IMG/VR virus record: IMGVR_UViG_3300031132_000002
Source of the DNA: a virus
Length of the DNA stretch: 64,000 nt
Direction: 5' to 3' (one strand)
Positions 1-64,000 of the stretch are shown here, piece after piece. The position numbers were made by a program, and so were the translations under genes. The notes under the pieces were generated by a model. The model saw nothing but the letters and a program-made list of their open reading frames with translations. It was not told the origin of the DNA and ran no database searches. Numbering within the stretch: the stretch's first letter is position 1; the number at the start of each line of letters is the position of its first letter.

Positions 1-1
1 T

Positions 2-274
2 GGTGTTGACTATGACATTCGTATTCGTTGGAACACCCGAGATGAATCCTGGCAACTGTTCTTTGGCCCTTCTGGTGACGAAGCAGTTATCACATTCAAA
101 GCCACAAACGGATTAGATCTTCTTGCCCCTTACAAATACCTTGAAGGAGTGCCAGATGGTCAACTCTACTTGGTAGACACAGTTAAAATCAATGGACGCC
201 CAGACTTTTACGGTACGGGGATCGATATGAGATTTTGTCTTATGTACATTGATGCGGTACAGGATCAAGACTAA
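2..274 (+). CDS. 5'-truncated small baseplate protein
   Basis: Open frame GVDYDIRIRWNTRDESW...QDQD*; stop overlaps next ATG (TAATG); sits just before the baseplate hub. Confidence 0.7.
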   Translation, partial: GVDYDIRIRWNTRDESWQLFFGPSGDEAVITFKATNGLDLLAPYKYLEGVPDGQLYLVDTVKINGRPDFYGTGIDMRFCLMYIDAVQDQD

Positions 275-1287
275 TGCCGGATATTAAAACTAACGCTGTT
301 GCTAACTTAAATCACAGTTATAAACTCCTGATTGGTCAAGCAACAGATACAGCTAAAAAGACAAACGCCAACGGTACGTTTACTTCTAAGATCGATCTAG
401 ATACTAAACTAGCATCAACTAAGAAGTCAAGTGGAACGTTGAAGTTACTCACAGAACATCAGATCACTTTTAACGTTAAGAAAGATAATAATAAAGATCC
501 TAATAAGGCATCAATTATTATTTACAACTTATCTGACGACACAGTGAACTACATCAACAACAGCATCCGTAACAACTTAGCAGTGGCATTGGCTGTAGGT
601 TATCAAGGACAAGAAGAAGTGCTGATCTTTATCGGCACTGTCCAGTGGGTAAGTGATGTATGGAAAGGAACGGATAGACTGACAGAGCTACACTGTGTAG
701 ACGGCGGTATTAACATTTCTTTGGCAAACACAAGCCGTAGTTATCCGAAAGGAACTAAGATTTCAAAAGTCATTAAAGATATTGCCGGAGACTTGGGTAC
801 AAACTCAGGTAACTTGAGCATCGATAGTGACGCTGCGATTTCTAGTGCGAGTCATATGTGTGGTAACTCTTCCGAATATCTGGAGAGCTTATGCAAGAGC
901 ATTGACCACAACGTATCGATCCAAGATGGATCTGTTTATATCACACCACGTTCTCAGCGACAAGAGAAAAGAAGTGCATACATCAGCCCAGACACAGGAT
1001 TGATCGGAAGTCCTCAGCCTTTCCACAACGATATCAAACCAACTAAGAAAGTAACCAAAAGCACTTCGAAGAAAGCTAAAAAGCCAACTGACGGTGTTAC
1101 TTTCAAATGCCAGATTAACGGTAATATTCTGCCCGAGAAAACAGTATACCTAAAGTCCAGAAGTTATGACGGATATTTTAAAGTGGTTACGGTAACTCAC
1201 TCAGGAGACTACGAAGGTAAGGATTGGATCTCCGAAGTTGAGGCAGTCTCTGTTTCTGGTATCATCAATAAATCTACAACGGGGTAA
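274..1287 (+). CDS. Baseplate hub protein (Mu gp44/T4 gp27-like)
   Basis: Motifs PNKASIIIYNLS, SIQDG, TGLIGSP, VTHSGD typical of myophage hubs; synteny. Confidence 0.8.
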   Translation: MPDIKTNAVANLNHSYKLLIGQATDTAKKTNANGTFTSKIDLDTKLASTKKSSGTLKLLTEHQITFNVKKDNNKDPNKASIIIYNLSDDTVNYINNSIRNNLAVALAVGYQGQEEVLIFIGTVQWVSDVWKGTDRLTELHCVDGGINISLANTSRSYPKGTKISKVIKDIAGDLGTNSGNLSIDSDAAISSASHMCGNSSEYLESLCKSIDHNVSIQDGSVYITPRSQRQEKRSAYISPDTGLIGSPQPFHNDIKPTKKVTKSTSKKAKKPTDGVTFKCQINGNILPEKTVYLKSRSYDGYFKVVTVTHSGDYEGKDWISEVEAVSVSGIINKSTTG

Positions 1288-1290
1288 TAG

Positions 1291-2022
1291 ATGGATTCTC
1301 TAAACATCGTTACAGCTTTGCGTGGATTGATTAAGAACCAAATCTCTGAGGTGCATACGTCTCTGCCTGTACGTGTTACAGGCGTTGACTATGACGCTAA
1401 AACAGTGGTACTTGAGTCGGTTGTGAAAAATACAAAAGACTCAGAAAACGAGATCAACTATCCTACCTTTTACGATGTGCCAATGGCAATCAACGGAGGA
1501 GGAACAGGACGAATTTCTTTTCCCACGAAAGCTGGAGATGTTGGAGTTTTAATCTTCTCTGAAAGAGATCCATCTAACGCATTGCAAACAGACGGGAGCA
1601 CGGCTTCCAGTGCAACACTAAATCAACCTTGTGGATTATATCCTGTAGCCTTCATCCCAAAAATTACTATGGGAGGAGACTCAACCGAGAGTGTTGATCC
1701 AGATAAAGTTGTACTTAGCAATAACAAACAAAGTTATGTTTCACTTTCACCCGATGGTGAGATTGAAGCGAGGAATGCTCAAGGAATGCTGGTAAGAGTT
1801 GACTCCTCAGGTATTCACTTAACAGATGGTGTCGGTACGCTAGATCTGGCTGGTGGTAATCTAACCTTTAAAGGTGGAACCGCCAATATTAATGGTATGA
1901 CTGTTGACTCAGCAGGTAACGTTAAAGATGCTAACGGCATTGGCTTGAATACGCATACTCACCCTGTAACAGGAGTGCAGACAGGAAGTAGCACAATCGA
2001 TACTAACACAGCACAAGGATAA
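1291..2022 (+). CDS. Baseplate central spike (gpV/gp138-like)
   Basis: N-terminal OB-fold-like HTSLPVRV..GDVG, beta-repeat region, C-terminal HTH iron-binding motif (THTHPV). Confidence 0.85.
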   Translation: MDSLNIVTALRGLIKNQISEVHTSLPVRVTGVDYDAKTVVLESVVKNTKDSENEINYPTFYDVPMAINGGGTGRISFPTKAGDVGVLIFSERDPSNALQTDGSTASSATLNQPCGLYPVAFIPKITMGGDSTESVDPDKVVLSNNKQSYVSLSPDGEIEARNAQGMLVRVDSSGIHLTDGVGTLDLAGGNLTFKGGTANINGMTVDSAGNVKDANGIGLNTHTHPVTGVQTGSSTIDTNTAQG

Positions 2023-2028
2023 TCATCA

Positions 2029-2646
2029 ATGGGGATTGCCTTCGATTTAAAGTTAGATACTTCTAACGATATTACAATTGGAGACGATGGTGATTTAGTA
2101 CTGACGACAAAAAGATCCGAGATGTGTATACAGACACTGAGCATCACCTTGAATACGTTTCAGGGTGAATGGTTTCTGAATACAAACTTCGGTATTCCAT
2201 ATATTCAGCAGATTATTGGTGTTGCTAGGAAGAAAGAGACCGTAGATAAGATCTTCCTTGCAGCCCTTGCAGAAAATACATATGTGGATGCTATCGTTAG
2301 CTATACATCATCTTTCGACAGAGATAACAGGTACTACAGTATCCAGGCAGCAGTTCAGGTCGCAGAGGAGGTGGTTTCAACAACCTTTAGCACCAGACCT
2401 TCTGATGAATACTATTACCCAACACCAAGCACAGAATCAACTGTTACTTGCTCCAAGTACACCTTGGAACCTTACGCAGGTGAGCTATACTACTTTGAGA
2501 ACATCGATGGTCTACCGTTCAATACCTACGCTACGTGGTGGAATGAGTGGTCAGGATCTGAGATCACTGAGATTGTATACGTTACTGACGAACAAGGTCA
2601 AGTGTTACTTACAAGTAGTGGTGCGAACTTGGAAATCACAAATTAA
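2029..2646 (+). CDS. Baseplate wedge / sheath initiator (gp46/gp25-like)
   Basis: LNTFQGEWFLNTNFGIPY motif; synteny. Confidence 0.75.
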   Translation: MGIAFDLKLDTSNDITIGDDGDLVLTTKRSEMCIQTLSITLNTFQGEWFLNTNFGIPYIQQIIGVARKKETVDKIFLAALAENTYVDAIVSYTSSFDRDNRYYSIQAAVQVAEEVVSTTFSTRPSDEYYYPTPSTESTVTCSKYTLEPYAGELYYFENIDGLPFNTYATWWNEWSGSEITEIVYVTDEQGQVLLTSSGANLEITN

Positions 2647-2649
2647 TTA

Positions 2650-2670
2650 AGGGGGCTTGCCCCCTCTTTT
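2650..2670 (+). terminator. Intrinsic terminator
   Basis: GGGGGC-TT-GCCCCC hairpin followed by TCTTTT. Confidence 0.6.
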
Positions 2671-2684
2671 AAAAGGAAGCTATA

Positions 2685-3635
2685 ATGGCCTCATCAGTAA
2701 GAATTTCACAACTACCAGAGTCAGGCAACTTAGCTGATACTGATTACCTGCTGGTAGAAAAGACAGACAGAACAACGAAGACAAGCATTGGTTATATGGT
2801 AACAAACTTGAAGCTGGCTAAGCTGACAGATTATAGTGCCAGTTCAGGAGCAGGGCTTGTGGGAACAACCGCAGGCGTGACTGTACAATCTGCTATCACC
2901 TCTTTACAAAGTGCAGACACAACACTGACAAACAGTATTTCTGCATTGACCACTAGAGTTAAGACAAATGAGACAGATATCTCATCGCTGAAAAGCAGCA
3001 CGTCCAGTAACTCAAGTTCTCTAAGTGAACTATCTAGTCGTGTAAGCAGTGCAGAGACTTCTATTACATCGCTTTCAGATACGAGTGTTCAGCAGGATTC
3101 AGATTTAGTGGCAATCAAGAGCAACATCTCAGGGCTTACATCCAAAACAGATCAAACTGATAGTGATGTTACTGCCGCAGTTGTTCGTATTAGTACATTA
3201 GAGTCTGGCCTGACTAATACAAATGATAATGTCGAGAATGTTACCACTAGCGTAACTGCCTTGCAAGACCGTTTTGTAGAAGTGCCGGAGATGATTGAGT
3301 ATAAGGTAACAGATACTGGTGGATATAAGATCTTCAAGAACGGAAGTATGCTTTCTTGGGGTAGAGTTGTCCCTACATCAGGGCAGACAGACGTAACCTT
3401 TACCAAGGCTTATTCTACAGCACCAAATGATATTCAGTTAACAACTGAAACAGGGAGCGGTGCCTCAAGCGGTGCAGTTCTGGCGACAACTATTCTTGTG
3501 ACCGATAGTGTTACAACAACAGGCTTCTCTGTTCGTTCTCTCCAGGTTGATTCAGGTACTGTAGGTAATTCTACTTCTCCTTTCCACTGGAGAGCAGAAT
3601 ACACGCCAACAGGTACGCTGATCCCTACAACATAA
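2685..3635 (+). CDS. Coiled-coil fibre/whisker protein with fibre-tip-like C-terminal domain
   Basis: VRISQLP N-terminus, long heptad Ser/Thr coiled coil, GYKIFKNGSMLSWG...FHWRAE tip. Confidence 0.7.
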   Translation: MASSVRISQLPESGNLADTDYLLVEKTDRTTKTSIGYMVTNLKLAKLTDYSASSGAGLVGTTAGVTVQSAITSLQSADTTLTNSISALTTRVKTNETDISSLKSSTSSNSSSLSELSSRVSSAETSITSLSDTSVQQDSDLVAIKSNISGLTSKTDQTDSDVTAAVVRISTLESGLTNTNDNVENVTTSVTALQDRFVEVPEMIEYKVTDTGGYKIFKNGSMLSWGRVVPTSGQTDVTFTKAYSTAPNDIQLTTETGSGASSGAVLATTILVTDSVTTTGFSVRSLQVDSGTVGNSTSPFHWRAEYTPTGTLIPTT

Positions 3636-3638
3636 GGA

Positions 3639-3667
3639 TTGACTTTTTAGGACAAGGATGTTATGAT
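3639..3667 (+). promoter_or_regulatory. Sigma70-like promoter inside the tail operon
   Basis: TTGACT-N17-TATGAT. Confidence 0.6.
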
Positions 3668-3681
3668 ACAGGTTGACAATA

Positions 3682-3924
3682 ATGAAAAAGTTTTTTATCG
3701 GTATGTTTTGTACCTACCCTGGGAATAAGATCAGCAGCACTAAAGTCTGGAACTTTATTGGACTTTCAGTAATGACTGGAATGTTTATTTACTTGGGAAT
3801 CAAAAAGGACATTCCTGAATGGATGGGATGGACTTACGTATTTATGATTACTCCATCAAGGCTTATGAAAAATCTTATTGATCTACGTTGGGGTAGAGTA
3901 TCATCTTCTAAAGGAGAAGAATAA
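3682..3924 (+). CDS. Small two-TM membrane protein (holin-like)
   Basis: Two hydrophobic segments and a charged C-terminus; ATG at 3682 preferred over TTG 3673. Confidence 0.55.
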   Translation: MKKFFIGMFCTYPGNKISSTKVWNFIGLSVMTGMFIYLGIKKDIPEWMGWTYVFMITPSRLMKNLIDLRWGRVSSSKGEE

Positions 3925-5408
3925 TGGCAGATTATGGTTTAACTGACGCAGGGTTTGTAATTCCTACGTTTGACGATATCTTAGATCGTTATGTAACAGC
4001 ACTACAAAATACTTTCGGAAGTGATGTAGCCACATCAGAAGATACTGTCTTCGGTCAGTTATTCCGTATTGTAGCCTACACAGACTACACCCTTTGGGAA
4101 GGAATGCAAGGAGTCTACAACTCCCAAACCCTGAACGGTGCAGAAGGTACATACTTGGATGACCTGTTCGCTAAGCGTGGCTTGACTCGTCAATCAGCTA
4201 CAGCAGGTAGTGGCTTTGTTTATGTCAAGTCAACAAGCAAGGCATTGTGGACTGCATCTTTGGACACAGACACATATTTTACCGCAGATAATGATCTATC
4301 ATACTACGTCTCAAGTAAGACTCTGCTCAATGCTTCCATTGCAGCATACACTCTTACTAAAGCACAAGCTACCAGTGCAGCAGATCAAGTTACGTTCTAC
4401 ATTCAAAACACTCTGGATGGTGGTTTAAACTCCATCACTCTTACATCATCGTCTAACACATTTATGTCTGACCTGGTTACTTTTATTCAGGCTAACGTAG
4501 CATCAGCGGATAAGAGCCTTGTCAGTACTAAAGATGGCGTTTTGTATGTGGGTTTCAATACCGCAGACTACACCAATCCTGTAGGGCTGTCAACTGCAAC
4601 TAAGTTCTATGCTACAGTAAGTATTGGTACAAAGTGGAGCCTGATTCCAGTAGCTGCCTCTGAAAAAGGATATAATCCAGTAAGTACAGGCGGTATTACG
4701 GGTATCTCATCTACTTTCACCGGATACTCTGCGACAGGTAACTTCACTGCTTTCAGCACTGGTACGGATGTTGAGACAGATGCTGAATTCCGTTCTCGCT
4801 TCAATGATAACCAAGACGAAGCAAACGCTGCCACACGTCCGGCTATTATTTCGGCTCTGCTGAACGTTCCTGGCGTGACAAAGGTTAGAGTATATGACAA
4901 CCCTACTTCTGTAGATCAGAACTACGCTCCAGCATTCACCTTCAACACAATCGTGTACGGTGGAGATGCAGAGACAGTGGCGCGTACCATCTACGAGAAG
5001 AAGCCAATCAACACTCTTACTTATGGTACTGTTGCAACGACAATTACCACAGAAGACGGTGGAAGTGAGATCATCAAGTTCACTCCAGGAAGTACCCGAG
5101 AGTACTCAGTAAAACTGGTTTACACTACAGCCTCAGGGAAAGTACTTACCACAACAGAGAAAGCTAACATTACCACAGCACTACGTGATTTGGAAGCATA
5201 CTTTGAGATTGGTAGTAAAGTAACTAATGATCAGATGAAAGGTGTTATTTACAACGCACTGGATTTTGGACGCTTGACTTACCTTGCTGTTTATGTTAAA
5301 CTAAGTAGTGAAGATGATGGAAGTTACAATAATGGTGACATTGAACCAGCATATAGCGTTGTACCATCTTTTGACACGAGTAACATCTCATACGAATACA
5401 AGGACTAA
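3924..5408 (+). CDS. Baseplate J-like wedge protein
   Basis: YGLTDAGF N-terminus, GTDVETDAEFRSR, VPGVTKVRVYDN motifs. Confidence 0.88.
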   Translation: MADYGLTDAGFVIPTFDDILDRYVTALQNTFGSDVATSEDTVFGQLFRIVAYTDYTLWEGMQGVYNSQTLNGAEGTYLDDLFAKRGLTRQSATAGSGFVYVKSTSKALWTASLDTDTYFTADNDLSYYVSSKTLLNASIAAYTLTKAQATSAADQVTFYIQNTLDGGLNSITLTSSSNTFMSDLVTFIQANVASADKSLVSTKDGVLYVGFNTADYTNPVGLSTATKFYATVSIGTKWSLIPVAASEKGYNPVSTGGITGISSTFTGYSATGNFTAFSTGTDVETDAEFRSRFNDNQDEANAATRPAIISALLNVPGVTKVRVYDNPTSVDQNYAPAFTFNTIVYGGDAETVARTIYEKKPINTLTYGTVATTITTEDGGSEIIKFTPGSTREYSVKLVYTTASGKVLTTTEKANITTALRDLEAYFEIGSKVTNDQMKGVIYNALDFGRLTYLAVYVKLSSEDDGSYNNGDIEPAYSVVPSFDTSNISYEYKD

Positions 5409-5410
5409 AA

Positions 5411-6058
5411 ATGACTACCAATGTTGACCACGTAACTGTGTGGACGGACATTGTAGCTGACGTTAAAGATTTGCTTATTGAGGATTTTAAGTCATCTGAG
5501 AATATTGTCAAGTTAACTTACATTATTTCAGAGTCTAAGGCAAAGATAGATCAGGCAATGATCTATCTAGCCAAGCATCGACTTATTAGCACTGCCTCTG
5601 GAGCTTACCTCGACGAACTAGGGAAACAGTTAGGTGTTGACAGACAAGACTCAAATGACGATGAATATCGTGCTGTATTGCAAATCAGAGCATACCGCGT
5701 AACATCTGCTGGTAGTCGTCCTAACATTATTGAAGTTTTCTCGCGTTTCACAGGTTTGGAATCCACAGAAGTAAATACTTATGTAGGCTTACAAAAGTCC
5801 TTTGATATTGCTTTCTATAGTAGCTGTTTAAACGAGTCAGTTGCAGTAGAAGAACTAGAAAAGCTATTCCCTGTTGTATCATCTTATAGACTTTTAAGCA
5901 AGGGTGGTACTCCGTTTATTTTCGGTAGTGTTTACGATGACACAGATATGAGTCCAGACGGCGATAACGGGTTTGGTTCAATCACAGATAGTCAGAGCAA
6001 AGACTTCGCCGCAGGATATGGTGGAAGATTAGCTTCCCTATTAGCCGCCACTAAGTGA
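5411..6058 (+). CDS. Baseplate wedge protein (gpI/DUF2612-like)
   Basis: TASGAYLDELGKQLGVDR..DDEYR motif; follows the J gene. Confidence 0.8.
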   Translation: MTTNVDHVTVWTDIVADVKDLLIEDFKSSENIVKLTYIISESKAKIDQAMIYLAKHRLISTASGAYLDELGKQLGVDRQDSNDDEYRAVLQIRAYRVTSAGSRPNIIEVFSRFTGLESTEVNTYVGLQKSFDIAFYSSCLNESVAVEELEKLFPVVSSYRLLSKGGTPFIFGSVYDDTDMSPDGDNGFGSITDSQSKDFAAGYGGRLASLLAATK

Positions 6059-6067
6059 GGATTTTAA

Positions 6068-7012
6068 ATGGCTGCACCAACTTATTACCCAATCTGGGCT
6101 GAGCAAGATCAAAACCTGCCAGCTACAGGTGAGCCAAATAAGGATAGACCTAAGACAACCCTCCGCACAATTGGTTGGGATAAAGGTCAGATTCCTTCGG
6201 CAGAAGAAATGAACTGGATGTTAAATAACGTCTACCTTTGGATTAAATATTTCGACTCAGAACTTATTCCAGTTGGTTTGCGTAATGATAACACAAAGAT
6301 TACATTAGCTGGAGAAGTCACAGGTACTGCTACTTTTAGTGGAACCAATGAACTCTCTATTACAACTACAGTTGCCGCTTCTAGCGTTGCAACAACTGCA
6401 AATACCTTGGTACGCAGAAATTCAGATCAATCGATCCGTGCAGGAGATATTTACTCATACGCAACAAGTTCATCTGATAGTGCCAGCTACTTCTTAGTTG
6501 ATCCTAGTGGAGTAGAGTACGGAGAGATGAGCGCCGCGCCAGGTGCAGCAGGGGCAGTATTCATCCTTAGTAAAAACCCTGTTAACGGTGCAGTAGTATC
6601 TTCTATTTATTTGCAGTCAGGATACATCACTCTGACCTCTCCTCGTAGTTCTACTGGACAAGAGACAACGGGGGCTGCGCTGGTGCGTTATGATACTTTC
6701 AGTGCTAACGTATCTAACTTGCAGAATAGCATCAATACTGTAAACTCAAACCTGACAAACTCCATTAACACAAATGTTAATAACTTGAGTGCTGCTATAA
6801 ACCAGCTTAGAAGCGATGTAGCAAGAACCTATGTTACTAACATCCGTCTTGTTAATAGGGCAGGTTGGGAAGTTGGGGGAGATGCTTATGAGTATGCTAA
6901 CGGTTATGTCGTAACTACAGGGGGAGACTTCGGTGCCTCAAACGGTTACTATCTTGGACGTCAGTTACAGTACCAAATTAACGGCAACTGGTACACAGCA
7001 AACTACGGATAA
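6068..7012 (+). CDS. Tail fibre protein
   Basis: GWDKGQIPSAEEMNW attachment motif; C-terminal LQYQINGNWYT. Confidence 0.85.
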   Translation: MAAPTYYPIWAEQDQNLPATGEPNKDRPKTTLRTIGWDKGQIPSAEEMNWMLNNVYLWIKYFDSELIPVGLRNDNTKITLAGEVTGTATFSGTNELSITTTVAASSVATTANTLVRRNSDQSIRAGDIYSYATSSSDSASYFLVDPSGVEYGEMSAAPGAAGAVFILSKNPVNGAVVSSIYLQSGYITLTSPRSSTGQETTGAALVRYDTFSANVSNLQNSINTVNSNLTNSINTNVNNLSAAINQLRSDVARTYVTNIRLVNRAGWEVGGDAYEYANGYVVTTGGDFGASNGYYLGRQLQYQINGNWYTANYG

Positions 7013-7014
7013 TT

Positions 7015-7443
7015 ATGCATAAGAATTTCCAAAAGTACATTCCAGAAGACCCCTTTTTAAGGGGTTTATCTACTGATCATAACATTGCATTTCTTCGTGA
7101 TGAAGATGGTGTTGATTATTATGACTTAGCTAAGACACTGGACACTACTAAATATACAGTAATGCTGTGCAAGAACAATATTGTGCGCAGTTACGATAAA
7201 GACCCTAATGTTATTTTTCCAATTCCAGAAGGTCATCTGTTACAAGTGGATGATTTAAATAACATTGATTATTTATCAAAGTATGACCCAGAAACAAAAA
7301 CGTTTTCACCTTTCGTCCCTAAGCCTTCTCTGGATAAACTACTCAGTCAACTTAAAGTTGCGGAGATCAAGAAGGAGTTAGGGGATTCCTCAGTTGACCA
7401 AGAGATTACATCTCTTAAGAGACAGATTGTAGATATTTCATAA
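7015..7443 (+). CDS. Tail fibre assembly chaperone (Tfa-like)
   Basis: KNFQKY...LRDEDGVDYYD motif directly after the fibre. Confidence 0.7.
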   Translation: MHKNFQKYIPEDPFLRGLSTDHNIAFLRDEDGVDYYDLAKTLDTTKYTVMLCKNNIVRSYDKDPNVIFPIPEGHLLQVDDLNNIDYLSKYDPETKTFSPFVPKPSLDKLLSQLKVAEIKKELGDSSVDQEITSLKRQIVDIS

Positions 7444-7453
7444 GGAGATTGTA

Positions 7454-7792
7454 ATGAACTGGAGCGACATTTGGGGCATTGCAAAAGACGCAATAATTCC
7501 TCTCGTAGGGATTATCGGGGCTTTCTTTAAGCAAAAGATTGACAAACTTGAAGAAGATATTGAAGAGTCCCAACAATCATACAGAGAGTTAGAGAAGAAA
7601 GTTGTATTTGTCGAATCTACTTATGCTACTAAAGCTGAGCTGACACAAATGTTGAACCAGATTAACTCAACCCTGATGAACAACAACACGACATTGGAGC
7701 AGAAAATCGAAAAGATTATGGATCTTAAGAATGCACCAATCAAACTTATGCTTGAAGAAGTTTATAAGCGCCAACGTACTAAGGATAATTAA
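7454..7792 (+). CDS. Single-TM plus coiled-coil protein (holin/antiholin-like)
   Basis: N-terminal hydrophobic segment then coiled coil; RBS AGGAG. Confidence 0.55.
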   Translation: MNWSDIWGIAKDAIIPLVGIIGAFFKQKIDKLEEDIEESQQSYRELEKKVVFVESTYATKAELTQMLNQINSTLMNNNTTLEQKIEKIMDLKNAPIKLMLEEVYKRQRTKDN

Positions 7793-10368
7793 TGGCTACT
7801 AACTTTCCAACATATCCGTCAACTACATTTGAGCAAGCCGTTGAGCTTGCCATCTTCTCGGCAAACCAATTGCATAACGTTATCAACGGAGATGCAACGT
7901 CTACCGTAGAAAGTGAAGACGGTGACATTCCATCGCTGAGATATGCGCTGGTAAACAACTTCTACTTCCGTTCACCTATTGCTTGGTCGGAAGGAAACAC
8001 TGCTGTAGTATTCAACCAGTTGTATTACTTCACGTCATTAAATGATCGTGTATCTGGACTATACTACGCCCCGTCAGCAACTGCAACAAACCCGATCACT
8101 TTAGGATCTAGCCCTATTGGAGATCCTAATTTTGTAATATACACTGCTACTGCAAATATCAAGCCTCTTCCTTTCACGAAAGATAAAGAGATTTCTGCCT
8201 ACGGTCGTATCTATTACAAAACCAATGACAGAGGAATCGATAGCTCTTACGCCTATATCGGTACAGCTATCCCTTATGTTACTACAGCAGACTCACCAGA
8301 AGCAGACCAGAGCGGTGTATGGTCAGCATCAAACCCTACAGGTATCTGGTTGAAACTAGGGGAAGCAAACTCATACGATCTATTCTCTGCTAAAGATGGT
8401 GAGAAATACATTGGTAGCGCAGCGAACATTTCTGATTTACGTACTATTGAGCCTACTGTCCAAGGTCAACGTGTTTGGCTGAGAGAGTATGCCTCTAACA
8501 CAGGCCGTGGTCAAGGATATTTCATCTATAATGCTAACGACACTACATCCGTAGATGACGCTGGATACATTGTAGTGACCGCAGGTGGTAAGCGTTGGAA
8601 ACGTGACCTTGAACCAGAACAACTGCTTGTAACGCATTACGGTGCGCTTATGGATGGTACAACAGATGATATGCCCGCCTGTAAGAGAATGTACACAGGT
8701 ACAAGGAACTTAGGCTCAGCTAACGCCATTGGTATTCGTCTGCCAGCAGGTAAGATTGCTCTAAAAAGTACATTCAACGAAAGTGGATCTACAGAGCAGC
8801 CAATCTTCTCTATTAAAGGGCCAGCAGTTGATTACGGGGTTAACCCTAAAGTTCAGGTTTACTTCTTGGACAAGACTTCAACTACACCTGTGTTCCAGGT
8901 GAATGCTCGTCGTACAGAGGTTACTGGTTTGCACCTTCAAGGGGCTGGAACTACAACTCCATTCTTCAAGAACGTGTGTCCGGCAGGTCAGTATTACCGT
9001 GTTAAGAACATCCGTTGTAACAGTACAGGTGGAATGGTATTTGAACTTCTTGATACCATTGATACAGCCTTCGAGCAAATTTATTGCTACAGCATTACGG
9101 GCGGCTTCCTTCGTGCGGGATGGACTAACACCAAAACTGGTGCTTGGGATCACTCAACAGCGATTGAAATCTCTAACTCAAACTTCTCAAGTGGGAAGAA
9201 AATCGAAGCTATTACAGCGATTCGTGCTGGTCAGTGTATTATGCGTAATACTTGGTTCAGTAATAACGAATACACCTTTGATATTTCTCAGGGTGGTTGG
9301 CTGTTTGATACGGTAATTATGGAGAACTCAACTTACCCAGGTAAGACTAAGTACTCTAAAATCATCCAGATCAACTGTCGTTTCGCTCAGGGTGCTACTA
9401 TGGATGATACATTATCTGGTTACACTAAAGATATGGATCTTGTCAATGGTGGTAGTGGTAACATTCCTTCTTGGGTAGGTAACAGTTATGACCAAGGTAA
9501 GGTACGTATCAACCTATTAGGTAGTTACTTCGACGGGCCATTAGCCGCAAGATTTACGTATACCGAGCAGTACCTGGATAACGGAAATAGCGCAGCAACT
9601 TGGTTTGACTTAGGGAAGATTACTCTGCAAGGACTAGGTAGAACAGCACATATCAAAGTAACAGGTATGCGTGGTTGGGATTCAGTGAGTGACGGGCCTA
9701 AGATGCCAGCACACACAGCCTTCGGTGGTGGTGAAGCCAATATCTACTTCGAGCTTAAGTACCCTAATAGTTCAGGAACTACTGCGGGTCAGTTACACTG
9801 GCACGGTACAGATGGTTGTCCTGTAACCGCAGTTAAATATGTTCATACTTGGCAGAGCATCCAGCTTTATGTACAGCTTGCGCCATACGCTCTCCACGCT
9901 TCGGTCTTTATGACTCTGAACGGTACTGTACGTATCGCAACGGGGAACCCAGCATACACTGTATGGTCAGGGGCAGAGATCTCAGAAGCAGAGTTGAATG
10001 CAAAGACGAACATTACTACTGCACCTTGCAGATGGTCAATCAACAAAGGGGATTATAACGGTAACGGATTCGGTATGGATATTGATGCTGGTATGCTACA
10101 GTACCACGGTGCCACTACCGCAGAAGCTGCTGCTACCTCATTACCAATCTACATTAACGGTTCACAGTATAACATTCCACTGAACCCACTAACATCTTCT
10201 ATGCGTATCCCACGATACACAGTAGACACTATGCCTTCTCCATCGGCTAACGTGTACGGAATTGTGCTTTGTACGAACACGATTCTTTCTCCTGCTGCAC
10301 AGTTGATGTATAGCGATGGAACCAGATGGTTTGCCACAAGCGGAAACGCAAACTGGAAAACTGCATAA
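7792..10368 (+). CDS. Tailspike / EPS depolymerase (beta-helix, AmsF/WceF-like)
   Basis: Virion-attachment N-terminus (QLHNVINGD..VESEDGDIPSLR), DDAGYIVVTAGGKRWKR, HYGALMDGTTDD beta-helix start, WDHSTAIE motif. Confidence 0.8.
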   Translation: MATNFPTYPSTTFEQAVELAIFSANQLHNVINGDATSTVESEDGDIPSLRYALVNNFYFRSPIAWSEGNTAVVFNQLYYFTSLNDRVSGLYYAPSATATNPITLGSSPIGDPNFVIYTATANIKPLPFTKDKEISAYGRIYYKTNDRGIDSSYAYIGTAIPYVTTADSPEADQSGVWSASNPTGIWLKLGEANSYDLFSAKDGEKYIGSAANISDLRTIEPTVQGQRVWLREYASNTGRGQGYFIYNANDTTSVDDAGYIVVTAGGKRWKRDLEPEQLLVTHYGALMDGTTDDMPACKRMYTGTRNLGSANAIGIRLPAGKIALKSTFNESGSTEQPIFSIKGPAVDYGVNPKVQVYFLDKTSTTPVFQVNARRTEVTGLHLQGAGTTTPFFKNVCPAGQYYRVKNIRCNSTGGMVFELLDTIDTAFEQIYCYSITGGFLRAGWTNTKTGAWDHSTAIEISNSNFSSGKKIEAITAIRAGQCIMRNTWFSNNEYTFDISQGGWLFDTVIMENSTYPGKTKYSKIIQINCRFAQGATMDDTLSGYTKDMDLVNGGSGNIPSWVGNSYDQGKVRINLLGSYFDGPLAARFTYTEQYLDNGNSAATWFDLGKITLQGLGRTAHIKVTGMRGWDSVSDGPKMPAHTAFGGGEANIYFELKYPNSSGTTAGQLHWHGTDGCPVTAVKYVHTWQSIQLYVQLAPYALHASVFMTLNGTVRIATGNPAYTVWSGAEISEAELNAKTNITTAPCRWSINKGDYNGNGFGMDIDAGMLQYHGATTAEAAATSLPIYINGSQYNIPLNPLTSSMRIPRYTVDTMPSPSANVYGIVLCTNTILSPAAQLMYSDGTRWFATSGNANWKTA

Positions 10369-10398
10369 TAAAAAAGGAGCCGAAAGGCTCCTTTATTT
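10369..10398. terminator. Bidirectional intrinsic terminator between convergent operons
   Basis: AAAAAAGGAGCC-GAAA-GGCTCCTTTATTT. Confidence 0.85.
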
Positions 10399-10400
10399 GT

Positions 10401-10820
10401 TTATACGATATACAAACCTAAACTCTCTTTATTGAATAGAGGTTCGTTTGTTTTGATTTCGGACAAGGATTCAAGTTCCTTGATATTTTTGCTGATCTTA
10501 ATCTGCTGAGCAGCGATCTCGCCGTTTGCTTTGCTGATGCCTTCTGCCAGAACGTCACGCTGATATTCAACATCACGGAAACCGTTGAATTTGATACTCT
10601 GGAGAGACCGACCATCCTCACCCAAGACACGTTCGATCTTGAAGCAGGAGAACGGATGCATATCTTCACGGATAATACGACTACCGTTACTCACCTGGCG
10701 CAAGCCAGACATTTCTTCGATATCTTTCATCGTGATATAGTCAGAAACACCTGTCTCTACATTCAGGCCCAGAGCCTGCAATGCCACCATAGTTTCCTTC
10801 ACGCGATTAATCTTAGCCAT
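10401..10820 (-). CDS. Hypothetical protein in its own transcription unit
   Basis: Start refined to ATG 10820 (MAKINRVK) after RBS GAGGAG; promoter upstream. Confidence 0.75.
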   Translation of the reverse strand: MAKINRVKETMVALQALGLNVETGVSDYITMKDIEEMSGLRQVSNGSRIIREDMHPFSCFKIERVLGEDGRSLQSIKFNGFRDVEYQRDVLAEGISKANGEIAAQQIKISKNIKELESLSEIKTNEPLFNKESLGLYIV

Positions 10821-10869
10821 CTTTCTTCTCCTCTTTTGATTTAAGCAGTATTGCTTCTTGTTGAAATGA

Positions 10870-10898
10870 ATATTACAGCAGTCTTTAGTATGCGTCAA
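10870..10898 (-). promoter_or_regulatory. Sigma70-like promoter
   Basis: TTGACG-N17-TAATAT. Confidence 0.65.
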
Positions 10899-10917
10899 CA
10901 TTTATTTTAGACAAAAG

Positions 10918-10942
10918 AAAAGGAGCCTTTCGGCTCCCTTAT
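10918..10942 (-). terminator. Intrinsic terminator after ssb
   Basis: GGAGCC-GAAA-GGCTCC plus T run on the minus strand. Confidence 0.8.
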
Positions 10943-10963
10943 TTCCCTTTATAAATCAGCGAC

Positions 10964-11887
10964 TTAGAAGGGGATATCATCATCGAAATCTACTGGAGCG
11001 TCTGGAGTCGGCTCAGGATCTTTCGGAGTAGAAGCTGGTTTATCAGCTTTTGGTTTAGCTTCGATCTTAGCCGGAGCTTTTGCTTCTGAGTTTGCACCTT
11101 TGATAACAGCCAGAACTTCATCACTCACTGCTAGGATAGGCTTAGCAGCCTCAATCAGACTAGCAACAGTAACTTCACCTTTTGCATCACGGCAAGCATT
11201 CAGAACAGCGTGACCAACAGAAGCGCCAGTATCGTAGTCAGAAATATCGACACCACGTTGCAGAGCAACCTCGGTTTTCATCTGGACAGTTGCTTCGTGA
11301 ACCAGCTTAGCCAGGTCAACAGCACTACCAGAGACGCCATTGCGTTGCAGGTATAAAGCGCCGTTTACAGCGTGACCTGCTTCCATACCTGAGTTGTCTT
11401 TCTTCCAAGTGCCTTTACCCGCAGCCTGACCGTTTCCTGCTGGCTTGTTAGAGGCTGGAGCCTGCTGAACACCATCAACAGATAGTACGCTGATCTTGCC
11501 TTTAGATGAGTTGTAATAGGTCTTACCCTGCCACTCACTTACTTTCAGATCCAGAGCTACTTCAACACCACGTTCAATAGTTACCCAACGCTCAGGTGCA
11601 TCACCTACGGCTGCTTTAACCTGTAGATTCTCGTGTTCTGGGTGCAGTTTTACTTCACCTAATCCAATCCACTGACCCGCATCTTCACGAGAAGCACCTT
11701 TCTCTTTCAGGAGAATAGAAGCTTTGTGTGTTGACTCAATTTTCTTGTCTGGCTGACCCGCTACTTTAATGTAGGAAGTTTTCATTTCAGGGAATTTGTC
11801 CAGTTTGACAAACTCAACCACGCCTTCTGCGAAAAATACTTCTTTCTTAGTGCGACGGTCGATTTCTGATTTGATTACTGCTGACAT
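10964..11887 (-). CDS. ssb: Single-stranded DNA-binding protein
   Basis: OB-fold-like N-terminus; acidic C-terminal tail DFDDDIPF. Confidence 0.75.
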   Translation of the reverse strand: MSAVIKSEIDRRTKKEVFFAEGVVEFVKLDKFPEMKTSYIKVAGQPDKKIESTHKASILLKEKGASREDAGQWIGLGEVKLHPEHENLQVKAAVGDAPERWVTIERGVEVALDLKVSEWQGKTYYNSSKGKISVLSVDGVQQAPASNKPAGNGQAAGKGTWKKDNSGMEAGHAVNGALYLQRNGVSGSAVDLAKLVHEATVQMKTEVALQRGVDISDYDTGASVGHAVLNACRDAKGEVTVASLIEAAKPILAVSDEVLAVIKGANSEAKAPAKIEAKPKADKPASTPKDPEPTPDAPVDFDDDIPF

Positions 11888-11914
11888 ATGTATATCTCCT
11901 ATATGAGTTCTTAT

Positions 11915-12322
11915 TTAATGTAATGTTTCTGCTGCAAACGTTCTCAAACGTAACGCTGCATCCTTGGGAACAAGGAATTTATTTCCTGAGAAATCCATCC
12001 CTAATTCACCTGTAGGTAAGTGAACAAAGTTAAAGTATTCACTCCCTAATACGATTCTTCTACCAGTGTTCTTGTTATCAATAACCTCTAATATGTGGTC
12101 TTGAAAACGTCTGAACTCCCGCAGATCGACAGTGAAGGATGTAGTCTCTTTCTTACCAACAAAAGTGTTAATCTCAACCACTGTCTTTTCGTTATGAAAA
12201 CGCTTGACCTTCAAGTAGAACCTGTTGTTCATCATAGTATCTTCACTGAGATAGATTTCGGATGCTTCTTCAAAGAAGTTTGTTCTTACCTTAACGAGAG
12301 GTCTTTTTAAAGCTGTTGTCAT
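11915..12322 (-). CDS. Hypothetical protein
   Basis: ORF with RBS, in operon orientation. Confidence 0.65.
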   Translation of the reverse strand: MTTALKRPLVKVRTNFFEEASEIYLSEDTMMNNRFYLKVKRFHNEKTVVEINTFVGKKETTSFTVDLREFRRFQDHILEVIDNKNTGRRIVLGSEYFNFVHLPTGELGMDFSGNKFLVPKDAALRLRTFAAETLH

Positions 12323-12362
12323 TTCGAATCCTTACTATATCAAAATACTGTTATCGTGTCAA

Positions 12363-12983
12363 CTAAAAGTTGAAAACATCTGGACTTTCTTTACCATCTC
12401 GCTCGAAAGAGTCAAAGCCTAAGTCAGCAGATACCTTCACTTCCACAAAAGAAGGACGCACTTTAACAAACTTAGCAAAGGTGTAGCCAGGGAACTTACC
12501 TGCAATTTTCTGAACGTGCTTTGTGTTCTCGTCTACATCATCAGACAAGATGATCACCTTATCCAGAAGAGTTTTCATAAACTTCGGAGAAGGGTGATAC
12601 TGACCATCATAATAAATCTCGCAGATGCTACAGCTAAAATGACCAGTGTACGGGAAGGCACAGTACTCATCCATAAACATAATGTTGAACGTCTTACCTT
12701 CGTAATCGAATTCAAATACTGCCAACAGATCTGAGATACCTTCATAGTCCTCGTCTACGGCACTCATAGAGCGTACACGGTTGAACCCGAGCAAAGATAT
12801 TGCTGCTTGTCGCAGAGGGTCAGAGGATAGCTCAGGGGCTTTCAGATAGATATCGATATCAGAACACTCCTTACCCATCCACCAATCACGAGGCGCACCG
12901 CCTGCAATAATAGCATTAGGATCAATCTTCTTAATGCGTTCCAGTACTTCTTCACCTAAACGCTTTTCATTATGACGATTCAT
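12363..12983 (-). CDS. tRNA nucleotidyltransferase/poly(A) polymerase head-domain protein
   Basis: IAGGAPRD...SDIDIY class II NTase signature. Confidence 0.8.
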   Translation of the reverse strand: MNRHNEKRLGEEVLERIKKIDPNAIIAGGAPRDWWMGKECSDIDIYLKAPELSSDPLRQAAISLLGFNRVRSMSAVDEDYEGISDLLAVFEFDYEGKTFNIMFMDEYCAFPYTGHFSCSICEIYYDGQYHPSPKFMKTLLDKVIILSDDVDENTKHVQKIAGKFPGYTFAKFVKVRPSFVEVKVSADLGFDSFERDGKESPDVFNF

Positions 12984-13192
12984 TATTTTACCTCCACAGT
13001 AGTAAAGATTCCATCTTCGTTAAACTCATCTTGGATAAGTTCTACGAAACAACCAGTTAACATCTCAGTCAAGCCTGCCACGATCTCTTCGTGTGTTTCT
13101 CCTGCTGCGATGCGCATATCATAACCTTCTTTCAACTCGGGATTGTCTAAGTCAATTTCAAGATGTGCAATAAGATCTAACTTAACGATCAT
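12983..13192 (-). CDS. Acidic hypothetical protein
   Basis: Start and stop coupled with neighbours. Confidence 0.65.
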   Translation of the reverse strand: MIVKLDLIAHLEIDLDNPELKEGYDMRIAAGETHEEIVAGLTEMLTGCFVELIQDEFNEDGIFTTVEVK

Positions 13193-13374
13193 TTGTCCTC
13201 CTTAGCCAGTAAAGATATAGTGTAGGGATTTTGTAGAACGTAAAAGTCGTAGTACTCATCCCCAATAACAACACGAATGTGTGTACTATCCGATTGCTGT
13301 ACTTGTTGGGCAAATAGGATTGTATGTGTATTGATCAGTATAGTTTCACCTGAGACTCTTGTAAGTAAAATCAT
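13189..13374 (-). CDS. Small hypothetical protein (FlbD-like MIxLT start)
   Basis: MILLTRVSGETILIN; coupled to neighbours. Confidence 0.6.
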   Translation of the reverse strand: MILLTRVSGETILINTHTILFAQQVQQSDSTHIRVVIGDEYYDFYVLQNPYTISLLAKEDK

Positions 13375-13375
13375 A

Positions 13376-13603
13376 TTACCCGATCCTCTGAATTTTCACA
13401 ATGATAATATATAGCTCACATATTTGGCCCATAATCTTCTCCAAGTTATTTGGACTATGAACAACATCATAAACCACGTACTCAACACCTTCTAGTACCA
13501 TACCTTCACCCTTACGAGGCACAGGCGGGGTGTAGAATTTAGATGATCGCTGGTAGTCGATAACAGAATCACCTTCCATATATTGAACTTTCACTGTTGA
13601 CAT
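13376..13603 (-). CDS. Hypothetical protein, paralog of 13605-13808
   Basis: VPRKGE..YVVYDVVHSP. Confidence 0.65.
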   Translation of the reverse strand: MSTVKVQYMEGDSVIDYQRSSKFYTPPVPRKGEGMVLEGVEYVVYDVVHSPNNLEKIMGQICELYIIIVKIQRIG

Positions 13604-13604
13604 A

Positions 13605-13808
13605 CTACACCTCCATTAGTTCTATGCTGATGATATGCACAGGATCTGCAATGTTAAAATACTTAGTACCAGGATAATGAGAAATACTGGCTACAAAGAA
13701 CTGTCCTTCTGGTAAAAATACCAGTTCATTCTTTCGCGGGATAACTGCATCTTGGTTATCATCGAAGTGGAGAGTTTTACCTTTAAAATCGTAATCAATC
13801 CTCTTCAT
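13605..13808 (-). CDS. Hypothetical protein, paralog of 13376-13603
   Basis: Start refined to MKRIDYDF; IPRKNE..FFVASISHYP. Confidence 0.65.
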   Translation of the reverse strand: MKRIDYDFKGKTLHFDDNQDAVIPRKNELVFLPEGQFFVASISHYPGTKYFNIADPVHIISIELMEV

Positions 13809-14091
13809 TTTCTTCCCAGCCCTCTTTAGGATTACCGAAGCGATCAGTCGGTTCATCACAATAACAACCGCAACACTTGCAGCAACCACAAGAATATGTG
13901 TCATCCCAATCGTCTTCATAATCGTCTTGGTCATACTCCGATTGTTCAGAGTCTGTGAGTGTGTACCATTCGTCAGTGAATGCTAGCACTACACGGAAAT
14001 CATCAGATCGACCTTGGAGCATTTCCTCCAGATCTTCACCAAAACACATCACGTCATCAGGCCACAACACTAAATCTTCATTGCCAATCAT
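13795..14091 (-). CDS. Very acidic protein with Cys cluster
   Basis: RBS GGAGG; EYDQDDYEDDWDD and CGCCKCCGCYC. Confidence 0.7.
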   Translation of the reverse strand: MIGNEDLVLWPDDVMCFGEDLEEMLQGRSDDFRVVLAFTDEWYTLTDSEQSEYDQDDYEDDWDDTYSCGCCKCCGCYCDEPTDRFGNPKEGWEENEED

Positions 14092-14105
14092 AAAAACCTC
14101 CGTTT

Positions 14106-14123
14106 AAAGGGCCGAAGCCCTTA
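14106..14123 (-). terminator. GGGC-UUCG-GCCC hairpin terminator
   Basis: Same core recurs at 20268, 23846, 35072 (-) and 57327 (+). Confidence 0.65.
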
Positions 14124-14213
14124 TTCATCATCTTTAATGTAGAACACGCATCCTATCACAAGAATAGTGAGCATTGCAACATCAAAGATTGTTAACATTG
14201 TCTGTCTATCCAT
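14121..14213 (-). CDS. 30-aa single-TM peptide coupled to the polymerase stop
   Basis: TAATG overlap; MDRQTMLTIFDVAMLTILVIGCVFYIKDDE; below the ORF-track cutoff. Confidence 0.5.
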   Translation of the reverse strand: MDRQTMLTIFDVAMLTILVIGCVFYIKDDE

Positions 14214-16807
14214 TAGTGACACTCAGCCCAGGATCTTCCTACGTCATAACCCGCAGTTAACTCTACATTTAGACCGTAGTATCGCCCAGCCTCCGTTACG
14301 GCAGTAACAGCCAATTCTCCAGCACGGGAATAAGCACTATAGAAACCACCGCGAGGCGAAGGATGCAGGTTAGCCCATTTACGACCTTCCTTCTCTTCCA
14401 ACTCTGCAAGAAGTTGTTTAGCCCTCTTCTCACAAGCTTTATCAATTGCTGCCTGCTCTTTCTCGTCTTCTACCTTCACCCAACCTAGTTCTTCTGGTCT
14501 CCACCATTTAAACTCAACCAGTTCTTTAGAGACTTCCACCTGTGCCTCATCGTGATAGGCGATCATTTGTTGAGCAAAAGGCATATTCTTCCAATCGTCA
14601 ACAAAGAAGTCACACAGCAAACCTTCTTCTTCAATGTAGTCATCATACAACACCATTGCACGTTTAGCACAAATAACACCGCCTGATTGGAACAGAGAGT
14701 TCAGGATAGCGTGAGCGGAACGAGTAGGGACTTTACGACCATCAATACCAGGAACGTAAGTTTTACCTGTTGCTGTCCAGTATGCAGACAACTTCTCTTT
14801 CAGATCTGCTAAAGGCTTCGCTGCTTCCCAGAAACCTCCAAACACCAGTTCACCAGTGTAAAGGTCACTACCGATAGTCTTGGCAACACGAGCCGCCTGA
14901 CTACCATAAGTACAACCGTATTTCACTGCCTTAGCACTGCCACGTTCAAACTTCTTACCGAGGATCTCAGAGATCTTTTCAGCAGTCTTAGTGTGAACAT
15001 CGTTGGGCTTATCCAACAGCAATGAGTTGCAGTATGGCTGACCTTCAACATCATATTTCCAAGTGTAGTGCGCTTCGATACGTGCTTCAAGGCTATCAAA
15101 GTCGTAACCGATTTGGAAGTAGTTAGGTGTATCTGCTCCAAACAAACTACGCATCTGTTCACCATACAGCGAAGTAACGCGAGGAATGTTTGCCACTGAC
15201 CTGTGCTTCATACGGCTTGTTGCCGCATCACACGTAGCCGCAGGTGTAGGGATTCGACCATCAGCCCTTACCGCAGCAACATAACCTTTATCTGGCTCTT
15301 CCTCTGGATCATCCCAATCAACACCACCGCCCAAGATAGAGTTACGACGATGCTTGAATGTCAGGTATTCCACAATGTCGATTGCAAACGGGAACTGCTC
15401 TGCAATCAGTGATAGGTTAGGGCAAATCTCTTTCTCCTGGCCCTTTGTAAAGCTAGGATTAGTTCTTACCTTAACACCACGCCCTTTTGCGATACGTGCT
15501 CTTAGAGTGGCTTCTAGGCGGTCTGGTGTACATTCCAGATGTTCACAACGATCATTCAGGAAGTTAGATTCAAAGGTTTGTTTCAGATAGTCCTGAATAC
15601 CTTTTTCCATCGCAGCATCTTCCTTTCGGTTCTTGGTGCCGGACTTCAAAGTAATGTCTTTATCCTTGTACTCACTTGGATTCCATCCCAAACCAACGAG
15701 CCAGTTTTTAATGTGCGTTGTATCGTTCAGCGTAGCCGGAACGTTAGGATCACAAATCGGAACTTCGGCTTCGAGCGGTAATGTAAACTCTTTACCTAGC
15801 GCTTTCAAGATGTAACCACCATTACCATCACCTACTAATTCACCGCCGTGTTTTGCAGCAAACTTGATAATGTTGGACGTAGGTTCTCCGTTCTTCTTGA
15901 ACTGCAACTTAGGTGGAATAAAATCTTTCAGATAACCCTTAGTGGCAGGCTTAGGTGGAAGAATAGGCTCTGCACGTTGACGGCGCTCCTCCATCTTTTC
16001 ATCAAGATCATTAATGTTAGCTTCTGCTTTCTTCATATCGAAGGCAAAGCCACGGTGTTCCTGTCGAGTGATAATGTCAGCTACACGCTGCTCAAGGATG
16101 AACGGGTCTAACCACTTGTCATAATCGCCCCACTCTTCTTGCAACATACGATATACAGCGGTGTTAGCCTTGTTGTCGTAGATACAGTAATACATCATAT
16201 CCGCAGCAAAAGTCTTAAATCGATCTTCTACAGGAATCTCTTTACGGAAATCACGTTTTACATCACCACCTGCTTTCTGTGATAGTGCGTCCAGGCTGTG
16301 ACCACCGAAGCGATCTGGGTTTAACACCTTACTCAGAATCATTGAGTCGATAATTTCTACGTTACTATCGCCCCAAGTGTTGTATTTAACACTGTAGTTC
16401 AGCTTGTAGAACAGCTTAACGGCTAAGAAGTCATAGTTAATGGTGTTATGACCAATGGCACGTTCAACTTTATACTCAGGTTTATCTGCAAAGTAACCTG
16501 TATGATTGACAAAATCAATAAACATACTAAGAGGAAAGTGAGTATAGTCCACTGGAACGTATTCTTTCAACTCGTATGTGTACTTATCGTCAGATTCAGT
16601 ATAAGGACGACCATCAAAGACATACTTATCACCATCGTGGAAGCCGACAATCTCTCCGCTTTCGTGGTTCTCCAGCACAATACAGTGCATACCGAAGCTG
16701 TCCCGCAGTCGATAAGGACTCTGCTTGTAGTCGATAGACGATTCTCGCAGTAAGTCTGTTGCCTCAATATCCCAAGTATAGGTATTCAGGGGAATATCAC
16801 CAATCAT
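14213..16807 (-). CDS. Family A DNA polymerase with 3'-5' exonuclease (T7 gp5-like)
   Basis: ExoI WDIEAT, ExoII GHNTINYD, motif A DFDSLEAR, motif B RGSAKAVKYGCTYG, motif C YHDE. Confidence 0.95.
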   Translation of the reverse strand: MIGDIPLNTYTWDIEATDLLRESSIDYKQSPYRLRDSFGMHCIVLENHESGEIVGFHDGDKYVFDGRPYTESDDKYTYELKEYVPVDYTHFPLSMFIDFVNHTGYFADKPEYKVERAIGHNTINYDFLAVKLFYKLNYSVKYNTWGDSNVEIIDSMILSKVLNPDRFGGHSLDALSQKAGGDVKRDFRKEIPVEDRFKTFAADMMYYCIYDNKANTAVYRMLQEEWGDYDKWLDPFILEQRVADIITRQEHRGFAFDMKKAEANINDLDEKMEERRQRAEPILPPKPATKGYLKDFIPPKLQFKKNGEPTSNIIKFAAKHGGELVGDGNGGYILKALGKEFTLPLEAEVPICDPNVPATLNDTTHIKNWLVGLGWNPSEYKDKDITLKSGTKNRKEDAAMEKGIQDYLKQTFESNFLNDRCEHLECTPDRLEATLRARIAKGRGVKVRTNPSFTKGQEKEICPNLSLIAEQFPFAIDIVEYLTFKHRRNSILGGGVDWDDPEEEPDKGYVAAVRADGRIPTPAATCDAATSRMKHRSVANIPRVTSLYGEQMRSLFGADTPNYFQIGYDFDSLEARIEAHYTWKYDVEGQPYCNSLLLDKPNDVHTKTAEKISEILGKKFERGSAKAVKYGCTYGSQAARVAKTIGSDLYTGELVFGGFWEAAKPLADLKEKLSAYWTATGKTYVPGIDGRKVPTRSAHAILNSLFQSGGVICAKRAMVLYDDYIEEEGLLCDFFVDDWKNMPFAQQMIAYHDEAQVEVSKELVEFKWWRPEELGWVKVEDEKEQAAIDKACEKRAKQLLAELEEKEGRKWANLHPSPRGGFYSAYSRAGELAVTAVTEAGRYYGLNVELTAGYDVGRSWAECH

Positions 16808-16839
16808 TTCCTCTCCTTTTGTTATTTATTAGGGGGCAG

Positions 16840-16869
16840 AGTATACACTAAACCCCTCTGCTCTGTCAA
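16840..16869 (-). promoter_or_regulatory. Sigma70-like promoter for the polymerase
   Basis: TTGACA-N18-TATACT, overlapped by GCAGAG/CTCTGC inverted repeat. Confidence 0.55.
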
Positions 16870-17207
16870 TACTCCGAAATTTTAAATAGTGCTGTAGGAA
16901 CTTCTGATCCTACTAGTCCAACACGGTAAGTTTCCAGCGTACCCGAGTGCCCATCGAACCAAGAAAGAACCTCTTTATCTGATCCCTTAGAAGCAAGACG
17001 AATACGAACATCACTACCTTCCAGCTTTAGAAGGGTAGGGACGCATTCACTTGTCATTTGAAGAGAAATAAATACTTCTCCTTGCTCGTAGTAAATCTTC
17101 TCTCCAGCAACAAATCCATAAAGGGCAACATCACCCTCTTCTGTTTCTAGATAAGCACTAACCGAAGAAGGATCATATACCGAAAGACCACGTAACATCA
17201 CTGCCAT
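16866..17207 (-). CDS. Hypothetical protein resembling a shortened myophage tail-tube (DUF3277-like) protein
   Basis: YDPSSV...LYGFVAG and GEVFISLQMTS..L recall tube motifs YDP..V..GF..G and GTITITL.QTS; RBS AGGAG. The CDS is solid; the family is tentative. Confidence 0.55.
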   Translation of the reverse strand: MAVMLRGLSVYDPSSVSAYLETEEGDVALYGFVAGEKIYYEQGEVFISLQMTSECVPTLLKLEGSDVRIRLASKGSDKEVLSWFDGHSGTLETYRVGLVGSEVPTALFKISEY

Positions 17208-17243
17208 TTTAAAACTCCTTTAAGGGGCTTTCGCCCCATTAGA

Positions 17244-19022
17244 TTAAAACTTCATATCGCCGCCAATGTTGGCGGGATTGCTAAAGTACTGCTCTTTATC
17301 GTGCAGCGTAGCTGTTTTGATATCGTAGTAGAAGTTACCCGCAGCACCTGTCTCAGAAAACTCACGGTTTTTCAGGATGAAACAGTTTGTTGTGTTACGT
17401 TCAATCGGATCTTCCGCTGCTTTATCACGTTCAAGTGCAATTGTGATGCCTGCACCTTTAGCAAGGAAGCTACTGCCCATTGTGTCATCTTCGGTGATGT
17501 GCTCATTGTTACCGTTAGCTGACTTCTTAACGTGAGAAATCACGATAATGGTGATGCCGTACTCTTTCATAATACGCTTCAACCAAGTAGCCAATTCCTC
17601 CTGCTCACGAACATCCATACCTGAGAGTAAGTCTGAGTATGGGTCAATGACCAGAATTGTTACACCGTAGTGTACAACCATCTCCAGCACTTTCTCTTTA
17701 ACACTCTCAACGCTTGCTCCACGGTCATCACAGACAAAGAACTTTGGAGTACCGTCTGGACGTTCATAGAATGCACGAATGCGTTGTTCGTTATCCAGCA
17801 AGATAGCTTCCCGTTCTTCTGGTGTCTTCCTGTGCAGAGGAATATGCAGATAAGAAGAAAGCAAGTTACGAGAGTATTTCTTGTATGTGGCTTCCAGTGA
17901 CAGGATACCTAAAACATCCTCAGGATGCTCTACAATGATATGCTTCGTTACTTCGTTCACCAATAGAGTTTTACCGATACTGGTTTTAGCCAGGATAACA
18001 GTAATCTCTTCTCGCACCAAACCACCACCAAGCATATTTGCAGCAACACGCATAAACGCTGGCAGCGTGATAATCTGTGCATCCATACACTCAAGCGCAG
18101 CTTCAAACAGCATATTCGAGGCATAAACACCTGCTGGAGTATACAGCTTAGACTTGAAGAACTGAGTCATAAAGTGATCTTTCTTTCCGTCTTCCAGCGC
18201 CTGATTTGGATCTTTGCAGTCCAAAGTCATCACGTAGACACGGTTACGAGGCAGTACTTTAACACACTTCTCCATCGCTTCTTGACCAGCTTTATCATTA
18301 TCCAGACAGAGAATGATTTTCTTGAACTGATTCAAGAAGTTATACTGACTCTGTAGTTGACGATGAAGAGAAGTCTCACCACAAGTTCCTGATACTACAG
18401 CAATCTCTGGGTATTTACCAGCAGGATCGTTGTCTTTCAGTAGCTGTACAGCCGCCAGTTGATCGTGCTCACCACCTACAATCAGGATTGTACCGGAAGC
18501 ATTACGGTATTTGAACTGACCAAACAGGTCACATTCTTTACCTGTTTCACCCAGAGGGCCAGGGTGTGCAAATTCTTTAGGGTGTTCTCTCACCTTATAA
18601 CCTGCAATCTCATATCCCTTTGTCACAGGATAATAGGTGCGGAAGATACTACCATCACTTGCATATTCGTACCGAACACCAAGAGGCTTTGAAATATCCT
18701 CTCGAATACCACGGTAGTTTTTAGGGTGTGTACCAGTAATCTCCTTTAACTTTTTGTGAATCTCAGCATTGAATTCTCTTCCCACTATTTCTTCCTCTTC
18801 TTCTAGTTCTTGACCATTTTCTCTTAACCATTTTTGACTCGGGATGGTGTATTCACAAGAGAAACAGAATCCACCTTTATGTTCTTCATCTGAATCCAAG
18901 CCATATACCATAAGGTTATTTCCTGAACGATCCCTTCCCTTGCTTACGCAACGGGGGCAAGCCTGATGCCCTTCTCGTGATAAATCAACTTCTACGCCAT
19001 ACTTCTTAATGATGAAGCCCAT
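17244..19022 (-). CDS. Primase-helicase (T7 gp4-like)
   Basis: Zn ribbon CPRC...CFSC, TOPRIM GGEHD/LDNDKAG, Walker A AKTSIGKT, LVIDP, SHVKK. Confidence 0.95.
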   Translation of the reverse strand: MGFIIKKYGVEVDLSREGHQACPRCVSKGRDRSGNNLMVYGLDSDEEHKGGFCFSCEYTIPSQKWLRENGQELEEEEEIVGREFNAEIHKKLKEITGTHPKNYRGIREDISKPLGVRYEYASDGSIFRTYYPVTKGYEIAGYKVREHPKEFAHPGPLGETGKECDLFGQFKYRNASGTILIVGGEHDQLAAVQLLKDNDPAGKYPEIAVVSGTCGETSLHRQLQSQYNFLNQFKKIILCLDNDKAGQEAMEKCVKVLPRNRVYVMTLDCKDPNQALEDGKKDHFMTQFFKSKLYTPAGVYASNMLFEAALECMDAQIITLPAFMRVAANMLGGGLVREEITVILAKTSIGKTLLVNEVTKHIIVEHPEDVLGILSLEATYKKYSRNLLSSYLHIPLHRKTPEEREAILLDNEQRIRAFYERPDGTPKFFVCDDRGASVESVKEKVLEMVVHYGVTILVIDPYSDLLSGMDVREQEELATWLKRIMKEYGITIIVISHVKKSANGNNEHITEDDTMGSSFLAKGAGITIALERDKAAEDPIERNTTNCFILKNREFSETGAAGNFYYDIKTATLHDKEQYFSNPANIGGDMKF

Positions 19023-19038
19023 TACTACTCCTTACTTA

Positions 19039-19308
19039 TTAGAATCCCTCATTATCGTACATAACGTTTTCAATAGCATCTTCACGTAATTTTGCTTGAA
19101 GCTCTCGCATCAACTCTTCTTTACTGACATATCCAGCCCAAGGCTTACCGTCTTGAGTGAGAGAAATAATATCGACAAAGAAACCACCTTGATAATCCCA
19201 ATCGCTATCTACACAATAAGGGTCTGGTGCATTATATTCACAAGCCACTTCTACCTGAATCTTTTCGCCCAGGTCAGTTTTATAATCAAAATCATAAGTT
19301 ACGTACAT
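19039..19308 (-). CDS. Acidic hypothetical protein
   Basis: DSDWDYQG motif; coupled to the upstream GT gene. Confidence 0.7.
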   Translation of the reverse strand: MYVTYDFDYKTDLGEKIQVEVACEYNAPDPYCVDSDWDYQGGFFVDIISLTQDGKPWAGYVSKEELMRELQAKLREDAIENVMYDNEGF

Positions 19309-20255
19309 TAAATCCCCTTAAAAATATCTCGACGAATATCATTCATCTGTTTAATCGTGTAATGCTTGCGAACGTGTTCCGCTAAGCCCTTTCCAACTTC
19401 CTCTGCAAAATCAGGTGAAGTATATAACAGAGAAGTCATATCTTCCCACTGCATTATATCTTTTGCATATAGCAGGTAATCAGACAACGTTTCGTCATCA
19501 TAGCAATCCACCTTGGAGCAGATAATAGGCAAACCCTTGGCACCAGCCTCAAGTATTTTCAGGTTGCTCTTAGACCTGTTGAAGTTTGAATCTTCTAAAG
19601 GAGCCAAGGATACAGCGTGACCGTCATAGGCTTGCATATAGCTGTCAAGAGAACGATGATGCTCATATTTAGCGTAAGGCAGAATGTTCTTAGATATATC
19701 CATCCACTCCTGCTTCGCCACAGGCTCTGAGGCGTCTGTCTTGTAGCCACAAACGGTAAGTCTGTCGCCCAGATCAGGGAGTTCCCTCAGATCATTCTTG
19801 TGCGTCTCACTACCCGCCCAAACAAAGTAGGACTTGGATTTTTTATCCTCGGATAGTGTAAACCCTTTCTCATCAAAAGGCAAGCCATTTGGAACAATAA
19901 ATACGTTCTTATTGTACTGAGACAATTCTTCTGCCAGACGACTAGTGGTTGTTAGCACAACATCACTATTCTGCAAACACCAGATCAGCTCTGCACGGAT
20001 GCCGGAGTTAAAGACAGGCCACAGTACGTGGTCAATAGGGAGGTCAAGGCTGTCATCAAGATCCATTACAATCTTGAAACCTGCTTCTCTCAGTTTAGTA
20101 ATGCCTTCTCTACCGTGTGTTGGTAGACCATTAAAGACATAGATATCCGATTTAGTGGTGAAGTTATCACCTGTAAGGTAGGGCAAATAGATACGATGGT
20201 AGTCGCATACACTGAGTTCAGCAGCGCCGCGATCATCAACTAAAATCTTAGGCAT
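19308..20255 (-). CDS. Glycosyltransferase, GT-B fold (GT4-like)
   Basis: CDYHRI..P, VMDLDD, WAGSETH..DL, LAPL..FNRSKSNLKILEAGAKGLPIICS. Confidence 0.85.
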   Translation of the reverse strand: MPKILVDDRGAAELSVCDYHRIYLPYLTGDNFTTKSDIYVFNGLPTHGREGITKLREAGFKIVMDLDDSLDLPIDHVLWPVFNSGIRAELIWCLQNSDVVLTTTSRLAEELSQYNKNVFIVPNGLPFDEKGFTLSEDKKSKSYFVWAGSETHKNDLRELPDLGDRLTVCGYKTDASEPVAKQEWMDISKNILPYAKYEHHRSLDSYMQAYDGHAVSLAPLEDSNFNRSKSNLKILEAGAKGLPIICSKVDCYDDETLSDYLLYAKDIMQWEDMTSLLYTSPDFAEEVGKGLAEHVRKHYTIKQMNDIRRDIFKGI

Positions 20256-20282
20256 TTTTCTCCTCTTAAAGGGCCGAAGCCC

Positions 20283-21293
20283 TTATTTTAAACTCTCATA
20301 TACCTGGCGTCTAAGTTCATTAGCATCATCCAGTGAGTAATGTAATCTAACGTGCTCTGCCAATGCAGCACCACGATCTTCGCAGTAGGAAGGATTATTA
20401 AGGTAACGATTCAACTCCTGTTCCCACTCCCAAGTTTTGCTTGCGTAATCAACGAAAGGTTCATCAATGGGATTGAAATATGGTAATACTCGGGAACAAA
20501 TAATTGGTAATCCTTTTGCACCTGCTTCTAAGATCTTTAAGTTAGATTTACAGCTATTAAACTTATTATCCATTAAAGGGGCAATAGCTAAGCGGTGTCC
20601 ATCATAAACCTGCATATAGTTTTTGATATCCGCTACAGCATTCACTAAGTTTACTCCTTCGAAAGAAGCCTTGATCTTTAGCCACTCTTTCGCTGAGGCT
20701 TCCTTGTGAGATCCTATTGCAACTCTATTAATGTCCTCATAGCCAGCTAACGTCAGGAGATTATTATCATCTAATGCCCAAGCTACAGCCTGTAGATCTC
20801 CTGCGTGAGAAGCTCCACCTGCCCAAACCACCGGAGTACTGGAGGTTTTGTTGAGGCTTAGAGTAAACTGACTCTTATCGAAAGGCAAGCTATTTCTAAT
20901 CACAACAATGTTCTTGTGATAGGGTCTCAACTTCGATGCTAAAACCTCTGTAGTGACCGTCACAACGTCTGCAAGTTTTAGGTATGCAATCGCCTGTCCT
21001 GCAAAGTCTGTTGCTGAGAATGCGTTGTACAGATAATGCGAAGGGTCTAACTCAAAGAAGTCATCCCAATCCACAACAATTTTAACTCCTTGAGCCTTCA
21101 TACGCTCCAAGAGATCCAAACCACCTGAGAAGATCCTATTGAACACCAGGATATCCGCTCTAGGACTGAACACAGCCCCGCTATCATATAGAGGCATTGT
21201 GACACGATGATAATCACAGCTACTGTTCGGTTTCAGATCTAAGAACAGATCAAATTCCTTGGGCTTCTGCGTATGACCAGTAAACTTTTCCAT
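20283..21293 (-). CDS. Glycosyltransferase, GT-B fold, paralog of 19308-20255
   Basis: CDYHRV..P, VVDWDD, WAGGASH..DL, FNSCKSNLKILEAGAKGLPIICS; start refined to MEKFTG after GGAGG. Confidence 0.85.
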   Translation of the reverse strand: MEKFTGHTQKPKEFDLFLDLKPNSSCDYHRVTMPLYDSGAVFSPRADILVFNRIFSGGLDLLERMKAQGVKIVVDWDDFFELDPSHYLYNAFSATDFAGQAIAYLKLADVVTVTTEVLASKLRPYHKNIVVIRNSLPFDKSQFTLSLNKTSSTPVVWAGGASHAGDLQAVAWALDDNNLLTLAGYEDINRVAIGSHKEASAKEWLKIKASFEGVNLVNAVADIKNYMQVYDGHRLAIAPLMDNKFNSCKSNLKILEAGAKGLPIICSRVLPYFNPIDEPFVDYASKTWEWEQELNRYLNNPSYCEDRGAALAEHVRLHYSLDDANELRRQVYESLK

Positions 21294-21930
21294 TTCTAAC
21301 GTCCTCCAGCGACTTATGATATTCATCTACATTCTGACCAACACCAAACTCCTTAGCCTCTTTTGTCATATTGATATAAGGCGTAGGATTATTACCAAAA
21401 ACATCGTCTGGATGAATGTAAGCCATAACACGAACTGGACAAGGGAATCCGTAGATACCTTGGTTAAGCAACCCTGCTTTCTGCAACTCTTGGATACGGT
21501 ATACATATTCAGTATCTTCGAAGCCGTAAGCATTTGTGAAGCGACGATAGAAGCCAGCCGTCTCTACGAGTTTACGTGAGTACAGTGCAAACTGGACGAG
21601 ACAACGTTCAAAGGCTAGAATTTCTCCACCATTACCGCCGACAATAGGATCTTTAAAATACTCTGGCATTCCGAAGAAGTCCCAGCCTTGCTCTGCCTGA
21701 GAGACAAAGTAATCCTGCCAACCATCCATCGCAGGATGAACATCGTCATCGAAGATAAACCAGTAATCGCAGCCTTCCTCGTAAAACTTATTCATCAGGA
21801 AGTTTCTGCCATAAGCAGCACCCTTCCGCTCTGTATCATTGAATACTTCGAACAGATCACCCTCGCGTAAACGATAATCTGGGAGTGGACGTTTGCCCAC
21901 TGTAATTACTCCAATACCAATCTTAGACAT
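21250..21930 (-). CDS. Glycosyltransferase, GT-A fold (GT2-like)
   Basis: GAAYGRN, FIFDDD (DxD), YGFEDTEY. Confidence 0.85.
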   Translation of the reverse strand: MSKIGIGVITVGKRPLPDYRLREGDLFEVFNDTERKGAAYGRNFLMNKFYEEGCDYWFIFDDDVHPAMDGWQDYFVSQAEQGWDFFGMPEYFKDPIVGGNGGEILAFERCLVQFALYSRKLVETAGFYRRFTNAYGFEDTEYVYRIQELQKAGLLNQGIYGFPCPVRVMAYIHPDDVFGNNPTPYINMTKEAKEFGVGQNVDEYHKSLEDVRNGKVYWSYAEAQGI

Positions 21931-22510
21931 TTGATTCTCCTGGTGTGTACACTTTGGAGAAGTCTTGGCAATGCATCAGATGGCTAATCGCACGTTGAGG
22001 ATCTTCTGCACCTAATCGATATAGGTGGAAAATATAAATACCTCGGGCAATGCCTAGACGCTTTCCTGCCTTCTTTAACTTCTCAGACAAAATAATATCA
22101 AACTGAATAGATTTCTCTTCAATAGGAAAATCTTTCCATAATGACTTTCTGAACAGCAGGAACATTCCAGCTAACACTTGGTCATCAGGGACTTCTTCAA
22201 TTTGAAGTTTGTGTTCTTCGTAGGCTTGAACCGCAAGATCCATATGAAAGAGAATATCTGGGTTCTCGCTACGTCTACGGTCGAATAGTTGATATGTACC
22301 GCCTAAGCGGTTTGTTGCACATCCGATAAGGTCAAACTCAGGATTTGATGCGACTAGTTGCTCAATCCAAGCTCCCTGTTGGGGATGAAGAAACATTGTA
22401 TCTGTGTCTCTTAAGCAGATCCAAGAGTCATCGGGAAGGCTACTGATTGTCTCGTTGATTGCTTTGCCGATATCCCCTGTATGATAAGGGGTGATGTGAT
22501 AGATGCTGAT
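21923..22510 (-). CDS. Glycosyltransferase, GT-A fold; probable non-canonical ATC start
   Basis: Frame stays open 38 codons upstream of the track ATG and encodes SIYHITPY..GKAINE..WICLRDTD (DxD); RBS AGGAGG precedes ATC at 22510; in-frame TAG lies just upstream. Confidence 0.7.
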   Translation of the reverse strand: MSIYHITPYHTGDIGKAINETISSLPDDSWICLRDTDTMFLHPQQGAWIEQLVASNPEFDLIGCATNRLGGTYQLFDRRRSENPDILFHMDLAVQAYEEHKLQIEEVPDDQVLAGMFLLFRKSLWKDFPIEEKSIQFDIILSEKLKKAGKRLGIARGIYIFHLYRLGAEDPQRAISHLMHCQDFSKVYTPGESNV

Positions 22511-22605
22511 AACGTCCTCCTACAAAAATGTGGAGAGGTTTTCTCTCCACTTCTTAATACTACCACCAAAAGTGTTTGATGGGAAATCGGTTTTACCTAT
22601 CAATC

Positions 22606-22779
22606 TTAAGAGCGGGACTTAATCTCCGATAATACATTGATAAGTAACATCCTTTCATCTTCGAGCGCTGCTCCTAGTTCACGAACGTTATCTGTTGCAA
22701 CGTCACGAAGTTTAATCAGCTTATCTGTACTGATAGTGCTGAGGTCATCCCAGCGGTCAACTACCTTACCATCCTTCAT
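22606..22779 (-). CDS. 57-aa hypothetical protein
   Basis: MKDGKVVDRWDDL...; overlaps the upstream gene's end; below the track cutoff. Confidence 0.55.
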   Translation of the reverse strand: MKDGKVVDRWDDLSTISTDKLIKLRDVATDNVRELGAALEDERMLLINVLSEIKSRS

Positions 22780-22984
22780 CTTCTACAGCCCCCGCTACTT
22801 TGATTGCACATTCTTTACACAAACCCTGAGAGCTATTCTTTTCAAAACTGATAAACGGATCATAAGGTTGTTTCCGGCTATCGTGAATAGTGTCTTTCAG
22901 GCAGTTTGCGCACAGGTATTTTTTAACTGTGAACTTTTCAATCTTCTTTTTACGATTGAAGTCTACCTTAATTACGTCACCCAT
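22766..22984 (-). CDS. Zn-finger protein
   Basis: CANC...CKEC; start refined to MGDVIKVDF after GGAGG. Confidence 0.7.
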   Translation of the reverse strand: MGDVIKVDFNRKKKIEKFTVKKYLCANCLKDTIHDSRKQPYDPFISFEKNSSQGLCKECAIKVAGAVEDEGW

Positions 22985-23271
22985 TAATGTACCTCCCGAT
23001 AAATAGCTGGTTGTGCGGCTGTGATGCCGGTATGCATTGCCTCTTTGTTCTCTGTGTAGAGTAACCAATACTCACGACAGACGACTAAAGACAACATCAG
23101 ATATTCTTCGTGGTCAATATATTCAATCTTCCACAGAATGTCTTCATCTTCCAGCTTTACACCGAAAACAGGAAGCATACGCTCCAGGTTACAACGAGAT
23201 TGGAACACTTCTTCTTCTGTCATCCCATTAATCAGCACGTTTGCCACTACAGTAGTATTATCGCGTTCCAT
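22984..23271 (-). CDS. Hypothetical protein
   Basis: Start refined to MERDNTT after AGGAG. Confidence 0.65.
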   Translation of the reverse strand: MERDNTTVVANVLINGMTEEEVFQSRCNLERMLPVFGVKLEDEDILWKIEYIDHEEYLMLSLVVCREYWLLYTENKEAMHTGITAAQPAIYREVH

Positions 23272-23281
23272 TTTATATCTC

Positions 23282-23761
23282 CTATTTGTAAAATTGATGT
23301 TCTTTGTATCTGTAGACCAACACCATATCACGTTGCCAAGCTGTTCTTACAGTTCTTTTCTTAAAGTGTGTAGCGCCTTTCGTAGGATCTGCTGCCTTTC
23401 TGACCTCGGGAAAGTTTGCATCTAAGTATAACAGCTTCTTTGCTATCACCTTAGCATCTTCCCAACTCTTTTTGTCGTAGGCTCGGAAAGAACCTGCTCC
23501 AGTATACGAGAATTGTCCTCTTTGGTACAGCACTCCTTTCACACTACTAGGGTATCCAGAATCATCGGTGCGATTGATAACCACATTACCAACAGCAACC
23601 ATTCCTTTCTTACCCTGACCTCGACTCTCAGCATACATTGCACAGGCTAATAAGTCAACCTTCGCATCATTCCTTGTACACTTATGCGAGACTGAGGTTT
23701 TTGCATCAACACTTGGAGATACTACAGCAAGAGTTAACGCAAGTAAAGGTGCAACTAACAT
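23282..23761 (-). CDS. Cell wall hydrolase (SleB/Hydrolase_2) with signal peptide
   Basis: LACAMYAESRGQ, VGNVVINR, VLYQRGQFS, DPTKGATHF; start refined to MLVAPLL. Confidence 0.9.
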   Translation of the reverse strand: MLVAPLLALTLAVVSPSVDAKTSVSHKCTRNDAKVDLLACAMYAESRGQGKKGMVAVGNVVINRTDDSGYPSSVKGVLYQRGQFSYTGAGSFRAYDKKSWEDAKVIAKKLLYLDANFPEVRKAADPTKGATHFKKRTVRTAWQRDMVLVYRYKEHQFYK

Positions 23762-23874
23762 CTTTTTCTCTCCTTTCAGGGGGTTAAGTAGCAAACTTGC
23801 CTCCTCTATTTCGAGAGTGTACTTTAACACTAACGACTACATAAAGAAAGAGGGCCGAAGCCCTCTCTTAAATC

Positions 23875-24474
23875 TTACTCAAACCACTCTGGGTCAGCAC
23901 CGAAGGCTGTGAATGCATCTAGAATGCTACCGCTCTTACCTGCGCCAACACCTACGATATCCCAGCCACCTGCATCAGAACGTTTCAGAGAGGCTACGTG
24001 GATGATGCTACGACCAGCGTGTTCTTTCTCCAAGAAGTTGAAGTCCAGTACAGTTTCGTTGGTCTCCATATTAACCAGTTCCAGCAGACCTGATGTTGCA
24101 TTACCGAAGGTCAGGCTGTCTGAGTCATCGTCGATGGTCAGAACAAATGGGATCTCAGTGACGTCTTCTGGCAGAGTTTCCAGGTTAATATCGATGGTTT
24201 CAAAGTCGCCAGTACCATCACGAACGTCACCACCGTAGAATACAGAGCGGCTCGGGTCAAAGCCATTCGTAGGGGCATAGAACACGATGTGACGAACATC
24301 AATAACTTCTGGATAACCTTTAGCGTCATTACGACACAGCAGCGCTGAGCAGTCCAGATCCAGTTTAACATCAGAAGTCCAGTTAAAGCGCATCAGAATC
24401 TTTTTCAGCAGCGGAGCAACTTTACGCAGTGATACTTTCTCAGAGTTACCTTTTTTCAGTGATACCTTAGCCAT
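23875..24474 (-). CDS. terD: TerD/TerZ family protein
   Basis: VSLKKG, DLDCSA, IVFY, GDVRDG.GDFETIDINLETLP, GWDIVGVG. Confidence 0.9.
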   Translation of the reverse strand: MAKVSLKKGNSEKVSLRKVAPLLKKILMRFNWTSDVKLDLDCSALLCRNDAKGYPEVIDVRHIVFYAPTNGFDPSRSVFYGGDVRDGTGDFETIDINLETLPEDVTEIPFVLTIDDDSDSLTFGNATSGLLELVNMETNETVLDFNFLEKEHAGRSIIHVASLKRSDAGGWDIVGVGAGKSGSILDAFTAFGADPEWFE

Positions 24475-24504
24475 TATATTCTCCTTTCTCTTATTCAGTT
24501 AAAA

Positions 24505-25287
24505 TTATTTAGATACAGACTGTACGTTGTGTGCATCGCACCACGACTTGAACTTACCTTTAAGGAGTTCATCATACAGCTTTTCATCCGACATATCAAG
24601 ACTTTCTACAGGAATAAAGTCAACATTCGGGAAATCATTTGCCAGACCTCGCAGGCTACGGAAGCTACTATCACCAACGCCAACCATAAACCAGAACACC
24701 GGAGTGTTAATGTGACGTGACAGCAGGCTACGAACATAACCATCGTCTGAGTTTTCACCGTCAGTCTGGAACAGTACCATTGCTGGCATCATATTCTCAG
24801 GATCTTCATACGTAGTATGAGTTGTGGAAACTGTCACAGTTTCTTTCTTACCCAGCAGTTTACCAAAGAAACCACCTTTTGCACGTTCTTCTTGAGTGTG
24901 GACAACATTATCACGGCGGGTTTTGCCGAAGTAGCTGTTATAAATATCATCCATCACCGGAGCATATGCAGTACCACCAGAGATGCTAATACCGCGCATA
25001 CAGTTACCAACGTAGTCGTCGTATACCGCAGCAGTCGCAGAAGGCAGTTCACGGAAGCCGTGGTCAAATGCCCACATATCGATCTCTTCGTTATCGTCAA
25101 ACTGAATACCAAATGGCAGCAGTTTACCAACAAACTCGCTCATTACACCATTACGGTAGTAACTGTTCATACTACCTGAGATATCCAGTGCAGCAGCAAC
25201 GCGGAGCATCAGACGATCACCCAGGCCAGCTTTTTTCAGGGAAACTTTCAGAGTTTCACTACGTTTCTTAAGGGATACTTTAGACAT
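24505..25287 (-). CDS. vWA-domain protein (Ter-associated, vWA-TerF-like)
   Basis: MIDAS LDISGSM, FDDNEEIDMWAF, GGTAYAP, FQTDGE. Confidence 0.9.
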   Translation of the reverse strand: MSKVSLKKRSETLKVSLKKAGLGDRLMLRVAAALDISGSMNSYYRNGVMSEFVGKLLPFGIQFDDNEEIDMWAFDHGFRELPSATAAVYDDYVGNCMRGISISGGTAYAPVMDDIYNSYFGKTRRDNVVHTQEERAKGGFFGKLLGKKETVTVSTTHTTYEDPENMMPAMVLFQTDGENSDDGYVRSLLSRHINTPVFWFMVGVGDSSFRSLRGLANDFPNVDFIPVESLDMSDEKLYDELLKGKFKSWCDAHNVQSVSK

Positions 25288-25367
25288 TTTCTACCTCCAA
25301 TGTTAGTTTATTTTCTAGTAGGTATTCTAGCAAACTTATCGCTGAATTCCAAGCTGTTTTACAATAT

Positions 25368-25568
25368 TTATTTTCCATACTTTAGCGCATTTACTTTCAA
25401 TTGTACTGCGTCTTGTATCTGTTCCTTCATCTTCAAACCCTTTTCAGCGCATAGAGATTTAAATTCTCGATAAAGATCAATGTCAATTTCTGCACTAATT
25501 TTGAACAAATCCTTTTCAGCTAAACCTTTAGCTGTAATTGGATGAGTACTGTCTTTCTTCTGTGTCAC
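25368..25568 (-). CDS. Ribbon-helix-helix-like DNA-binding protein
   Basis: KISAEIDIDLYREFKSLCAEKGLKMKE pattern. Confidence 0.65.
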   Translation of the reverse strand: MTQKKDSTHPITAKGLAEKDLFKISAEIDIDLYREFKSLCAEKGLKMKEQIQDAVQLKVNALKYGK

Positions 25569-26251
25569 TAGTCTACCTCCAGTAGTTTCGTATCTAATTT
25601 CAAACCTAAGTGCTCAGCACCAAGTCGTTTTGCCATTGTACTGAGCGTAGATTCTACCTCAATACGAGCATTGCTTACAAGCGATTCCATACTCTCTTCA
25701 AAGCAACCTACCGCAAAAGTGGTATCTGATCTGAATCGACCTAGTGATTGTTGCATAAGAGATCGCAGTTCGTCAAGATCTTTTTTGCCAGCTTTTCCTT
25801 TAAGGATCAACTCTTCAATCTGAGCCAATACTTTCTCCCCACGCTCCAGAGTTTCAGCAAGTTTGCGATCATATTCACGCTTAGCTTTGTTTTTAGCTGT
25901 ATCTTGCTTACCAATACCAGGCAAGACCGTAAGATCTCCGTCACGGAAGTATTTGAAGGTCACAGGAGTAGGACTTCCCATACTGCTGCTAACCAAACTA
26001 GCCCACTGAGCGTGAGTTAGTTCCACTTCTAAGATGCGACCGCGTTCGTGATACCAACTGCTACTAAGGTTACGATCTTCTTCTGCTAAACAGAAGGTTA
26101 GGCAGACACGTTCATTATGAACCAGATCACTACCAAACATCTTCAAATTACCACCAGAAGGATGTGTTACCCGCACCAGCCCGTAGGCTGGATGCGTGAT
26201 TGTATAGTTTTCTGCTGTCCCTGTAATTACCGGATCAACATCATTCCGCAT
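25568..26251 (-). CDS. Hypothetical phage protein
   Basis: HPAYG...FGSDLVH...QWASLVSS; helical C-terminus. Confidence 0.75.
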   Translation of the reverse strand: MRNDVDPVITGTAENYTITHPAYGLVRVTHPSGGNLKMFGSDLVHNERVCLTFCLAEEDRNLSSSWYHERGRILEVELTHAQWASLVSSSMGSPTPVTFKYFRDGDLTVLPGIGKQDTAKNKAKREYDRKLAETLERGEKVLAQIEELILKGKAGKKDLDELRSLMQQSLGRFRSDTTFAVGCFEESMESLVSNARIEVESTLSTMAKRLGAEHLGLKLDTKLLEVD

Positions 26252-26504
26252 CTTTCACCTCGTAATCTAAGTGAAGAATCAGTTCGCCCTTAGGCAGAAT
26301 GCCAGCCGGAGTACCAGCTAATTGCTCACGACATTCCAACAAGGTTTCCACAATGTTAACCTGCATCCCAGGATTATCTAGAGGCAATGTAGAGATGGCC
26401 TTTAGCACCATAACACCTACAGGATAAACGCTCTCTTTCTCTACTGAGTATTCAATCTGAAACAGTTCTGTTTCGGGGATAGAGAAGATCTTGATGTATT
26501 CCAT
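26241..26504 (-). CDS. Hypothetical protein
   Basis: Coupled to neighbours. Confidence 0.65.
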   Translation of the reverse strand: MEYIKIFSIPETELFQIEYSVEKESVYPVGVMVLKAISTLPLDNPGMQVNIVETLLECREQLAGTPAGILPKGELILHLDYEVKDAE

Positions 26505-26505
26505 A

Positions 26506-27618
26506 TTAAGCTCCTTTGTTTACAATACCAGTACGGATTGTCTGAACAATACCATCTTCAAGTTCGCCTACACGGGTAATGTATTCGATACGTTCTTGAC
26601 GAGCATTGTTATTAATTTCATTAATCGCTTCCAGATCTTTAAGCAGTGTTGCCTGCTCACGTTCCAGAGTTTCGATGCTCAACACCTGACGGTTAGCCAG
26701 ACGTGCTGCTTCTACGCGGTTTGCAGAAGCTAGTTCACCACCCAATGCGATAGCATTGTTGAACTCATCAATCGTGTTGTTAAGCGCTTCTGCTGCTTTT
26801 TTCTGACGCATACTGTGAACATATGCAGAGAATGCTGCGGTATATGCTGGAATAACGTTTGTCAGTACGTTATTACTTGCACGGATAAGCTGACGACCAA
26901 CTTCCTCCATACCTTTAACACGTTGACCAAACTGAATCATCAACAGACGAAGTGCTGCGAGGTCATTGATTCGAGTTTCAATCAGATCCATTGTAGCACG
27001 TTTATCTGAACGAGCCTCAACTTCTTCCTCAGGAATACCATCAAAGGTCTCCTGCTCACGAGCAAGATTTGCAGAGAGAAGTTCAATATCACGATTCAAA
27101 GCCAGTGCATAGTGTCCTGCCTGCTCACGCAGATTACGCAGTTGATGCTGACCGTCTTTCTCGCGTTTCAGATCTTCATTAAGCTCATTCACCAGAACGT
27201 TGATACGACCATCGATTGTATCAAACTGCTCAAAGATATCTTCTTTGATACCGAGAACACGCTTCCACAGTTTCTTGAGTCCAGTAGAATTCTTCATACT
27301 GTTTGGATCAAGTTGTTTAGTCTCTTTCACCAAGGCATTCAGGCGATTAGAGAGTTCATCACCGTTATTCGCACGTTGATGTTTTAATACCTGGGATGCT
27401 ACGGTTTTAATCTGCTGACCTGCGGCTGCACCAGTAGACTGAATATCATCCTCAGACATTACAGCCGGAAGCGTAGTTTGCTTAGCCGTCACTGCTGGAG
27501 CAAATACCGGACTTTCTGCTAAAGGGTTATTCAGTGCTGACTTAACTTCCTTCTCTACTGTTGCCATTGGGCTACGAGAGCGCGAAGCGGTTGATGCTTT
27601 CAGGAACGGACTAGTCAT
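26506..27618 (-). CDS. TelA/KlaA toxic-anion-resistance family protein
   Basis: Long helical protein with ELSNRLNALVKETKQLDP, IETRINDL, VLTNVIP, VLSIETL pattern; Ter context. Confidence 0.75.
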   Translation of the reverse strand: MTSPFLKASTASRSRSPMATVEKEVKSALNNPLAESPVFAPAVTAKQTTLPAVMSEDDIQSTGAAAGQQIKTVASQVLKHQRANNGDELSNRLNALVKETKQLDPNSMKNSTGLKKLWKRVLGIKEDIFEQFDTIDGRINVLVNELNEDLKREKDGQHQLRNLREQAGHYALALNRDIELLSANLAREQETFDGIPEEEVEARSDKRATMDLIETRINDLAALRLLMIQFGQRVKGMEEVGRQLIRASNNVLTNVIPAYTAAFSAYVHSMRQKKAAEALNNTIDEFNNAIALGGELASANRVEAARLANRQVLSIETLEREQATLLKDLEAINEINNNARQERIEYITRVGELEDGIVQTIRTGIVNKGA

Positions 27619-27628
27619 TATGTTCTCC

Positions 27629-28213
27629 TTAATTAAAGATGTATTCGGCAGTTAAGATATCACGAGAATGCCCGTGTGTAAACTCTTTTGCTGTCTCTTC
27701 GTCGAAATAAATCACAGACGAGTAACCTGTTTTAGCATCGGATACAACAATAGCAGAAAGGCTGGAACGTTCGATGCGAACATTCTTCTGCACAACAACA
27801 TCATCGACACCGATCTGACCTTTAGCTTCCAAGGCAATAAGAACTGAGTCTTGGGTGATATGCATAGCTATAGGGTTCTTGATCACATACTTTTCACCAA
27901 GAACATAGCGAATCTCCAGCTTAGAAACAGCTTTAGGTGTTTTCTTAGCTCCCTTTTTACGTGCAGTTTTAACCTTTTTAGGTTTATCTTCTACGAAGTA
28001 TCGCTCGGCAATAGTAATACCACCGAAAGGCCAGCGCCCAGGGATCTCCCGCTGAGTACTTTCACCACCTTCATAACCAGCGATGTATTGGTATTTTTCT
28101 CCATTGCTCCATACTCGCAGTGAACTTAACATCCGATCACTTTCCAGCACTTTTGTTGCCCACTTTGGAGCGCCTTTAAACAGTTCTGGCTTTCCTGTAA
28201 TAATAGATCCCAT
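27629..28213 (-). CDS. Hypothetical protein: basic linker plus shared C-terminal domain family
   Basis: FKGAPKWATK N-domain; KKVKTARKK linker; IRYVLGEKYVIKN. Confidence 0.7.
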   Translation of the reverse strand: MGSIITGKPELFKGAPKWATKVLESDRMLSSLRVWSNGEKYQYIAGYEGGESTQREIPGRWPFGGITIAERYFVEDKPKKVKTARKKGAKKTPKAVSKLEIRYVLGEKYVIKNPIAMHITQDSVLIALEAKGQIGVDDVVVQKNVRIERSSLSAIVVSDAKTGYSSVIYFDEETAKEFTHGHSRDILTAEYIFN

Positions 28214-28214
28214 A

Positions 28215-28793
28215 TTAATTCTCCTCTCTATAAGGTGATTGACCGAGTATTTGACAGATTGTAACCCATTTTTCCCAAGTATACAACCAAACTTTACCCA
28301 TACTCTCTTCTTTCTTTCCCTTCATAAACGTATCAGCCATAACTGAGTTGGGTTTATAATGAGCAGGCTTTCGATGATAGCCCTTAAGCATTTTAACGCT
28401 ACGATCACTCTCTCGATAAGCACATACAAATTTGTATTGAACCTTCACCGCACGTTTAGAAGCAGATTTAGCAATGGCTCCTAATTGTTCTGCGATTGCT
28501 TTCCATTGAGGGCCGTGGTCAGATACGCCACGTTGACAGAAATCAATAGCGTGGGCTATTTCGTGCCACATAGTATCAAGGATAGCTTCGTCTTGGCTAT
28601 TCTTATGCAGAAACTTGTTGATTGCAACAATCCGCTCTTTGTGATTGCACCATCCAAAACTATTGTTTCTTCTTTCACGAACACAAGCCTTGTATCCGTG
28701 ACGCTTAAGTAGTGAGTGATACTCGGGGAAGTTATCCTTTAACTCAGTCATAACTCCTGCCCATAACATCATTATTTCTTGAATAGATTTCAT
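28215..28793 (-). CDS. SprT-like zinc metalloprotease
   Basis: FGWC, DTMWHEIAHA, HGPQWKAIA; start refined to MKSIQ. Confidence 0.85.
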   Translation of the reverse strand: MKSIQEIMMLWAGVMTELKDNFPEYHSLLKRHGYKACVRERRNNSFGWCNHKERIVAINKFLHKNSQDEAILDTMWHEIAHAIDFCQRGVSDHGPQWKAIAEQLGAIAKSASKRAVKVQYKFVCAYRESDRSVKMLKGYHRKPAHYKPNSVMADTFMKGKKEESMGKVWLYTWEKWVTICQILGQSPYREEN

Positions 28794-28847
28794 ACTTCCT
28801 CCGGTTTCTCTTAACAAGAGAGATCTTATGACCTCTCTGAGTAAAAG

Positions 28848-29060
28848 TCAACCTACTTCGTGAATGATTGCCAAACCGATATCTTGAGTAGTCTTATGAC
28901 ATACTTGCGTCCTTGAAGTGGATACACCCTTAAAAATGTACGCTTCATTTTTAGTCCCTTTATCTTCGATATCTACCAACTCGAAAATATTTGCATTTTC
29001 TAGTAGAGCTATATCGTCAAAGATAGCCCCCATTATCTGATATTTCTTTCCTACTTTCAC
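28848..29060 (-). CDS. Hypothetical protein
   Basis: RBS AGGAG, GTG start. Confidence 0.6.
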   Translation of the reverse strand: MKVGKKYQIMGAIFDDIALLENANIFELVDIEDKGTKNEAYIFKGVSTSRTQVCHKTTQDIGLAIIHEVG

Positions 29061-29072
29061 CTTTATCTCCTA

Positions 29073-29669
29073 TTAGCGACGACGAGAAGAACTGAAACTA
29101 CGTGAACTGCTGCTTCGTGAAGAGAAGCTAGACGAGCTACGGCTAGGCTTGCTATAAGAGCGGGAGCTAGATGAGCTAGAAGAACGGCTAAAGCTACTCG
29201 GTGCGCTCTTATAAGTGCTGCTAGATTTACCGCCACCAAACCAACCGCGAGTTGTCGTAGTACGTGTGGTTGTAGTCGGAGCGTTGCGGTTATAAGAACT
29301 GCTGCTTGAATATGAACTACCACCACGATAGTTACCACCGTTGCTGTAGCTACTGCTATTATTGTGATTATTAATCACAGTAGTATTATTGCCACGACCA
29401 GCATTAGACAGAAGATGACCAGTAAGTGCGCCAGCGGCGAAAGTTGCCAGACCGCTATCGTGATGACCACTACCTGCAACAACTATAGTAGAAGGCTGTT
29501 GCTGAACCACAACTGGATTATCTGCATAGCCGTCTCCGTCATAATCGTATTGCTGCTGCTGCTGGGGAGCAGGGACAACCACGGTACGGGTACGATGATC
29601 GTCACAACCTGTAAGTGCTACGGTTGCCAGAAGAACAGTTGCTGCCAGAGTGATGATTGACTTTTTCAT
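29073..29669 (-). CDS. Lipoprotein with Ser/Arg-rich disordered tail (DUF1190-like)
   Basis: Lipobox ALTGC; Gly-rich helix FAAGALTGHLLS; ends SSSRSFSSSRRR. Confidence 0.8.
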   Translation of the reverse strand: MKKSIITLAATVLLATVALTGCDDHRTRTVVVPAPQQQQQYDYDGDGYADNPVVVQQQPSTIVVAGSGHHDSGLATFAAGALTGHLLSNAGRGNNTTVINNHNNSSSYSNGGNYRGGSSYSSSSSYNRNAPTTTTRTTTTRGWFGGGKSSSTYKSAPSSFSRSSSSSSSRSYSKPSRSSSSFSSRSSSSRSFSSSRRR

Positions 29670-29860
29670 AATTTATCCTCGCTTTAAGTTATTTAGATTG
29701 TATTACTTCACACTTGCCAAAACAATGAGACTCACCTTTATTTGTGAACTCAATCTTACCACCGTTCAGAGCACAAATCAATACCGTTGCAATAATAATC
29801 CATCCGATTGTTGATGCTACAAAGTCTATGACTGCAAAGACATATCCGAACCACTTCATA

Positions 29861-30226
29861 CTACACCTCCGCTACAGGTACGTCAACAAATACTTCAACA
29901 TCTTTTTCTTCATCCCAGAACATCAAACCGTTATCTGTTTCTGCGGTACTAAAAGAAGAAGTCCAATACTCGTGTAAGTGGATCTCCAAGATAAGCGTAT
30001 CGTCTGCGTCGGTGACTAACTTATGGTAGCTTACGCGCTTTCTGACTTCACACTCGCCTTCACCGTCTCCATCACAAGCCACAATACCGGACGGGATGTA
30101 AAGGTTATCTACAGTAGATGCAACAATCTTGATGCCAGGATGAGCAGCCTTCAAGCCTGTTATTGCATCGGATAAATGACGACAGAATAGATAGTTTTCT
30201 AGGAAGTCTTCGTTAGAATATACCAT
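29861..30226 (-). CDS. Hypothetical protein
   Basis: Start refined to MVYSNE after AGGAG. Confidence 0.65.
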   Translation of the reverse strand: MVYSNEDFLENYLFCRHLSDAITGLKAAHPGIKIVASTVDNLYIPSGIVACDGDGEGECEVRKRVSYHKLVTDADDTLILEIHLHEYWTSSFSTAETDNGLMFWDEEKDVEVFVDVPVAEV

Positions 30227-30423
30227 TACTTTTCTCCTTGTGGAATGCAATCACTGAATTCAATAACATATCCGTGCTTCTGACCGTCTCGGTTCTCTGC
30301 TTGCATAGCAAACTTAGCTATTTCAGTTTGACACGTTTGATAGGACAGGTCAGGAACAACTACCTGATTCCAACCACCGTTACTATTATAAAGCATACTC
30401 GTTATCAGCACTAAAGTAAACAT
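30226..30423 (-). CDS. Small secreted/membrane protein
   Basis: Hydrophobic N-terminus, two Cys. Confidence 0.6.
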   Translation of the reverse strand: MFTLVLITSMLYNSNGGWNQVVVPDLSYQTCQTEIAKFAMQAENRDGQKHGYVIEFSDCIPQGEK

Positions 30424-30636
30424 ATTATCTCCCCTCTCTTATTGATAATGCCATTAGCGCGATTGCTGCCGATGGCAGGAATATAAACACTGTACAGCAT
30501 AGAAATAAAATAATCAAGCTCTTGTCCTATAAAAGTTTTTTGATAATTGACACTATGAAACATATTGCCAACACCGGAAGAACCAAGAGTACGATACCTA
30601 AGGCAAACATTGCAAACATTATTTTCTCCTTTAACG

Positions 30637-30660
30637 AAAAAGCCTCCCGAAGGAGGCTCT
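30637..30660 (-). terminator. Intrinsic terminator after the TerC-like gene
   Basis: GCCTCC-TTCG-GGAGGC plus TTTTT on the minus strand. Confidence 0.8.
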
Positions 30661-30664
30661 ATTT

Positions 30665-31729
30665 TTATTCAGTTGCTTCTTCTAAAGCTTCTTTCTTGTT
30701 GAGTACGTGGCTGTGGTAAACCGCTGCACCCAGGAAAGCTACGCCAATCAGACCAGTTACTACTTCCGGCACTTCGAACACAAAGTTCAGAAGCATAATC
30801 ACTGCCAGGCACAGGATAGCGAAGAAAGCTCCGTTCTCCATATAGCGGTATTCACCCATATGTCCAGACTCAAGTACGTGGAGAGTCATAGAACGTACAA
30901 ACAGTGCGCCAATGCCCAGACCAATCATAATCACCAAGAAGTACTGTGTGATAGCGAATGCTGCAATCAGTCCATCAAAACTCATAGATGCATCCAGAAT
31001 CTCCAGGTAGATAAAGCCAGCCAGACCTGATTTAACCGCCATTCCTGTAACTTTAGCCATTGCTTCATCTTTCGCTTCAAGCCACTCAGACAGTAAGTGG
31101 ATACCCAGGAACAGCAGGACACCTACTGCACCAGAAGCTAGGAACGGTACACGTTCTGCTTGTTCTGCACCAAAACTTGCTGCAATCAGTGCTACTAAAG
31201 TAATACCAACCTGTACTGTAAGACTACCGCCCATCTTAGCTAAAGGTTTTTCAATCCAACCCAACCAGTGATTATCTTTCTCATCATCCAGGAAGAAGCC
31301 CAGAGCCACCATTAACAGGAATGCACCACCAAAACTCGCTACCAGATGATGACTAGACTGTAACACCTCTGCATACTGCTTAGGGTCATTGAAGCCTAAC
31401 CATACTGCGTGCCAAGGTGTCATTTCACCCAGACCAGCCACAATCAGAATCGGAAGCACCAGCCGCATACCAAATACCGCAATCAACATACCCCAGGTAA
31501 GAAAACGCTTTTTCCAAACCTCATCCATATCTGCCAGTTTCTTTGCGTTCAGTACTGCATTATCTGCTGAGAGAGAAACCTCAAGAACAGACAGAATCAT
31601 CACCGCCACCAAACCTTCAATCAATCCGGTAATAGTACCCGTCTCTGCGAATCCGATGTAACCGCCGAGTGCGATACCGATACCCCAAAGGATTGTTGGG
31701 ATCTTATAGTATTTCATAAATGTGTTCAT
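30665..31729 (-). CDS. TerC-like integral membrane protein (DUF475)
   Basis: LEVSLSADNAV, WGMLIAVFGMR, YLEILDASMSFDG, GLGIGALFVRS, YRYMENGA. Confidence 0.9.
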   Translation of the reverse strand: MNTFMKYYKIPTILWGIGIALGGYIGFAETGTITGLIEGLVAVMILSVLEVSLSADNAVLNAKKLADMDEVWKKRFLTWGMLIAVFGMRLVLPILIVAGLGEMTPWHAVWLGFNDPKQYAEVLQSSHHLVASFGGAFLLMVALGFFLDDEKDNHWLGWIEKPLAKMGGSLTVQVGITLVALIAASFGAEQAERVPFLASGAVGVLLFLGIHLLSEWLEAKDEAMAKVTGMAVKSGLAGFIYLEILDASMSFDGLIAAFAITQYFLVIMIGLGIGALFVRSMTLHVLESGHMGEYRYMENGAFFAILCLAVIMLLNFVFEVPEVVTGLIGVAFLGAAVYHSHVLNKKEALEEATE

Positions 31730-31826
31730 TTGTTTCTCCTCTAATTAGCTAGCAACCTATTTGCTAACTCTCTCGTCTTGATGTGATACATCTTACCAGA
31801 ATCTTTTTACTCGTCAATCTTTATTT

Positions 31827-32060
31827 TCAATCTTTATCAAAGTTTTGCACTTGGCTTGCTGGTAGACATTGGGAGGTGATGTTACTACCTCCATCGAACA
31901 CCCAACACATTACACCGTGTGTTTTATCTTTTACAACTAAAACATCAGCCTTTGTAAAACCGCCGCTGTAAACCTTTTCTTGCTGAATATCAGCAGCGTG
32001 TGCAATAGCGCCTAAGCCACACAGGAAAACAAACAATGCTACTTTAAGTATAATCTTCAT
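31827..32060 (-). CDS. Small secreted protein
   Basis: Signal peptide; DKTHGVMCWV...SQCLP. Confidence 0.7.
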   Translation of the reverse strand: MKIILKVALFVFLCGLGAIAHAADIQQEKVYSGGFTKADVLVVKDKTHGVMCWVFDGGSNITSQCLPASQVQNFDKD

Positions 32061-32130
32061 AAAATACCCTCCAGAAAGAGGACGGCGAACAGGAATACTA
32101 TAACAATCAGCACCATACGCCGTTCCTTAT

Positions 32131-32487
32131 TTAAAGTGTTTCGATCTTATAGAAGTTGAAAACCGAATCTTCTACTTCTTGGAAGTGAAGTCGCATAATG
32201 CCTTTGTTATTGGCACATTCAACATCATAGAAACCGTCACCGACATTTACACATTGCATAGCTTGGGCAACCATACCTTCACTGAGGATACGATTCAGAG
32301 CGTCAATGGTGTCTTCGTGAGTGACACCCTCCTGACCTTCGTAGAAGTATGCACGGTTATCCTCTCGGATAATACTAAGGATGGTTTTTCCACCGACAGT
32401 GAAGTGTCCAACATAGTCAAACTTAATCTGTTTGTCACCGACTTCCACCATAAGCTGATAGTCTGCGTTAGGTACTAATTGTTCCAT
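32131..32487 (-). CDS. Hypothetical protein
   Basis: RBS GGAGG and own promoter. Confidence 0.7.
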   Translation of the reverse strand: MEQLVPNADYQLMVEVGDKQIKFDYVGHFTVGGKTILSIIREDNRAYFYEGQEGVTHEDTIDALNRILSEGMVAQAMQCVNVGDGFYDVECANNKGIMRLHFQEVEDSVFNFYKIETL

Positions 32488-32543
32488 ACTTCCTCCTTGT
32501 TTCTTTGATGAGGGAAGGATAACACATCCTCCCTCTTTGTCAA

Positions 32544-32750
32544 TCAGTTTTTCTTGAAGATGCTACGTGCAATTACCATAAGAATAGCAACACAGATGAC
32601 GTTACCCCAACTCAGAGCAAGTACGTGCCAATCAAACTGAACTGCGACATAATCATACGCCCAAATCAGCAGGAAGCTGGGGATCAGCATAATCAAGAAT
32701 GAAATAAAAATAAATACCAAGAATACAAAGATAGCCACAATAGCTTCCAT
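32544..32750 (-). CDS. Two-TM membrane protein
   Basis: Hydrophobic; RBS AGGAG. Confidence 0.65.
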   Translation of the reverse strand: MEAIVAIFVFLVFIFISFLIMLIPSFLLIWAYDYVAVQFDWHVLALSWGNVICVAILMVIARSIFKKN

Positions 32751-32760
32751 TTATATCTCC

Positions 32761-33015
32761 TTATGTTGTAATTGGGATGGTGAACTCACCGATCATATTG
32801 CCAGGAGGTGTATCTTTAAACAGAGGGCTGTTGAACAGTTTAAGCTGGTCTTCTTTCCACTCAGATACATCTACTGCTTTCAGGAAGGCGTCTAAACTAA
32901 TAACGCCAGCTTCTTCCGTTTCTCCGACATAAAATCCTGTCTGGTTTTCACCATCACTCACCAGGACTGTTACATCATCATACGGGAACTTTGTCACTGT
33001 AAATACTTTTGCCAC
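32761..33015 (-). CDS. Hypothetical protein
   Basis: RBS GGAGG, GTG start. Confidence 0.6.
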   Translation of the reverse strand: MAKVFTVTKFPYDDVTVLVSDGENQTGFYVGETEEAGVISLDAFLKAVDVSEWKEDQLKLFNSPLFKDTPPGNMIGEFTIPITT

Positions 33016-33016
33016 A

Positions 33017-33550
33017 TTACCTCCGTAATAGTGCGTCTTGCGCTTCTTTCGATAGGGAGAATACTACTACACGGTTATCCGTAAGGCAAACAGTTTCTTC
33101 GATCATTGCCTCAATGATTCTCCATTTGGCTCCAGCCAACCCACAACCTAGAGCGGGTAGTCCTATGTTTAGGTCTTCTGCTCCCCAATCAACTAGCTTA
33201 AAGGCCATTCCCTCTAGTGCGTTGTAGATCGCATCATAGTCCAGGTCACGTTGTCCTAGCTGACGTTTGGTGAAGCCATATTGACCGTATAGATTGAAAA
33301 CATCAGGACAATTATATCCTAAAAGATCGTAATCTTCTGGTTCAGCGATACCTAAGCTGAAAGTACCTAGCTTTTCCCTGTCACCTCGGACTGTTTGCTT
33401 ATCTGCTTCTGCTGCATAAGGGAATGCCTTCACGATTTGAGGGGCAATACCCGATTTCATAGTATTCATACAGTTAGCACAATGTGCGATCACTTGGACG
33501 TTGCCTTTCTTACCTTGATCAATCAGATTTCCAATTTGATAATCAATCAT
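33017..33550 (-). CDS. Macrodomain (ADP-ribose binding/hydrolase) protein
   Basis: IAHCANCMNTMKSGIA, VFNLYGQY, LPALGCGLAGAKW; start refined to MIDYQIGNL. Confidence 0.9.
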   Translation of the reverse strand: MIDYQIGNLIDQGKKGNVQVIAHCANCMNTMKSGIAPQIVKAFPYAAEADKQTVRGDREKLGTFSLGIAEPEDYDLLGYNCPDVFNLYGQYGFTKRQLGQRDLDYDAIYNALEGMAFKLVDWGAEDLNIGLPALGCGLAGAKWRIIEAMIEETVCLTDNRVVVFSLSKEAQDALLRR

Positions 33551-33728
33551 ACCAGCCCGTCCTGTTGTCCAAGAAACGCTCATACGGCATACTAGATCGG
33601 TACATACTGAAACCTTTTATACGCCTACGCATATTGAAGTCCAGTTTATGTTTGCTAGGGCCATTCCCCAACATAACGCGAAAGGCTAAGCGGTTTATAC
33701 GCCTATTCTCTATTGCTCTTAATCTCAT
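33543..33728 (-). CDS. Small basic protein
   Basis: Arg-rich; coupled to neighbours. Confidence 0.55.
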   Translation of the reverse strand: MRLRAIENRRINRLAFRVMLGNGPSKHKLDFNMRRRIKGFSMYRSSMPYERFLDNRTGWYD

Positions 33729-33923
33729 TTACCCTCCTGTTGACACAGTTATGGGGCCATAATGAATTCCTACCCATATCATTAAAAGTCCCAAGCACAT
33801 TGGCAGAACAAATACAAAACCTACGTGTTGTAATTTACTGACAAAATATGCTACGAAAGTAGACCAAAGAAATATCACTAGGCCCAGAGCCACAAGTATA
33901 ATCTCACCAAAGACTGCCATCAT
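33729..33923 (-). CDS. Two-TM membrane protein
   Basis: Hydrophobic; coupled. Confidence 0.6.
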   Translation of the reverse strand: MMAVFGEIILVALGLVIFLWSTFVAYFVSKLQHVGFVFVLPMCLGLLMIWVGIHYGPITVSTGG

Positions 33924-34240
33924 TTACCTGCCCACTTTTCGCACTTTTTATCGATAGTTTCTTCCAGCATAACTGAGAGAATATTTGCCAAACTTTGGTC
34001 GTCAAGTTCTGAGTAGGTATGTTGTGTCTTAAGATACTGGAACGCCAGATCAACTACACAAATGATTACATCCGAGCACTCTCCGAGTAATCCCTCTTTC
34101 CGCTTCTGAGGGTTAAGCAGCCAATCGGCTACTTCCCCTGATTCAGAACTTAGGTAAAGGGCAATATCTTTCAGAGAGCGTCCGTCTTTTTTCTCAACAC
34201 TTGTTTCAATAATGCTAGATAAGTCCAGACGCATAAACAT
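33920..34240 (-). CDS. MazG-like all-alpha NTP pyrophosphohydrolase
   Basis: LSSESGEVA...GECSDVIIC (ExGE..E..D). Confidence 0.75.
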   Translation of the reverse strand: MFMRLDLSSIIETSVEKKDGRSLKDIALYLSSESGEVADWLLNPQKRKEGLLGECSDVIICVVDLAFQYLKTQHTYSELDDQSLANILSVMLEETIDKKCEKWAGK

Positions 34241-34800
34241 TAAGCCTCCCAGATGTACTTAGTTGCAGATACAGAAGTTTTATTGGTTTTGACTTCCCAA
34301 TGCTTTTCCTGATTTTGGATATGGATACGGTCATTAGGAGTAACCAATTCCAGATGAATCACACCTTCCAGTTTGGTAGTCTTAACGGTCTCAAATCCTT
34401 CGCCAGAAGCCACAGGCTGAGAGATAAACACTGTGTCCATACCTATGACAGCTACGGAAGCAACGTTCGTCAGTTCGTACTGAGCGCCGTTCTCGTAGGT
34501 AATCAAGATATCAGTCTTTTTACGGACAGGTGGCTTCTGCTTAGGACGACGAACATTTTTAGTTTTCTTAGCATAGTGCGCACGGGCAAAGGTAGGGATG
34601 TGCTTACCTTCTGGTGTTGTAGAGGTGTCTAGGATAAAGCGATCCCTCTTAGCCCCACCCACATAACCCTCATCAGTCATTACGTAAAACAGGCTATCAC
34701 ACTGTTCAACGATAGTGTACGACTTACCTTCGGTCAGCCACTGCTCCATACCACTAACCATAACAGCCACTACATTCTTACCACGCATATCATTTTTCAT
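34240..34800 (-). CDS. SH3-like domain plus basic linker plus shared C-terminal domain
   Basis: WLTEGKSYTIV; KKTKNVRRPK linker; ITYENGAQYELTN. Confidence 0.7.
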   Translation of the reverse strand: MKNDMRGKNVVAVMVSGMEQWLTEGKSYTIVEQCDSLFYVMTDEGYVGGAKRDRFILDTSTTPEGKHIPTFARAHYAKKTKNVRRPKQKPPVRKKTDILITYENGAQYELTNVASVAVIGMDTVFISQPVASGEGFETVKTTKLEGVIHLELVTPNDRIHIQNQEKHWEVKTNKTSVSATKYIWEA

Positions 34801-35062
34801 CTTTTATCTCCCATCGTTTTTTATAGATATCTTCAATCTCGAAATAATACCCTAAGTGAGTATCAATGTCAATATCAGATCCGGTATTTTTACAACTATC
34901 CAACAGCATCTTATAAACCGCCAACATCTGAAATCCTCCCGTTAAGAGGAATTCTTCGTGCTTAAAGTCTGGATTCTCCAGCAACTGCTTATAGTTACTG
35001 CCAACCATACGTATGATGCAACCTATATCTTGGTGCATCCATCGCAAATATTGTTCGTGCAT
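34790..35062 (-). CDS. Hypothetical protein
   Basis: RBS GGGAG; coupled. Confidence 0.6.
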   Translation of the reverse strand: MHEQYLRWMHQDIGCIIRMVGSNYKQLLENPDFKHEEFLLTGGFQMLAVYKMLLDSCKNTGSDIDIDTHLGYYFEIEDIYKKRWEIKDEK

Positions 35063-35097
35063 TACTCCCTCAAAAGGGGCCGAAGCCCCTTATTGTA

Positions 35098-35955
35098 TTA
35101 GAAACGTAGTTCGAACATCTTACTGTTCATAATGGTGCGGTCTTGGGCATACACCATCCACTGACCATCCAGGAAATAATCCTGATACACTTCTTCAACT
35201 CCTTTCGGAGATTCTAGCATAACACTGCGTACCAGCTTAGCATCGATCTTATTCAGTACTCGCTGAGAGATACCTTTTTCGACTTTCTTCTCTGTGATGA
35301 TAGAGAAAATACCATCCACTAGAGATACATTCTTAACACTACGGAAGGTGAAAGAGTCACCATTCTTGTAGCGCAGCGTAGCCGATGTAGTGGTTTTCTT
35401 AGGAGGTGCCTTACGTTTCCGACGAACACGAGGAACTCGTGGTTTCTCTTCTTTTGCTACAGATGCGATTGGATCTTGATCTACGCCTACTTTATCCAAG
35501 AATGCAGCCAAGAAATCCGCACCAGACACTTCAAAAAGATCGGTATTTGGTTTATGCATCTGGACATTACCACTATCCACACCGTTCATACCTTCACGCT
35601 CATCAAAGAATATTGCGTGTTTGTGTTCCAGTGAAGGGTTAATAAGAGCAGTATACTCTTGAGCACTTTCCCAAGATTTGTAGCCAGCAATAATACCTGC
35701 TTGGATCAGCGGGGCCACAACACTTTTATTCTCTTTGTAGTTGAAGAACATTTGTTCAATGTCGATCTCCAGCATAACAAATTGCCAAACAATTCCGTTC
35801 AATGGAACTTCAATATTATGTCCAATCTCTGAGGCTACCAGGTACGTGTTACAGTTGAGGCGGATGTTAAACTGACCTGCACCTAATACACGATATATTC
35901 TACCTTCGATAAAAGAAGATGGTGAACCGGTAGCAGTACATTTTAAGAATTTCAT
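35098..35955 (-). CDS. SH3-like domain plus basic linker plus shared C-terminal domain
   Basis: Start refined to MKFLKCT; FIEGRIYRV; RVRRKRK linker; LRYKNGDSFTFRS. Confidence 0.72.
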   Translation of the reverse strand: MKFLKCTATGSPSSFIEGRIYRVLGAGQFNIRLNCNTYLVASEIGHNIEVPLNGIVWQFVMLEIDIEQMFFNYKENKSVVAPLIQAGIIAGYKSWESAQEYTALINPSLEHKHAIFFDEREGMNGVDSGNVQMHKPNTDLFEVSGADFLAAFLDKVGVDQDPIASVAKEEKPRVPRVRRKRKAPPKKTTTSATLRYKNGDSFTFRSVKNVSLVDGIFSIITEKKVEKGISQRVLNKIDAKLVRSVMLESPKGVEEVYQDYFLDGQWMVYAQDRTIMNSKMFELRF

Positions 35956-35965
35956 ATTTCTCTCC

Positions 35966-36403
35966 TTATTTGAGGGAAGCTGTAGCCAGAGATGAAGCAA
36001 GTTTACCATCGAAAGCACCGACATAGTTTTCACGAAGATGTTTCATAAAGTCAGGCATCTTTTTACCTTCTGCCTTAAACTCAGCAATCATCTCCACGAG
36101 ATCTTCTTCTGTTAACTGTTCCGGCATATAGCCTTCCAGAATGCGCACATCGCGTTCTGATGCCTCTCGGCGCTTAGCGTCATCAAGTTTACGGTAGGTT
36201 TCTGCTGCACCCTTAGCATCGCTTAGAGCAGCCTTGAGGACGGGCAGAAGAATATCGTTATCCGTCTTAGCCAGGTTTGCTTTATTGGACTTAGCCAGGT
36301 CAAATGCACCTAACAGGTTTGTCAGTGTTGCGAAACGTGCGTGGTCTTTGTCAAAACGCGCACAAATACGATCTGCTTTGATAATGCTTACTGTGTCTTT
36401 CAT
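35966..36403 (-). CDS. GatB/YqeY domain protein
   Basis: ILEGYMPEQLTEEDL...MKHLRENYVGAFDGK. Confidence 0.85.
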   Translation of the reverse strand: MKDTVSIIKADRICARFDKDHARFATLTNLLGAFDLAKSNKANLAKTDNDILLPVLKAALSDAKGAAETYRKLDDAKRREASERDVRILEGYMPEQLTEEDLVEMIAEFKAEGKKMPDFMKHLRENYVGAFDGKLASSLATASLK

Positions 36404-36452
36404 ATGATCTCCTCTTTATTTTTGTTAATCTTGCCTGTTATGGTTTAACAAG

Positions 36453-36905
36453 TCAAGCGTTAATTTGTGTTTCCAGATAACGAATATAGCGGGATGCTTT
36501 TTCCATCAGGTCATATTCTTCCCCGTCACAGCCTTCCTGAGCGGCTAATGCAGACAATGCATAAGCAATATCTACTTCCCGCCCTTGGAAGTGTCCCATA
36601 TGGACTTTCCCCAGAGGTTCCTCTTTTAATGGTCGCTCTTTCAGGGGCTTAAGCGATAGTTCTCCTGCTTCATCTAATGCAACGAGACACCAGAACCAAG
36701 ATTCGCCGCCATCGTGAAGAGGATATTCAACGTCAAAAATCTTATCCGTTGACAGGCAGCGGAGGCGAGTCACGCCTGGATATAGGCCATCACGATTTTC
36801 TACCTTTAGGATCTGAAACGCAAAGCCTGTCTTAATCTCAGGCCATTGTGCAATAGTTTCTTCATCGTCGTTTAAAACCGTATAGCATTTTCCAATATAG
36901 CTCAT
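36453..36905 (-). CDS. Hypothetical protein
   Basis: RBS GAGGAGG; own promoter at 36931-36959. Confidence 0.7.
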   Translation of the reverse strand: MSYIGKCYTVLNDDEETIAQWPEIKTGFAFQILKVENRDGLYPGVTRLRCLSTDKIFDVEYPLHDGGESWFWCLVALDEAGELSLKPLKERPLKEEPLGKVHMGHFQGREVDIAYALSALAAQEGCDGEEYDLMEKASRYIRYLETQINA

Positions 36906-36955
36906 AGTCCCTCCTCGTTAAGTTAGGAGCATCTTACGACACTCCTTAGATAACG

Positions 36956-37117
36956 TCAATCTTTCTTTTTCAATGAAGCGAGGATCTTTTCAACCTCGTG
37001 TTCTGCCCAAGTGAAGCCTTTCTCAGATAACCAGTTAACAGCTTTCTGAATAGCTTCTTGGGTGTGGGGATCGTGAAGTTCTTTCTCTGCCCAAGCAATA
37101 AGTGCGCTCTTATCCAT
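36956..37117 (-). CDS. 53-aa helical protein
   Basis: MDKSALIAWAEKELH...; TAATG coupling; below the track cutoff. Confidence 0.6.
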   Translation of the reverse strand: MDKSALIAWAEKELHDPHTQEAIQKAVNWLSEKGFTWAEHEVEKILASLKKKD

Positions 37118-37374
37118 TATCGTGCTCCTACTGGATAAACCATATTAGGTCTGCCAGTATATTTATCGAACATAGAAGGTGCCACCACCTCCTCAATATA
37201 CCTTACACCATACAGGGTAAGGGTGCGTTTACCCTTCAAATGTTCGGGTTCAGGTTCCTGCGTCTGTGATGCAGTCCATTGAATGTTCTCACTTGCTGCC
37301 TTTACAAGCAATTGAAAGGCTACAGCAGGAAGATAAATCTCTCGGACTTCATATTTACCTGTTGAAATGTACAA
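37117..37374 (-). CDS. Hypothetical protein
   Basis: RBS GGAGG, TTG start. Confidence 0.6.
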   Translation of the reverse strand: MYISTGKYEVREIYLPAVAFQLLVKAASENIQWTASQTQEPEPEHLKGKRTLTLYGVRYIEEVVAPSMFDKYTGRPNMVYPVGAR

Positions 37375-38952
37375 TTATACCTCCACATCATTCATTAATG
37401 AGTTAACTTGATTCTTGATCAAGTGGTTAAACTCTGCGTTTGTATCCTCACGCATCACTTCGCGTTGCATATCGAGGATTTCTTGGACTGTTTCGTTCCA
37501 CTGTAGCACTTTAATGGCACGAGTAACAGCTACATACAGTAAATTACGCTCTGCGTCTTCTAAACCTACCCACTGACCTTCTTTGTTGTAGTTAGAAGGG
37601 AAGTCTGCGCCGAGAATAACTTGGTCAAACTCCAGTCCTTTGCACTTATGACCTGTTACCAGGGTCACTTTAGCATTCTTGGACGGACGATAGTTACGCA
37701 AAGTCTGTGCAATCATACCTGCTTTACCGGAAACGATGATGTTTAGCAGCCGCTTAGCGTCAGGGTCTGACTCTGCACCCTCAACAAATTCTTCCCAGCT
37801 TGCATATGGTAGGATGCTTTCGTGCTTAACCTTGTTTGTTTCACCACGGCGAAGGGCATTTACACTATCTACCATAGAAACAAAGTCTCGGGTATCAACG
37901 TGCATATTAATTTCAATACCATCTGCAATCAAATCCATCGCTGCTAAGAGCATTGTCATATTCTTGCGGAAGATAATAGTGTATGGCTTATTTGTATCCA
38001 CAAAAGAGCTATGTCCACTACCTACTTCGGTATCAAAACCACGACCTTCGACTTCTACGTCACCCTGTGCAGTAACTTTTAATACGTCCTCTGCTAGTTT
38101 ACCTACCTTAGGCCCGAAGCGGAAGGAGGCAGATAAGTGAAGCTCAGCGCCCATTGTAGCAGTCTCCGTCATCATATTCACGCTTCCTCGGAACTGATAG
38201 ATACTCTGGTATTCGTCACCAACTACCACGATACGTTTAGCACTTACGGCATTTTTCAGAATGGACAAGAAGGCTGAGTTAACATCCTGGAACTCATCAC
38301 CAAAGATAATGTCGTAACCCAGGTCTTTACCAGAAAGCTGATAGAGTTTCACGTATGTATCGTGAGTCATCATAACCGGAGACTTAGTATCAGTACGCTC
38401 ACGCCATAGCTGTTTAGCATAACGGATTGTGTCTGTGACCAGTTGAGGGATGTTTACACCCTTCTTCTTAAAATCTTCAACTAATGTGCCAGGGAAATGA
38501 TCTCGGGTGATATGTTCTGCATCAGAGAACTCATACTTAGCCAGGGTCTGTTTTACCAGCAGTCCAAGCATAGCTTCTGTGATTAATACTTTGCCACGTT
38601 TATCAGCCCAAGGTTTGATCTTGAAGTACTTAGCAATCTCGCTGCCTGTACCTGCAACGTTAACATACTTGCCCTCTGGACGAGTAAGTTTATGACGCAT
38701 AGACGCTGGAAGTTCTTGGTAGCACACAGAGTGGAGTGTACGACACTGGACGTTATACGGCATTTTCTTCTTAGCTTCTTCTGCCATTGTTTTATTAAAA
38801 GCCAAATACAGAATGCTATCCGAAGTAGTACTAGCCAGCAGTTTAAGCGTAGAAGTCTTACCTGTACCGGCGCGGGCTTGAATTGTTGTGAATCGGTTTA
38901 ACTTAAAGGACTCCAAGCAAGCTACTTGTTGTGCCGTAGGTGTAAATTCCAT
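37375..38952 (-). CDS. SF1 UvrD/Rep-like helicase
   Basis: ARAGTGKT, DEFQD, GDEYQSIYQFRG, SFRFG, HKCKGLEFDQV, LLYVAVTRA. Confidence 0.93.
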   Translation of the reverse strand: MEFTPTAQQVACLESFKLNRFTTIQARAGTGKTSTLKLLASTTSDSILYLAFNKTMAEEAKKKMPYNVQCRTLHSVCYQELPASMRHKLTRPEGKYVNVAGTGSEIAKYFKIKPWADKRGKVLITEAMLGLLVKQTLAKYEFSDAEHITRDHFPGTLVEDFKKKGVNIPQLVTDTIRYAKQLWRERTDTKSPVMMTHDTYVKLYQLSGKDLGYDIIFGDEFQDVNSAFLSILKNAVSAKRIVVVGDEYQSIYQFRGSVNMMTETATMGAELHLSASFRFGPKVGKLAEDVLKVTAQGDVEVEGRGFDTEVGSGHSSFVDTNKPYTIIFRKNMTMLLAAMDLIADGIEINMHVDTRDFVSMVDSVNALRRGETNKVKHESILPYASWEEFVEGAESDPDAKRLLNIIVSGKAGMIAQTLRNYRPSKNAKVTLVTGHKCKGLEFDQVILGADFPSNYNKEGQWVGLEDAERNLLYVAVTRAIKVLQWNETVQEILDMQREVMREDTNAEFNHLIKNQVNSLMNDVEV

Positions 38953-39025
38953 TGTTCCTCCATTACTCTAAAAAGATAACACCAGAAAGCTGATGTTATC
39001 ATAGTATGATTACCAGATGCAACCT

Positions 39026-40039
39026 TTATTTTGGGCCGTACACACTGAGAATCTCGTCCAAATACACTTCACGGATGAACTTGTCCCAGAAAGTAGGATC
39101 AGCCTTTTCCTGCATACCATTCTTTTTGGCTTGCACTGATAGCTTTTCTACTTCACTAACAATATCCTCAAGAGCAACCTGAATCTCTTTGAAGGGGATC
39201 TCTCCGGCTTTAACTTTGATCAGGTACTCTCGATCCTTAAGAGGATACACCAGATCACCCGTCGAGTAAATCTCTTTCAACTGCAAACCACCGCGCAGAG
39301 CGTGACTGAGTGCTTTGAAGTCGATACCTTCATTCAGTTCTGCCTGACGCGCCCTGTGTCCGTAGTCGTCCCACGTCTTCTGTAAAGAGTTCTGCATTTC
39401 TTCCACAGATACACTGGTCTGGAACTTACGTGCCAAGACAACATAGAAATCCTGGAAGCCTGAACGTTGGTTTTCATCAACAGTCCACTCACAGAATTCG
39501 TTCAGAGGTAGTGTATGTGCAATATCACCAACACGGGTTTTACGCAGGCGCTTACCCTCGTGTTTAGGGTCTGGTGAATGAGAAGGCGCTGCTGCTAATG
39601 CCTCCATAACCTGACGAAGACAAGCCATACGACTACCTTTAACGCCATACTTACCAGCTTGCTTACGCACATAACCTAGGTAGGATTTCATATCCGTAGA
39701 ATAGAAGTGCGAACGGTTAGCTTGGAGTTCTGCCCATACTGCCGGAAGATCTGAGTGTACCACTCGGTTAGCTGGTGCGTGGATCATATCAAGAGCTAAG
39801 GTTTCGCCTTCGATGCCTAAGTTAATGAAGTAACGCAGACTGAAACTTTCGTAATCCACGTCCTCAGCCGTATTTTTCACATCGTCGCTACTTGTGTTGT
39901 AACTCATATGATTCTTTACTGTTCCTAGCAGGATGCTCTCTGCGTCTGGAACAAAGATCTCTTTATAATCCGTATCTGATTCTGGTGTATCTGTGCCATA
40001 AAGTTTACTTCCGAATAAAACCTTAGCGATTGTTTTCAT
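39026..40039 (-). CDS. Pol-beta-superfamily nucleotidyltransferase (T4 NrdC.11-like)
   Basis: GSKLYGTDTPESDTDYK, GYVRKQAGKYG, DFKALSHALR. Confidence 0.85.
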   Translation of the reverse strand: MKTIAKVLFGSKLYGTDTPESDTDYKEIFVPDAESILLGTVKNHMSYNTSSDDVKNTAEDVDYESFSLRYFINLGIEGETLALDMIHAPANRVVHSDLPAVWAELQANRSHFYSTDMKSYLGYVRKQAGKYGVKGSRMACLRQVMEALAAAPSHSPDPKHEGKRLRKTRVGDIAHTLPLNEFCEWTVDENQRSGFQDFYVVLARKFQTSVSVEEMQNSLQKTWDDYGHRARQAELNEGIDFKALSHALRGGLQLKEIYSTGDLVYPLKDREYLIKVKAGEIPFKEIQVALEDIVSEVEKLSVQAKKNGMQEKADPTFWDKFIREVYLDEILSVYGPK

Positions 40040-40095
40040 TTTTCCTCCTGTCAATATTTGTGGTCATACTATACTAGCTTGGAAGCTGTGTCAAT

Positions 40096-40129
40096 AAAAA
40101 ATCCCCAACTCCGAAGAGAAGGGGATTAT
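40096..40129 (-). terminator. Intrinsic terminator after the tailspike paralog
   Basis: ATCCCC..CTC-TTCG-GAG..GGGGAT plus TTTTT on the minus strand. Confidence 0.7.
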
Positions 40130-40134
40130 ATCAA

Positions 40135-41949
40135 TTACAGGAACAGAGGAACAAAGTACGGAGTACCGTTCACAACTACCTGCATATGTGTTGAAGCTGT
40201 GCCTGGGGTTGTTGGTGTACCTGTTGCAGTACTAACCGCCAGTAAGTTGCCCTGAGCACCTACACCAGCGCTACCGTTATGTAAAGACATACGCGGAACG
40301 ACAGCGTTTAAACCAGGAGAAGCAGACTGTGTAGCACCACTTACAGTGAACAGCGCACACTGACCTTGATCAAAACGTGTAGGAGACGTGCTCTTAACGT
40401 TAATGACGTATTCACCAGTATAAGGCCCAAACTGTACCCAGAGAGCAGGTAGTGTTTCGTTATACTGCTGGTTTGCGTATTGAGCCGCAGTAACACCTGT
40501 AGCACCGAAGTGATACATAGTCACGATAGGAATGTTACCCGCACCACGTTGGATGTTGATAATAGTCTTACCAGGAGATCTGTCTGATTGTACTGGATAG
40601 TTTGCGCTACCTACTGAGTTGTAGCTCAGACGAGAGATGATTTCAATCTCCCAGATACCACCGTTGTTCGGTGTATAGAAGCTACCAAGGTTCAACCAAA
40701 TGTTTGCATTGGCATTGTTAGTTCCACGTAGAGCACCAGTATACCATTTAGCTTTCATTGTACCGTTGATAACGCTACCAAAAGCCTCGTCCTGACGGTT
40801 TCCTTGGTCATATCCAGAAGCCCACTGACTAACAGTTGTGTTAGTTCTGTTGAAACTGGCGTTGATTAGGTTGATACCACGCATTGATGCACGGCAGTAA
40901 GTCAGGTCAAATGGAGTATCAATGTTCTCAAGGTCGAGTCCGTCAATCAACCACTGTCCGTTAGAAAGGTCTCCGGCGTGTTCGGTGTGCTCGATCCATC
41001 CGTTGTAGATGAAACACTGAGTAGCACGAGGCGCATAGATCGAAGCGTTTGTACCAAAACCGTGTTGCAGGTTGAAGTTGCTCAGTTCTAGTGCCGTCGA
41101 GTGATCCCAGCTTCCTACTGTGGCATTGTCGTAAGTCACGTCCAGGACGCTATCATACGTATTGCTACTGTAGAACTGATCAATCTTCGTGTCTAGTGTA
41201 TCGATCAAGCTAAGGCTCTTACCACCCATATAGGAGAAGCGAACACACTTGATACGAGCGTACTGACCAGCAGAACAGATGTTACGGAAGAAGCCCATTG
41301 TGTTGACTTTCTTATCGTACTGTCCATATACCAAGATACCAGTAATCTCTGTGTAACGAGCCTGAACTTTAAATGCGTAGTCTGCGCTACCATCAAGGAT
41401 CAGAGTTGTTAGTGCCATATAACCTAGTTCTACATCTGGGCCAGCCATTTTGAACTTAGATACATATGTCGCAGAGTAATCCCATCCAGATACAAGGAAG
41501 CTACCAGCAGGGAAACGGATTCCGAGGGTAGACAGGTATGTATTTGCAAAGGTATTCATTCGCTGGATAGCAGGTTGAGCATCAACAGTTCCACCCGGCA
41601 TAGCACCGAAGTCGGTAACGTCTAATTTGTCATATTCTTTCTCACGTAGCCAGAAATAAGTTTTACCGCTATCGGCAGCGTGAACACCACCATCATCTGC
41701 AATCTTACCAGCTAAGTTACCAGTAAACCAACCGCTACCGTGGAAACTACCGTCAGATACTGCATTATAAGAAGAAAGAAAGACTCGTTCACCCGTAGCC
41801 GTTGGTTTAGCAGCTTTAAGTTCTGCCCAAGACTTGAATGTACGATAAAAAGGATGTGCAGCAATGTACGCAGCAATTTGATCGCTAACGTCTGGCGGGG
41901 TTACAGTGCCGCCTCCACCACTACCATAGGGTTGTCCGAAAATTACCAT
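40135..41949 (-). CDS. Second beta-helix depolymerase/tailspike paralog
   Basis: VTDFGAMPGGTVDA, GIRFPAG, CSAGQYARIK, WDHSTALE shared with 7792-10368; start refined to MVIFGQP. Confidence 0.8.
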   Translation of the reverse strand: MVIFGQPYGSGGGGTVTPPDVSDQIAAYIAAHPFYRTFKSWAELKAAKPTATGERVFLSSYNAVSDGSFHGSGWFTGNLAGKIADDGGVHAADSGKTYFWLREKEYDKLDVTDFGAMPGGTVDAQPAIQRMNTFANTYLSTLGIRFPAGSFLVSGWDYSATYVSKFKMAGPDVELGYMALTTLILDGSADYAFKVQARYTEITGILVYGQYDKKVNTMGFFRNICSAGQYARIKCVRFSYMGGKSLSLIDTLDTKIDQFYSSNTYDSVLDVTYDNATVGSWDHSTALELSNFNLQHGFGTNASIYAPRATQCFIYNGWIEHTEHAGDLSNGQWLIDGLDLENIDTPFDLTYCRASMRGINLINASFNRTNTTVSQWASGYDQGNRQDEAFGSVINGTMKAKWYTGALRGTNNANANIWLNLGSFYTPNNGGIWEIEIISRLSYNSVGSANYPVQSDRSPGKTIINIQRGAGNIPIVTMYHFGATGVTAAQYANQQYNETLPALWVQFGPYTGEYVINVKSTSPTRFDQGQCALFTVSGATQSASPGLNAVVPRMSLHNGSAGVGAQGNLLAVSTATGTPTTPGTASTHMQVVVNGTPYFVPLFL

Positions 41950-41998
41950 TAAGATATTCCTTATATAAGGTAAGATCCCATTAAAGGGGTATTCCTTC

Positions 41999-42027
41999 AT
42001 TATACCCCAATCATAGGATTTAGTCAA
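41999..42027 (-). promoter_or_regulatory. Near-consensus sigma70 promoter
   Basis: TTGACT-N17-TATAAT. Confidence 0.8.
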
Positions 42028-42054
42028 TGGCTGATTATCGTATTAAGAAAATGC

Positions 42055-42381
42055 TTAGCCTCGTCTAGCCCTCATACGTGCTAAGGCTTCAGAGGCAGGC
42101 ATACTACGACCTTGCCGGATATCTTCCTTAGACAGTTCTACAAGAGCAACCAGAGAATCAACTTGAGCATCATAATACTTGTTGACCAGATCCCGATACG
42201 CATAATCAGCGTTCTTGTTGGGATAAGTATGGTATTTATCCTCTACCCACTGGCACTTGTTCTCACAACACCACACACCATCTTTCTCGCAACGGTTAAT
42301 ATGTGCAAGAACAGATCGACGTAATGCGCCAAGGCGTTTAACATCCATTTTAGATAAAACTGATTCAGATAAATATTTCAT
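42055..42381 (-). CDS. Hypothetical protein with antitoxin-like C-terminal helices
   Basis: Ends LVALVELSKEDIRQGRSMPASEALARMRARRG. Confidence 0.65.
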   Translation of the reverse strand: MKYLSESVLSKMDVKRLGALRRSVLAHINRCEKDGVWCCENKCQWVEDKYHTYPNKNADYAYRDLVNKYYDAQVDSLVALVELSKEDIRQGRSMPASEALARMRARRG

Positions 42382-42519
42382 ACTTTCCCCTTACTCTAAA
42401 TTAACACCAGCGACGAGTAGCGGCGCGTTGATAATCGCCACCCTCGTTGTCATTTGCGGCCTTAGACTTGTTCAGAATCTTAATATAAGCCTTAGCTAAT
42501 ACCAATTCTTGTTTAGTCA

Positions 42520-42879
42520 TCAGATGATACCTACCGATACACCGACTGAGTAGTATCCATTACTGGAGCCGTAGAAACGAATAGTCACACGACCTTTAGC
42601 AGTTGCAAACTTGTAGAAAGTCCACATACCGCATTCAGCTTCTTCATTGTCCTCGGTAACTTCCTCAGCTTGAAGGATAGGAGAGCCAACCAGATCTTCA
42701 AGATCTCCTTCAATATCCTCAATATACACACTTTCGCAACAAGACTGATGGTGCATAAAACGAACTGTACCGCCGATCTCGCGCTCTAATAGGAGGGCTT
42801 CATTTTCATCTGTATCTGAAACATAAGCCTTGGTTAAAACTGTACCAATCAGGCTATCAAAAATCGTTACTTCACTCAT
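42520..42879 (-). CDS. Hypothetical phage protein
   Basis: HHQSCCESVYIEDI...WTFYKFAT...GSSNGYYS. Confidence 0.75.
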   Translation of the reverse strand: MSEVTIFDSLIGTVLTKAYVSDTDENEALLLEREIGGTVRFMHHQSCCESVYIEDIEGDLEDLVGSPILQAEEVTEDNEEAECGMWTFYKFATAKGRVTIRFYGSSNGYYSVGVSVGII

Positions 42880-42888
42880 ATTTTCTCC

Positions 42889-43230
42889 TTACCAATCCCA
42901 ATGACCGTGAATGCTATCATACTTCTGTCTTGCCCATTTAACCGCTGCCACAACAACGTCTCCGTGACAAGGGGCGGGAGCACAAAAGCAAACAACGTCT
43001 TTATTTTCCAACTCAAGTAAGTCTTCTAAGGTAATCTTACCAGACCTTATCTGTTCCCACAACCACTTTTTATACTTCTCAACAACAATCTCTCTTGTAT
43101 CAGTATCTGTGATCTTAAAGGGATTTGCAAACTTGGAGTGAGGAAGCCCCAAGTGGGGCTGTCCTCTTGCGATATATACCGCATTTTCTGGTATCGCCTT
43201 ACCACACTTGTAGTAATTCAATACTTGCAC
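42889..43230 (-). CDS. DUF4326 family protein
   Basis: VYIARG..SKFANPF...VCFCAPAPCHGDV. Confidence 0.85.
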   Translation of the reverse strand: MQVLNYYKCGKAIPENAVYIARGQPHLGLPHSKFANPFKITDTDTREIVVEKYKKWLWEQIRSGKITLEDLLELENKDVVCFCAPAPCHGDVVVAAVKWARQKYDSIHGHWDW

Positions 43231-43232
43231 AG

Positions 43233-43922
43233 TTATACCTTCTCAAAAGCCCAAACATTGCCCTCTAAAGGAATGAAGCGGTTTTGCTCTTCGGTAATAG
43301 TTCCTTCTAAGGTAAAGTTACCCTCAACGTCAACACGGGCTACGGTATAAACGCTACCTACTTCGTAGAAAAGATCACCCAAATGCTCAGAACGAACACA
43401 TTTCACGGTATCGCCTGGTTTGATCTCATCCGAATCCGCGCTCAAGAGAATCTCCAGCAGTTTACTTGCAAAATGTGCCTGAGCCTGAGCCATTGTCATA
43501 CCTTTTACGGCAAGAACAGTTTCATCGTGAAGTTGTTGGATCTCAACGTCACCGGATGCAGCCACAATCTCACCTACGACTTTCATCATAGCTGAGACAG
43601 CATCTTCACTTTCGACTTGGGCCTTACCGTCTTCTGAGGTAATAATCTCACCAGTATCAACATTACGCATAATCCAAGTAGATTTGCCATCAGTGAGATC
43701 GATACAAACAATTTCCTGTTTGTCATTGTAGAATTCTACGCCATAGGAATCTACTATTACTCCAGTGATAGAGGTATTCATACCTGGTACAAGGAAGCGT
43801 TCCACCTTATATTCACTGTGTACAGTGACGTTACGAAGACTAGGCTTACTGCCTGTGTCAGTGAAACGAATAAGTGTGGTACTAAGAGTAGTAGCCAAGA
43901 GTGCAGACAGTTCGATATTCAT
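43233..43922 (-). CDS. Hypothetical protein with C-terminal SH3-like domain
   Basis: GDTVKCV..YEVGSVYTV...PLEGNVWAF. Confidence 0.7.
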   Translation of the reverse strand: MNIELSALLATTLSTTLIRFTDTGSKPSLRNVTVHSEYKVERFLVPGMNTSITGVIVDSYGVEFYNDKQEIVCIDLTDGKSTWIMRNVDTGEIITSEDGKAQVESEDAVSAMMKVVGEIVAASGDVEIQQLHDETVLAVKGMTMAQAQAHFASKLLEILLSADSDEIKPGDTVKCVRSEHLGDLFYEVGSVYTVARVDVEGNFTLEGTITEEQNRFIPLEGNVWAFEKV

Positions 43923-43932
43923 AATAATCTCC

Positions 43933-44178
43933 TTAACATTTAGGTTGATTGTGTTTTCTTACTGCATACTTTACGAGAGTAAGGTACTTAGAGCAAGAGG
44001 TTTTTTCACGAAAGTGTCTTTTTCTTCCAAAGACAGTTTCAGTTTTAGCTTGCATCACGAAATTATCACCCTCCACCCAAGAAAGATCTGTTCCATCTTC
44101 CAACAGTACGATCCATAGTGGCTTGTGATTCAGATCAAATCCTGCCTGGCGGCAGGATACAGGTTTAATAATCGTCAT
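43933..44178 (-). CDS. Hypothetical protein
   Basis: Coupled ORF. Confidence 0.55.
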   Translation of the reverse strand: MTIIKPVSCRQAGFDLNHKPLWIVLLEDGTDLSWVEGDNFVMQAKTETVFGRKRHFREKTSCSKYLTLVKYAVRKHNQPKC

Positions 44179-44686
44179 CCAATGTATCCTTTCTGTTCTT
44201 CACAGAGAAGAGAACATAATATTCGTCACCACAACCATTGTCAACATAGTATTTGTGGTAATTTTCATCAGAATCTACAAGACTTGCACGATCATAAGAG
44301 TAAATCTCACCATCTTCAATGTAGAATAGGTCAACGTTACCTTGCAAACACCAGTCAGCGTCTGTTTTATCAACAAACTCCATACTATCCTCTACTTGAG
44401 CAAAGGCGCAAGCATCTGCAAAGCGTTGTTGCAGGATTGCTGCGTAGCTTAGCAGGCTACCTTCCCAGACAATATGATGAGAGTCTTCATCGATAGCCAA
44501 AAACTCTATTTCGCATCCACGGTATGTGCCTTCGATGTGCTTGAACCGCAAGCGTCCCAGGTCATCTACGCCCACAACAAGGAATAAGTCCTCAGTACCT
44601 GGGATAGAATCAGCACCCTCTCTGGGGTTCATAATACGGATTACACGACCAATATCTTTGTGAGTTACTTCTGTTACTTTAATCAT
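44165..44686 (-). CDS. Acidic hypothetical protein
   Basis: RBS GGAGG; coupled. Confidence 0.7.
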   Translation of the reverse strand: MIKVTEVTHKDIGRVIRIMNPREGADSIPGTEDLFLVVGVDDLGRLRFKHIEGTYRGCEIEFLAIDEDSHHIVWEGSLLSYAAILQQRFADACAFAQVEDSMEFVDKTDADWCLQGNVDLFYIEDGEIYSYDRASLVDSDENYHKYYVDNGCGDEYYVLFSVKNRKDTLDDDY

Positions 44687-44868
44687 AGTGCCTCCAAATC
44701 GGTTTCAGGAACAAATAGCCAACCAAACTTATCTACACTGTAATACCACGTAGGGTTAGGCTCATTATCAACGTCTGTTTCAGATAGATTGACCGCAGTT
44801 ACACGCCCAGATTTACCTGAGTACGTGTCCATCACCCAATCTCCAATTTTAAACTTTTGGTTTGGCAT
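44683..44868 (-). CDS. Small SH3-like protein
   Basis: KFKIGDWV..GRV..V...YYSV; start refined to MPNQK. Confidence 0.65.
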   Translation of the reverse strand: MPNQKFKIGDWVMDTYSGKSGRVTAVNLSETDVDNEPNPTWYYSVDKFGWLFVPETDLEAL

Positions 44869-45160
44869 ACTTGCCTCCATATTCAAAGTTGATCTCACCG
44901 TTCAGCTTTTCGATCTCCTCGAAAGTTACGTCAACGGCTTGCCACTCTTTCTCGTGCATACGAAAAGAGAGATACTTGCCAAACTGCTCCTCACCTTCGT
45001 CATCAATATAACGAAAGATACGCACATAAATGTCACGGATCGTTGCCTGGATGCCCCTGCACAACACAATCTCATAGATCTTGTACATACCAATCTGTTC
45101 ATCGGTATAGCGTGGAGTTGTCACAGGTACATACTTACGGCGTTCGCTTGAATCTAACAT
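44849..45160 (-). CDS. Hypothetical protein
   Basis: Start refined to MLDSSE after GAGGAG. Confidence 0.6.
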   Translation of the reverse strand: MLDSSERRKYVPVTTPRYTDEQIGMYKIYEIVLCRGIQATIRDIYVRIFRYIDDEGEEQFGKYLSFRMHEKEWQAVDVTFEEIEKLNGEINFEYGGKYAKPKV

Positions 45161-45215
45161 ATATCTCTCCTCGTTTTCAGTACACATATCTTAGCACATC
45201 CTTGTGCCGTGTCAA

Positions 45216-45638
45216 TCAGTTTAATCGACGTTTTAGTTGCAGGGCCATACGGGTTAAGTCTGAGGCCAAGTCTAAAGCATCGTCCACATCCAGCTTAAGA
45301 AGATGAGCACTAGTAGACTTACCAGAATCAATATTCTCTGTGATCAGTAGTACTTGGTCATATTCTTTAGAGTCCATAGCAAATAGACGAACCTCGGTGT
45401 TAAGGGAGCGTTGATCCCGATACATAACCTCGTTGATCTCAGGTAACGCTGGCTCAGCCACACGAAGGGTAAATCGATCCCGGAACATCTCATATGTTAC
45501 TCGGGTTTCAAACTGTTCGTCACCATCTTCGCCATTCCAGCGATAAGTTACACCACCAAAGCCTATCTTGATGACTGTAACGCTATCCTCTCCTGTGTTG
45601 GATTCCCAAACAGACCCTACTTCTGGAAGTTCTACCAT
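45216..45638 (-). CDS. Two-domain protein; C-terminal domain shared with 49328-49756
   Basis: Start refined to MVELPEVGSVW; ALPEINEVMYRD...ALDLASDLTRM. Confidence 0.7.
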   Translation of the reverse strand: MVELPEVGSVWESNTGEDSVTVIKIGFGGVTYRWNGEDGDEQFETRVTYEMFRDRFTLRVAEPALPEINEVMYRDQRSLNTEVRLFAMDSKEYDQVLLITENIDSGKSTSAHLLKLDVDDALDLASDLTRMALQLKRRLN

Positions 45639-45642
45639 TTTA

Positions 45643-45924
45643 TTACTCCTTAATTTCGATTTCATCAGCAGACATAAGATCACTACCAAAATGATCTTCG
45701 TATCGGAAAGTAACAGGTACTGTGAATGTACCTTCTTTGTTGGTTCTCTGCATACGATCAACGCCTTTAACCAAGTACACTGGTCGCATTGTACGTGTTT
45801 GCTTGACCAGACCGCCTGGCTCCAAGAAGTAGATAGTAGCGAGAGCAGGCACTTCGGCAACAACCTCAACCACCTTACCTTCATTACCTAAGTTCATACG
45901 ATCCAGAATCACAGTAGCTTGCAT
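45643..45924 (-). CDS. Hypothetical protein
   Basis: RBS AGGAG. Confidence 0.65.
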   Translation of the reverse strand: MQATVILDRMNLGNEGKVVEVVAEVPALATIYFLEPGGLVKQTRTMRPVYLVKGVDRMQRTNKEGTFTVPVTFRYEDHFGSDLMSADEIEIKE

Positions 45925-45933
45925 ATTTTCTCC

Positions 45934-46278
45934 TTACTTTTTAGAGGTATCTTTAACAGCATCGCCAACTTCTTTGTTGATTTGCTGGGTATAGTACGGT
46001 ACGTATCCATCTGTTGGTGCGTAGCAGATACCACGGATCATAACATACTCTTGGTGAGTGTTACAAGCCTGAACTCCAGCGTGGTAACGCATATAGTTGG
46101 TGCTGCACATTAGAGGGTAGATAATCATAACCCAGATGATAATGTTTAGCAAGATCATACCAGACTTCTTCTTACGTTTACGAGAGAAGATTAGACCAGA
46201 GATCACACCTACAGCTAACATAGCGTAGAACTGTGAAGAGTGCCATACAAACGCATACTGCATAAATTCAAAGAACAT
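45934..46278 (-). CDS. Two-TM membrane protein
   Basis: Two hydrophobic segments around RKRKKK. Confidence 0.7.
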   Translation of the reverse strand: MFFEFMQYAFVWHSSQFYAMLAVGVISGLIFSRKRKKKSGMILLNIIIWVMIIYPLMCSTNYMRYHAGVQACNTHQEYVMIRGICYAPTDGYVPYYTQQINKEVGDAVKDTSKK

Positions 46279-46299
46279 TATTACTCCTTAGTGGTTGTT

Positions 46300-46540
46300 T
46301 AAGTATGATTAGAGAGTATATCAATAAGATCAGAGTGTCAATAGAGGTATGTAAGAATAATAGAAGAGATATGTAATAGAGAGGAGTATAGAAGAGATGT
46401 TACATATCGTCGTATCTCCCTTCGGGATCTACTCCTTATGTAACATATGGAATAAGGATAACGAATAGAGGTAATCCCTACTCGCTATCGCTCGCAACTT
46501 AGTGTTTAGCTTAGCATATATTTTTCAATCTGTCAATGAT
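46300..46540. other. Non-coding purine-skewed region with short repeats and an inverted repeat (candidate origin or ncRNA)
   Basis: TAGAAGAGAT twice, AATAGAG repeats, ATGTTACATA/TATGTAACAT inverted repeat; flanked by two minus-strand promoters. Confidence 0.5.
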
Positions 46541-46543
46541 ATT

Positions 46544-46783
46544 CTAAGATTTAATTGTGAGGTGTTTTCTTGGACTAACTTCTTCTTGGAACTTGGCTAC
46601 AACACGGATGTTTTGGAAGTTCATACCGCCTACCAGGATCGCGTAACCATTAAGGTAAGGTTCAACTAGCCATTCATAACCATCGTCTCCAACCACGGTT
46701 ACTTCTTTACCTTCTACTTTAGCCTCATACTTCTGGCCTTCGGTGAACGGTACGTTTACTACTTTGGTGCAAGTCAGTTTCAT
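46544..46783 (-). CDS. Stand-alone SH3-like protein
   Basis: Start refined to MKLTCTK; FTEGQKYEA. Confidence 0.7.
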   Translation of the reverse strand: MKLTCTKVVNVPFTEGQKYEAKVEGKEVTVVGDDGYEWLVEPYLNGYAILVGGMNFQNIRVVAKFQEEVSPRKHLTIKS

Positions 46784-46811
46784 TGTGTATCTCCTTATTG
46801 ATTGAAGTATC

Positions 46812-46860
46812 ATTCTACACTAAATCACCTCTTGCAGTCAACCTCTATTACTGCTAGTAT
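46812..46860. promoter_or_regulatory. Overlapping divergent sigma70 promoters at the strand switch
   Basis: Minus: TTGACT-N18-TAGAAT; plus: TTGCAG-N17-TAGTAT. Confidence 0.6.
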
Positions 46861-46889
46861 GCAGGTTCACTTAATGAGGAGGACGTATA

Positions 46890-47273
46890 ATGCAACCAAT
46901 TATCACTGTCGAGTTTCTTTGCTGCGGAACTACAGAGTCATTCAAGAAGCAATCCAATACAGTAGCTGGATGTTCGTGTGGATCTTTCGTTGATTGGACA
47001 CCATACTACTACCGTACAACGACAAACATACGCATCACTTCCAGCTTCCACCAGGATTGTCGTGACTACTTTGATCAACGAAGCATCAAACATTACACAG
47101 ACACTGCCGGAGATGTTATTGGCTTGCCTTTCGATGCTCTCTACAAAATCATTTGTAAAAAGGATGGTCTGATTCTTCTTGACAATAATCAACCACGTAA
47201 GATATCCTTTTCAACAGTTAAGAGTGCTCTGAAACGAGCTAATAAATTACACAAAGAGGAGAACAAACAATGA
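46890..47273 (+). CDS. Zn-binding hypothetical protein
   Basis: CCG...CSCG..VDW; RBS GAGGAGG. Confidence 0.7.
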   Translation: MQPIITVEFLCCGTTESFKKQSNTVAGCSCGSFVDWTPYYYRTTTNIRITSSFHQDCRDYFDQRSIKHYTDTAGDVIGLPFDALYKIICKKDGLILLDNNQPRKISFSTVKSALKRANKLHKEENKQ

Positions 47274-47620
47274 AGATGATTAAAGGTGTGGTGTTATCGG
47301 CAATGATGTTGTTAGCGGGTCAGGCAGTTGCAGGTACAACACATTGGGTGTGCGATGTTACTGTCTCAGGAAACACGCCTAAAACCTTCTCTGAGAAGGG
47401 TTCAGAAATTACGGACTACGGTAACTCCTTTAAGGTGAACGTTGACGGGAAGGAGCTACAGACGCCCTCAATGAATCGTTGGGATCAAACGACAAACGTT
47501 TTCTCGGTTAGTCAAAATGGTGTTGTAATGAAAATGCGCCCTCTGTACGATATGCGCTACTATATTGAAGACCAAAACCGAGGTGTGTTCTTCAAGTTTA
47601 CAGATTGCGTGGAGGAATAA
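47270..47620 (+). CDS. Secreted protein
   Basis: Signal peptide ending AVA; two Cys. Confidence 0.72.
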   Translation: MKMIKGVVLSAMMLLAGQAVAGTTHWVCDVTVSGNTPKTFSEKGSEITDYGNSFKVNVDGKELQTPSMNRWDQTTNVFSVSQNGVVMKMRPLYDMRYYIEDQNRGVFFKFTDCVEE

Positions 47621-47913
47621 TGTTAGACTTAAAAGTAGGAATGAAGGTAACTTGTCCAACAAAAGAAGATATGATTTTTGCGTTGGAATTACTGGAAGAT
47701 GAAGGTTTCACTTGGATCAATGGAGGCGAGAAGCCTACACAGTGGACGCCTTGGACAAAAGTTCCAAACCATTCTTTCCCTGATAGCATCAACTTCCATA
47801 GTGATGAGAAGGGTAAGTTGAAAATCTGTCGCGGTAGTTATCCGTCTGGAGTAGAATGGACAATCCCAATAAGCGAACTATTTCTTAATTTTAATCCTGA
47901 GGAGGGAAAATGA
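47620..47913 (+). CDS. Hypothetical protein
   Basis: Start refined to MLDLKV (TAATG overlap). Confidence 0.65.
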   Translation: MLDLKVGMKVTCPTKEDMIFALELLEDEGFTWINGGEKPTQWTPWTKVPNHSFPDSINFHSDEKGKLKICRGSYPSGVEWTIPISELFLNFNPEEGK

Positions 47914-48338
47914 ATATCTCTAAAAATTCTTGGCATTATCGTACTATCCGCAATATGAATCGTACCCCATCTAAAAGCCTATGCGTATACTTCTGGCAAG
48001 TGGTGATGTGTACCTTCTTCCTATATATTTTCACCCCTATTATCTTTCTGCTAATGGGTATTGCAGTTGCTGGGGCTATTCCTATGCTTATCGGAGCCAT
48101 TATGACAAGCACTGCTGATGCAGAGTTACATAACTGGATTGTCGTCGTGAAGTGTTGGAGCATTGGCTTGGGCTTTATTGTAGCATTGGCGGCAGTGGTA
48201 TGGTTTATTGTCTCCATCTGGAGTTATGTAGGTAGTAAACTATCTAACTTCTCTGTTGACAGTGAGAAGGGTTTGCTGGTATCTTACGTTAAAGCAAAGA
48301 AGCAGAAAGTCTGCCCGATTATCGAATTTAAGGATTAA
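47910..48338 (+). CDS. Membrane protein
   Basis: NSWHYR..SLCVYFW, TM helices, KAKKQKVCPII. Confidence 0.75.
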   Translation: MNISKNSWHYRTIRNMNRTPSKSLCVYFWQVVMCTFFLYIFTPIIFLLMGIAVAGAIPMLIGAIMTSTADAELHNWIVVVKCWSIGLGFIVALAAVVWFIVSIWSYVGSKLSNFSVDSEKGLLVSYVKAKKQKVCPIIEFKD

Positions 48339-48340
48339 GA

Positions 48341-48631
48341 ATGAAAGTACTGACTTCCACAAAGAACATCACACAGACGCAGTACGGTAATGGTGTCATT
48401 ATCCGTGTAAACGGTGAGGATGAGTCTTGGCTGGCGTCTTATGAGGAGACTGACGAAGGTAACATTCTTCTGGACAATCCTATTAAGGTGTTGCGGATCT
48501 TCGGGGATCAGAAGCAAACGTGGAAGTCGTATAAAGAGTTCAACCTTACTGACGAGATCGTAAGAATGCTTGACAAAGTGATTCAGTTATTTACTGACGC
48601 ACCTGATGAAACTAAGAAAGTGCTCCTATAG
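48341..48631 (+). CDS. Hypothetical protein
   Basis: Operon ORF. Confidence 0.65.
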   Translation: MKVLTSTKNITQTQYGNGVIIRVNGEDESWLASYEETDEGNILLDNPIKVLRIFGDQKQTWKSYKEFNLTDEIVRMLDKVIQLFTDAPDETKKVLL

Positions 48632-48649
48632 GGGCGCTTTGGAGGCACT

Positions 48650-48889
48650 ATGACTGATACCACATACTTAGAGCAACTAAACCAGATGACAGTGGCATAT
48701 AATGCTGAGGTGAAGAAAGGCCAGGTATTGCTGAAACAACGTGATTTAGCCATTGGCGAGGCACAAGGGTATGCCTCTTACTGTGACTCTCTACTGATGG
48801 ATCTCACAGGTAACGTTGAAACAGATAACATTACTGAATGTAGTACTAAGGTGCTGGAGATTCTTAAACTCTCGGAGGTATCTCTATGA
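48650..48889 (+). CDS. Hypothetical protein
   Basis: RBS GGAGG. Confidence 0.65.
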   Translation: MTDTTYLEQLNQMTVAYNAEVKKGQVLLKQRDLAIGEAQGYASYCDSLLMDLTGNVETDNITECSTKVLEILKLSEVSL

Positions 48890-49089
48890 AAGGAATATTC
48901 ACAGGAACAATCCAGGTGGAAGTAGATAAAGGTGTAGATCTACTTACTGCCGTTAAGGGAGCAAAGTCATTGCTTTATACCACAAAAGCAGATAAGATCC
49001 TTTTCGATTTTAATGGTGTCTGGTTAGAAGTTGACCAAAACCATACTTTGGAAGATGTTATCAAAGAGTACTACAGTAATTTTGAATAA
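48886..49089 (+). CDS. Hypothetical protein
   Basis: RBS GGAGG; FDFNGV motif. Confidence 0.65.
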   Translation: MKGIFTGTIQVEVDKGVDLLTAVKGAKSLLYTTKADKILFDFNGVWLEVDQNHTLEDVIKEYYSNFE

Positions 49090-49099
49090 GGAGGACTAA

Positions 49100-49318
49100 A
49101 TGAGTTTTGATTTCTCTGTCTCCTTCTCTACTAAGGCCGCAGCCGTAAGAGGAGAAACAGAACTTAAACATTTAGACATTCGCATTAAGAACAAGATGGC
49201 ATATCCTGGAAGTATCCAGTATTATATGCTCTCTGCACCTTCGGAAGCAGTGTTTAATATCTTTGTCGATAAGATCGGCGCACGTAAAACAGGGCCAAAG
49301 GCTCTACTCGTTAAGTAA
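49100..49318 (+). CDS. Hypothetical protein
   Basis: RBS AGGAGG. Confidence 0.65.
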   Translation: MSFDFSVSFSTKAAAVRGETELKHLDIRIKNKMAYPGSIQYYMLSAPSEAVFNIFVDKIGARKTGPKALLVK

Positions 49319-49327
49319 GGAGAATAT

Positions 49328-49756
49328 ATGACTATCCAGACTATCCCTCAAGGTTCTGTTATTGAGTATGTTGGCAATACTTTGGGAAGATATCAGAATG
49401 AAGATATGATCGGGAGGCTGGCGACAGTGCTCGAAGACCATTCAGGTAAGGAGGATATCACTATAAAAGTTACATTTGGTAATGGTGAAGTAGGTGTGAT
49501 GCCTCGCAACATTAAGGTGATCAGCACTCCTGAGGAAGATGCTCTGCCAGAGGTGCCGAACGAAGAGTTGTATACTGATAAGTATGGGGATACTATTCTT
49601 GTTGAAAGGTCTAATGAGAGCGGGGAAGACCTGCTGTGGCTTACAGCAAAAGATAAGCACGGAGAAGCTATTTTGGAGTTTACTGATCGTAACGCTGTGT
49701 TGGATTTGGCTTCTCATTTAATGCGTATTGGCTTACATATGAATAAGGAGTGTTAA
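49328..49756 (+). CDS. Two-domain protein; C-terminal domain shared with 45216-45638
   Basis: ALPEVPNEELYTD...VLDLASHLMRI. Confidence 0.7.
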   Translation: MTIQTIPQGSVIEYVGNTLGRYQNEDMIGRLATVLEDHSGKEDITIKVTFGNGEVGVMPRNIKVISTPEEDALPEVPNEELYTDKYGDTILVERSNESGEDLLWLTAKDKHGEAILEFTDRNAVLDLASHLMRIGLHMNKEC

Positions 49757-50403
49757 TGGTATACACTCACTTAAAAATGAAGGTTGATTGGTGTAGTGGT
49801 ACTCCAGGCCCAAGGAAGGGTGATATCGTCAAGATTCTTGCTGACTATGAAGAAGATGGATTTTGGGTTGTAATACACGGCGAAAGAGATTACACTGTGT
49901 ACATTGAAGAAGCCGAATACTATGATCAGGAGAAAGAACAAATGAAACTAACACCAAACCAACAATTAGCATTAGCGATCAAACTGGCAGCAGAAGGTCA
50001 TATCGATCAAGTAGATAAAGGAGGCAAGCCATACATCCTGCACCCTATTAAGGTTATGCATTACCTGAAAACAGACGATATGGAGCTTATGTCTATTGGT
50101 GTGCTACACGATGTGGTTGAAGATACGCCACTAAGTCTAACTGATCTGCGTGATATGGGCTTCTCTGACCGTGTAGTTGAAGGTGTTCGACTGCTCACAA
50201 AAGTATCAGGAATCTCTGATGACCAGTATATTTCAGCAATCAAGATGAATGTGGACGCTACTCGCGTTAAACTGGCAGACTTACGCCATAACTCTGATGT
50301 TCGTCGCCTTAAGGGGATGACAGATAAAGACCTTCTGCGTATGCGCAAGTACCACGGAATGTATCTGGAGCTAGAGAAAGCACTAAAAATTCACGTTAGC
50401 TAG
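49756..50403 (+). CDS. HD-domain hydrolase (SpoT/Mesh1-like) with N-terminal SH3-like extension; internal start at 49942
   Basis: AEGHIDQVDKGGKPYILHP, LHDVVEDT, VKLADLRHN. Confidence 0.85.
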   Translation: MVYTHLKMKVDWCSGTPGPRKGDIVKILADYEEDGFWVVIHGERDYTVYIEEAEYYDQEKEQMKLTPNQQLALAIKLAAEGHIDQVDKGGKPYILHPIKVMHYLKTDDMELMSIGVLHDVVEDTPLSLTDLRDMGFSDRVVEGVRLLTKVSGISDDQYISAIKMNVDATRVKLADLRHNSDVRRLKGMTDKDLLRMRKYHGMYLELEKALKIHVS

Positions 50404-50413
50404 GAGATTAGCA

Positions 50414-50914
50414 ATGAAACTCTACGAGGCAAGAAGGATTATCCGTGATCGGAAATCCGATATCGCAAAGAAAGCAAATGAACATCTACACCAGTTTGGG
50501 TTGATGATGGATCTTGTTATTACGAACCACGTTGCGGATCGTATCTTTGACAGATCCTTGCGCGTAGATGTGGATATTGATAAGATAATGGTGATGTTGC
50601 AGGAGATGGTGGATTTTCACCTTGGCAGACTAATGCATAAAGCATTCTTCGCTGATGATGGTGGATTGATCCTCTATCGCCTGTACCGTGGAAACCTAGT
50701 AGAGTGTTTTGCACTTGCAATTGAGTGTAAGATGGTAGACAATGGTGTTTTCCAGGTGATTGTAAGAACATTTATGCCAGCAGCCAGCTTGACATATGTT
50801 CGACAAAGAGATAACCTTCTCTTCGCACCAAAGAGAAAAATGAGGCTTGTAAGTAATCTTCAGAAGATGCTATACTCCTCTCACTGTCCAGAAGCACTTA
50901 AAATCTTACGATAA
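50414..50914 (+). CDS. Hypothetical protein
   Basis: ITNHVADRIFDR...VIVRTF; RBS AGGAG. Confidence 0.7.
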   Translation: MKLYEARRIIRDRKSDIAKKANEHLHQFGLMMDLVITNHVADRIFDRSLRVDVDIDKIMVMLQEMVDFHLGRLMHKAFFADDGGLILYRLYRGNLVECFALAIECKMVDNGVFQVIVRTFMPAASLTYVRQRDNLLFAPKRKMRLVSNLQKMLYSSHCPEALKILR

Positions 50915-50925
50915 GGAACTAAAAA

Positions 50926-51201
50926 ATGAAAAAGACTGTACTGAGTTTTGGCGTAGCACTGATGTTATCTATGGGCGCAGCCCACGCTGGTAATGCCCCT
51001 ACTGTGACCGAAGTTAAGGGTAATATCCCTCAGTGTCTGGAGTTGTTCCGTAGTCGTGATCAAGAGAAAGCTATTTTGGATTGTGGCGCTTACTTGCTTC
51101 GTATCGATTTATCCTCGGACTACCTGAACAAGCGATACATTACCTGCGAAAAGAATGGTAATGGTAGCATTGGTACTTGCAAAGATGTGTGGGAGGACTA
51201 A
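50926..51201 (+). CDS. Secreted Cys-containing protein
   Basis: Signal peptide ending AHA; four Cys. Confidence 0.7.
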   Translation: MKKTVLSFGVALMLSMGAAHAGNAPTVTEVKGNIPQCLELFRSRDQEKAILDCGAYLLRIDLSSDYLNKRYITCEKNGNGSIGTCKDVWED

Positions 51202-51202
51202 G

Positions 51203-51616
51203 ATGAACTATGGTTTGTTTTTACGTGCAGCGGTTGATCTGGATAATTGGCCTGATGGTTATCCTTACGTGGCTATGACGGGTGCTAACATCCATTTCTA
51301 TAAGCACAAACCCAACTTAGTTAAAGAAAGAGTCAAAGTAACCAGCACATATGGATACAGTACTTATCATTGGGAAGGGGATCGGTCTGGATTGTATCAG
51401 GAGTGCGAATCAACTCATCCTATGGCTTCTGAGGTAGTTATGACCAAAGAAGAGTTGATGACTTTTTGCCCAGAGAAAGCACGGGTAGCTTTCCAGGCTC
51501 TAACTAAACAAGAAGCAGAAGAGGAGAACTATGATAATGCACAAGCCATAATCACGGCTATGTCTATTATGCTGTTAATCCCCTCCGTCATACTTTGCTG
51601 CTACTTGTGGGGTTGA
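51203..51616 (+). CDS. Tail-anchored membrane protein
   Basis: Start refined to MNYGLF; C-terminal TM. Confidence 0.65.
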   Translation: MNYGLFLRAAVDLDNWPDGYPYVAMTGANIHFYKHKPNLVKERVKVTSTYGYSTYHWEGDRSGLYQECESTHPMASEVVMTKEELMTFCPEKARVAFQALTKQEAEEENYDNAQAIITAMSIMLLIPSVILCCYLWG

Positions 51617-51618
51617 GG

Positions 51619-51798
51619 ATGAGGACGGATTACTTAGGACGTCCAATAGCAGAAATGACTGTGCCGGATAAAAATGTCTTGTGTGTTCGCTGTCTTCGCT
51701 GTTACAATCTAGCCACGGCACCAAGGTCTGCTCCAGAAAAGCTGGATGTAAAAGAACCGAAGTGTCCGAACTGCAACTGTAAAGTTTATTACTCATAG
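51619..51798 (+). CDS. Zn-ribbon protein
   Basis: CLRC...CPNC; start refined to MRTDYLG. Confidence 0.65.
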   Translation: MRTDYLGRPIAEMTVPDKNVLCVRCLRCYNLATAPRSAPEKLDVKEPKCPNCNCKVYYS

Positions 51799-51808
51799 GA
51801 GAAACACA

Positions 51809-52288
51809 ATGGCTATTCCTGATTACTGTGATGACCGCGCTAAGAAGCACTATAAAAACTATTTTGTAGGTAGTGACCACGGTGATAATGGAAGTATGTA
51901 TGGGTATCGTTACGATAGCGCTTCGGGTGGTAAGGCGACTAAAATGATTCACCTGTCACGTTATCGCTGCGTTTGTGCATACTGTGGTGAAGTTGGATTG
52001 CCATTACAGCCATTTTTCAAGGGTAGCTTTAACCAAGACTCAGATACCACTGTAACGGGCTATATGTGTGTCTGTAAAGATGCTATGGATCAGTTGGAGA
52101 TTGAAGAGTCTATCCGGCAGTTACGAGCTAAACAGGCAAACGATATGAAGGAGCTAGAAAGCACTCTCCCTAAGCCTGCCTCTGAGGTACTCGCAAAAGT
52201 TATGGCTAATCGTATTAAAACCTTGACCGAAGAAATAGAGTCAGGTAACTTTACAGAGCTGGACAGGCTCGGGATTAATGTAAGATAA
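51809..52288 (+). CDS. Zn-binding hypothetical protein
   Basis: CAYCG...CVC. Confidence 0.7.
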   Translation: MAIPDYCDDRAKKHYKNYFVGSDHGDNGSMYGYRYDSASGGKATKMIHLSRYRCVCAYCGEVGLPLQPFFKGSFNQDSDTTVTGYMCVCKDAMDQLEIEESIRQLRAKQANDMKELESTLPKPASEVLAKVMANRIKTLTEEIESGNFTELDRLGINVR

Positions 52289-52764
52289 TGTCGCAGAAAA
52301 CTAAAACACCAACCTTTGATAAGATCCGAGACGAGTATCACGGACTGATCTATTGTTCTGTTATTGGTACTTGGGTTGAGATAGTCATTTTTGAGCAAGA
52401 AGGTATCTGGTATGTCAATTACGAAAACAAAGATCCTTCTGAACGGATGTACACCACCGCTTCACTTGCAGACGCTATCGCTTGGGCTGTTGTTCATCAC
52501 AAACAATCTGTAAGAAAAACTTTCATAGGAGAACCAAAGATGGTAAACGTAAAACTGAATAAGATTGCAATTCTGGAAGGTCTGAACAGCGAAGAAGATC
52601 TGTCTGAAATGTCAGCTATGGAGGCTATCTACGATATCCGGTCTCTAAAAGCTTTGATTGCCTATGGTCACGAAACCTTCCAGGTGGATAAAGATTCTAT
52701 TAGCCCTGAGGGTAAGGTATATGTCGAGGGATTTGAGATGTGGTTGCCAGTGGTGGAGGTATAA
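52288..52764 (+). CDS. Hypothetical protein with possible internal start at 52540
   Basis: In-frame AGGAG-N8-ATG. Confidence 0.65.
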   Translation: MSQKTKTPTFDKIRDEYHGLIYCSVIGTWVEIVIFEQEGIWYVNYENKDPSERMYTTASLADAIAWAVVHHKQSVRKTFIGEPKMVNVKLNKIAILEGLNSEEDLSEMSAMEAIYDIRSLKALIAYGHETFQVDKDSISPEGKVYVEGFEMWLPVVEV

Positions 52765-53258
52765 TGTCCAAGCGCTATGGTCGTAACCAAAGGAGAAAGG
52801 CAAGGGAGCAAATTGCAGATCTGTCTCGTAGACACACTCAATCTGAGTTGCATAATGAAGATCTACAGAACAGAATGAGAAATCTTCTGGAGATGGCTGA
52901 TGTTATGGATGAGGTGCTGGGTAAAAACTTCATTGGTAACGAAAATAGTTATCACGTAGAGCCAGGGCAAGATTTTATCCGTGTGCCAGAGGTTCCTAAC
53001 TTCGGTTATCCTTATGGTAAGGTTACAGATGCACGAGAGATAGCCTACAAACTTCATAGCTTACAGGTGATGGAGACTAGTGTTGAGCTAGACGCACTGC
53101 GGGAGGCAATGTGTGTAAGAGTTTACATTGGCGGCGAAGCAGGTATGGCGCTTAATATGACTACGCGCGTGTGGGATCACTTCCCTCGTGAATATTTGAT
53201 TAAAGATCTCAGTCGTAAGTTTGCAGAAATGCTCGTAAACAGGATTCAGAATAAATAA
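52764..53258 (+). CDS. Hypothetical protein
   Basis: Start refined to MSKRYGRNQRRKARE. Confidence 0.7.
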   Translation: MSKRYGRNQRRKAREQIADLSRRHTQSELHNEDLQNRMRNLLEMADVMDEVLGKNFIGNENSYHVEPGQDFIRVPEVPNFGYPYGKVTDAREIAYKLHSLQVMETSVELDALREAMCVRVYIGGEAGMALNMTTRVWDHFPREYLIKDLSRKFAEMLVNRIQNK

Positions 53259-53267
53259 GGAGAATAT

Positions 53268-53501
53268 ATGAAAAAGATTTTTGCTGTATTGATGATTGCT
53301 TTTGCTTTAGTTGGGTGTAAGGCAGAAACTAACGATATCTCAGCAGACTTTGTACTGCCGAGTGATATCTCAAACTGTAAAGTGTATGCACTTCACGATA
53401 CCAACGGTGGCGTGTTAAAGGCTCTTATCTGCCCTAACGCTACAACTGCTACAGAGTGGAAGGAAGGCAAGTATACACGTCAGATGGTGGCTAAAGGCTA
53501 A
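53268..53501 (+). CDS. Lipoprotein
   Basis: Lipobox LVGC. Confidence 0.8.
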   Translation: MKKIFAVLMIAFALVGCKAETNDISADFVLPSDISNCKVYALHDTNGGVLKALICPNATTATEWKEGKYTRQMVAKG

Positions 53502-53676
53502 GGAGAACTCCTATGAAGAAAGCATTGATTGTTAGTACTAGTCGGGTTACTGCTATCACACCTAAACTCCGTACAGAAAGTGAGGTATTATGCTTCACAG
53601 ATATAGATCACGGTTTAAAGTGGATTGCCTCCAATAAAGACAAAGTATTAAATTATCATTTTGCCAAAATTATTGA

Positions 53677-53705
53677 TTGACAGCCTACGGGCTGTCTTGT
53701 AGTAT
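53677..53705 (+). promoter_or_regulatory. Sigma70 promoter with overlapping inverted repeat
   Basis: TTGACA-N17-TAGTAT; GACAGCC/GGCTGTC. Confidence 0.7.
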
Positions 53706-53740
53706 GTGTCCTATCGAAGCAGAGAACGGAGTTATCAAAA

Positions 53741-54016
53741 ATGTTGGAACCAATCACAAAGCGTCAACGTAAGAAGGGTATGGTGAGTGCAGATCGTGCA
53801 GACTTCATCTGGAAGTGTGGCAAGGTTTGGAAATCTTACGTTGCAGAGAAGCGTATTGTTGTAATCACTGATCATAAGATCGCAGCAGAGGATTTGTTTC
53901 AGGAATATTTTGATAAGATTGTTCCAGGCATTAAGCGTGGCCTTGTCATTCTTAAAACATTGGATGAAGTGACTTTAGAGGATATGGCAGATGAAAAAGG
54001 TTTCGTCGAGTTTTAA
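53741..54016 (+). CDS. Hypothetical protein
   Basis: ORF just after the promoter. Confidence 0.65.
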   Translation: MLEPITKRQRKKGMVSADRADFIWKCGKVWKSYVAEKRIVVITDHKIAAEDLFQEYFDKIVPGIKRGLVILKTLDEVTLEDMADEKGFVEF

Positions 54017-54122
54017 CTGGAAACAGGAAGAAATTATGTTGACCTCTGCTCCGGCTGAGGTTAGAATCTTCCCTAAGCAAGTAATAAATACCCTTTTAAC
54101 TCAGATTAATGGAGACTCAATA

Positions 54123-54512
54123 ATGAATGGTCACAAAAAAGATACCTTAGTTGTCCTGACTGCCTCTACGCCAGAAGGTAAGTCACGTCTTACTCCAGGT
54201 GAGTTATACCGTAGTGCTGATCGAGTTATCGGTATTGAAAAGGCGAAGCCGGAAGATTTCCCAGAAGAGATCACTCTGCATAACTCTCTGACAGGCAAGA
54301 GTCGCACAATGCGTCTAAAAGGTCGTCCAGAGTTGCAGAACGTCCCTATGGAAACTACAATGCGTCAAGTGGAGGTGTTCCACGTTCAAGATTTCTCTGA
54401 GTTGGAAAAACGAGCATCACTGTTTATGGACAAACCAGAAGTTCAGGAAGCCTTGAAACTCCCTAAAAACCATCCAGCACGATTTGCTACATTGTACGGT
54501 GGTTTCGTATGA
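54123..54512 (+). CDS. Hypothetical protein with PolA motif-like peptides
   Basis: Start refined to MNGHKK after GGAG; QDFSELEKR and RFATLYG. Confidence 0.65.
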   Translation: MNGHKKDTLVVLTASTPEGKSRLTPGELYRSADRVIGIEKAKPEDFPEEITLHNSLTGKSRTMRLKGRPELQNVPMETTMRQVEVFHVQDFSELEKRASLFMDKPEVQEALKLPKNHPARFATLYGGFV

Positions 54513-54715
54513 TGCTCTTTCTTCTTTGGTGGCTTAGCGTTGGTTTCGTTGCAGCAACAATGATATACTATGTAGATTGTCTGGGGGCAAGTTATGTGAA
54601 TAGTCCTTGGATGATTATTCCAAGCACGATTCTCTGGCCCGTCTTGTATATTCCGGCAATCTTAGGTACAATCAGCCTTTATAAATATCGCAAAGAAAAA
54701 GGAGATGTGATCTAA
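54509..54715 (+). CDS. Membrane protein
   Basis: Two hydrophobic segments, LWP motif. Confidence 0.65.
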   Translation: MMLFLLWWLSVGFVAATMIYYVDCLGASYVNSPWMIIPSTILWPVLYIPAILGTISLYKYRKEKGDVI

Positions 54716-54903
54716 TGACTATCAAAGTAGTAGAACAACAAAAAGAAATGCAATGTACTTGCAGACAGTGCGGTAGCGTATTAGCATACGTTTTCACCGA
54801 TATTCAGACTGTTACATACAAAGATATCAGTCAGTGTACCGGAACAGACCACTATATTGATTGCCCTGTGTGTAGAAAAAGAATCATACTCAAATCTTTC
54901 TAA
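54715..54903 (+). CDS. Zn-ribbon protein
   Basis: CRQCGS...CPVC. Confidence 0.7.
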   Translation: MTIKVVEQQKEMQCTCRQCGSVLAYVFTDIQTVTYKDISQCTGTDHYIDCPVCRKRIILKSF

Positions 54904-54912
54904 GGAGGAACA

Positions 54913-55308
54913 ATGGCAACTACAGAACAACTGAAAGACAAGGCATCTGACGTACTGCTCAGTATGATTGACGTTACAGTTAAAAGTATGAGTGATGTTA
55001 TTGAATTTGGTAAGCAGCAAATCCCAGAGGTCATTCATCAGCTACTTTTATGGCAACTTACATCTTCTGTTCTCTGGATTGTTGTGGGTGTTGTACTGGC
55101 TATCCTGGGTATTTGGTGGTGTCGCCTCGTTAATAAATGGGTGAAAAAGGATGCTGAGAATATTCCTGCACATATTGGAACCGTATTGTTGTTTGCAATT
55201 AGTGCTTGGATCATCATAGCCAACAGCTTAGATGCTCTCCAGATTTGGGTTGCGCCTAAGGTTTATCTTATTCAATATGCAGCCAGCTTAGCTCGTGGAG
55301 GTAACTAA
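54913..55308 (+). CDS. Membrane protein
   Basis: QIPEVIHQLLLW...IWVAPKVYLIQY; two TM segments. Confidence 0.75.
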   Translation: MATTEQLKDKASDVLLSMIDVTVKSMSDVIEFGKQQIPEVIHQLLLWQLTSSVLWIVVGVVLAILGIWWCRLVNKWVKKDAENIPAHIGTVLLFAISAWIIIANSLDALQIWVAPKVYLIQYAASLARGGN

Positions 55309-55655
55309 TGTTTTTAGATGATTTTAATTGTGTGGCAGATGTTGGTCGTGAGTTTGAACTGTCAGATCAGGAGCTATCAGATCTTTATCGAGCAAAGATC
55401 ATTATTGCCTGGTATACTTACGAATGTTACGAGGGCGAAGCTTATGTTTTGTACGAATTGGATGGCGTTCTCTATGAAGTGGAAGGCTACCATTGCTCTT
55501 GCTACGGCTTGGAAGGTCAGTGGAACCCTACAGAGACAAATGTAGAAACCGTCAAGCATATCTTAGAGAAAGGTACTCGTTATAATGGCGAGGGGCATAA
55601 ACGAACGTTTATAGATGCTTTTGAAGCATATTTAGCAAACAAGGAGGGAGAATGA
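55308..55655 (+). CDS. Hypothetical phage protein
   Basis: YEGEAYVL...LYEVEGYHCSCYGLEGQWNP. Confidence 0.75.
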   Translation: MFLDDFNCVADVGREFELSDQELSDLYRAKIIIAWYTYECYEGEAYVLYELDGVLYEVEGYHCSCYGLEGQWNPTETNVETVKHILEKGTRYNGEGHKRTFIDAFEAYLANKEGE

Positions 55656-56056
55656 GTACAACAATTAGAAAAACATCGTATGTTACCGCACTAAAAGCAA
55701 TGAACAAGATCCGTCAAACAAAAATTGACTCTCTTCATTCATTGAAAGGTAACAGAGGATTAACGCGGAGTATGCCTCCTTCTGTATTCTCTAAGGCTGT
55801 CAGTGGGATCAAAGCAGCTATTGCAGAGGATGATAAAATCATTGCAGATTTTAAGGCCAACTACAAAAAAGAACGTATCAATCCTGCTGAGCAGAAGATG
55901 ATTAACCTTTTCGAAGAGATTCGAGATGTTATTCTTGGTAGTCGTCCTTATGTTGAACGAGCAACCTACGGGCCACACGCCACTACTGTCGCCTCTGATC
56001 TCTATGCCAGACAGCGTAAAGTGCTAGAAGAGGTAGAGCGTTTAATAAGACGATGA
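55652..56056 (+). CDS. Hypothetical protein
   Basis: Coupled ORF. Confidence 0.65.
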   Translation: MSTTIRKTSYVTALKAMNKIRQTKIDSLHSLKGNRGLTRSMPPSVFSKAVSGIKAAIAEDDKIIADFKANYKKERINPAEQKMINLFEEIRDVILGSRPYVERATYGPHATTVASDLYARQRKVLEEVERLIRR

Positions 56057-56192
56057 GAGACAAAGAATCGAAAGAAATGATTGATCGGTGGCTAGAACAA
56101 GCGCTACACAAGATCGATACTATGCCAAGGGAAGAACTCTTGGCTTCATTGGAAGAATACGGCTTAGTTGCCCCAAAAGAGGAGAATGAATA

Positions 56193-57323
56193 ATGTCTAC
56201 TTATACCCGTTACGGTGAACTGATTACAATTAACAAGCGTATGGGCATCCCAATGGATAGCCTGCCTGTAGGGACGTATGCACTGTCCTATAATGATAAC
56301 ATTGGTTATCATCTGGCTCTGGTTCCAGATATGGACATCCCGTCAAAACTCTACGGTGAAACAGACAGTCGAGCAAACCACGTAATCAAAACCTATCTGC
56401 GCCGTGCGGAAAAAGGTGATAACACTGGCGTACTCCTTTCTGGTACAAAAGGTAGTGGTAAAACAATGCTGGCAAAAGTGGTTGCTAAGAAACTGGCAAC
56501 ACTAGGCATCAGTACCATTCTGATCTCCGAGCCGTACACAGACGCAGGCTTTATTGAGTTTATGTCCAAGATTCAAGAGAAAGCTATGGTGATGATCGAT
56601 GAGTTTGATAAACTCTACGATGAAAAGAAGAAACAGGAATCTCTTCTGACTGTCTTAGACGGCACAGGTACAGGTAATAAAATGTTTATGCTGACAAAGA
56701 ACAATGGCTTCTTGTCTGAGTTCTTTAAAAACCGCCCTAGCCGTATTTTCTACAGCTTTGATTATGATAAGATCAGCGATGCAACAATGACTGACTACTT
56801 AGAACATCAACTGGATAACAAACAACACATTGCAGGCTTCAATCGTTTGCACGAAGTGAGCTTTGAACTGTCCTTCGATGTTATCCAAGGGTTAGTTGAG
56901 GAGCTAAACGCCTATCCCGAGATGCATTTTAAGGATGCTCTGGATATGATGGGTATCACGTTCGGCGCTGGCAAGGGTGAGTGGAAGCTGTCAGAGATGA
57001 CAATCAACGGTGAAGTGATTCAGACAGGTCACGTATCAGGTATCTACGGATTCGATCTGATTAAGTTCCTGGACAACAACATTCAGTTGACCGTTTACCT
57101 GAAAGAGAAAGCCACTCAGAAGGCATTACTGAAAAGTGTACCCCTGATTAAAGTAGGTGAAGATGACGATGATACATCAGAACTCACCTTTAGCGCTAAC
57201 ACAATGGCTATGGCTATCACAGACGGCGGTAAGCTGGTGTTCGAGGACAATACAGGGTCAGCACTGCGACTCGTACTTGAGCAGCCAATCACTGCTACAG
57301 GTGGATTCAGTCGGATTTTCTAA
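56193..57323 (+). CDS. AAA+ ATPase
   Basis: Walker A GTKGSGKT, Walker B VMIDEFDK, LLTVLDG, NRPSR. Confidence 0.92.
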   Translation: MSTYTRYGELITINKRMGIPMDSLPVGTYALSYNDNIGYHLALVPDMDIPSKLYGETDSRANHVIKTYLRRAEKGDNTGVLLSGTKGSGKTMLAKVVAKKLATLGISTILISEPYTDAGFIEFMSKIQEKAMVMIDEFDKLYDEKKKQESLLTVLDGTGTGNKMFMLTKNNGFLSEFFKNRPSRIFYSFDYDKISDATMTDYLEHQLDNKQHIAGFNRLHEVSFELSFDVIQGLVEELNAYPEMHFKDALDMMGITFGAGKGEWKLSEMTINGEVIQTGHVSGIYGFDLIKFLDNNIQLTVYLKEKATQKALLKSVPLIKVGEDDDDTSELTFSANTMAMAITDGGKLVFEDNTGSALRLVLEQPITATGGFSRIF

Positions 57324-57326
57324 AAT

Positions 57327-57350
57327 AAGGGGCTTCGGCCCCTTTTTCTT
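57327..57350 (+). terminator. Intrinsic terminator
   Basis: AGGGGC-TTCG-GCCCCT plus TTTT. Confidence 0.85.
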
Positions 57351-57361
57351 ATGGAGGGTGT

Positions 57362-57679
57362 ATGGAAGTAGAGATTGCAGTAACACATTACATTAAAGTA
57401 TCCGTTCTGGAAGCACTGGAACGTGGTAGGATTCGTTGGGATTATAATGTAGTGAGCGGTATTTGGGCAGAGAGATACTATTTAGCTGAACGTGATGATG
57501 TTTTCTTGGAAGTGTCTCAAGAAATCCTCTGCTCAGATGGTAGTCTGCACAATCACACACTATTCTATTTAGAGTGTTCAGACGTTTCCGCAGGTAACAA
57601 CAAGGATATTGTGTTAAAGTACATCCTAGAGAATGTAGATAGAATTATTCCTTATGAGGAGGTATGTGATTATGAGTAG
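57362..57679 (+). CDS. Hypothetical protein
   Basis: RBS GGAGG. Confidence 0.65.
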   Translation: MEVEIAVTHYIKVSVLEALERGRIRWDYNVVSGIWAERYYLAERDDVFLEVSQEILCSDGSLHNHTLFYLECSDVSAGNNKDIVLKYILENVDRIIPYEEVCDYE

Positions 57680-57983
57680 ATATTACAACCATATGCGAAC
57701 CCTGTTGAACATTGCAGGTATTCCCATTCCGGCAAGTAAGATTGAGTATGAGGCAGGTGTGGTTAGTTTTGTTGCTGACATATCAGAGAACAGTACAGCT
57801 ATGCTTGTGCAACACTTAGGAACTACAGTACCATTCACTCTGCAATATGCAGAAAACAACTGTGATGCTCTTAAGGTTCTTTTCTCGGCCCTTACCGTGG
57901 CAAAGCCAGAGGGAGTTCTCAAGCTGCACTCTTTCAGCTTGGAAGAATCAGACGATTGTTCAGTAATTTTCTCTATTGAGTGA
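57672..57983 (+). CDS. Hypothetical protein
   Basis: Start refined to MSRYY. Confidence 0.6.
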   Translation: MSRYYNHMRTLLNIAGIPIPASKIEYEAGVVSFVADISENSTAMLVQHLGTTVPFTLQYAENNCDALKVLFSALTVAKPEGVLKLHSFSLEESDDCSVIFSIE

Positions 57984-58189
57984 TTGATATTTGCTGTGAT
58001 ATTTGAAACGGAAAAGGGATTTGAAGTGACGTGCCGATCCCTGGAAATGGGAGAACTAATCCCTCTCCTGCTTCCTGTACAGCGTTGTGGCAAACTCTCT
58101 CACCTAACCCATAAACTCACCTAGATAAGTTTAAAAACCTCTCAGGATTGTTCTCAGTAGTTCTTAAAGATACCTATAAAACTTAATCC

Positions 58190-58413
58190 AAGAAATCGGC
58201 AAAAGGTCGTAGGATTTTTTCGAGTTTTCAGAAACCAGATTTAGAAATCCCGAAATTATATTAAGAATCGATCCCGAACAAATCTCACCTGTATCAGAAA
58301 AAATCAGAAAAACCTTGACAAAATTATTTTTAAAAAATCGGGCCAGGGTCGTAGGATTTTTTTGACTTTTTGAAAAACAGAATTTCATTTTCCAGAATTA
58401 TATTAAAAAATCG
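58190..58413 (+). repeat. Two imperfect ~80-bp direct repeats with A/T tracts
   Basis: Identical GGTCGTAGGATTTTTT at 58205 and 58347; shared AATTATATTAA..AATCG. Confidence 0.75.
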
Positions 58414-58440
58414 CATTTTCGGCAGGTATTATGCGCCTGA

Positions 58441-58515
58441 TCATAGTTTCGGGGGTGATAGTTTGCAGGCTAATGGTTTCGGGCGTGATAGTTTCAGACG
58501 TGACTATTTCGTTAG
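58441..58515 (+). repeat. Five degenerate 15-bp tandem repeats
   Basis: tcatagtttcggggg/tgatagtttgcaggc/taatggtttcgggcg/tgatagtttcagacg/tgactatttcgttag. Confidence 0.75.
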
Positions 58516-58659
58516 GAAACTATTAATCACCGGACGTTACTATCTGAATGACGGGCAGGGGCGGTTCTCTCTTCACTTAAGCAGCGTCTTACTCTGGGAA
58601 TATAATATCATACTGACTGAATAGATCAACGATTATTTCAATCTTTACAAAACTTATTT

Positions 58660-58745
58660 TAGACAGCTTACCGGCGATTCACCTTGCAGCCCCTTCGGGC
58701 CTGCTAGCCAAGTTTAGCGCCGTTGGTAGGCGTTGCCTTACTGTG
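58660..58745 (-). ncRNA. Candidate ~85-nt hairpin sRNA
   Basis: Directly downstream of promoter 58751-58779; no ORF; nested pairings CGGCG/CGCCG, GCAG/CUGC, CCC-GAA-GGG. Confidence 0.5.
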
Positions 58746-58750
58746 AAAAC

Positions 58751-58779
58751 AGTATAACCAGGCTTGCGCCTGGCGTCAA
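58751..58779 (-). promoter_or_regulatory. Sigma70 promoter with palindromic spacer
   Basis: TTGACG-ccaggcgcaagcctggt-TATACT. Confidence 0.75.
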
Positions 58780-58782
58780 TAC

Positions 58783-58941
58783 TTAATCATAATTTTTGTC
58801 ACGTCCAATAATACAAACAAAAGTCCAGCCGTCATCCTCTACGCTTTCCTTTATTTCCTCTACCGTACCGCAACGGCTTAAAGTTGTTGTAGAATTAGAA
58901 TCCGCATCGAAAACTTTTACCAGGTAGTATTGATCGATCAT
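58783..58941 (-). CDS. 52-aa early protein
   Basis: MIDQYYLVKVFD...; own promoter; below the track cutoff. Confidence 0.6.
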   Translation of the reverse strand: MIDQYYLVKVFDADSNSTTTLSRCGTVEEIKESVEDDGWTFVCIIGRDKNYD

Positions 58942-58971
58942 AGCGTAACCCTTGTTTGTTTCAGTTCGATT

Positions 58972-59000
58972 AGCATAGCCTGGCGGGGCCAGGTAGTCAA
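58972..59000 (-). promoter_or_regulatory. Sigma70 promoter with palindromic spacer
   Basis: TTGACT-acctggccccgccaggc-TATGCT. Confidence 0.7.
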
Positions 59001-59177
59001 TTAATATTCCAGTGAATCCGCAATTATTTCCCCGTTCTCCGCTACTACCTTCACACGATAAAAACCCGCGTCTAACATCCTCATAGCGTGAGGCAATGGA
59101 ACCCGGCGAGATCCGCAGTGCAGCGCACTTGTTTCCCAGGTAAAGAGAGTAACCATTGTATCTGAGGAAGTAATCAT
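59001..59177 (-). CDS. 58-aa early protein
   Basis: MITSSDTMVTLFTW...; RBS AGGA; own promoter at 59207-59235. Confidence 0.6.
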   Translation of the reverse strand: MITSSDTMVTLFTWETSALHCGSRRVPLPHAMRMLDAGFYRVKVVAENGEIIADSLEY

Positions 59178-59240
59178 TTTCTTGTCCTATTTGTTGGAGT
59201 CAGAACATTATGCCCGAAATGAATCGGGCAATCAATAGTT

Positions 59241-59468
59241 TTATTCGACAATATCAAAGAAAGTCGCTAGGTCTGCGCGGCTCAGACAATAGCCTGAATT
59301 GATCATCGCTTTTGTTTTACGGTCGATCATAACCTGACTAGCGTTTGTATGTGCCGGAGAGGTAACAAGGAACAGATCGCCTGGCTTTACATTAACAGGA
59401 CGGCCCCGCCCATTCAGGGACTTAATCTGGAAAGGGCTTTTTGCTGATACCATAGTAAACTGTTTCAT
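59241..59468 (-). CDS. Small early protein
   Basis: RBS AAGGA; VKPGDLFLV. Confidence 0.7.
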   Translation of the reverse strand: MKQFTMVSAKSPFQIKSLNGRGRPVNVKPGDLFLVTSPAHTNASQVMIDRKTKAMINSGYCLSRADLATFFDIVE

Positions 59469-59602
59469 CTCTGTTTTCCTTTATATATCACGGCTTCCCG
59501 TGTTTAGTGTGGCTATAATACACTAAACAAAAGTAAAAACAATACTTGATTTAAAATCATTTATCTGTAGAATACGAAGCCTAATCAACAGAGAGGGCAA
59601 AA

Positions 59603-59863
59603 ATGTTTCCATTCAAGACAGGCGGTGAACTTTACGTTTTCAACTCAGAGAAACCGCAAAGACTGTTAGCTAGTGTTGTGAAGAATCCACATAGCGCAAC
59701 GGTTGCACCTGGCTTTATTATGGTGAATTGTGTGTTAACCTTTGCACAGGTGTTGATTCACAAATACGCTAACGGCGTAACGTTAGACGGTTACTATTCA
59801 AAAGACGCGGAGATCTTATATAATGCAATCATCAAAGTTAAACAGCAGCGGAGGATCTTTTAA
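59603..59863 (+). CDS. Early hypothetical protein
   Basis: Follows promoter 59546. Confidence 0.65.
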   Translation: MFPFKTGGELYVFNSEKPQRLLASVVKNPHSATVAPGFIMVNCVLTFAQVLIHKYANGVTLDGYYSKDAEILYNAIIKVKQQRRIF

Positions 59864-60396
59864 TGGGGCGTGAGTATGTGATCCAATCCTGGGTAAAGCA
59901 CGATCCTGATGATTGGCGGGTTATTCCTGACGAGCTTCTAGATCATTCTGTAGGGTATAGCGGGGAGCAAGTAGGCAACCGTCTGGCACGGTCTAACGGT
60001 AACGTAAGGACTCGAACGATCCCAGGCTGGAATCCTGACGGCACGGCAGACATTGCCGGAGCAGCAGAACCAGAAAGAGCGGCGCGGCGCGTTAATCCTT
60101 TGTATGCTGTAGATCCAGCGTTTAAGATTCTGGAAGAGTACGAGCCGAAAGCAGCAGCACTAACGGCAGACCTAGAAGCCAGGAGAATTACACAAGGGAC
60201 TTTTGATCTAGCTATGAGGGTGTTAGATAACAAACTTAAGAAGGCAGAAGCGAAGATCCACAAGTTAGCAGAGCCAGACGACGAAGAAGAGCAGGAAGAA
60301 GATAGCGAACCGGTATTATTCGCAGAAGTAGCAGACAGCGAAGGCTTTACAGAAGAAGAATTGAAAAAAGCATTAAATAAACGATTCTTTGATTGA
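59863..60396 (+). CDS. Early protein with acidic C-terminus
   Basis: EPDDEEEQEEDSE; coupled to the upstream gene. Confidence 0.7.
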   Translation: MGREYVIQSWVKHDPDDWRVIPDELLDHSVGYSGEQVGNRLARSNGNVRTRTIPGWNPDGTADIAGAAEPERAARRVNPLYAVDPAFKILEEYEPKAAALTADLEARRITQGTFDLAMRVLDNKLKKAEAKIHKLAEPDDEEEQEEDSEPVLFAEVADSEGFTEEELKKALNKRFFD

Positions 60397-60427
60397 CAGA
60401 CAAAACGAGATCCCTTAGTATTACCAC

Positions 60428-60490
60428 ATCAACGAGGCAGGGAGCCACCCGCAAGGGCAGTAGCGCCAGAGCATACGAAGTCTGGATAAG
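60428..60490 (+). ncRNA. Candidate sRNA with three hairpins
   Basis: Follows TTGACA-N17-TAGTAT (60393-60421); no ORF before the next promoter; GGC-AGGGA-GCC, CCC-GCAA-GGG, CCAGA..TCTGG. Confidence 0.45.
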
Positions 60491-60591
60491 TTGAAAAAGA
60501 AACGAAATAGTAGTTGAAATAAAGAATCAGTATGATACACTAGCTTCACAGTAACAAGACAACTTAAACAAACAACCAAGGAAAACGAATT

Positions 60592-60750
60592 ATGAACAAG
60601 CCAACTAACTTCAAGCAAGCCGATTTCATCACTATGCAAAACGATAACGAAGACCGCGCAAATCGTGGAGTTCGTAAAGAAGGCTGGATCATCGCTGGTT
60701 TGTTTTCCTTGCTTGTCTGGATTCCAGTACTATCTAAAATCTTTTTCTAA
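60592..60750 (+). CDS. 52-aa protein with C-terminal TM
   Basis: MNKPTNF...GWIIAGLFSLLVWIPVLSKIFF; RBS AAGGA. Confidence 0.65.
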   Translation: MNKPTNFKQADFITMQNDNEDRANRGVRKEGWIIAGLFSLLVWIPVLSKIFF

Positions 60751-60819
60751 AATAGTGTTGACCTAGAAAACAAAAATCTGTAGTATTCTTATCACTGAGA
60801 CGAAAACGGAAACAAAGCA

Positions 60820-60966
60820 ATGAAACAATATGTAATGGCTATTCACTTTAAATCAGGCGCAACGGTATGCACACCGGATCTATATGCGATTCGTCAACGT
60901 TGTAAGCGTCTTAAATCGGAGTTGAATAAAAATAAAGATTGTGGTTTTCGTCGCTGGGGTTTATAA
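60820..60966 (+). CDS. 48-aa basic early protein
   Basis: MKQYVMAIHF...; own promoter. Confidence 0.55.
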   Translation: MKQYVMAIHFKSGATVCTPDLYAIRQRCKRLKSELNKNKDCGFRRWGL

Positions 60967-61043
60967 ATCGTTTGACTTTGATTTAGTGGGGCTTTAAGAT
61001 AGCCTCACTAGGTAAGAGAAAACAATCAACCAAGGAAAATAAA

Positions 61044-61310
61044 ATGGCTTCTTTCAGCGCAACAATGTTTAAACTTTCAGCTATGGGTGACAAAGTGATC
61101 GCCGGATCTGGTAGCTTTGCGAATATTTCTATTGATGGGCGTTTAAGCCTGGCGGCGGCTATCGAAGTGGCGCGGGAAAACTTAAAGAAAGAAGCAGGCG
61201 CGGCGTATATCGGATTTGCAATCGAAAAAACATCCCGATTTGTTGACTATAAAAACCCTGTGATTGTTGATTCACAGTTAAAAGCAAAAGAAGTGATGTT
61301 TTTACTGTAA
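61044..61310 (+). CDS. Early hypothetical protein
   Basis: GSGSFANISIDGRLSL; RBS AAGGA. Confidence 0.7.
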   Translation: MASFSATMFKLSAMGDKVIAGSGSFANISIDGRLSLAAAIEVARENLKKEAGAAYIGFAIEKTSRFVDYKNPVIVDSQLKAKEVMFLL

Positions 61311-61410
61311 AAGATTCAAAAATAAGTTTGACAGAAGCAAAGCAATAAACGATAATACTTACATCAAGCGGGGAAATGGTTTCCCGCCTAACAAAAGAGA
61401 AGAGAAAACT

Positions 61411-61581
61411 ATGAAAACTTTCACCACTCGCAACGAAGCCCGCGCAATCCGTAAAGCAGTAAACGAGAAAGTAAAAGCGTCTGGTAGCAAAGCAACCTTG
61501 CGCGACCCTGTGAAAAACGATGATGGGCGCTGGTCATTCCCTGGTATCTCACACGGTAAGAAACTAACTCTGAAAAAGTAA
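61411..61581 (+). CDS. 56-aa basic early protein
   Basis: MKTFTTRNEARA...GKKLTLKK; own promoter. Confidence 0.65.
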   Translation: MKTFTTRNEARAIRKAVNEKVKASGSKATLRDPVKNDDGRWSFPGISHGKKLTLKK

Positions 61582-61665
61582 GATTATTTTACAAAGGGCT
61601 TTTGCAAATAATAATAGCCCTTGATAGAATACTCTCACACTAACAAAGCAACCAAGGACAAGAAA

Positions 61666-61998
61666 ATGACTACCACTTACACTGAAATCCTGGCAAATGC
61701 AATCGTCGCTTTTAACGAGCGTATCCAGTGCGATAACTTAACGATTGTAAGCGATTCAAGCGATGCATTGCACGAAGTGGCGGATCATTATGTTCCCCAT
61801 TACTACAAAGAAATTTTTGAGGTAATGGCGTCAGAAGGTATTGATCACGAATTCGAAGACAGCGGATTGATTCCTGAGACAAAAGATGTTACGCGGATTT
61901 TGCAGGCTCGCATCTACGAACAACTTTACATTGACATTCAGAACTCAAATGATTTAGTATGGTGTGAATCAGATTTCGGAGAAGAAGAAACAGAATAA
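61666..61998 (+). CDS. ocr: Ocr anti-restriction DNA mimic (T7 gp0.3 homolog)
   Basis: [45 protein letters not shown] closely matches T7 Ocr [45 protein letters not shown] (recalled from memory); start refined to ATG 61666. Confidence 0.93.
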   Translation: [110 protein letters not shown]

Positions 61999-62147
61999 CG
62001 ATTTTTCGTGTTGCCTCCTGGTTAGGGGGCAATGAGAAAGAAAGTTAAAAGATTTAGAAAACAGTTGTTGACTCTGAATCAAAAAAGCGTAGAATGTTTC
62101 ATATCAGGACAACAAAGGGTTGTCCCTAACAGAGAAGAGAAAATATT

Positions 62148-62498
62148 ATGACTATCGCAACCATCAAAGCAAACATCGAAGCTAAAAAATTAGAAATCAA
62201 AGAAAAGCAAGCTGAAATGGATAATTTTGAAATCACCGTTAGCGAAAGAGAATATGATGATTTTCTGAATGATTGTTACGAAGAAGTAGAAATTTGTGGT
62301 CAAACTTATGCGCCAGCTTATGCTCTTAAGATGGTTGATGAAATATCTTACAATACGGGAAAGAGTGACTACGAAGGATCACAAGAGAAGGAAGAAAACG
62401 AAGATTACAAAGAGCTAATGGAAGATCTGGAGACATTAGAATCTGAACTAGAAGATCTCGAAAGTGAGTTAGAAGAGGCAGAAGAAAACGAAGAATAA
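62148..62498 (+). CDS. Highly acidic early protein (candidate DNA mimic)
   Basis: Ends ELMEDLETLESELEDLESELEEAEENEE; own promoter. Confidence 0.75.
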   Translation: MTIATIKANIEAKKLEIKEKQAEMDNFEITVSEREYDDFLNDCYEEVEICGQTYAPAYALKMVDEISYNTGKSDYEGSQEKEENEDYKELMEDLETLESELEDLESELEEAEENEE

Positions 62499-62585
62499 TC
62501 TAAAATAGTTGTTGACCTTTAATTCAGAATAACAGATAATACTTATCAGACGGCGGGAAAGTCTCTCGCCATAAGCGAGAATAAA

Positions 62586-62741
62586 ATGCAAAAGTATACA
62601 ATCCAATGTGAACAGGCAGACGGCACAATCTGGAGTCCTGACTGGCGTTTATCTTTCCAGGACGCGCAAGAGATGAAACAGCAGTATAAAGAAGTGTTTA
62701 CTTTATGCAAGAGTTGGAAAGTTATAAAAATAAGTAAATAA
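62586..62741 (+). CDS. 51-aa early protein
   Basis: MQKYTIQCEQADG...; own promoter. Confidence 0.6.
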   Translation: MQKYTIQCEQADGTIWSPDWRLSFQDAQEMKQQYKEVFTLCKSWKVIKISK

Positions 62742-62815
62742 TTGTTGACTGTAAACAAGAGACATTATAATATAGTGTCTCTGATTTAGAGAAACAACCA
62801 CCACTAACTAGGAAA

Positions 62816-63382
62816 ATGAAAATGACTATCATCGAAATCACAGACAACACAACTAAACGCCAGTTAGTGAAGGGCTTGAAAAAGTTGGGTAAAGGATTGT
62901 TCACTGAGTGTTTCGAATTGAGTGATAGTGAAGTACTGTTAGTAAGTGAAGATCCGTTGAAAGAAGTCTACTCAATGGGCTGGCTGTGTGATACACTGTT
63001 TCCAGTAACTGAGAGAATAGATTGCTTAGCAAGCGGCGAGAATATTTTCAAAATGAAACAGTATACAAAAGTTTCAAGCCTGAAAAATAGTTTAGAAGCA
63101 GATCAATACGAAATTTATAAAACTTTGCGAAAGGCTCAGGATGTGTTAAAGTGTCCTAGCAACCTTTATGACAGTTACAACGCGGTACACGATGCATTTT
63201 CAACGATTGAAAATGACGAGTTACGCACGACAATGATTGAAGCGCTGGATGATGTAGCGAATTACGGATCTGATGTAATGTTTGAGATTTCACCGCGAAA
63301 TGTTGCAGTAGACAACGGCAAGCTGATTCTGCTAGACTGCTTCTTTATGCGCAGTAAAGCAAACGAAATGCGTAACAAATAA
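62816..63382 (+). CDS. Protein-kinase-like fold protein (T7 gp0.7-like layout, degenerate motifs)
   Basis: LGKGLF Gly loop; FEISPRNV catalytic-loop-like; LILLDC. Confidence 0.6.
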   Translation: MKMTIIEITDNTTKRQLVKGLKKLGKGLFTECFELSDSEVLLVSEDPLKEVYSMGWLCDTLFPVTERIDCLASGENIFKMKQYTKVSSLKNSLEADQYEIYKTLRKAQDVLKCPSNLYDSYNAVHDAFSTIENDELRTTMIEALDDVANYGSDVMFEISPRNVAVDNGKLILLDCFFMRSKANEMRNK

Positions 63383-63410
63383 TCTAACTAAACTTAAAGA
63401 GGGTATAAAG

Positions 63411-63545
63411 ATGCAATACACAAACAAAGCTGAAAAAATGAAGTCGGGCAAACGTGCGGCATTCGGTGAAGTTGTGATCAAGAAGGGCGCAAAGCTGAAT
63501 AAGACAACGCGAGGAGTCAGCAATAAACGCAACTGGCAAGAGTAA
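63411..63545 (+). CDS. 44-aa basic peptide
   Basis: MQYTNKAEKMKSGKR...; RBS GAGG; followed by a terminator. Confidence 0.55.
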   Translation: MQYTNKAEKMKSGKRAAFGEVVIKKGAKLNKTTRGVSNKRNWQE

Positions 63546-63548
63546 CAA

Positions 63549-63574
63549 GAGGGGGCGCAAATAGCGCCCCTTTC
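63549..63574 (+). terminator. Intrinsic terminator
   Basis: GGGGCGC-AAATA-GCGCCCC plus TTT. Confidence 0.65.
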
Positions 63575-63655
63575 GACGTTTAAGAGACTGCAAACATAAG
63601 CCATAGAATCACACTAACCAAGCAATAAAACCTCTTACAATGGATTACAGAAACA

Positions 63656-63865
63656 ATGAGACACGATACACCAGCTAACAACCTCCCCGCCCTTATCAAA
63701 CAATGGAATCAATCTAACAGGATGATAGCACGTTACTATGATCAACACGGCTTCCCTGTGTGGGGCATTGTCCTGGACATTAACGAAAAAGAATCACAAA
63801 TAACTATTGATCATAGGTCTAACTGTGTTAGTATGTCTGCATTGATTGAGACAAAACAGGTATAG
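63656..63865 (+). CDS. Hypothetical protein
   Basis: Track ORF in early-region orientation. Confidence 0.55.
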   Translation: MRHDTPANNLPALIKQWNQSNRMIARYYDQHGFPVWGIVLDINEKESQITIDHRSNCVSMSALIETKQV

Positions 63866-64000
63866 GATTTAAAAATGATTGCTGCAAACTCCCTAGCTTT
63901 TTTCTCTGATATCGTGCCAGGCGTGATCCTGGAACATAAAGAGATCTATGCGACAGAGAAGACTTTTAAATTCTCTTTCCACAACAGAAAAGTAGCAATC

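Follow-up and report, generated by a model that had tools for sequence, protein, structure and literature searches.

Our analysis shows that the small gene lying between the primase-helicase and DNA polymerase genes of an uncultured phage is an old, diverged duplicate of that phage's tail tube gene. Its 113-aa product (P0001; ATG start; 16866..17207, minus strand), in the following called the paralog, is a true homolog of the phage's own PF11681/DUF3277-type tail tube, with a likeness far above chance, and makes a new, presumably non-structural addition to the tail-tube family. All coordinates refer to the window, i.e. the complete stretch of 64,000 nucleotides that was analyzed, which stems from a relative of the coliphages phi92 and phAPEC8 (Stephanstirmvirinae). 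By analogy with known tube sensors, the best-supported reading of the paralog's role, to which we assign a probability of roughly 0.4, is that it interferes with host immune sensors of free tube monomers, either as a silent decoy or as a shield for the tube's hairpin.

The upstream neighbor of the paralog is a 592-aa primase-helicase (Toprim + DnaB_C; phrog_239; 17244..19022, minus strand) and the downstream neighbor an 864-aa family-A DNA polymerase, PolA (14213..16807, minus strand), with 36 nt between the helicase stop codon and the paralog and 58 nt between the paralog and PolA. An earlier note on this DNA had described a 113-aa ORF that carries the strings YDPSSV..LYGFVAG and GEVFISLQMTS and runs with replication genes; both strings are found in the translation, and the gene is indeed co-oriented and tightly packed with helicase and PolA. 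The same note had placed it far from structural genes, which is correct for the tube gene (about 21 kb off) but not for the tail-fiber genes, since the baseplate and fiber genes on the plus strand (1-10368) end only 6.5 kb away. Glycosyltransferases, a gp162-like gene, helicase, a gp160-like gene, PolA and a nucleotidyltransferase follow one another in the same order in the window and in phi92, and the window PolA shares about 71% nucleotide identity with that of Phapecoctavirus.

A Shine-Dalgarno sequence, AAGGAG, can be read 7 nt 5' of the paralog ATG (17215..17220, minus strand). Between the helicase stop codon and this ribosome binding site lies a GGGGC-GAAA-GCCCC stem-loop with a GNRA tetraloop (17224..17237, minus strand), which has no T-run behind it and a fold z-score of just -1.8; a role in processing or stability, or as a weak attenuator, is conceivable. 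The region's best match to a sigma-70-like site, TTGACA-18-TATACT (11/12; 16840..16869, minus strand), overlaps the paralog stop codon 5' of PolA. Judged by its sequence, this site may provide PolA with a promoter of its own, in which case the paralog would close the helicase transcription unit. On the 3' side of PolA, a very acidic 98-aa ORF (13795-14091, minus strand) with the Cys-rich motif CGCCKCCGCYC extends into the 5' portion of a 109-aa ORF (13605-13934, minus strand) whose N-terminus is hydrophobic. The phi92 gp158-like nucleotidyltransferase, also 3' of PolA (12363-12983, minus strand), has only a sub-threshold match to the PolyA_pol head domain, and the copy of this gene on a related contig (L009, 9636-10295) bears a weak precomputed Pfam tag for Gad2 (anti-Gabija).

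When the paralog was searched as a single protein, neither Pfam nor the PDB sequences gave a match, a word-index homolog search returned the self-match only, and a related-locus search across viral and metagenome contigs found nothing. Among the PHROGs, phrog_22634 (function not assigned; includes phi92 gp160) matches the paralog with an E-value of 3.3e-7, and its profile is matched by 11/11 family members. A sister family, phrog_13903, is matched by 4/11 members and is labeled 'virion structural protein', presumably by annotation transfer. The tube family phrog_280 aligns with paralog residues 9-40 only (E 0.16, below threshold), whereas Pfam and phrog_280 do recognize the phage's own tube and the phi92 tube. 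Scanning 1.8 billion representatives in full with HMMER returned only about ten small relatives; the five long proteins in the same scan (P0010, P0011, P0013, P0015 and P0016) were rejected as compositional noise, with mixed Pfam content and no stretch passing alone. The resulting alignment of the paralog family (A3) comprises 14 sequences, which are 112-123 aa long and share 29-58% identity with P0001; three of them were added from an indexed search. Residues Y11, P13, G31, Q50, S53 and L59 are invariant in A3.

This family was compared with an alignment (A2) of 17 tubes of the phage's lineage. The phage's own tube (P0017, 159 aa) is encoded directly 3' of the sheath gene and was taken from a 146.6-kb metagenomic contig that shares the baseplate hub. 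BLASTP aligns the first 48 residues of P0001 with P0017 at 33% identity (E 4e-5). Comparison of A3 with A2 in hhalign gave a probability of 98.4% and an E-value of 4.4e-15, a pairwise value for which PDB-wide and genome-wide A3 searches served as database-level control. In the former, a hmmsearch of A3 against all PDB sequences, the phi92 tube gp131 (21vm) ranks first (E 9.6e-8); in the latter, six-frame scans of phi92 recovered gp160 and the tube only, and those of phAPEC8, an rV5-like phage and Henunavirus the tube only. The likeness to DUF3277 tube motifs, which the earlier note had pointed out and proposed to check by profile comparison with tubes including the phage's own, is thereby borne out. 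The hhalign pairing equates P0001 residues 1-42 with tube residues 1-38 and, after a single 24-residue gap (tube 39-62), residues 43-63 with tube 63-83. Run globally, the comparison covers tube residues 1 to about 137 and leaves tube 138-159 unmatched.

The predicted structure carries the relationship through the remainder of the protein. An AF2 model from the single sequence was poor (pLDDT 62) and was superseded by a model with A3 as input (pLDDT 83.5, pTM 0.74; residues 1-7 score below 50). When this model was aligned to 48,161 PDB representatives with VIA-align, the tubes of Pam3, Sf14 and PhiTE took the lead (Z 9.9, 9.8 and 9.8), superposing with an rmsd of 2.2-2.3 Å over 93-95 residues (model residues 11-113), and the best 37 rows were without exception (37/37) tail tubes, Hcp or tube-like domains of tail or injection-system proteins. 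Foldseek likewise ranked the PhiTE tube first, with a weak E-value of 1.4e-3. The structural check that had been suggested alongside the profile comparison thus points the same way (top hit Z 9.9, rmsd 2.3 Å), and these matches indicate that the C-terminal half of the paralog is also tube-fold despite having no detectable sequence similarity. The ESM Atlas contributed only tail-tip-protein look-alikes (Phage_tail_L, 0.94), which suits a tail-type beta-sandwich and is unspecific. In BFVD the best structural neighbors are uncharacterized proteins of 111-115 aa, among them A0A068EMY9 of Bacillus phage CP-51 and M1F2F1 of Cronobacter phage CR9; going by these models, short tube-fold proteins may be more widespread and present in unrelated phages.

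What the paralog has lost can be read against the PhiTE tail tube, which belongs to the same tube family (A2 profile versus 9cb9_B, E 3e-58). The PhiTE tube is an eight-stranded beta-sandwich with a helix alpha-1; its hairpin stretches across to several head-distal-ring subunits and makes much of the inter-ring interface, its 18-residue N-terminal extension wraps the hairpin of a head-proximal-ring subunit, and its C-terminal arm (alpha-2) wraps the lateral neighbor and binds sheath domain 1 (PMC11972413). The phi92 virion paper describes hairpin, N-extension and C-arm of gp131 alike. Tube residues 39-62, which form this extended beta-hairpin of 24 residues, are absent in 14/14 members of the paralog family, as is the 22-residue C-terminal arm (tube 138-159; 14/14). 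In P0001 the deletion junction falls at residues 41-44 (EQ|GE; 17076..17087, minus strand). The ring-forming hairpin had already seemed deleted in the earlier note, and the alignment places a clean gap opposite tube 39-62; the loss of the C-arm is new here. All members share the deletion boundaries, the C-terminal truncation and a beta1-beta2 loop that is 5 residues longer than the tube's, which argues, at the level of sequence, for a single origin of the family. Since hairpin and C-arm are both gone, the protein should be unable to stack into a tube or to hold the sheath, and on this anatomy it is very probably a non-polymerizing tube paralog and not a virion brick.

Retained are the eight-stranded beta-sandwich core with the one flanking helix alpha-1 (residues 16-113; 16869..17162, minus strand), which superposes up to about tube residue 137, and an N-terminal arm of about 15 residues, MAVMLRGLSVYDPSS (17163..17207, minus strand), homologous to the N-terminal extension of the tube. 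We infer that the surfaces which in a tube receive a neighbor's hairpin are still in place. Conservation in tubes peaks at the hairpin (mean pairwise identity 0.65). Within the paralog family the peak falls on the N-arm, with an invariant YDP and a mean pairwise identity of 0.47 versus 0.24-0.39 elsewhere. The monomer model shows this arm without defined structure (pLDDT 43), and that a disordered segment should be the most conserved one suggests, as far as sequences and model go, that it is a binding element.

Such an arrangement, with acceptor surfaces and a conserved N-arm kept and the donor hairpin lost, would also suit a tail-assembly holdase or regulator that has no immune role and uses N-arm and sandwich to bind free tube monomers or the growing end, blocking polymerization that is premature or off-pathway, or capping tubes. 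Translated tube proteins do tend to self-oligomerize (PMC10981675), and a chaperone would be missing from the phi92 virion model, as gp160 is. We nevertheless consider this role unlikely. The paralog is absent from Phapecoctavirus, whose tubes are 81-85% identical, and from Vequintavirinae (about 47%), both of which assemble normally; it never resides in the tail module, the home of the dedicated chaperone, terminator and tube initiator; and its sequence changes much more rapidly than that of the invariant tube that would be its client.

The family has a member in a cultured phage, phi92 gp160, which matches no PDB sequence. It is missing from the proteins built into the cryo-EM maps of the extended and contracted phi92 virion, so this member of the paralog family is likely absent from the virion. 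Our literature searches turned up neither a tube paralog without the hairpin nor a function for gp160. The note 'potential Endonuclease/Hydrolase' in NC_023693, and in records copying it, is all that speaks for a nuclease identity of gp160 and the paralog. Searches of Pfam, PHROG functions and PDB sequences turned up no nuclease, the structural matches obtained with VIA-align are tail tube beta-sandwiches, and the invariant residues listed above show no conserved acidic or His catalytic motif. An endonuclease or hydrolase is hence hardly credible, and the tube relationship corrects an annotation that has been propagated for gp160.

The family is small (about 14 clusters, including gp160). By tblastn the paralog occurs in 29 phage records, all of them Justusliebigvirus (phi92-like) and several mislabeled as Campylobacter phages, as against at least 1000 records with this type of tube. 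A3 profile scans found no paralog in phAPEC8, an rV5-like phage, CR8, SSBI34, Henunavirus or Barbavirus, and on this sequence evidence it is absent from Phapecoctavirus and Vequintavirinae. Between window and phi92 the tube is 82% identical, the helicase 74%, the gp162-like small neighbor 36% and the paralog 31%. The absence from sister genera, the low identity and a variable slot together identify the paralog, by sequence comparison, as a fast-evolving accessory gene. The nearest variant (L028) differs at 2 of 342 nt, too few for an informative dN/dS, and the relative that follows has diverged too far for one (56% amino-acid identity). As to the host labels, the records MG065639, MG065645, MG065656, MG065689 and others titled 'Campylobacter phage' hardly differ from E. 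coli phages of the Justusliebigvirus, Phapecoctavirus or rV5-like groups and probably carry wrong hosts.

In all metagenomic contexts examined the paralog is co-oriented with its neighbors and never in the tail module, and six of the eight contexts place it with genes for DNA replication or recombination. Adjacency to PolA comes in two arrangements: the paralog is 5' of PolA, behind the helicase, in the window, in phi92 and on two related contigs (L009 and L028), and directly 3' of PolA on L010, L011 and probably L013, where the upstream 629-aa ORF is cut by the contig end. On L014 it sits inside a ligase/RdgC/EndoVII/RNase H module and on L008 near HNH and DprA-like genes. These neighborhoods would fit a replication accessory, such as a non-stacking ring or adaptor serving PolA or the primase-helicase as a processivity or coupling factor, and tube-fold proteins do form hexameric rings that pass DNA (PMC11972413). 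Even so, we judge this explanation quite improbable. phAPEC8 has closely related helicase and PolA genes without the paralog, its slot (L007, 6283-7518) being filled by a 143-aa protein of an unrelated family (phrog_9938) along with a Dam methyltransferase; in an rV5-like phage helicase and PolA are directly adjacent; and one subgroup of the family (L027) is found among small ORFs 5' of the terminase. Moreover, the paralog is 31% conserved where the helicase is 74%, the C-arm that stabilizes a ring laterally is gone, and the protein has a net charge of -8 with no basic surface evident from its sequence.

The phAPEC8 protein gp077, considered as a counterpart in the helicase-PolA slot, proved unrelated to the paralog. 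The phi92-like contig L009 carries an additional 105-aa ORF (6412-6729) behind the paralog, and the varying content of the slot suggests that it behaves like an accessory-gene hot spot. In Cronobacter phage CR8 (L029) a 208-aa 'major tail protein' (phrog_13196; 1702-2328, minus strand) is encoded directly 3' of PolA on the same strand. It was rejected as a relative, having no sequence kinship to tube or paralog, and may provide a second example, independent of the paralog, of a replication module that harbors a tail-type protein.

Bacterial immune sensors recognize most core virion proteins, the tube included, usually as unassembled monomers, and the paralog touches on the question of how such sensors are evaded by phages whose structural proteins do not vary. 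We know of no sensor of PF11681-type myophage tubes that has been demonstrated in the hosts of these phages. The sensor DSR2 is activated by monomeric tube only, and the SPR tube without its 24-aa Loop1 associates stably with DSR2, does not switch on the NADase and has no toxic effect (PMC10981675). The paralog is accordingly of interest as a natural tube copy that lacks exactly the element needed experimentally for sensor activation yet not for binding, and by analogy its hairpin-less tube core would suit a DSR2-type sensor as a silent ligand without further change. Avs16, from a group of 13 STAND sensors assigned recently, recognizes the tail tube protein and has been modeled as touching the conserved hairpin (PMC13581612); it is the sole enterobacterial-type tube sensor with a structural description.

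Interference with tube sensors could then proceed in two ways. The paralog would be made from the replication-gene strand, judging by its position probably ahead of the late structural genes. As a silent ligand it might fill the tube-binding site of the sensor without delivering an activating hairpin; alternatively, its retained N-arm and sandwich might mask the hairpin on nascent tube monomers until these assemble. Because the Avs16 model involves the hairpin itself, for this sensor a shield would be favored over a plain decoy: if Avs16-like sensors mainly bind the hairpin, a protein devoid of one has no means of competing for them. Conversely, if the paralog clasps the near-invariant tube hairpin, fast divergence outside the N-arm is not obviously to be expected, and the prevalence of replication and recombination genes among its contexts fits a DNA-related role too. 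We put forward only tentatively, and consider doubtful, the wider scenario in which several phage lineages turned a tube-gene duplicate into early-expressed immune evasion, with a hairpin-deleted surrogate that blocks DSR2-like or Avs16-like receptors or hides nascent hairpins. If it holds, the paralog would be a 'self-decoy' built from the very structural protein the host detects, and duplicating the antigen and deleting the trigger would be a simple, evolvable counter-measure. Should the function turn out to be morphogenetic or replicative instead, it would still be a new, non-virion use of the tail-tube fold.

Among known proteins, the paralog shares common ancestry with the tubes of PF11681 (KPP10_Orf10/DUF3277)/phrog_280, such as phi92 gp131 (21vm) and PhiTE (9cb9). 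Both have the N-arm MDKxLxGxxAYDPS together with YGF, KI and LQxTS, a common fold of beta-sandwich and helix along the entire length (Z 9.8-9.9) and an acidic character. In contrast to these tubes, the paralog is without the 24-residue inter-ring hairpin and the 22-residue C-arm, falls below the Pfam and phrog_280 thresholds, evolves several times faster and is encoded among replication or early genes, whereas the real tube gene adjoins the sheath gene. phi92 gp160 (phrog_22634) belongs to the same family and occupies the same primase-helicase/PolA slot at 31% identity; it is longer (131 versus 113 aa), and its published annotation gives no hint of a tube. The tube initiator gp135, the hub gp137, the tail terminator and T6SS Hcp likewise have the paralog's beta-sandwich fold exapted to roles other than tube brick. 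Unlike the paralog, they are parts of virions or secretion machines from structural clusters, and in a scan of the phi92 genome the A3 profile gave no match to gp135, gp137 or the tail terminator.

With respect to immune evasion, Tai tail-assembly-interference systems are irrelevant, their target being the central fiber. The phage anti-DSR2 protein DSAD1 keeps a tube sensor silent, as is proposed for the paralog; it is not reported to be tube-like and acts allosterically on the open CTD, a comparison made by description only. Another parallel is the engineered SPR tube deltaLoop1 (with a linker in place of Q34-K57; PMC10981675), a laboratory-made derivative of a Bacillus siphophage tube; the paralog, a natural protein, corresponds to it by analogy where DSR2 is concerned. 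Both are beta-sandwiches without the 24-residue beta2-beta3 hairpin or loop, and the stable, non-activating binding of deltaLoop1 to DSR2 is the behavior that a natural decoy would need.

Follow-up and report, generated by a model that had tools for sequence, protein, structure and literature searches.

On the minus strand of the window (the whole 64,000-nt stretch of the IMG/VR virus record IMGVR_UViG_3300031132_000002 analyzed here), at nt. 58660-58779, lies what is very probably a real, conserved, and structured RNA gene, composed in order of a short leader, an H-type pseudoknot, a bulged hairpin, a box of ~25 nt (AAGGUNNAUCGCCGGUAGNUCGUCU), and an A/U-rich tract. The family is new: it is without an Rfam match and undescribed as far as our literature search reached, and the literature searched contained nothing relevant on any RNA, replication origin, or transcriptome from these phages. 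Taken as a whole, the reading that we favor, by a modest degree, is that of a small non-coding RNA gene of an undescribed family, acting in trans early in infection, with its box bound by a conserved host partner.

Promoter and Transcription Unit

The first-pass annotation of this region had proposed a promoter of the form TTGACG-N17-TATACT, which was borne out by a consensus scan of the minus strand (10/12); this promoter, here termed P1, has its -35 hexamer (TTGACG) at nt. 58774-58779 and its -10 hexamer (TATACT) at nt. 58751-58756. The 17-nt spacer between them (nt. 58757-58773, minus strand) contains a hairpin, CCAGGC-GCAA-GCCTGG, that was terminator-like in the scan (7 pairs, tail TATACTGTTT), with a T-rich stretch on its 3′ side, and it probably acts as the terminator for the transcript of the upstream 52 a.a ORF. 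A hairpin is present in the P1 spacer of most relatives as well, in other letters (CCCGG/CTGGG, CCCCG/CGGGG, AGCCC/GGGCT, and GCGCCC/GGGCGC). Across the distinct versions of the element, all 43 carry a sigma-70-like promoter (score 9-12/12, spacer 17-18) located 15-22 nt upstream of S1, the first stem of the pseudoknot, with a -35 hexamer that is mostly TTGAC[AG], TTGCAA in one subgroup, and TAGACA once.

P1 belongs to an early class of promoter described for Certrevirus phages (PMC7344957), and it is the promoter type, together with the early-region position, that suggests early expression of the RNA. The start, ends, and timing of this candidate transcript are predictions made from the sequence; judging from the distance to the -10 hexamer, the 5′ end would lie near nt. 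58744. No terminator was found in the window between the box and the next promoter (nt. 58629-58602). The transcript quoted in the annotation proved letter-exact and, as stated there, has no AUG, and the loop of the bulged hairpin (P3) differs in length by 1-3 nt among close relatives, shifts that exclude a conserved coding frame.

Also correct was the description of the neighboring minus-strand promoters, each of which is followed by one small ORF (nt. 58783-58941, 59001-59177, and 59241-59468). We noted a GC hairpin within the spacer of three successive minus-strand promoters (nt. 58751-58779, 58972-59000, and ~59207-59235), which looks like a design with each upstream terminator built into the promoter that follows, so that every small gene has a promoter and a terminator to itself. 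The 58 a.a ORF at nt. 59001-59177 encodes a DUF7170 protein (PF23776, E 5e-21) and, in many relatives, immediately precedes the promoter of the RNA. The 52 a.a ORF (nt. 58783-58941), with its own promoter, is an extra cassette missing from the nearest relatives, L033 and L037.

Architecture of the RNA

The predicted 5′ leader (ACAGUAAGGCAA, nt. 58733-58744, minus strand as are all parts below), placed by promoter geometry, is 10-15 nt long and purine-rich in all relatives. It is followed by the 5′ arm of S1 (CGCC, nt. 58729-58732), which pairs with the 3′ arm (GGCG, nt. 58718-58721) in 97% of alignment cells. Inside the S1 loop sits the 5′ arm of the second stem, S2 (CCAA, nt. 58723-58726), whose partner (UUGG, nt. 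58708-58711) lies beyond S1, both 3′ arms having been assigned by comparative alignment. The loop L3 (CUAAAC, nt. 58712-58717), which crosses S1, is 6-7 nt long and A-rich in all variants. The S2 pairs themselves differ between phages, being CCAA:UUGG in the window, CCCC:GGGG in most coliphages, and CCAG:CUGG and CUCC:GGGG in one metagenomic phage each.

Directly abutting the pseudoknot, right after S2, is the hairpin P3 (nt. 58682-58707), built from a CU/AG base, an A-A mismatch, GCAG/CUGC, a bulged G, CCC/GGG, and a GAAG loop. This plan (2 bp, mismatch, 3-4 bp, one-base bulge, 3-7 bp, and loop) recurs in all 26 distinct versions, while the letters vary freely. The single-stranded tail behind it (nt. 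58661-58681) forms, together with the AAGG of P3, the near-invariant box, the core of which (AUCGCCGG, nt. 58671-58678) is identical in every intact copy. The A/U-rich tract that comes next (nt. 58642-58660), conserved in enterobacterial phages, ends in TTTGTAAAGA (nt. 58642-58651), and in relatives a second copy of TGTAAAGA occurs 10-11 nt beyond the first. A further promoter, P2 (TTGATC-N16-TATTAT, nt. 58602-58629), lies outside the RNA fold and limits the possible end of the RNA. ARAGORN detected no tRNA or tmRNA gene in the window; the UAGCUC of the tail resembles the start of a tRNA D-arm.

Comparative Support for the Fold

Support for this architecture comes from two alignments made in different ways. 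For the first, a covariance model was built from S1 and P3 only, with S2 left out, and used to align 40 sequences; since S2 is absent from the model, its support is not circular. In this alignment, 87.8% of cells are paired and 10 of the 17 pairs change on both sides. The second was a plain MAFFT alignment of 35 distinct variants, including those from Aeromonas phages, which was fitted to no structure; here, 88.4% of cells are paired and both sides have changed in 13 of the 17 pairs (S1, 2/4; S2, 2/4; P3, 9/9). Covariation was 0.241 in the model-fitted alignment, compared to 0.073 in shuffles (0/500 as high) and at most 0.075 with the partners slid, and 0.329 in the MAFFT alignment, compared to 0.099 (0/500 as high) and at most 0.085, respectively, where the sequences are akin by descent, such that the shuffle controls overstate significance and the independent compensatory events number perhaps 10-15 by our estimate. 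The RNA also shows strand asymmetry, with P3 being more stable than its reverse complement in 26/26 variants (means of -10.4 and -7.5 kcal/mol, respectively).

The compensatory base changes among related phages, a check that the first-pass annotation had itself proposed, therefore speak for the pseudoknot and hairpin, and the variable loop lengths (1-3 nt) and the strand asymmetry in relatives likewise show a structured RNA. What held of that annotation is a unit that lacks an ORF, carries a conserved promoter of its own, and gives a structured RNA; what did not is the single fold drawn for it. The "one long GC-rich hairpin" corresponds to the minimum free energy fold of the single sequence (-29.8 kcal/mol), which shuffled sequences equal (z -0.80). 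Given that 43 of 200 shuffles fold as well, the window by itself provides no evidence of structure. Over 40 homologues, the long hairpin minus its apical part has 67.7% of cells paired, the same as shuffled controls (346/500 as high), with a covariation of 0.063 against 0.061 when shuffled. Its outer helix forms in the window's own clade only and is not conserved in relatives, and the same is true of a leader-tail pairing, which is kept nowhere outside that clade. The Rfam/Infernal search also suggested there, run against Rfam 15, returned no match in the window at gathering thresholds and none in nt. 58300-59000 at E up to 10.

Distribution among Phages

When a 1-kb query was compared with other phages at the DNA level, the element was the sole matching part. 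A sensitive search recovered it in 76 records, and the copy from phi92 as the query recovered it in 246 phage records at 247 places, that is, essentially one per genome. The covariance-model search likewise gave a single copy in phi92, in phiTE, and in the closest complete relative of the window (141 kb). The carriers are rV5/phi92-type phages of ~140-150 kb belonging to the Vequintavirinae and Stephanstirmvirinae, as well as the window's own clade, and the hosts of the enterobacterial carriers comprise Escherichia, Klebsiella, Salmonella, Cronobacter, Enterobacter, Erwinia, Pectobacterium, and Serratia. Most records have nothing annotated at the element, and some have short "hypothetical protein" calls on either strand.

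The 5,426 complete E. coli genomes contain no copy. When collections of metagenomes and of bacterial genomes were scanned with a pattern, nearly all of the matches were due to chance; at least four were genuine copies from metagenomes, and the first 120 matches listed contained none from bacteria. We also looked for distant members by way of the neighboring AAA ATPase (80 loci), where the model matches were known relatives only; two marginal model matches at ATPase loci were rejected, as they were positioned on a tRNA-like stretch.

In Aeromonas phages of the genus Plateaulakevirus, the phi92 query matched only the tail of the element, whereas the covariance model recognizes the whole of it (57.9 bits), colinear with the window copy. 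All the stems are rewritten there with the pairing kept: S1 is GGAC:GUCU or AGCC:GGCU, S2 is CCAU:AUGG, and P3 is GAU-A-CUU GCAA AAG-AUC. By comparison, GAAGGUUGAUCGCCGGUAGCACGUCUA is kept almost letter-perfect, and the box is 92% identical to that of phi92. In phage 2L372X and its relatives, the element stands alone in a 310-bp gap between two opposite-strand genes, where TTGCTT-N17-TATAAT precedes it and a hairpin ending in a U-rich tail lies ~30 nt past the box; the letters of this terminator stem vary between phages and its pairing is preserved. As read from its sequence, the Aeromonas copy is a predicted self-contained RNA gene of ~140 nt with its own promoter and terminator. In 4L372-type Aeromonas phages (L376, L389, and L392), L3 has received an insertion of ~47 nt comprising three small hairpins, with the other RNA parts unchanged, which is the kind of expansion expected in a folded RNA.

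The Invariant Box and Proposed Function

The most conserved parts of the element, ATCGCCGG and TTTGTAAAGA, are conserved as sequence and not as pairing, and the flanks of the box (AAGGU and UAGNUCGUCU) are nearly invariant. The alignment showed no conserved pairing of the box with the leader. The GGCG/CGCCG of the box could also pair with the 3′ arm of S1 (5 pairs, with all ten positions invariant), the outermost of these pairs being G-U only in two endonuclease-truncated copies, and an alternative conformer, and hence a switch, may be formed in this way. A search for the complement of the box in the window and five phage genomes gave self-matches and chance-level matches with two mismatches only, and the lack of a phage target points to a host or protein partner. 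In E. coli genomes, a 54-nt query, longer than the seed length, gave nothing at E up to 10.

Homing endonucleases tend toward target sequences that are invariant and functionally constrained. In the phage cardinal (L015:559-1152) and an IMG/VR relative (L046:6423-7013), an HNH endonuclease gene (PHROG 953, E 2e-81) lies within the box right after AUCGC, and behind this insertion are a new promoter and a second, divergent, complete RNA copy with its box intact. In the Pectobacterium phage P7_Pc (L014:1088-1162), both RNA copies are present and the HNH gene between them is reduced to its last 25 codons. A selfish element is thus treating the box as a reliably conserved target. Several relatives also have HNH paralogues where the non-coding block ends on its far side, and in a metagenomic relative (L023:~5040-5300) an ORF that is HNH-like by eye directly follows P2. 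The region is a homing endonuclease hot spot.

Regarding function, the host RNA polymerase would transcribe the RNA from the conserved sigma-70-type early promoter, and the folded 5′ module would stabilize or protect the RNA and present the box. The invariant box would be the working part, recognized by a protein or RNA partner conserved among gammaproteobacterial hosts, and the RNA would act in trans at an early stage of infection. Where it has no terminator, in the window and in enterobacterial phages, the RNA may be processed or may form the 5′ domain of a longer non-coding transcript. A host partner is favored given that the sequence of the box is kept across phage groups sharing little other DNA and has no phage target. 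The missing terminator, with P2 and repeats after the box, fits a cis role as well as one in trans, and we consider action in trans to be close to an even call, tipped slightly in its favor. Tentatively, and as a possibility that we would not back at even odds, the RNA may serve host takeover on a wide scale, being made in the first few minutes of infection by virulent phages of Enterobacterales and Aeromonas and capped by its pseudoknot, with the box binding a core machine shared by these hosts (for example, the RNA degradosome, ribosome, RNA polymerase, or an RNA chaperone) and redirecting or blocking it. If true, it would be the first of its kind in large lytic coliphages, a trans-acting regulatory RNA with broad conservation.

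The Gene-Free Block Downstream of the RNA

The window and enterobacterial relatives share a fixed order of a small ORF, P1, the RNA, an A/U-rich tract with one or two TGTAAAGA motifs, and P2, the position of which is conserved among the enterobacterial relatives. Beyond P2 come a conserved block, palindromes or short repeats, further promoters and long repeats, and then genes on the other strand. The repeats amount to ~470 nt beyond P2 in the window and to ~0.5-0.8 kb over the window and its enterobacterial relatives taken together, and in the relatives the whole gene-free order from P1 onward covers 0.7-0.8 kb. P2 precedes the conserved block GAGACAAACACC...UGCCCGYYAUUC (in the letters of the relatives; window nt. 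58530-58629, relatives L007:1696-1755). A second structured RNA after P2 was considered and rejected, with the alignment fold being weak (-0.89 kcal/mol, covariation term 0), and the conserved block may instead be a DNA-level signal. The 276 nt downstream of the box show no greater structure than shuffles (z -0.49).

The repeats in the window comprise five 15-nt units and two 78-nt repeats. The 15-nt units, with a ACTATCAC core, are found in the window's clade (window nt. 58441-58530), and relatives (L024, L032, L005, L017, and others) have 2-5 palindromes such as AAATGATAATGATTATCATTCAA at 60-200 nt after P2, which we take to resemble the enterobacterial Fur box. The palindromes or 15-nt units could be operator or iteron sites. 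The 78-nt direct repeats (nt. 58190-58267 and 58332-58409) are 74% identical, lie 142 nt apart, and contain A/T tracts. A 74 a.a ORF (nt. 58164-58388) that overlaps them matches the relative L033 only as two separate pieces and is probably not a gene. The other strand encodes, ~1.3 kb away from the RNA, a 376 a.a AAA-type ATPase (nt. 56193-57323; PHROG 2376, E 3e-95) with a weak likeness to clamp-loader and DnaC-type loader families, relatives of which at ~30-50% identity are widespread in large phage contigs.

This arrangement raises the chief alternative, a rather unlikely one, in which the element works in cis within a replication origin or some other region of genome-level control; P1 and P2 would fire into the non-coding block, and a G-rich structured RNA followed by an A/T-rich stretch would prime or activate replication. 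Consistent with such a role, the order of P1, RNA, TGTAAAGA, P2, block, palindromes, and repeats is fixed and gene-free in every enterobacterial relative, the window has its five 15-nt units and two 78-nt repeats, and the RNA has no terminator in either. In addition, the rV5 genome paper marks a "non-coding" box and describes the origin as not placeable by skew (PMC3606486). The alternative is weakened by the Aeromonas phages, which keep the RNA and box without the repeat block, in a 310-bp gap and with a terminator. Furthermore, the repeats and palindromes differ between clades where the box is constant, and GC skew in the window tracks gene orientation and gives no signal at 58.5 kb.

Decoy and DNA-Level Signal as Improbable Readings

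The first-pass annotation had proposed an RNA decoy or regulator made right after injection. That the element would counter host defense, by imitating a type III antitoxin, by serving as an anti-CRISPR RNA, or by soaking up a defense nuclease, we consider improbable. The element is an H-type pseudoknot, as type III antitoxins also are, and its relative phiTE is the phage where an RNA antitoxin mimic was discovered (PMC3475682). Against this, there is no tandem unit in nt. 58626-58745, each of three genomes has just a single copy, phiTE nowhere matches the full 36-nt ToxI repeat at up to 3 mismatches, and the pseudo-ToxI of phiTE lies at nt. 106,714-106,772, far from the element at nt. 39,690-39,809; a type III antitoxin mimic is unlikely. 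Moreover, the box is near-invariant over phages of Escherichia, Klebsiella, Salmonella, Cronobacter, Erwinia, Pectobacterium, Serratia, and Aeromonas, and such constancy over several host genera and two orders is a poor fit to a decoy for variable, strain-specific defense.

A role at the DNA level alone, be it as the target of a homing endonuclease, as a site bound by a protein, or as a hairpin in the DNA, without any functional RNA, is highly improbable. In its favor, ATCGCCGG and TTTGTAAAGA are conserved as sequence and not pairing, the box is the target of an HNH gene, and the TGTAAAGA boxes stand at -45 and -55 of P2 (an activator-type position). Against it, compensatory changes keep three helices, folding is strand-asymmetric in 26/26 variants, the promoter is at a fixed distance in 43/43 versions, and the Aeromonas copies lack P2 and TGTAAAGA yet keep the fold, box, and terminator.

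Comparison with Known Systems

The reading that we favor, that of a small trans-acting RNA, can be set beside several known classes of RNA. Compact H-type pseudoknots with an A-rich third loop occur at luteovirus frameshift sites, in the T4 gene 32 leader, and in the preQ1-I aptamer. In topology and size the element matches them, the stems being 4-5 and 3-4 bp, the first loop 1-2 nt, and the third loop 6-7 nt in length, and this A-rich third loop might occupy the minor groove of S1. A pseudoknot close to the 5′ end, with an A/U-rich stretch behind it, is a further likeness to the T4 gene 32 leader. Unlike all three, no ORF or frameshift site follows, and there is no expression platform, no regulated gene, and no Rfam match. 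With respect to a riboswitch or cis-acting leader, no ORF lies downstream in the window or most relatives, the RNA preceding an ORF only in the HNH-disrupted copies.

The put RNA of phage HK022 is a cis-acting antitermination RNA with two stem-loops and no pseudoknot that acts on downstream genes. Like put, the element folds over 65-75 nt of RNA made right behind an early promoter, but it contains a pseudoknot and nothing coding lies downstream. Other phage and plasmid transcripts, such as the R-loop RNAs of T4 oriF/oriG, the RNA II of ColE1, and the primary-origin transcripts from T7 phi1.1A/B, prime or activate replication. These share with the element a promoter, a structured G-rich RNA, an A/T-rich stretch, and a position at the head of a gene-free repeat region; however, the Aeromonas homologues lack the repeat region and the invariant box has no counterpart in those systems.

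Small phage RNAs running from promoter to terminator include the lambda oop RNA, P22 sar, the P1 C4/P4 CI RNA, and T4 RNAs C and D, which are antisense to a neighboring phage gene or part of temperate-phage immunity. Like these, the element is a short ORF-less unit in a phage genome, with a promoter and intrinsic terminator in the Aeromonas copies. The U-tailed terminator typical of Hfq-type sRNAs is present in the Aeromonas homologues and absent between the box and P2 in the window. In contrast to those small phage RNAs, the element had no complementary site beyond chance in the window or five phage genomes, and it resembles neither the C4 family nor any other family of Rfam. The carrier phages, moreover, belong to groups described as lytic (phiTE, PMC3475682).

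With ToxI, the type III antitoxins, and the pseudo-ToxI of phiTE (PMC3475682), the element shares a short non-coding RNA, an H-type pseudoknot, and single-stranded flanks. As with pseudo-ToxI, it is encoded by a phage, and by the same phage lineage, with phiTE carrying both. In contrast to the ToxI-type antitoxins, the element is single-copy and not a tandem array of 34-45-nt units, it has no adjacent toxin gene, and it adds a hairpin and an invariant box of ~25 nt, both of which the antitoxins lack.

Defining the RNA would correct the annotation, which is blank in most records and elsewhere gives false small "hypothetical proteins". Binding of a host factor by the box would, if true, reveal a new takeover mechanism, and if the element marks an origin instead, it would locate the replication origin of the rV5/phi92 group. 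Few non-coding RNAs are known from virulent phages, and most of these are anecdotal; by comparison, the present family has ~250 members in sequenced isolates, including easily handled therapy and BASEL-type coliphages.
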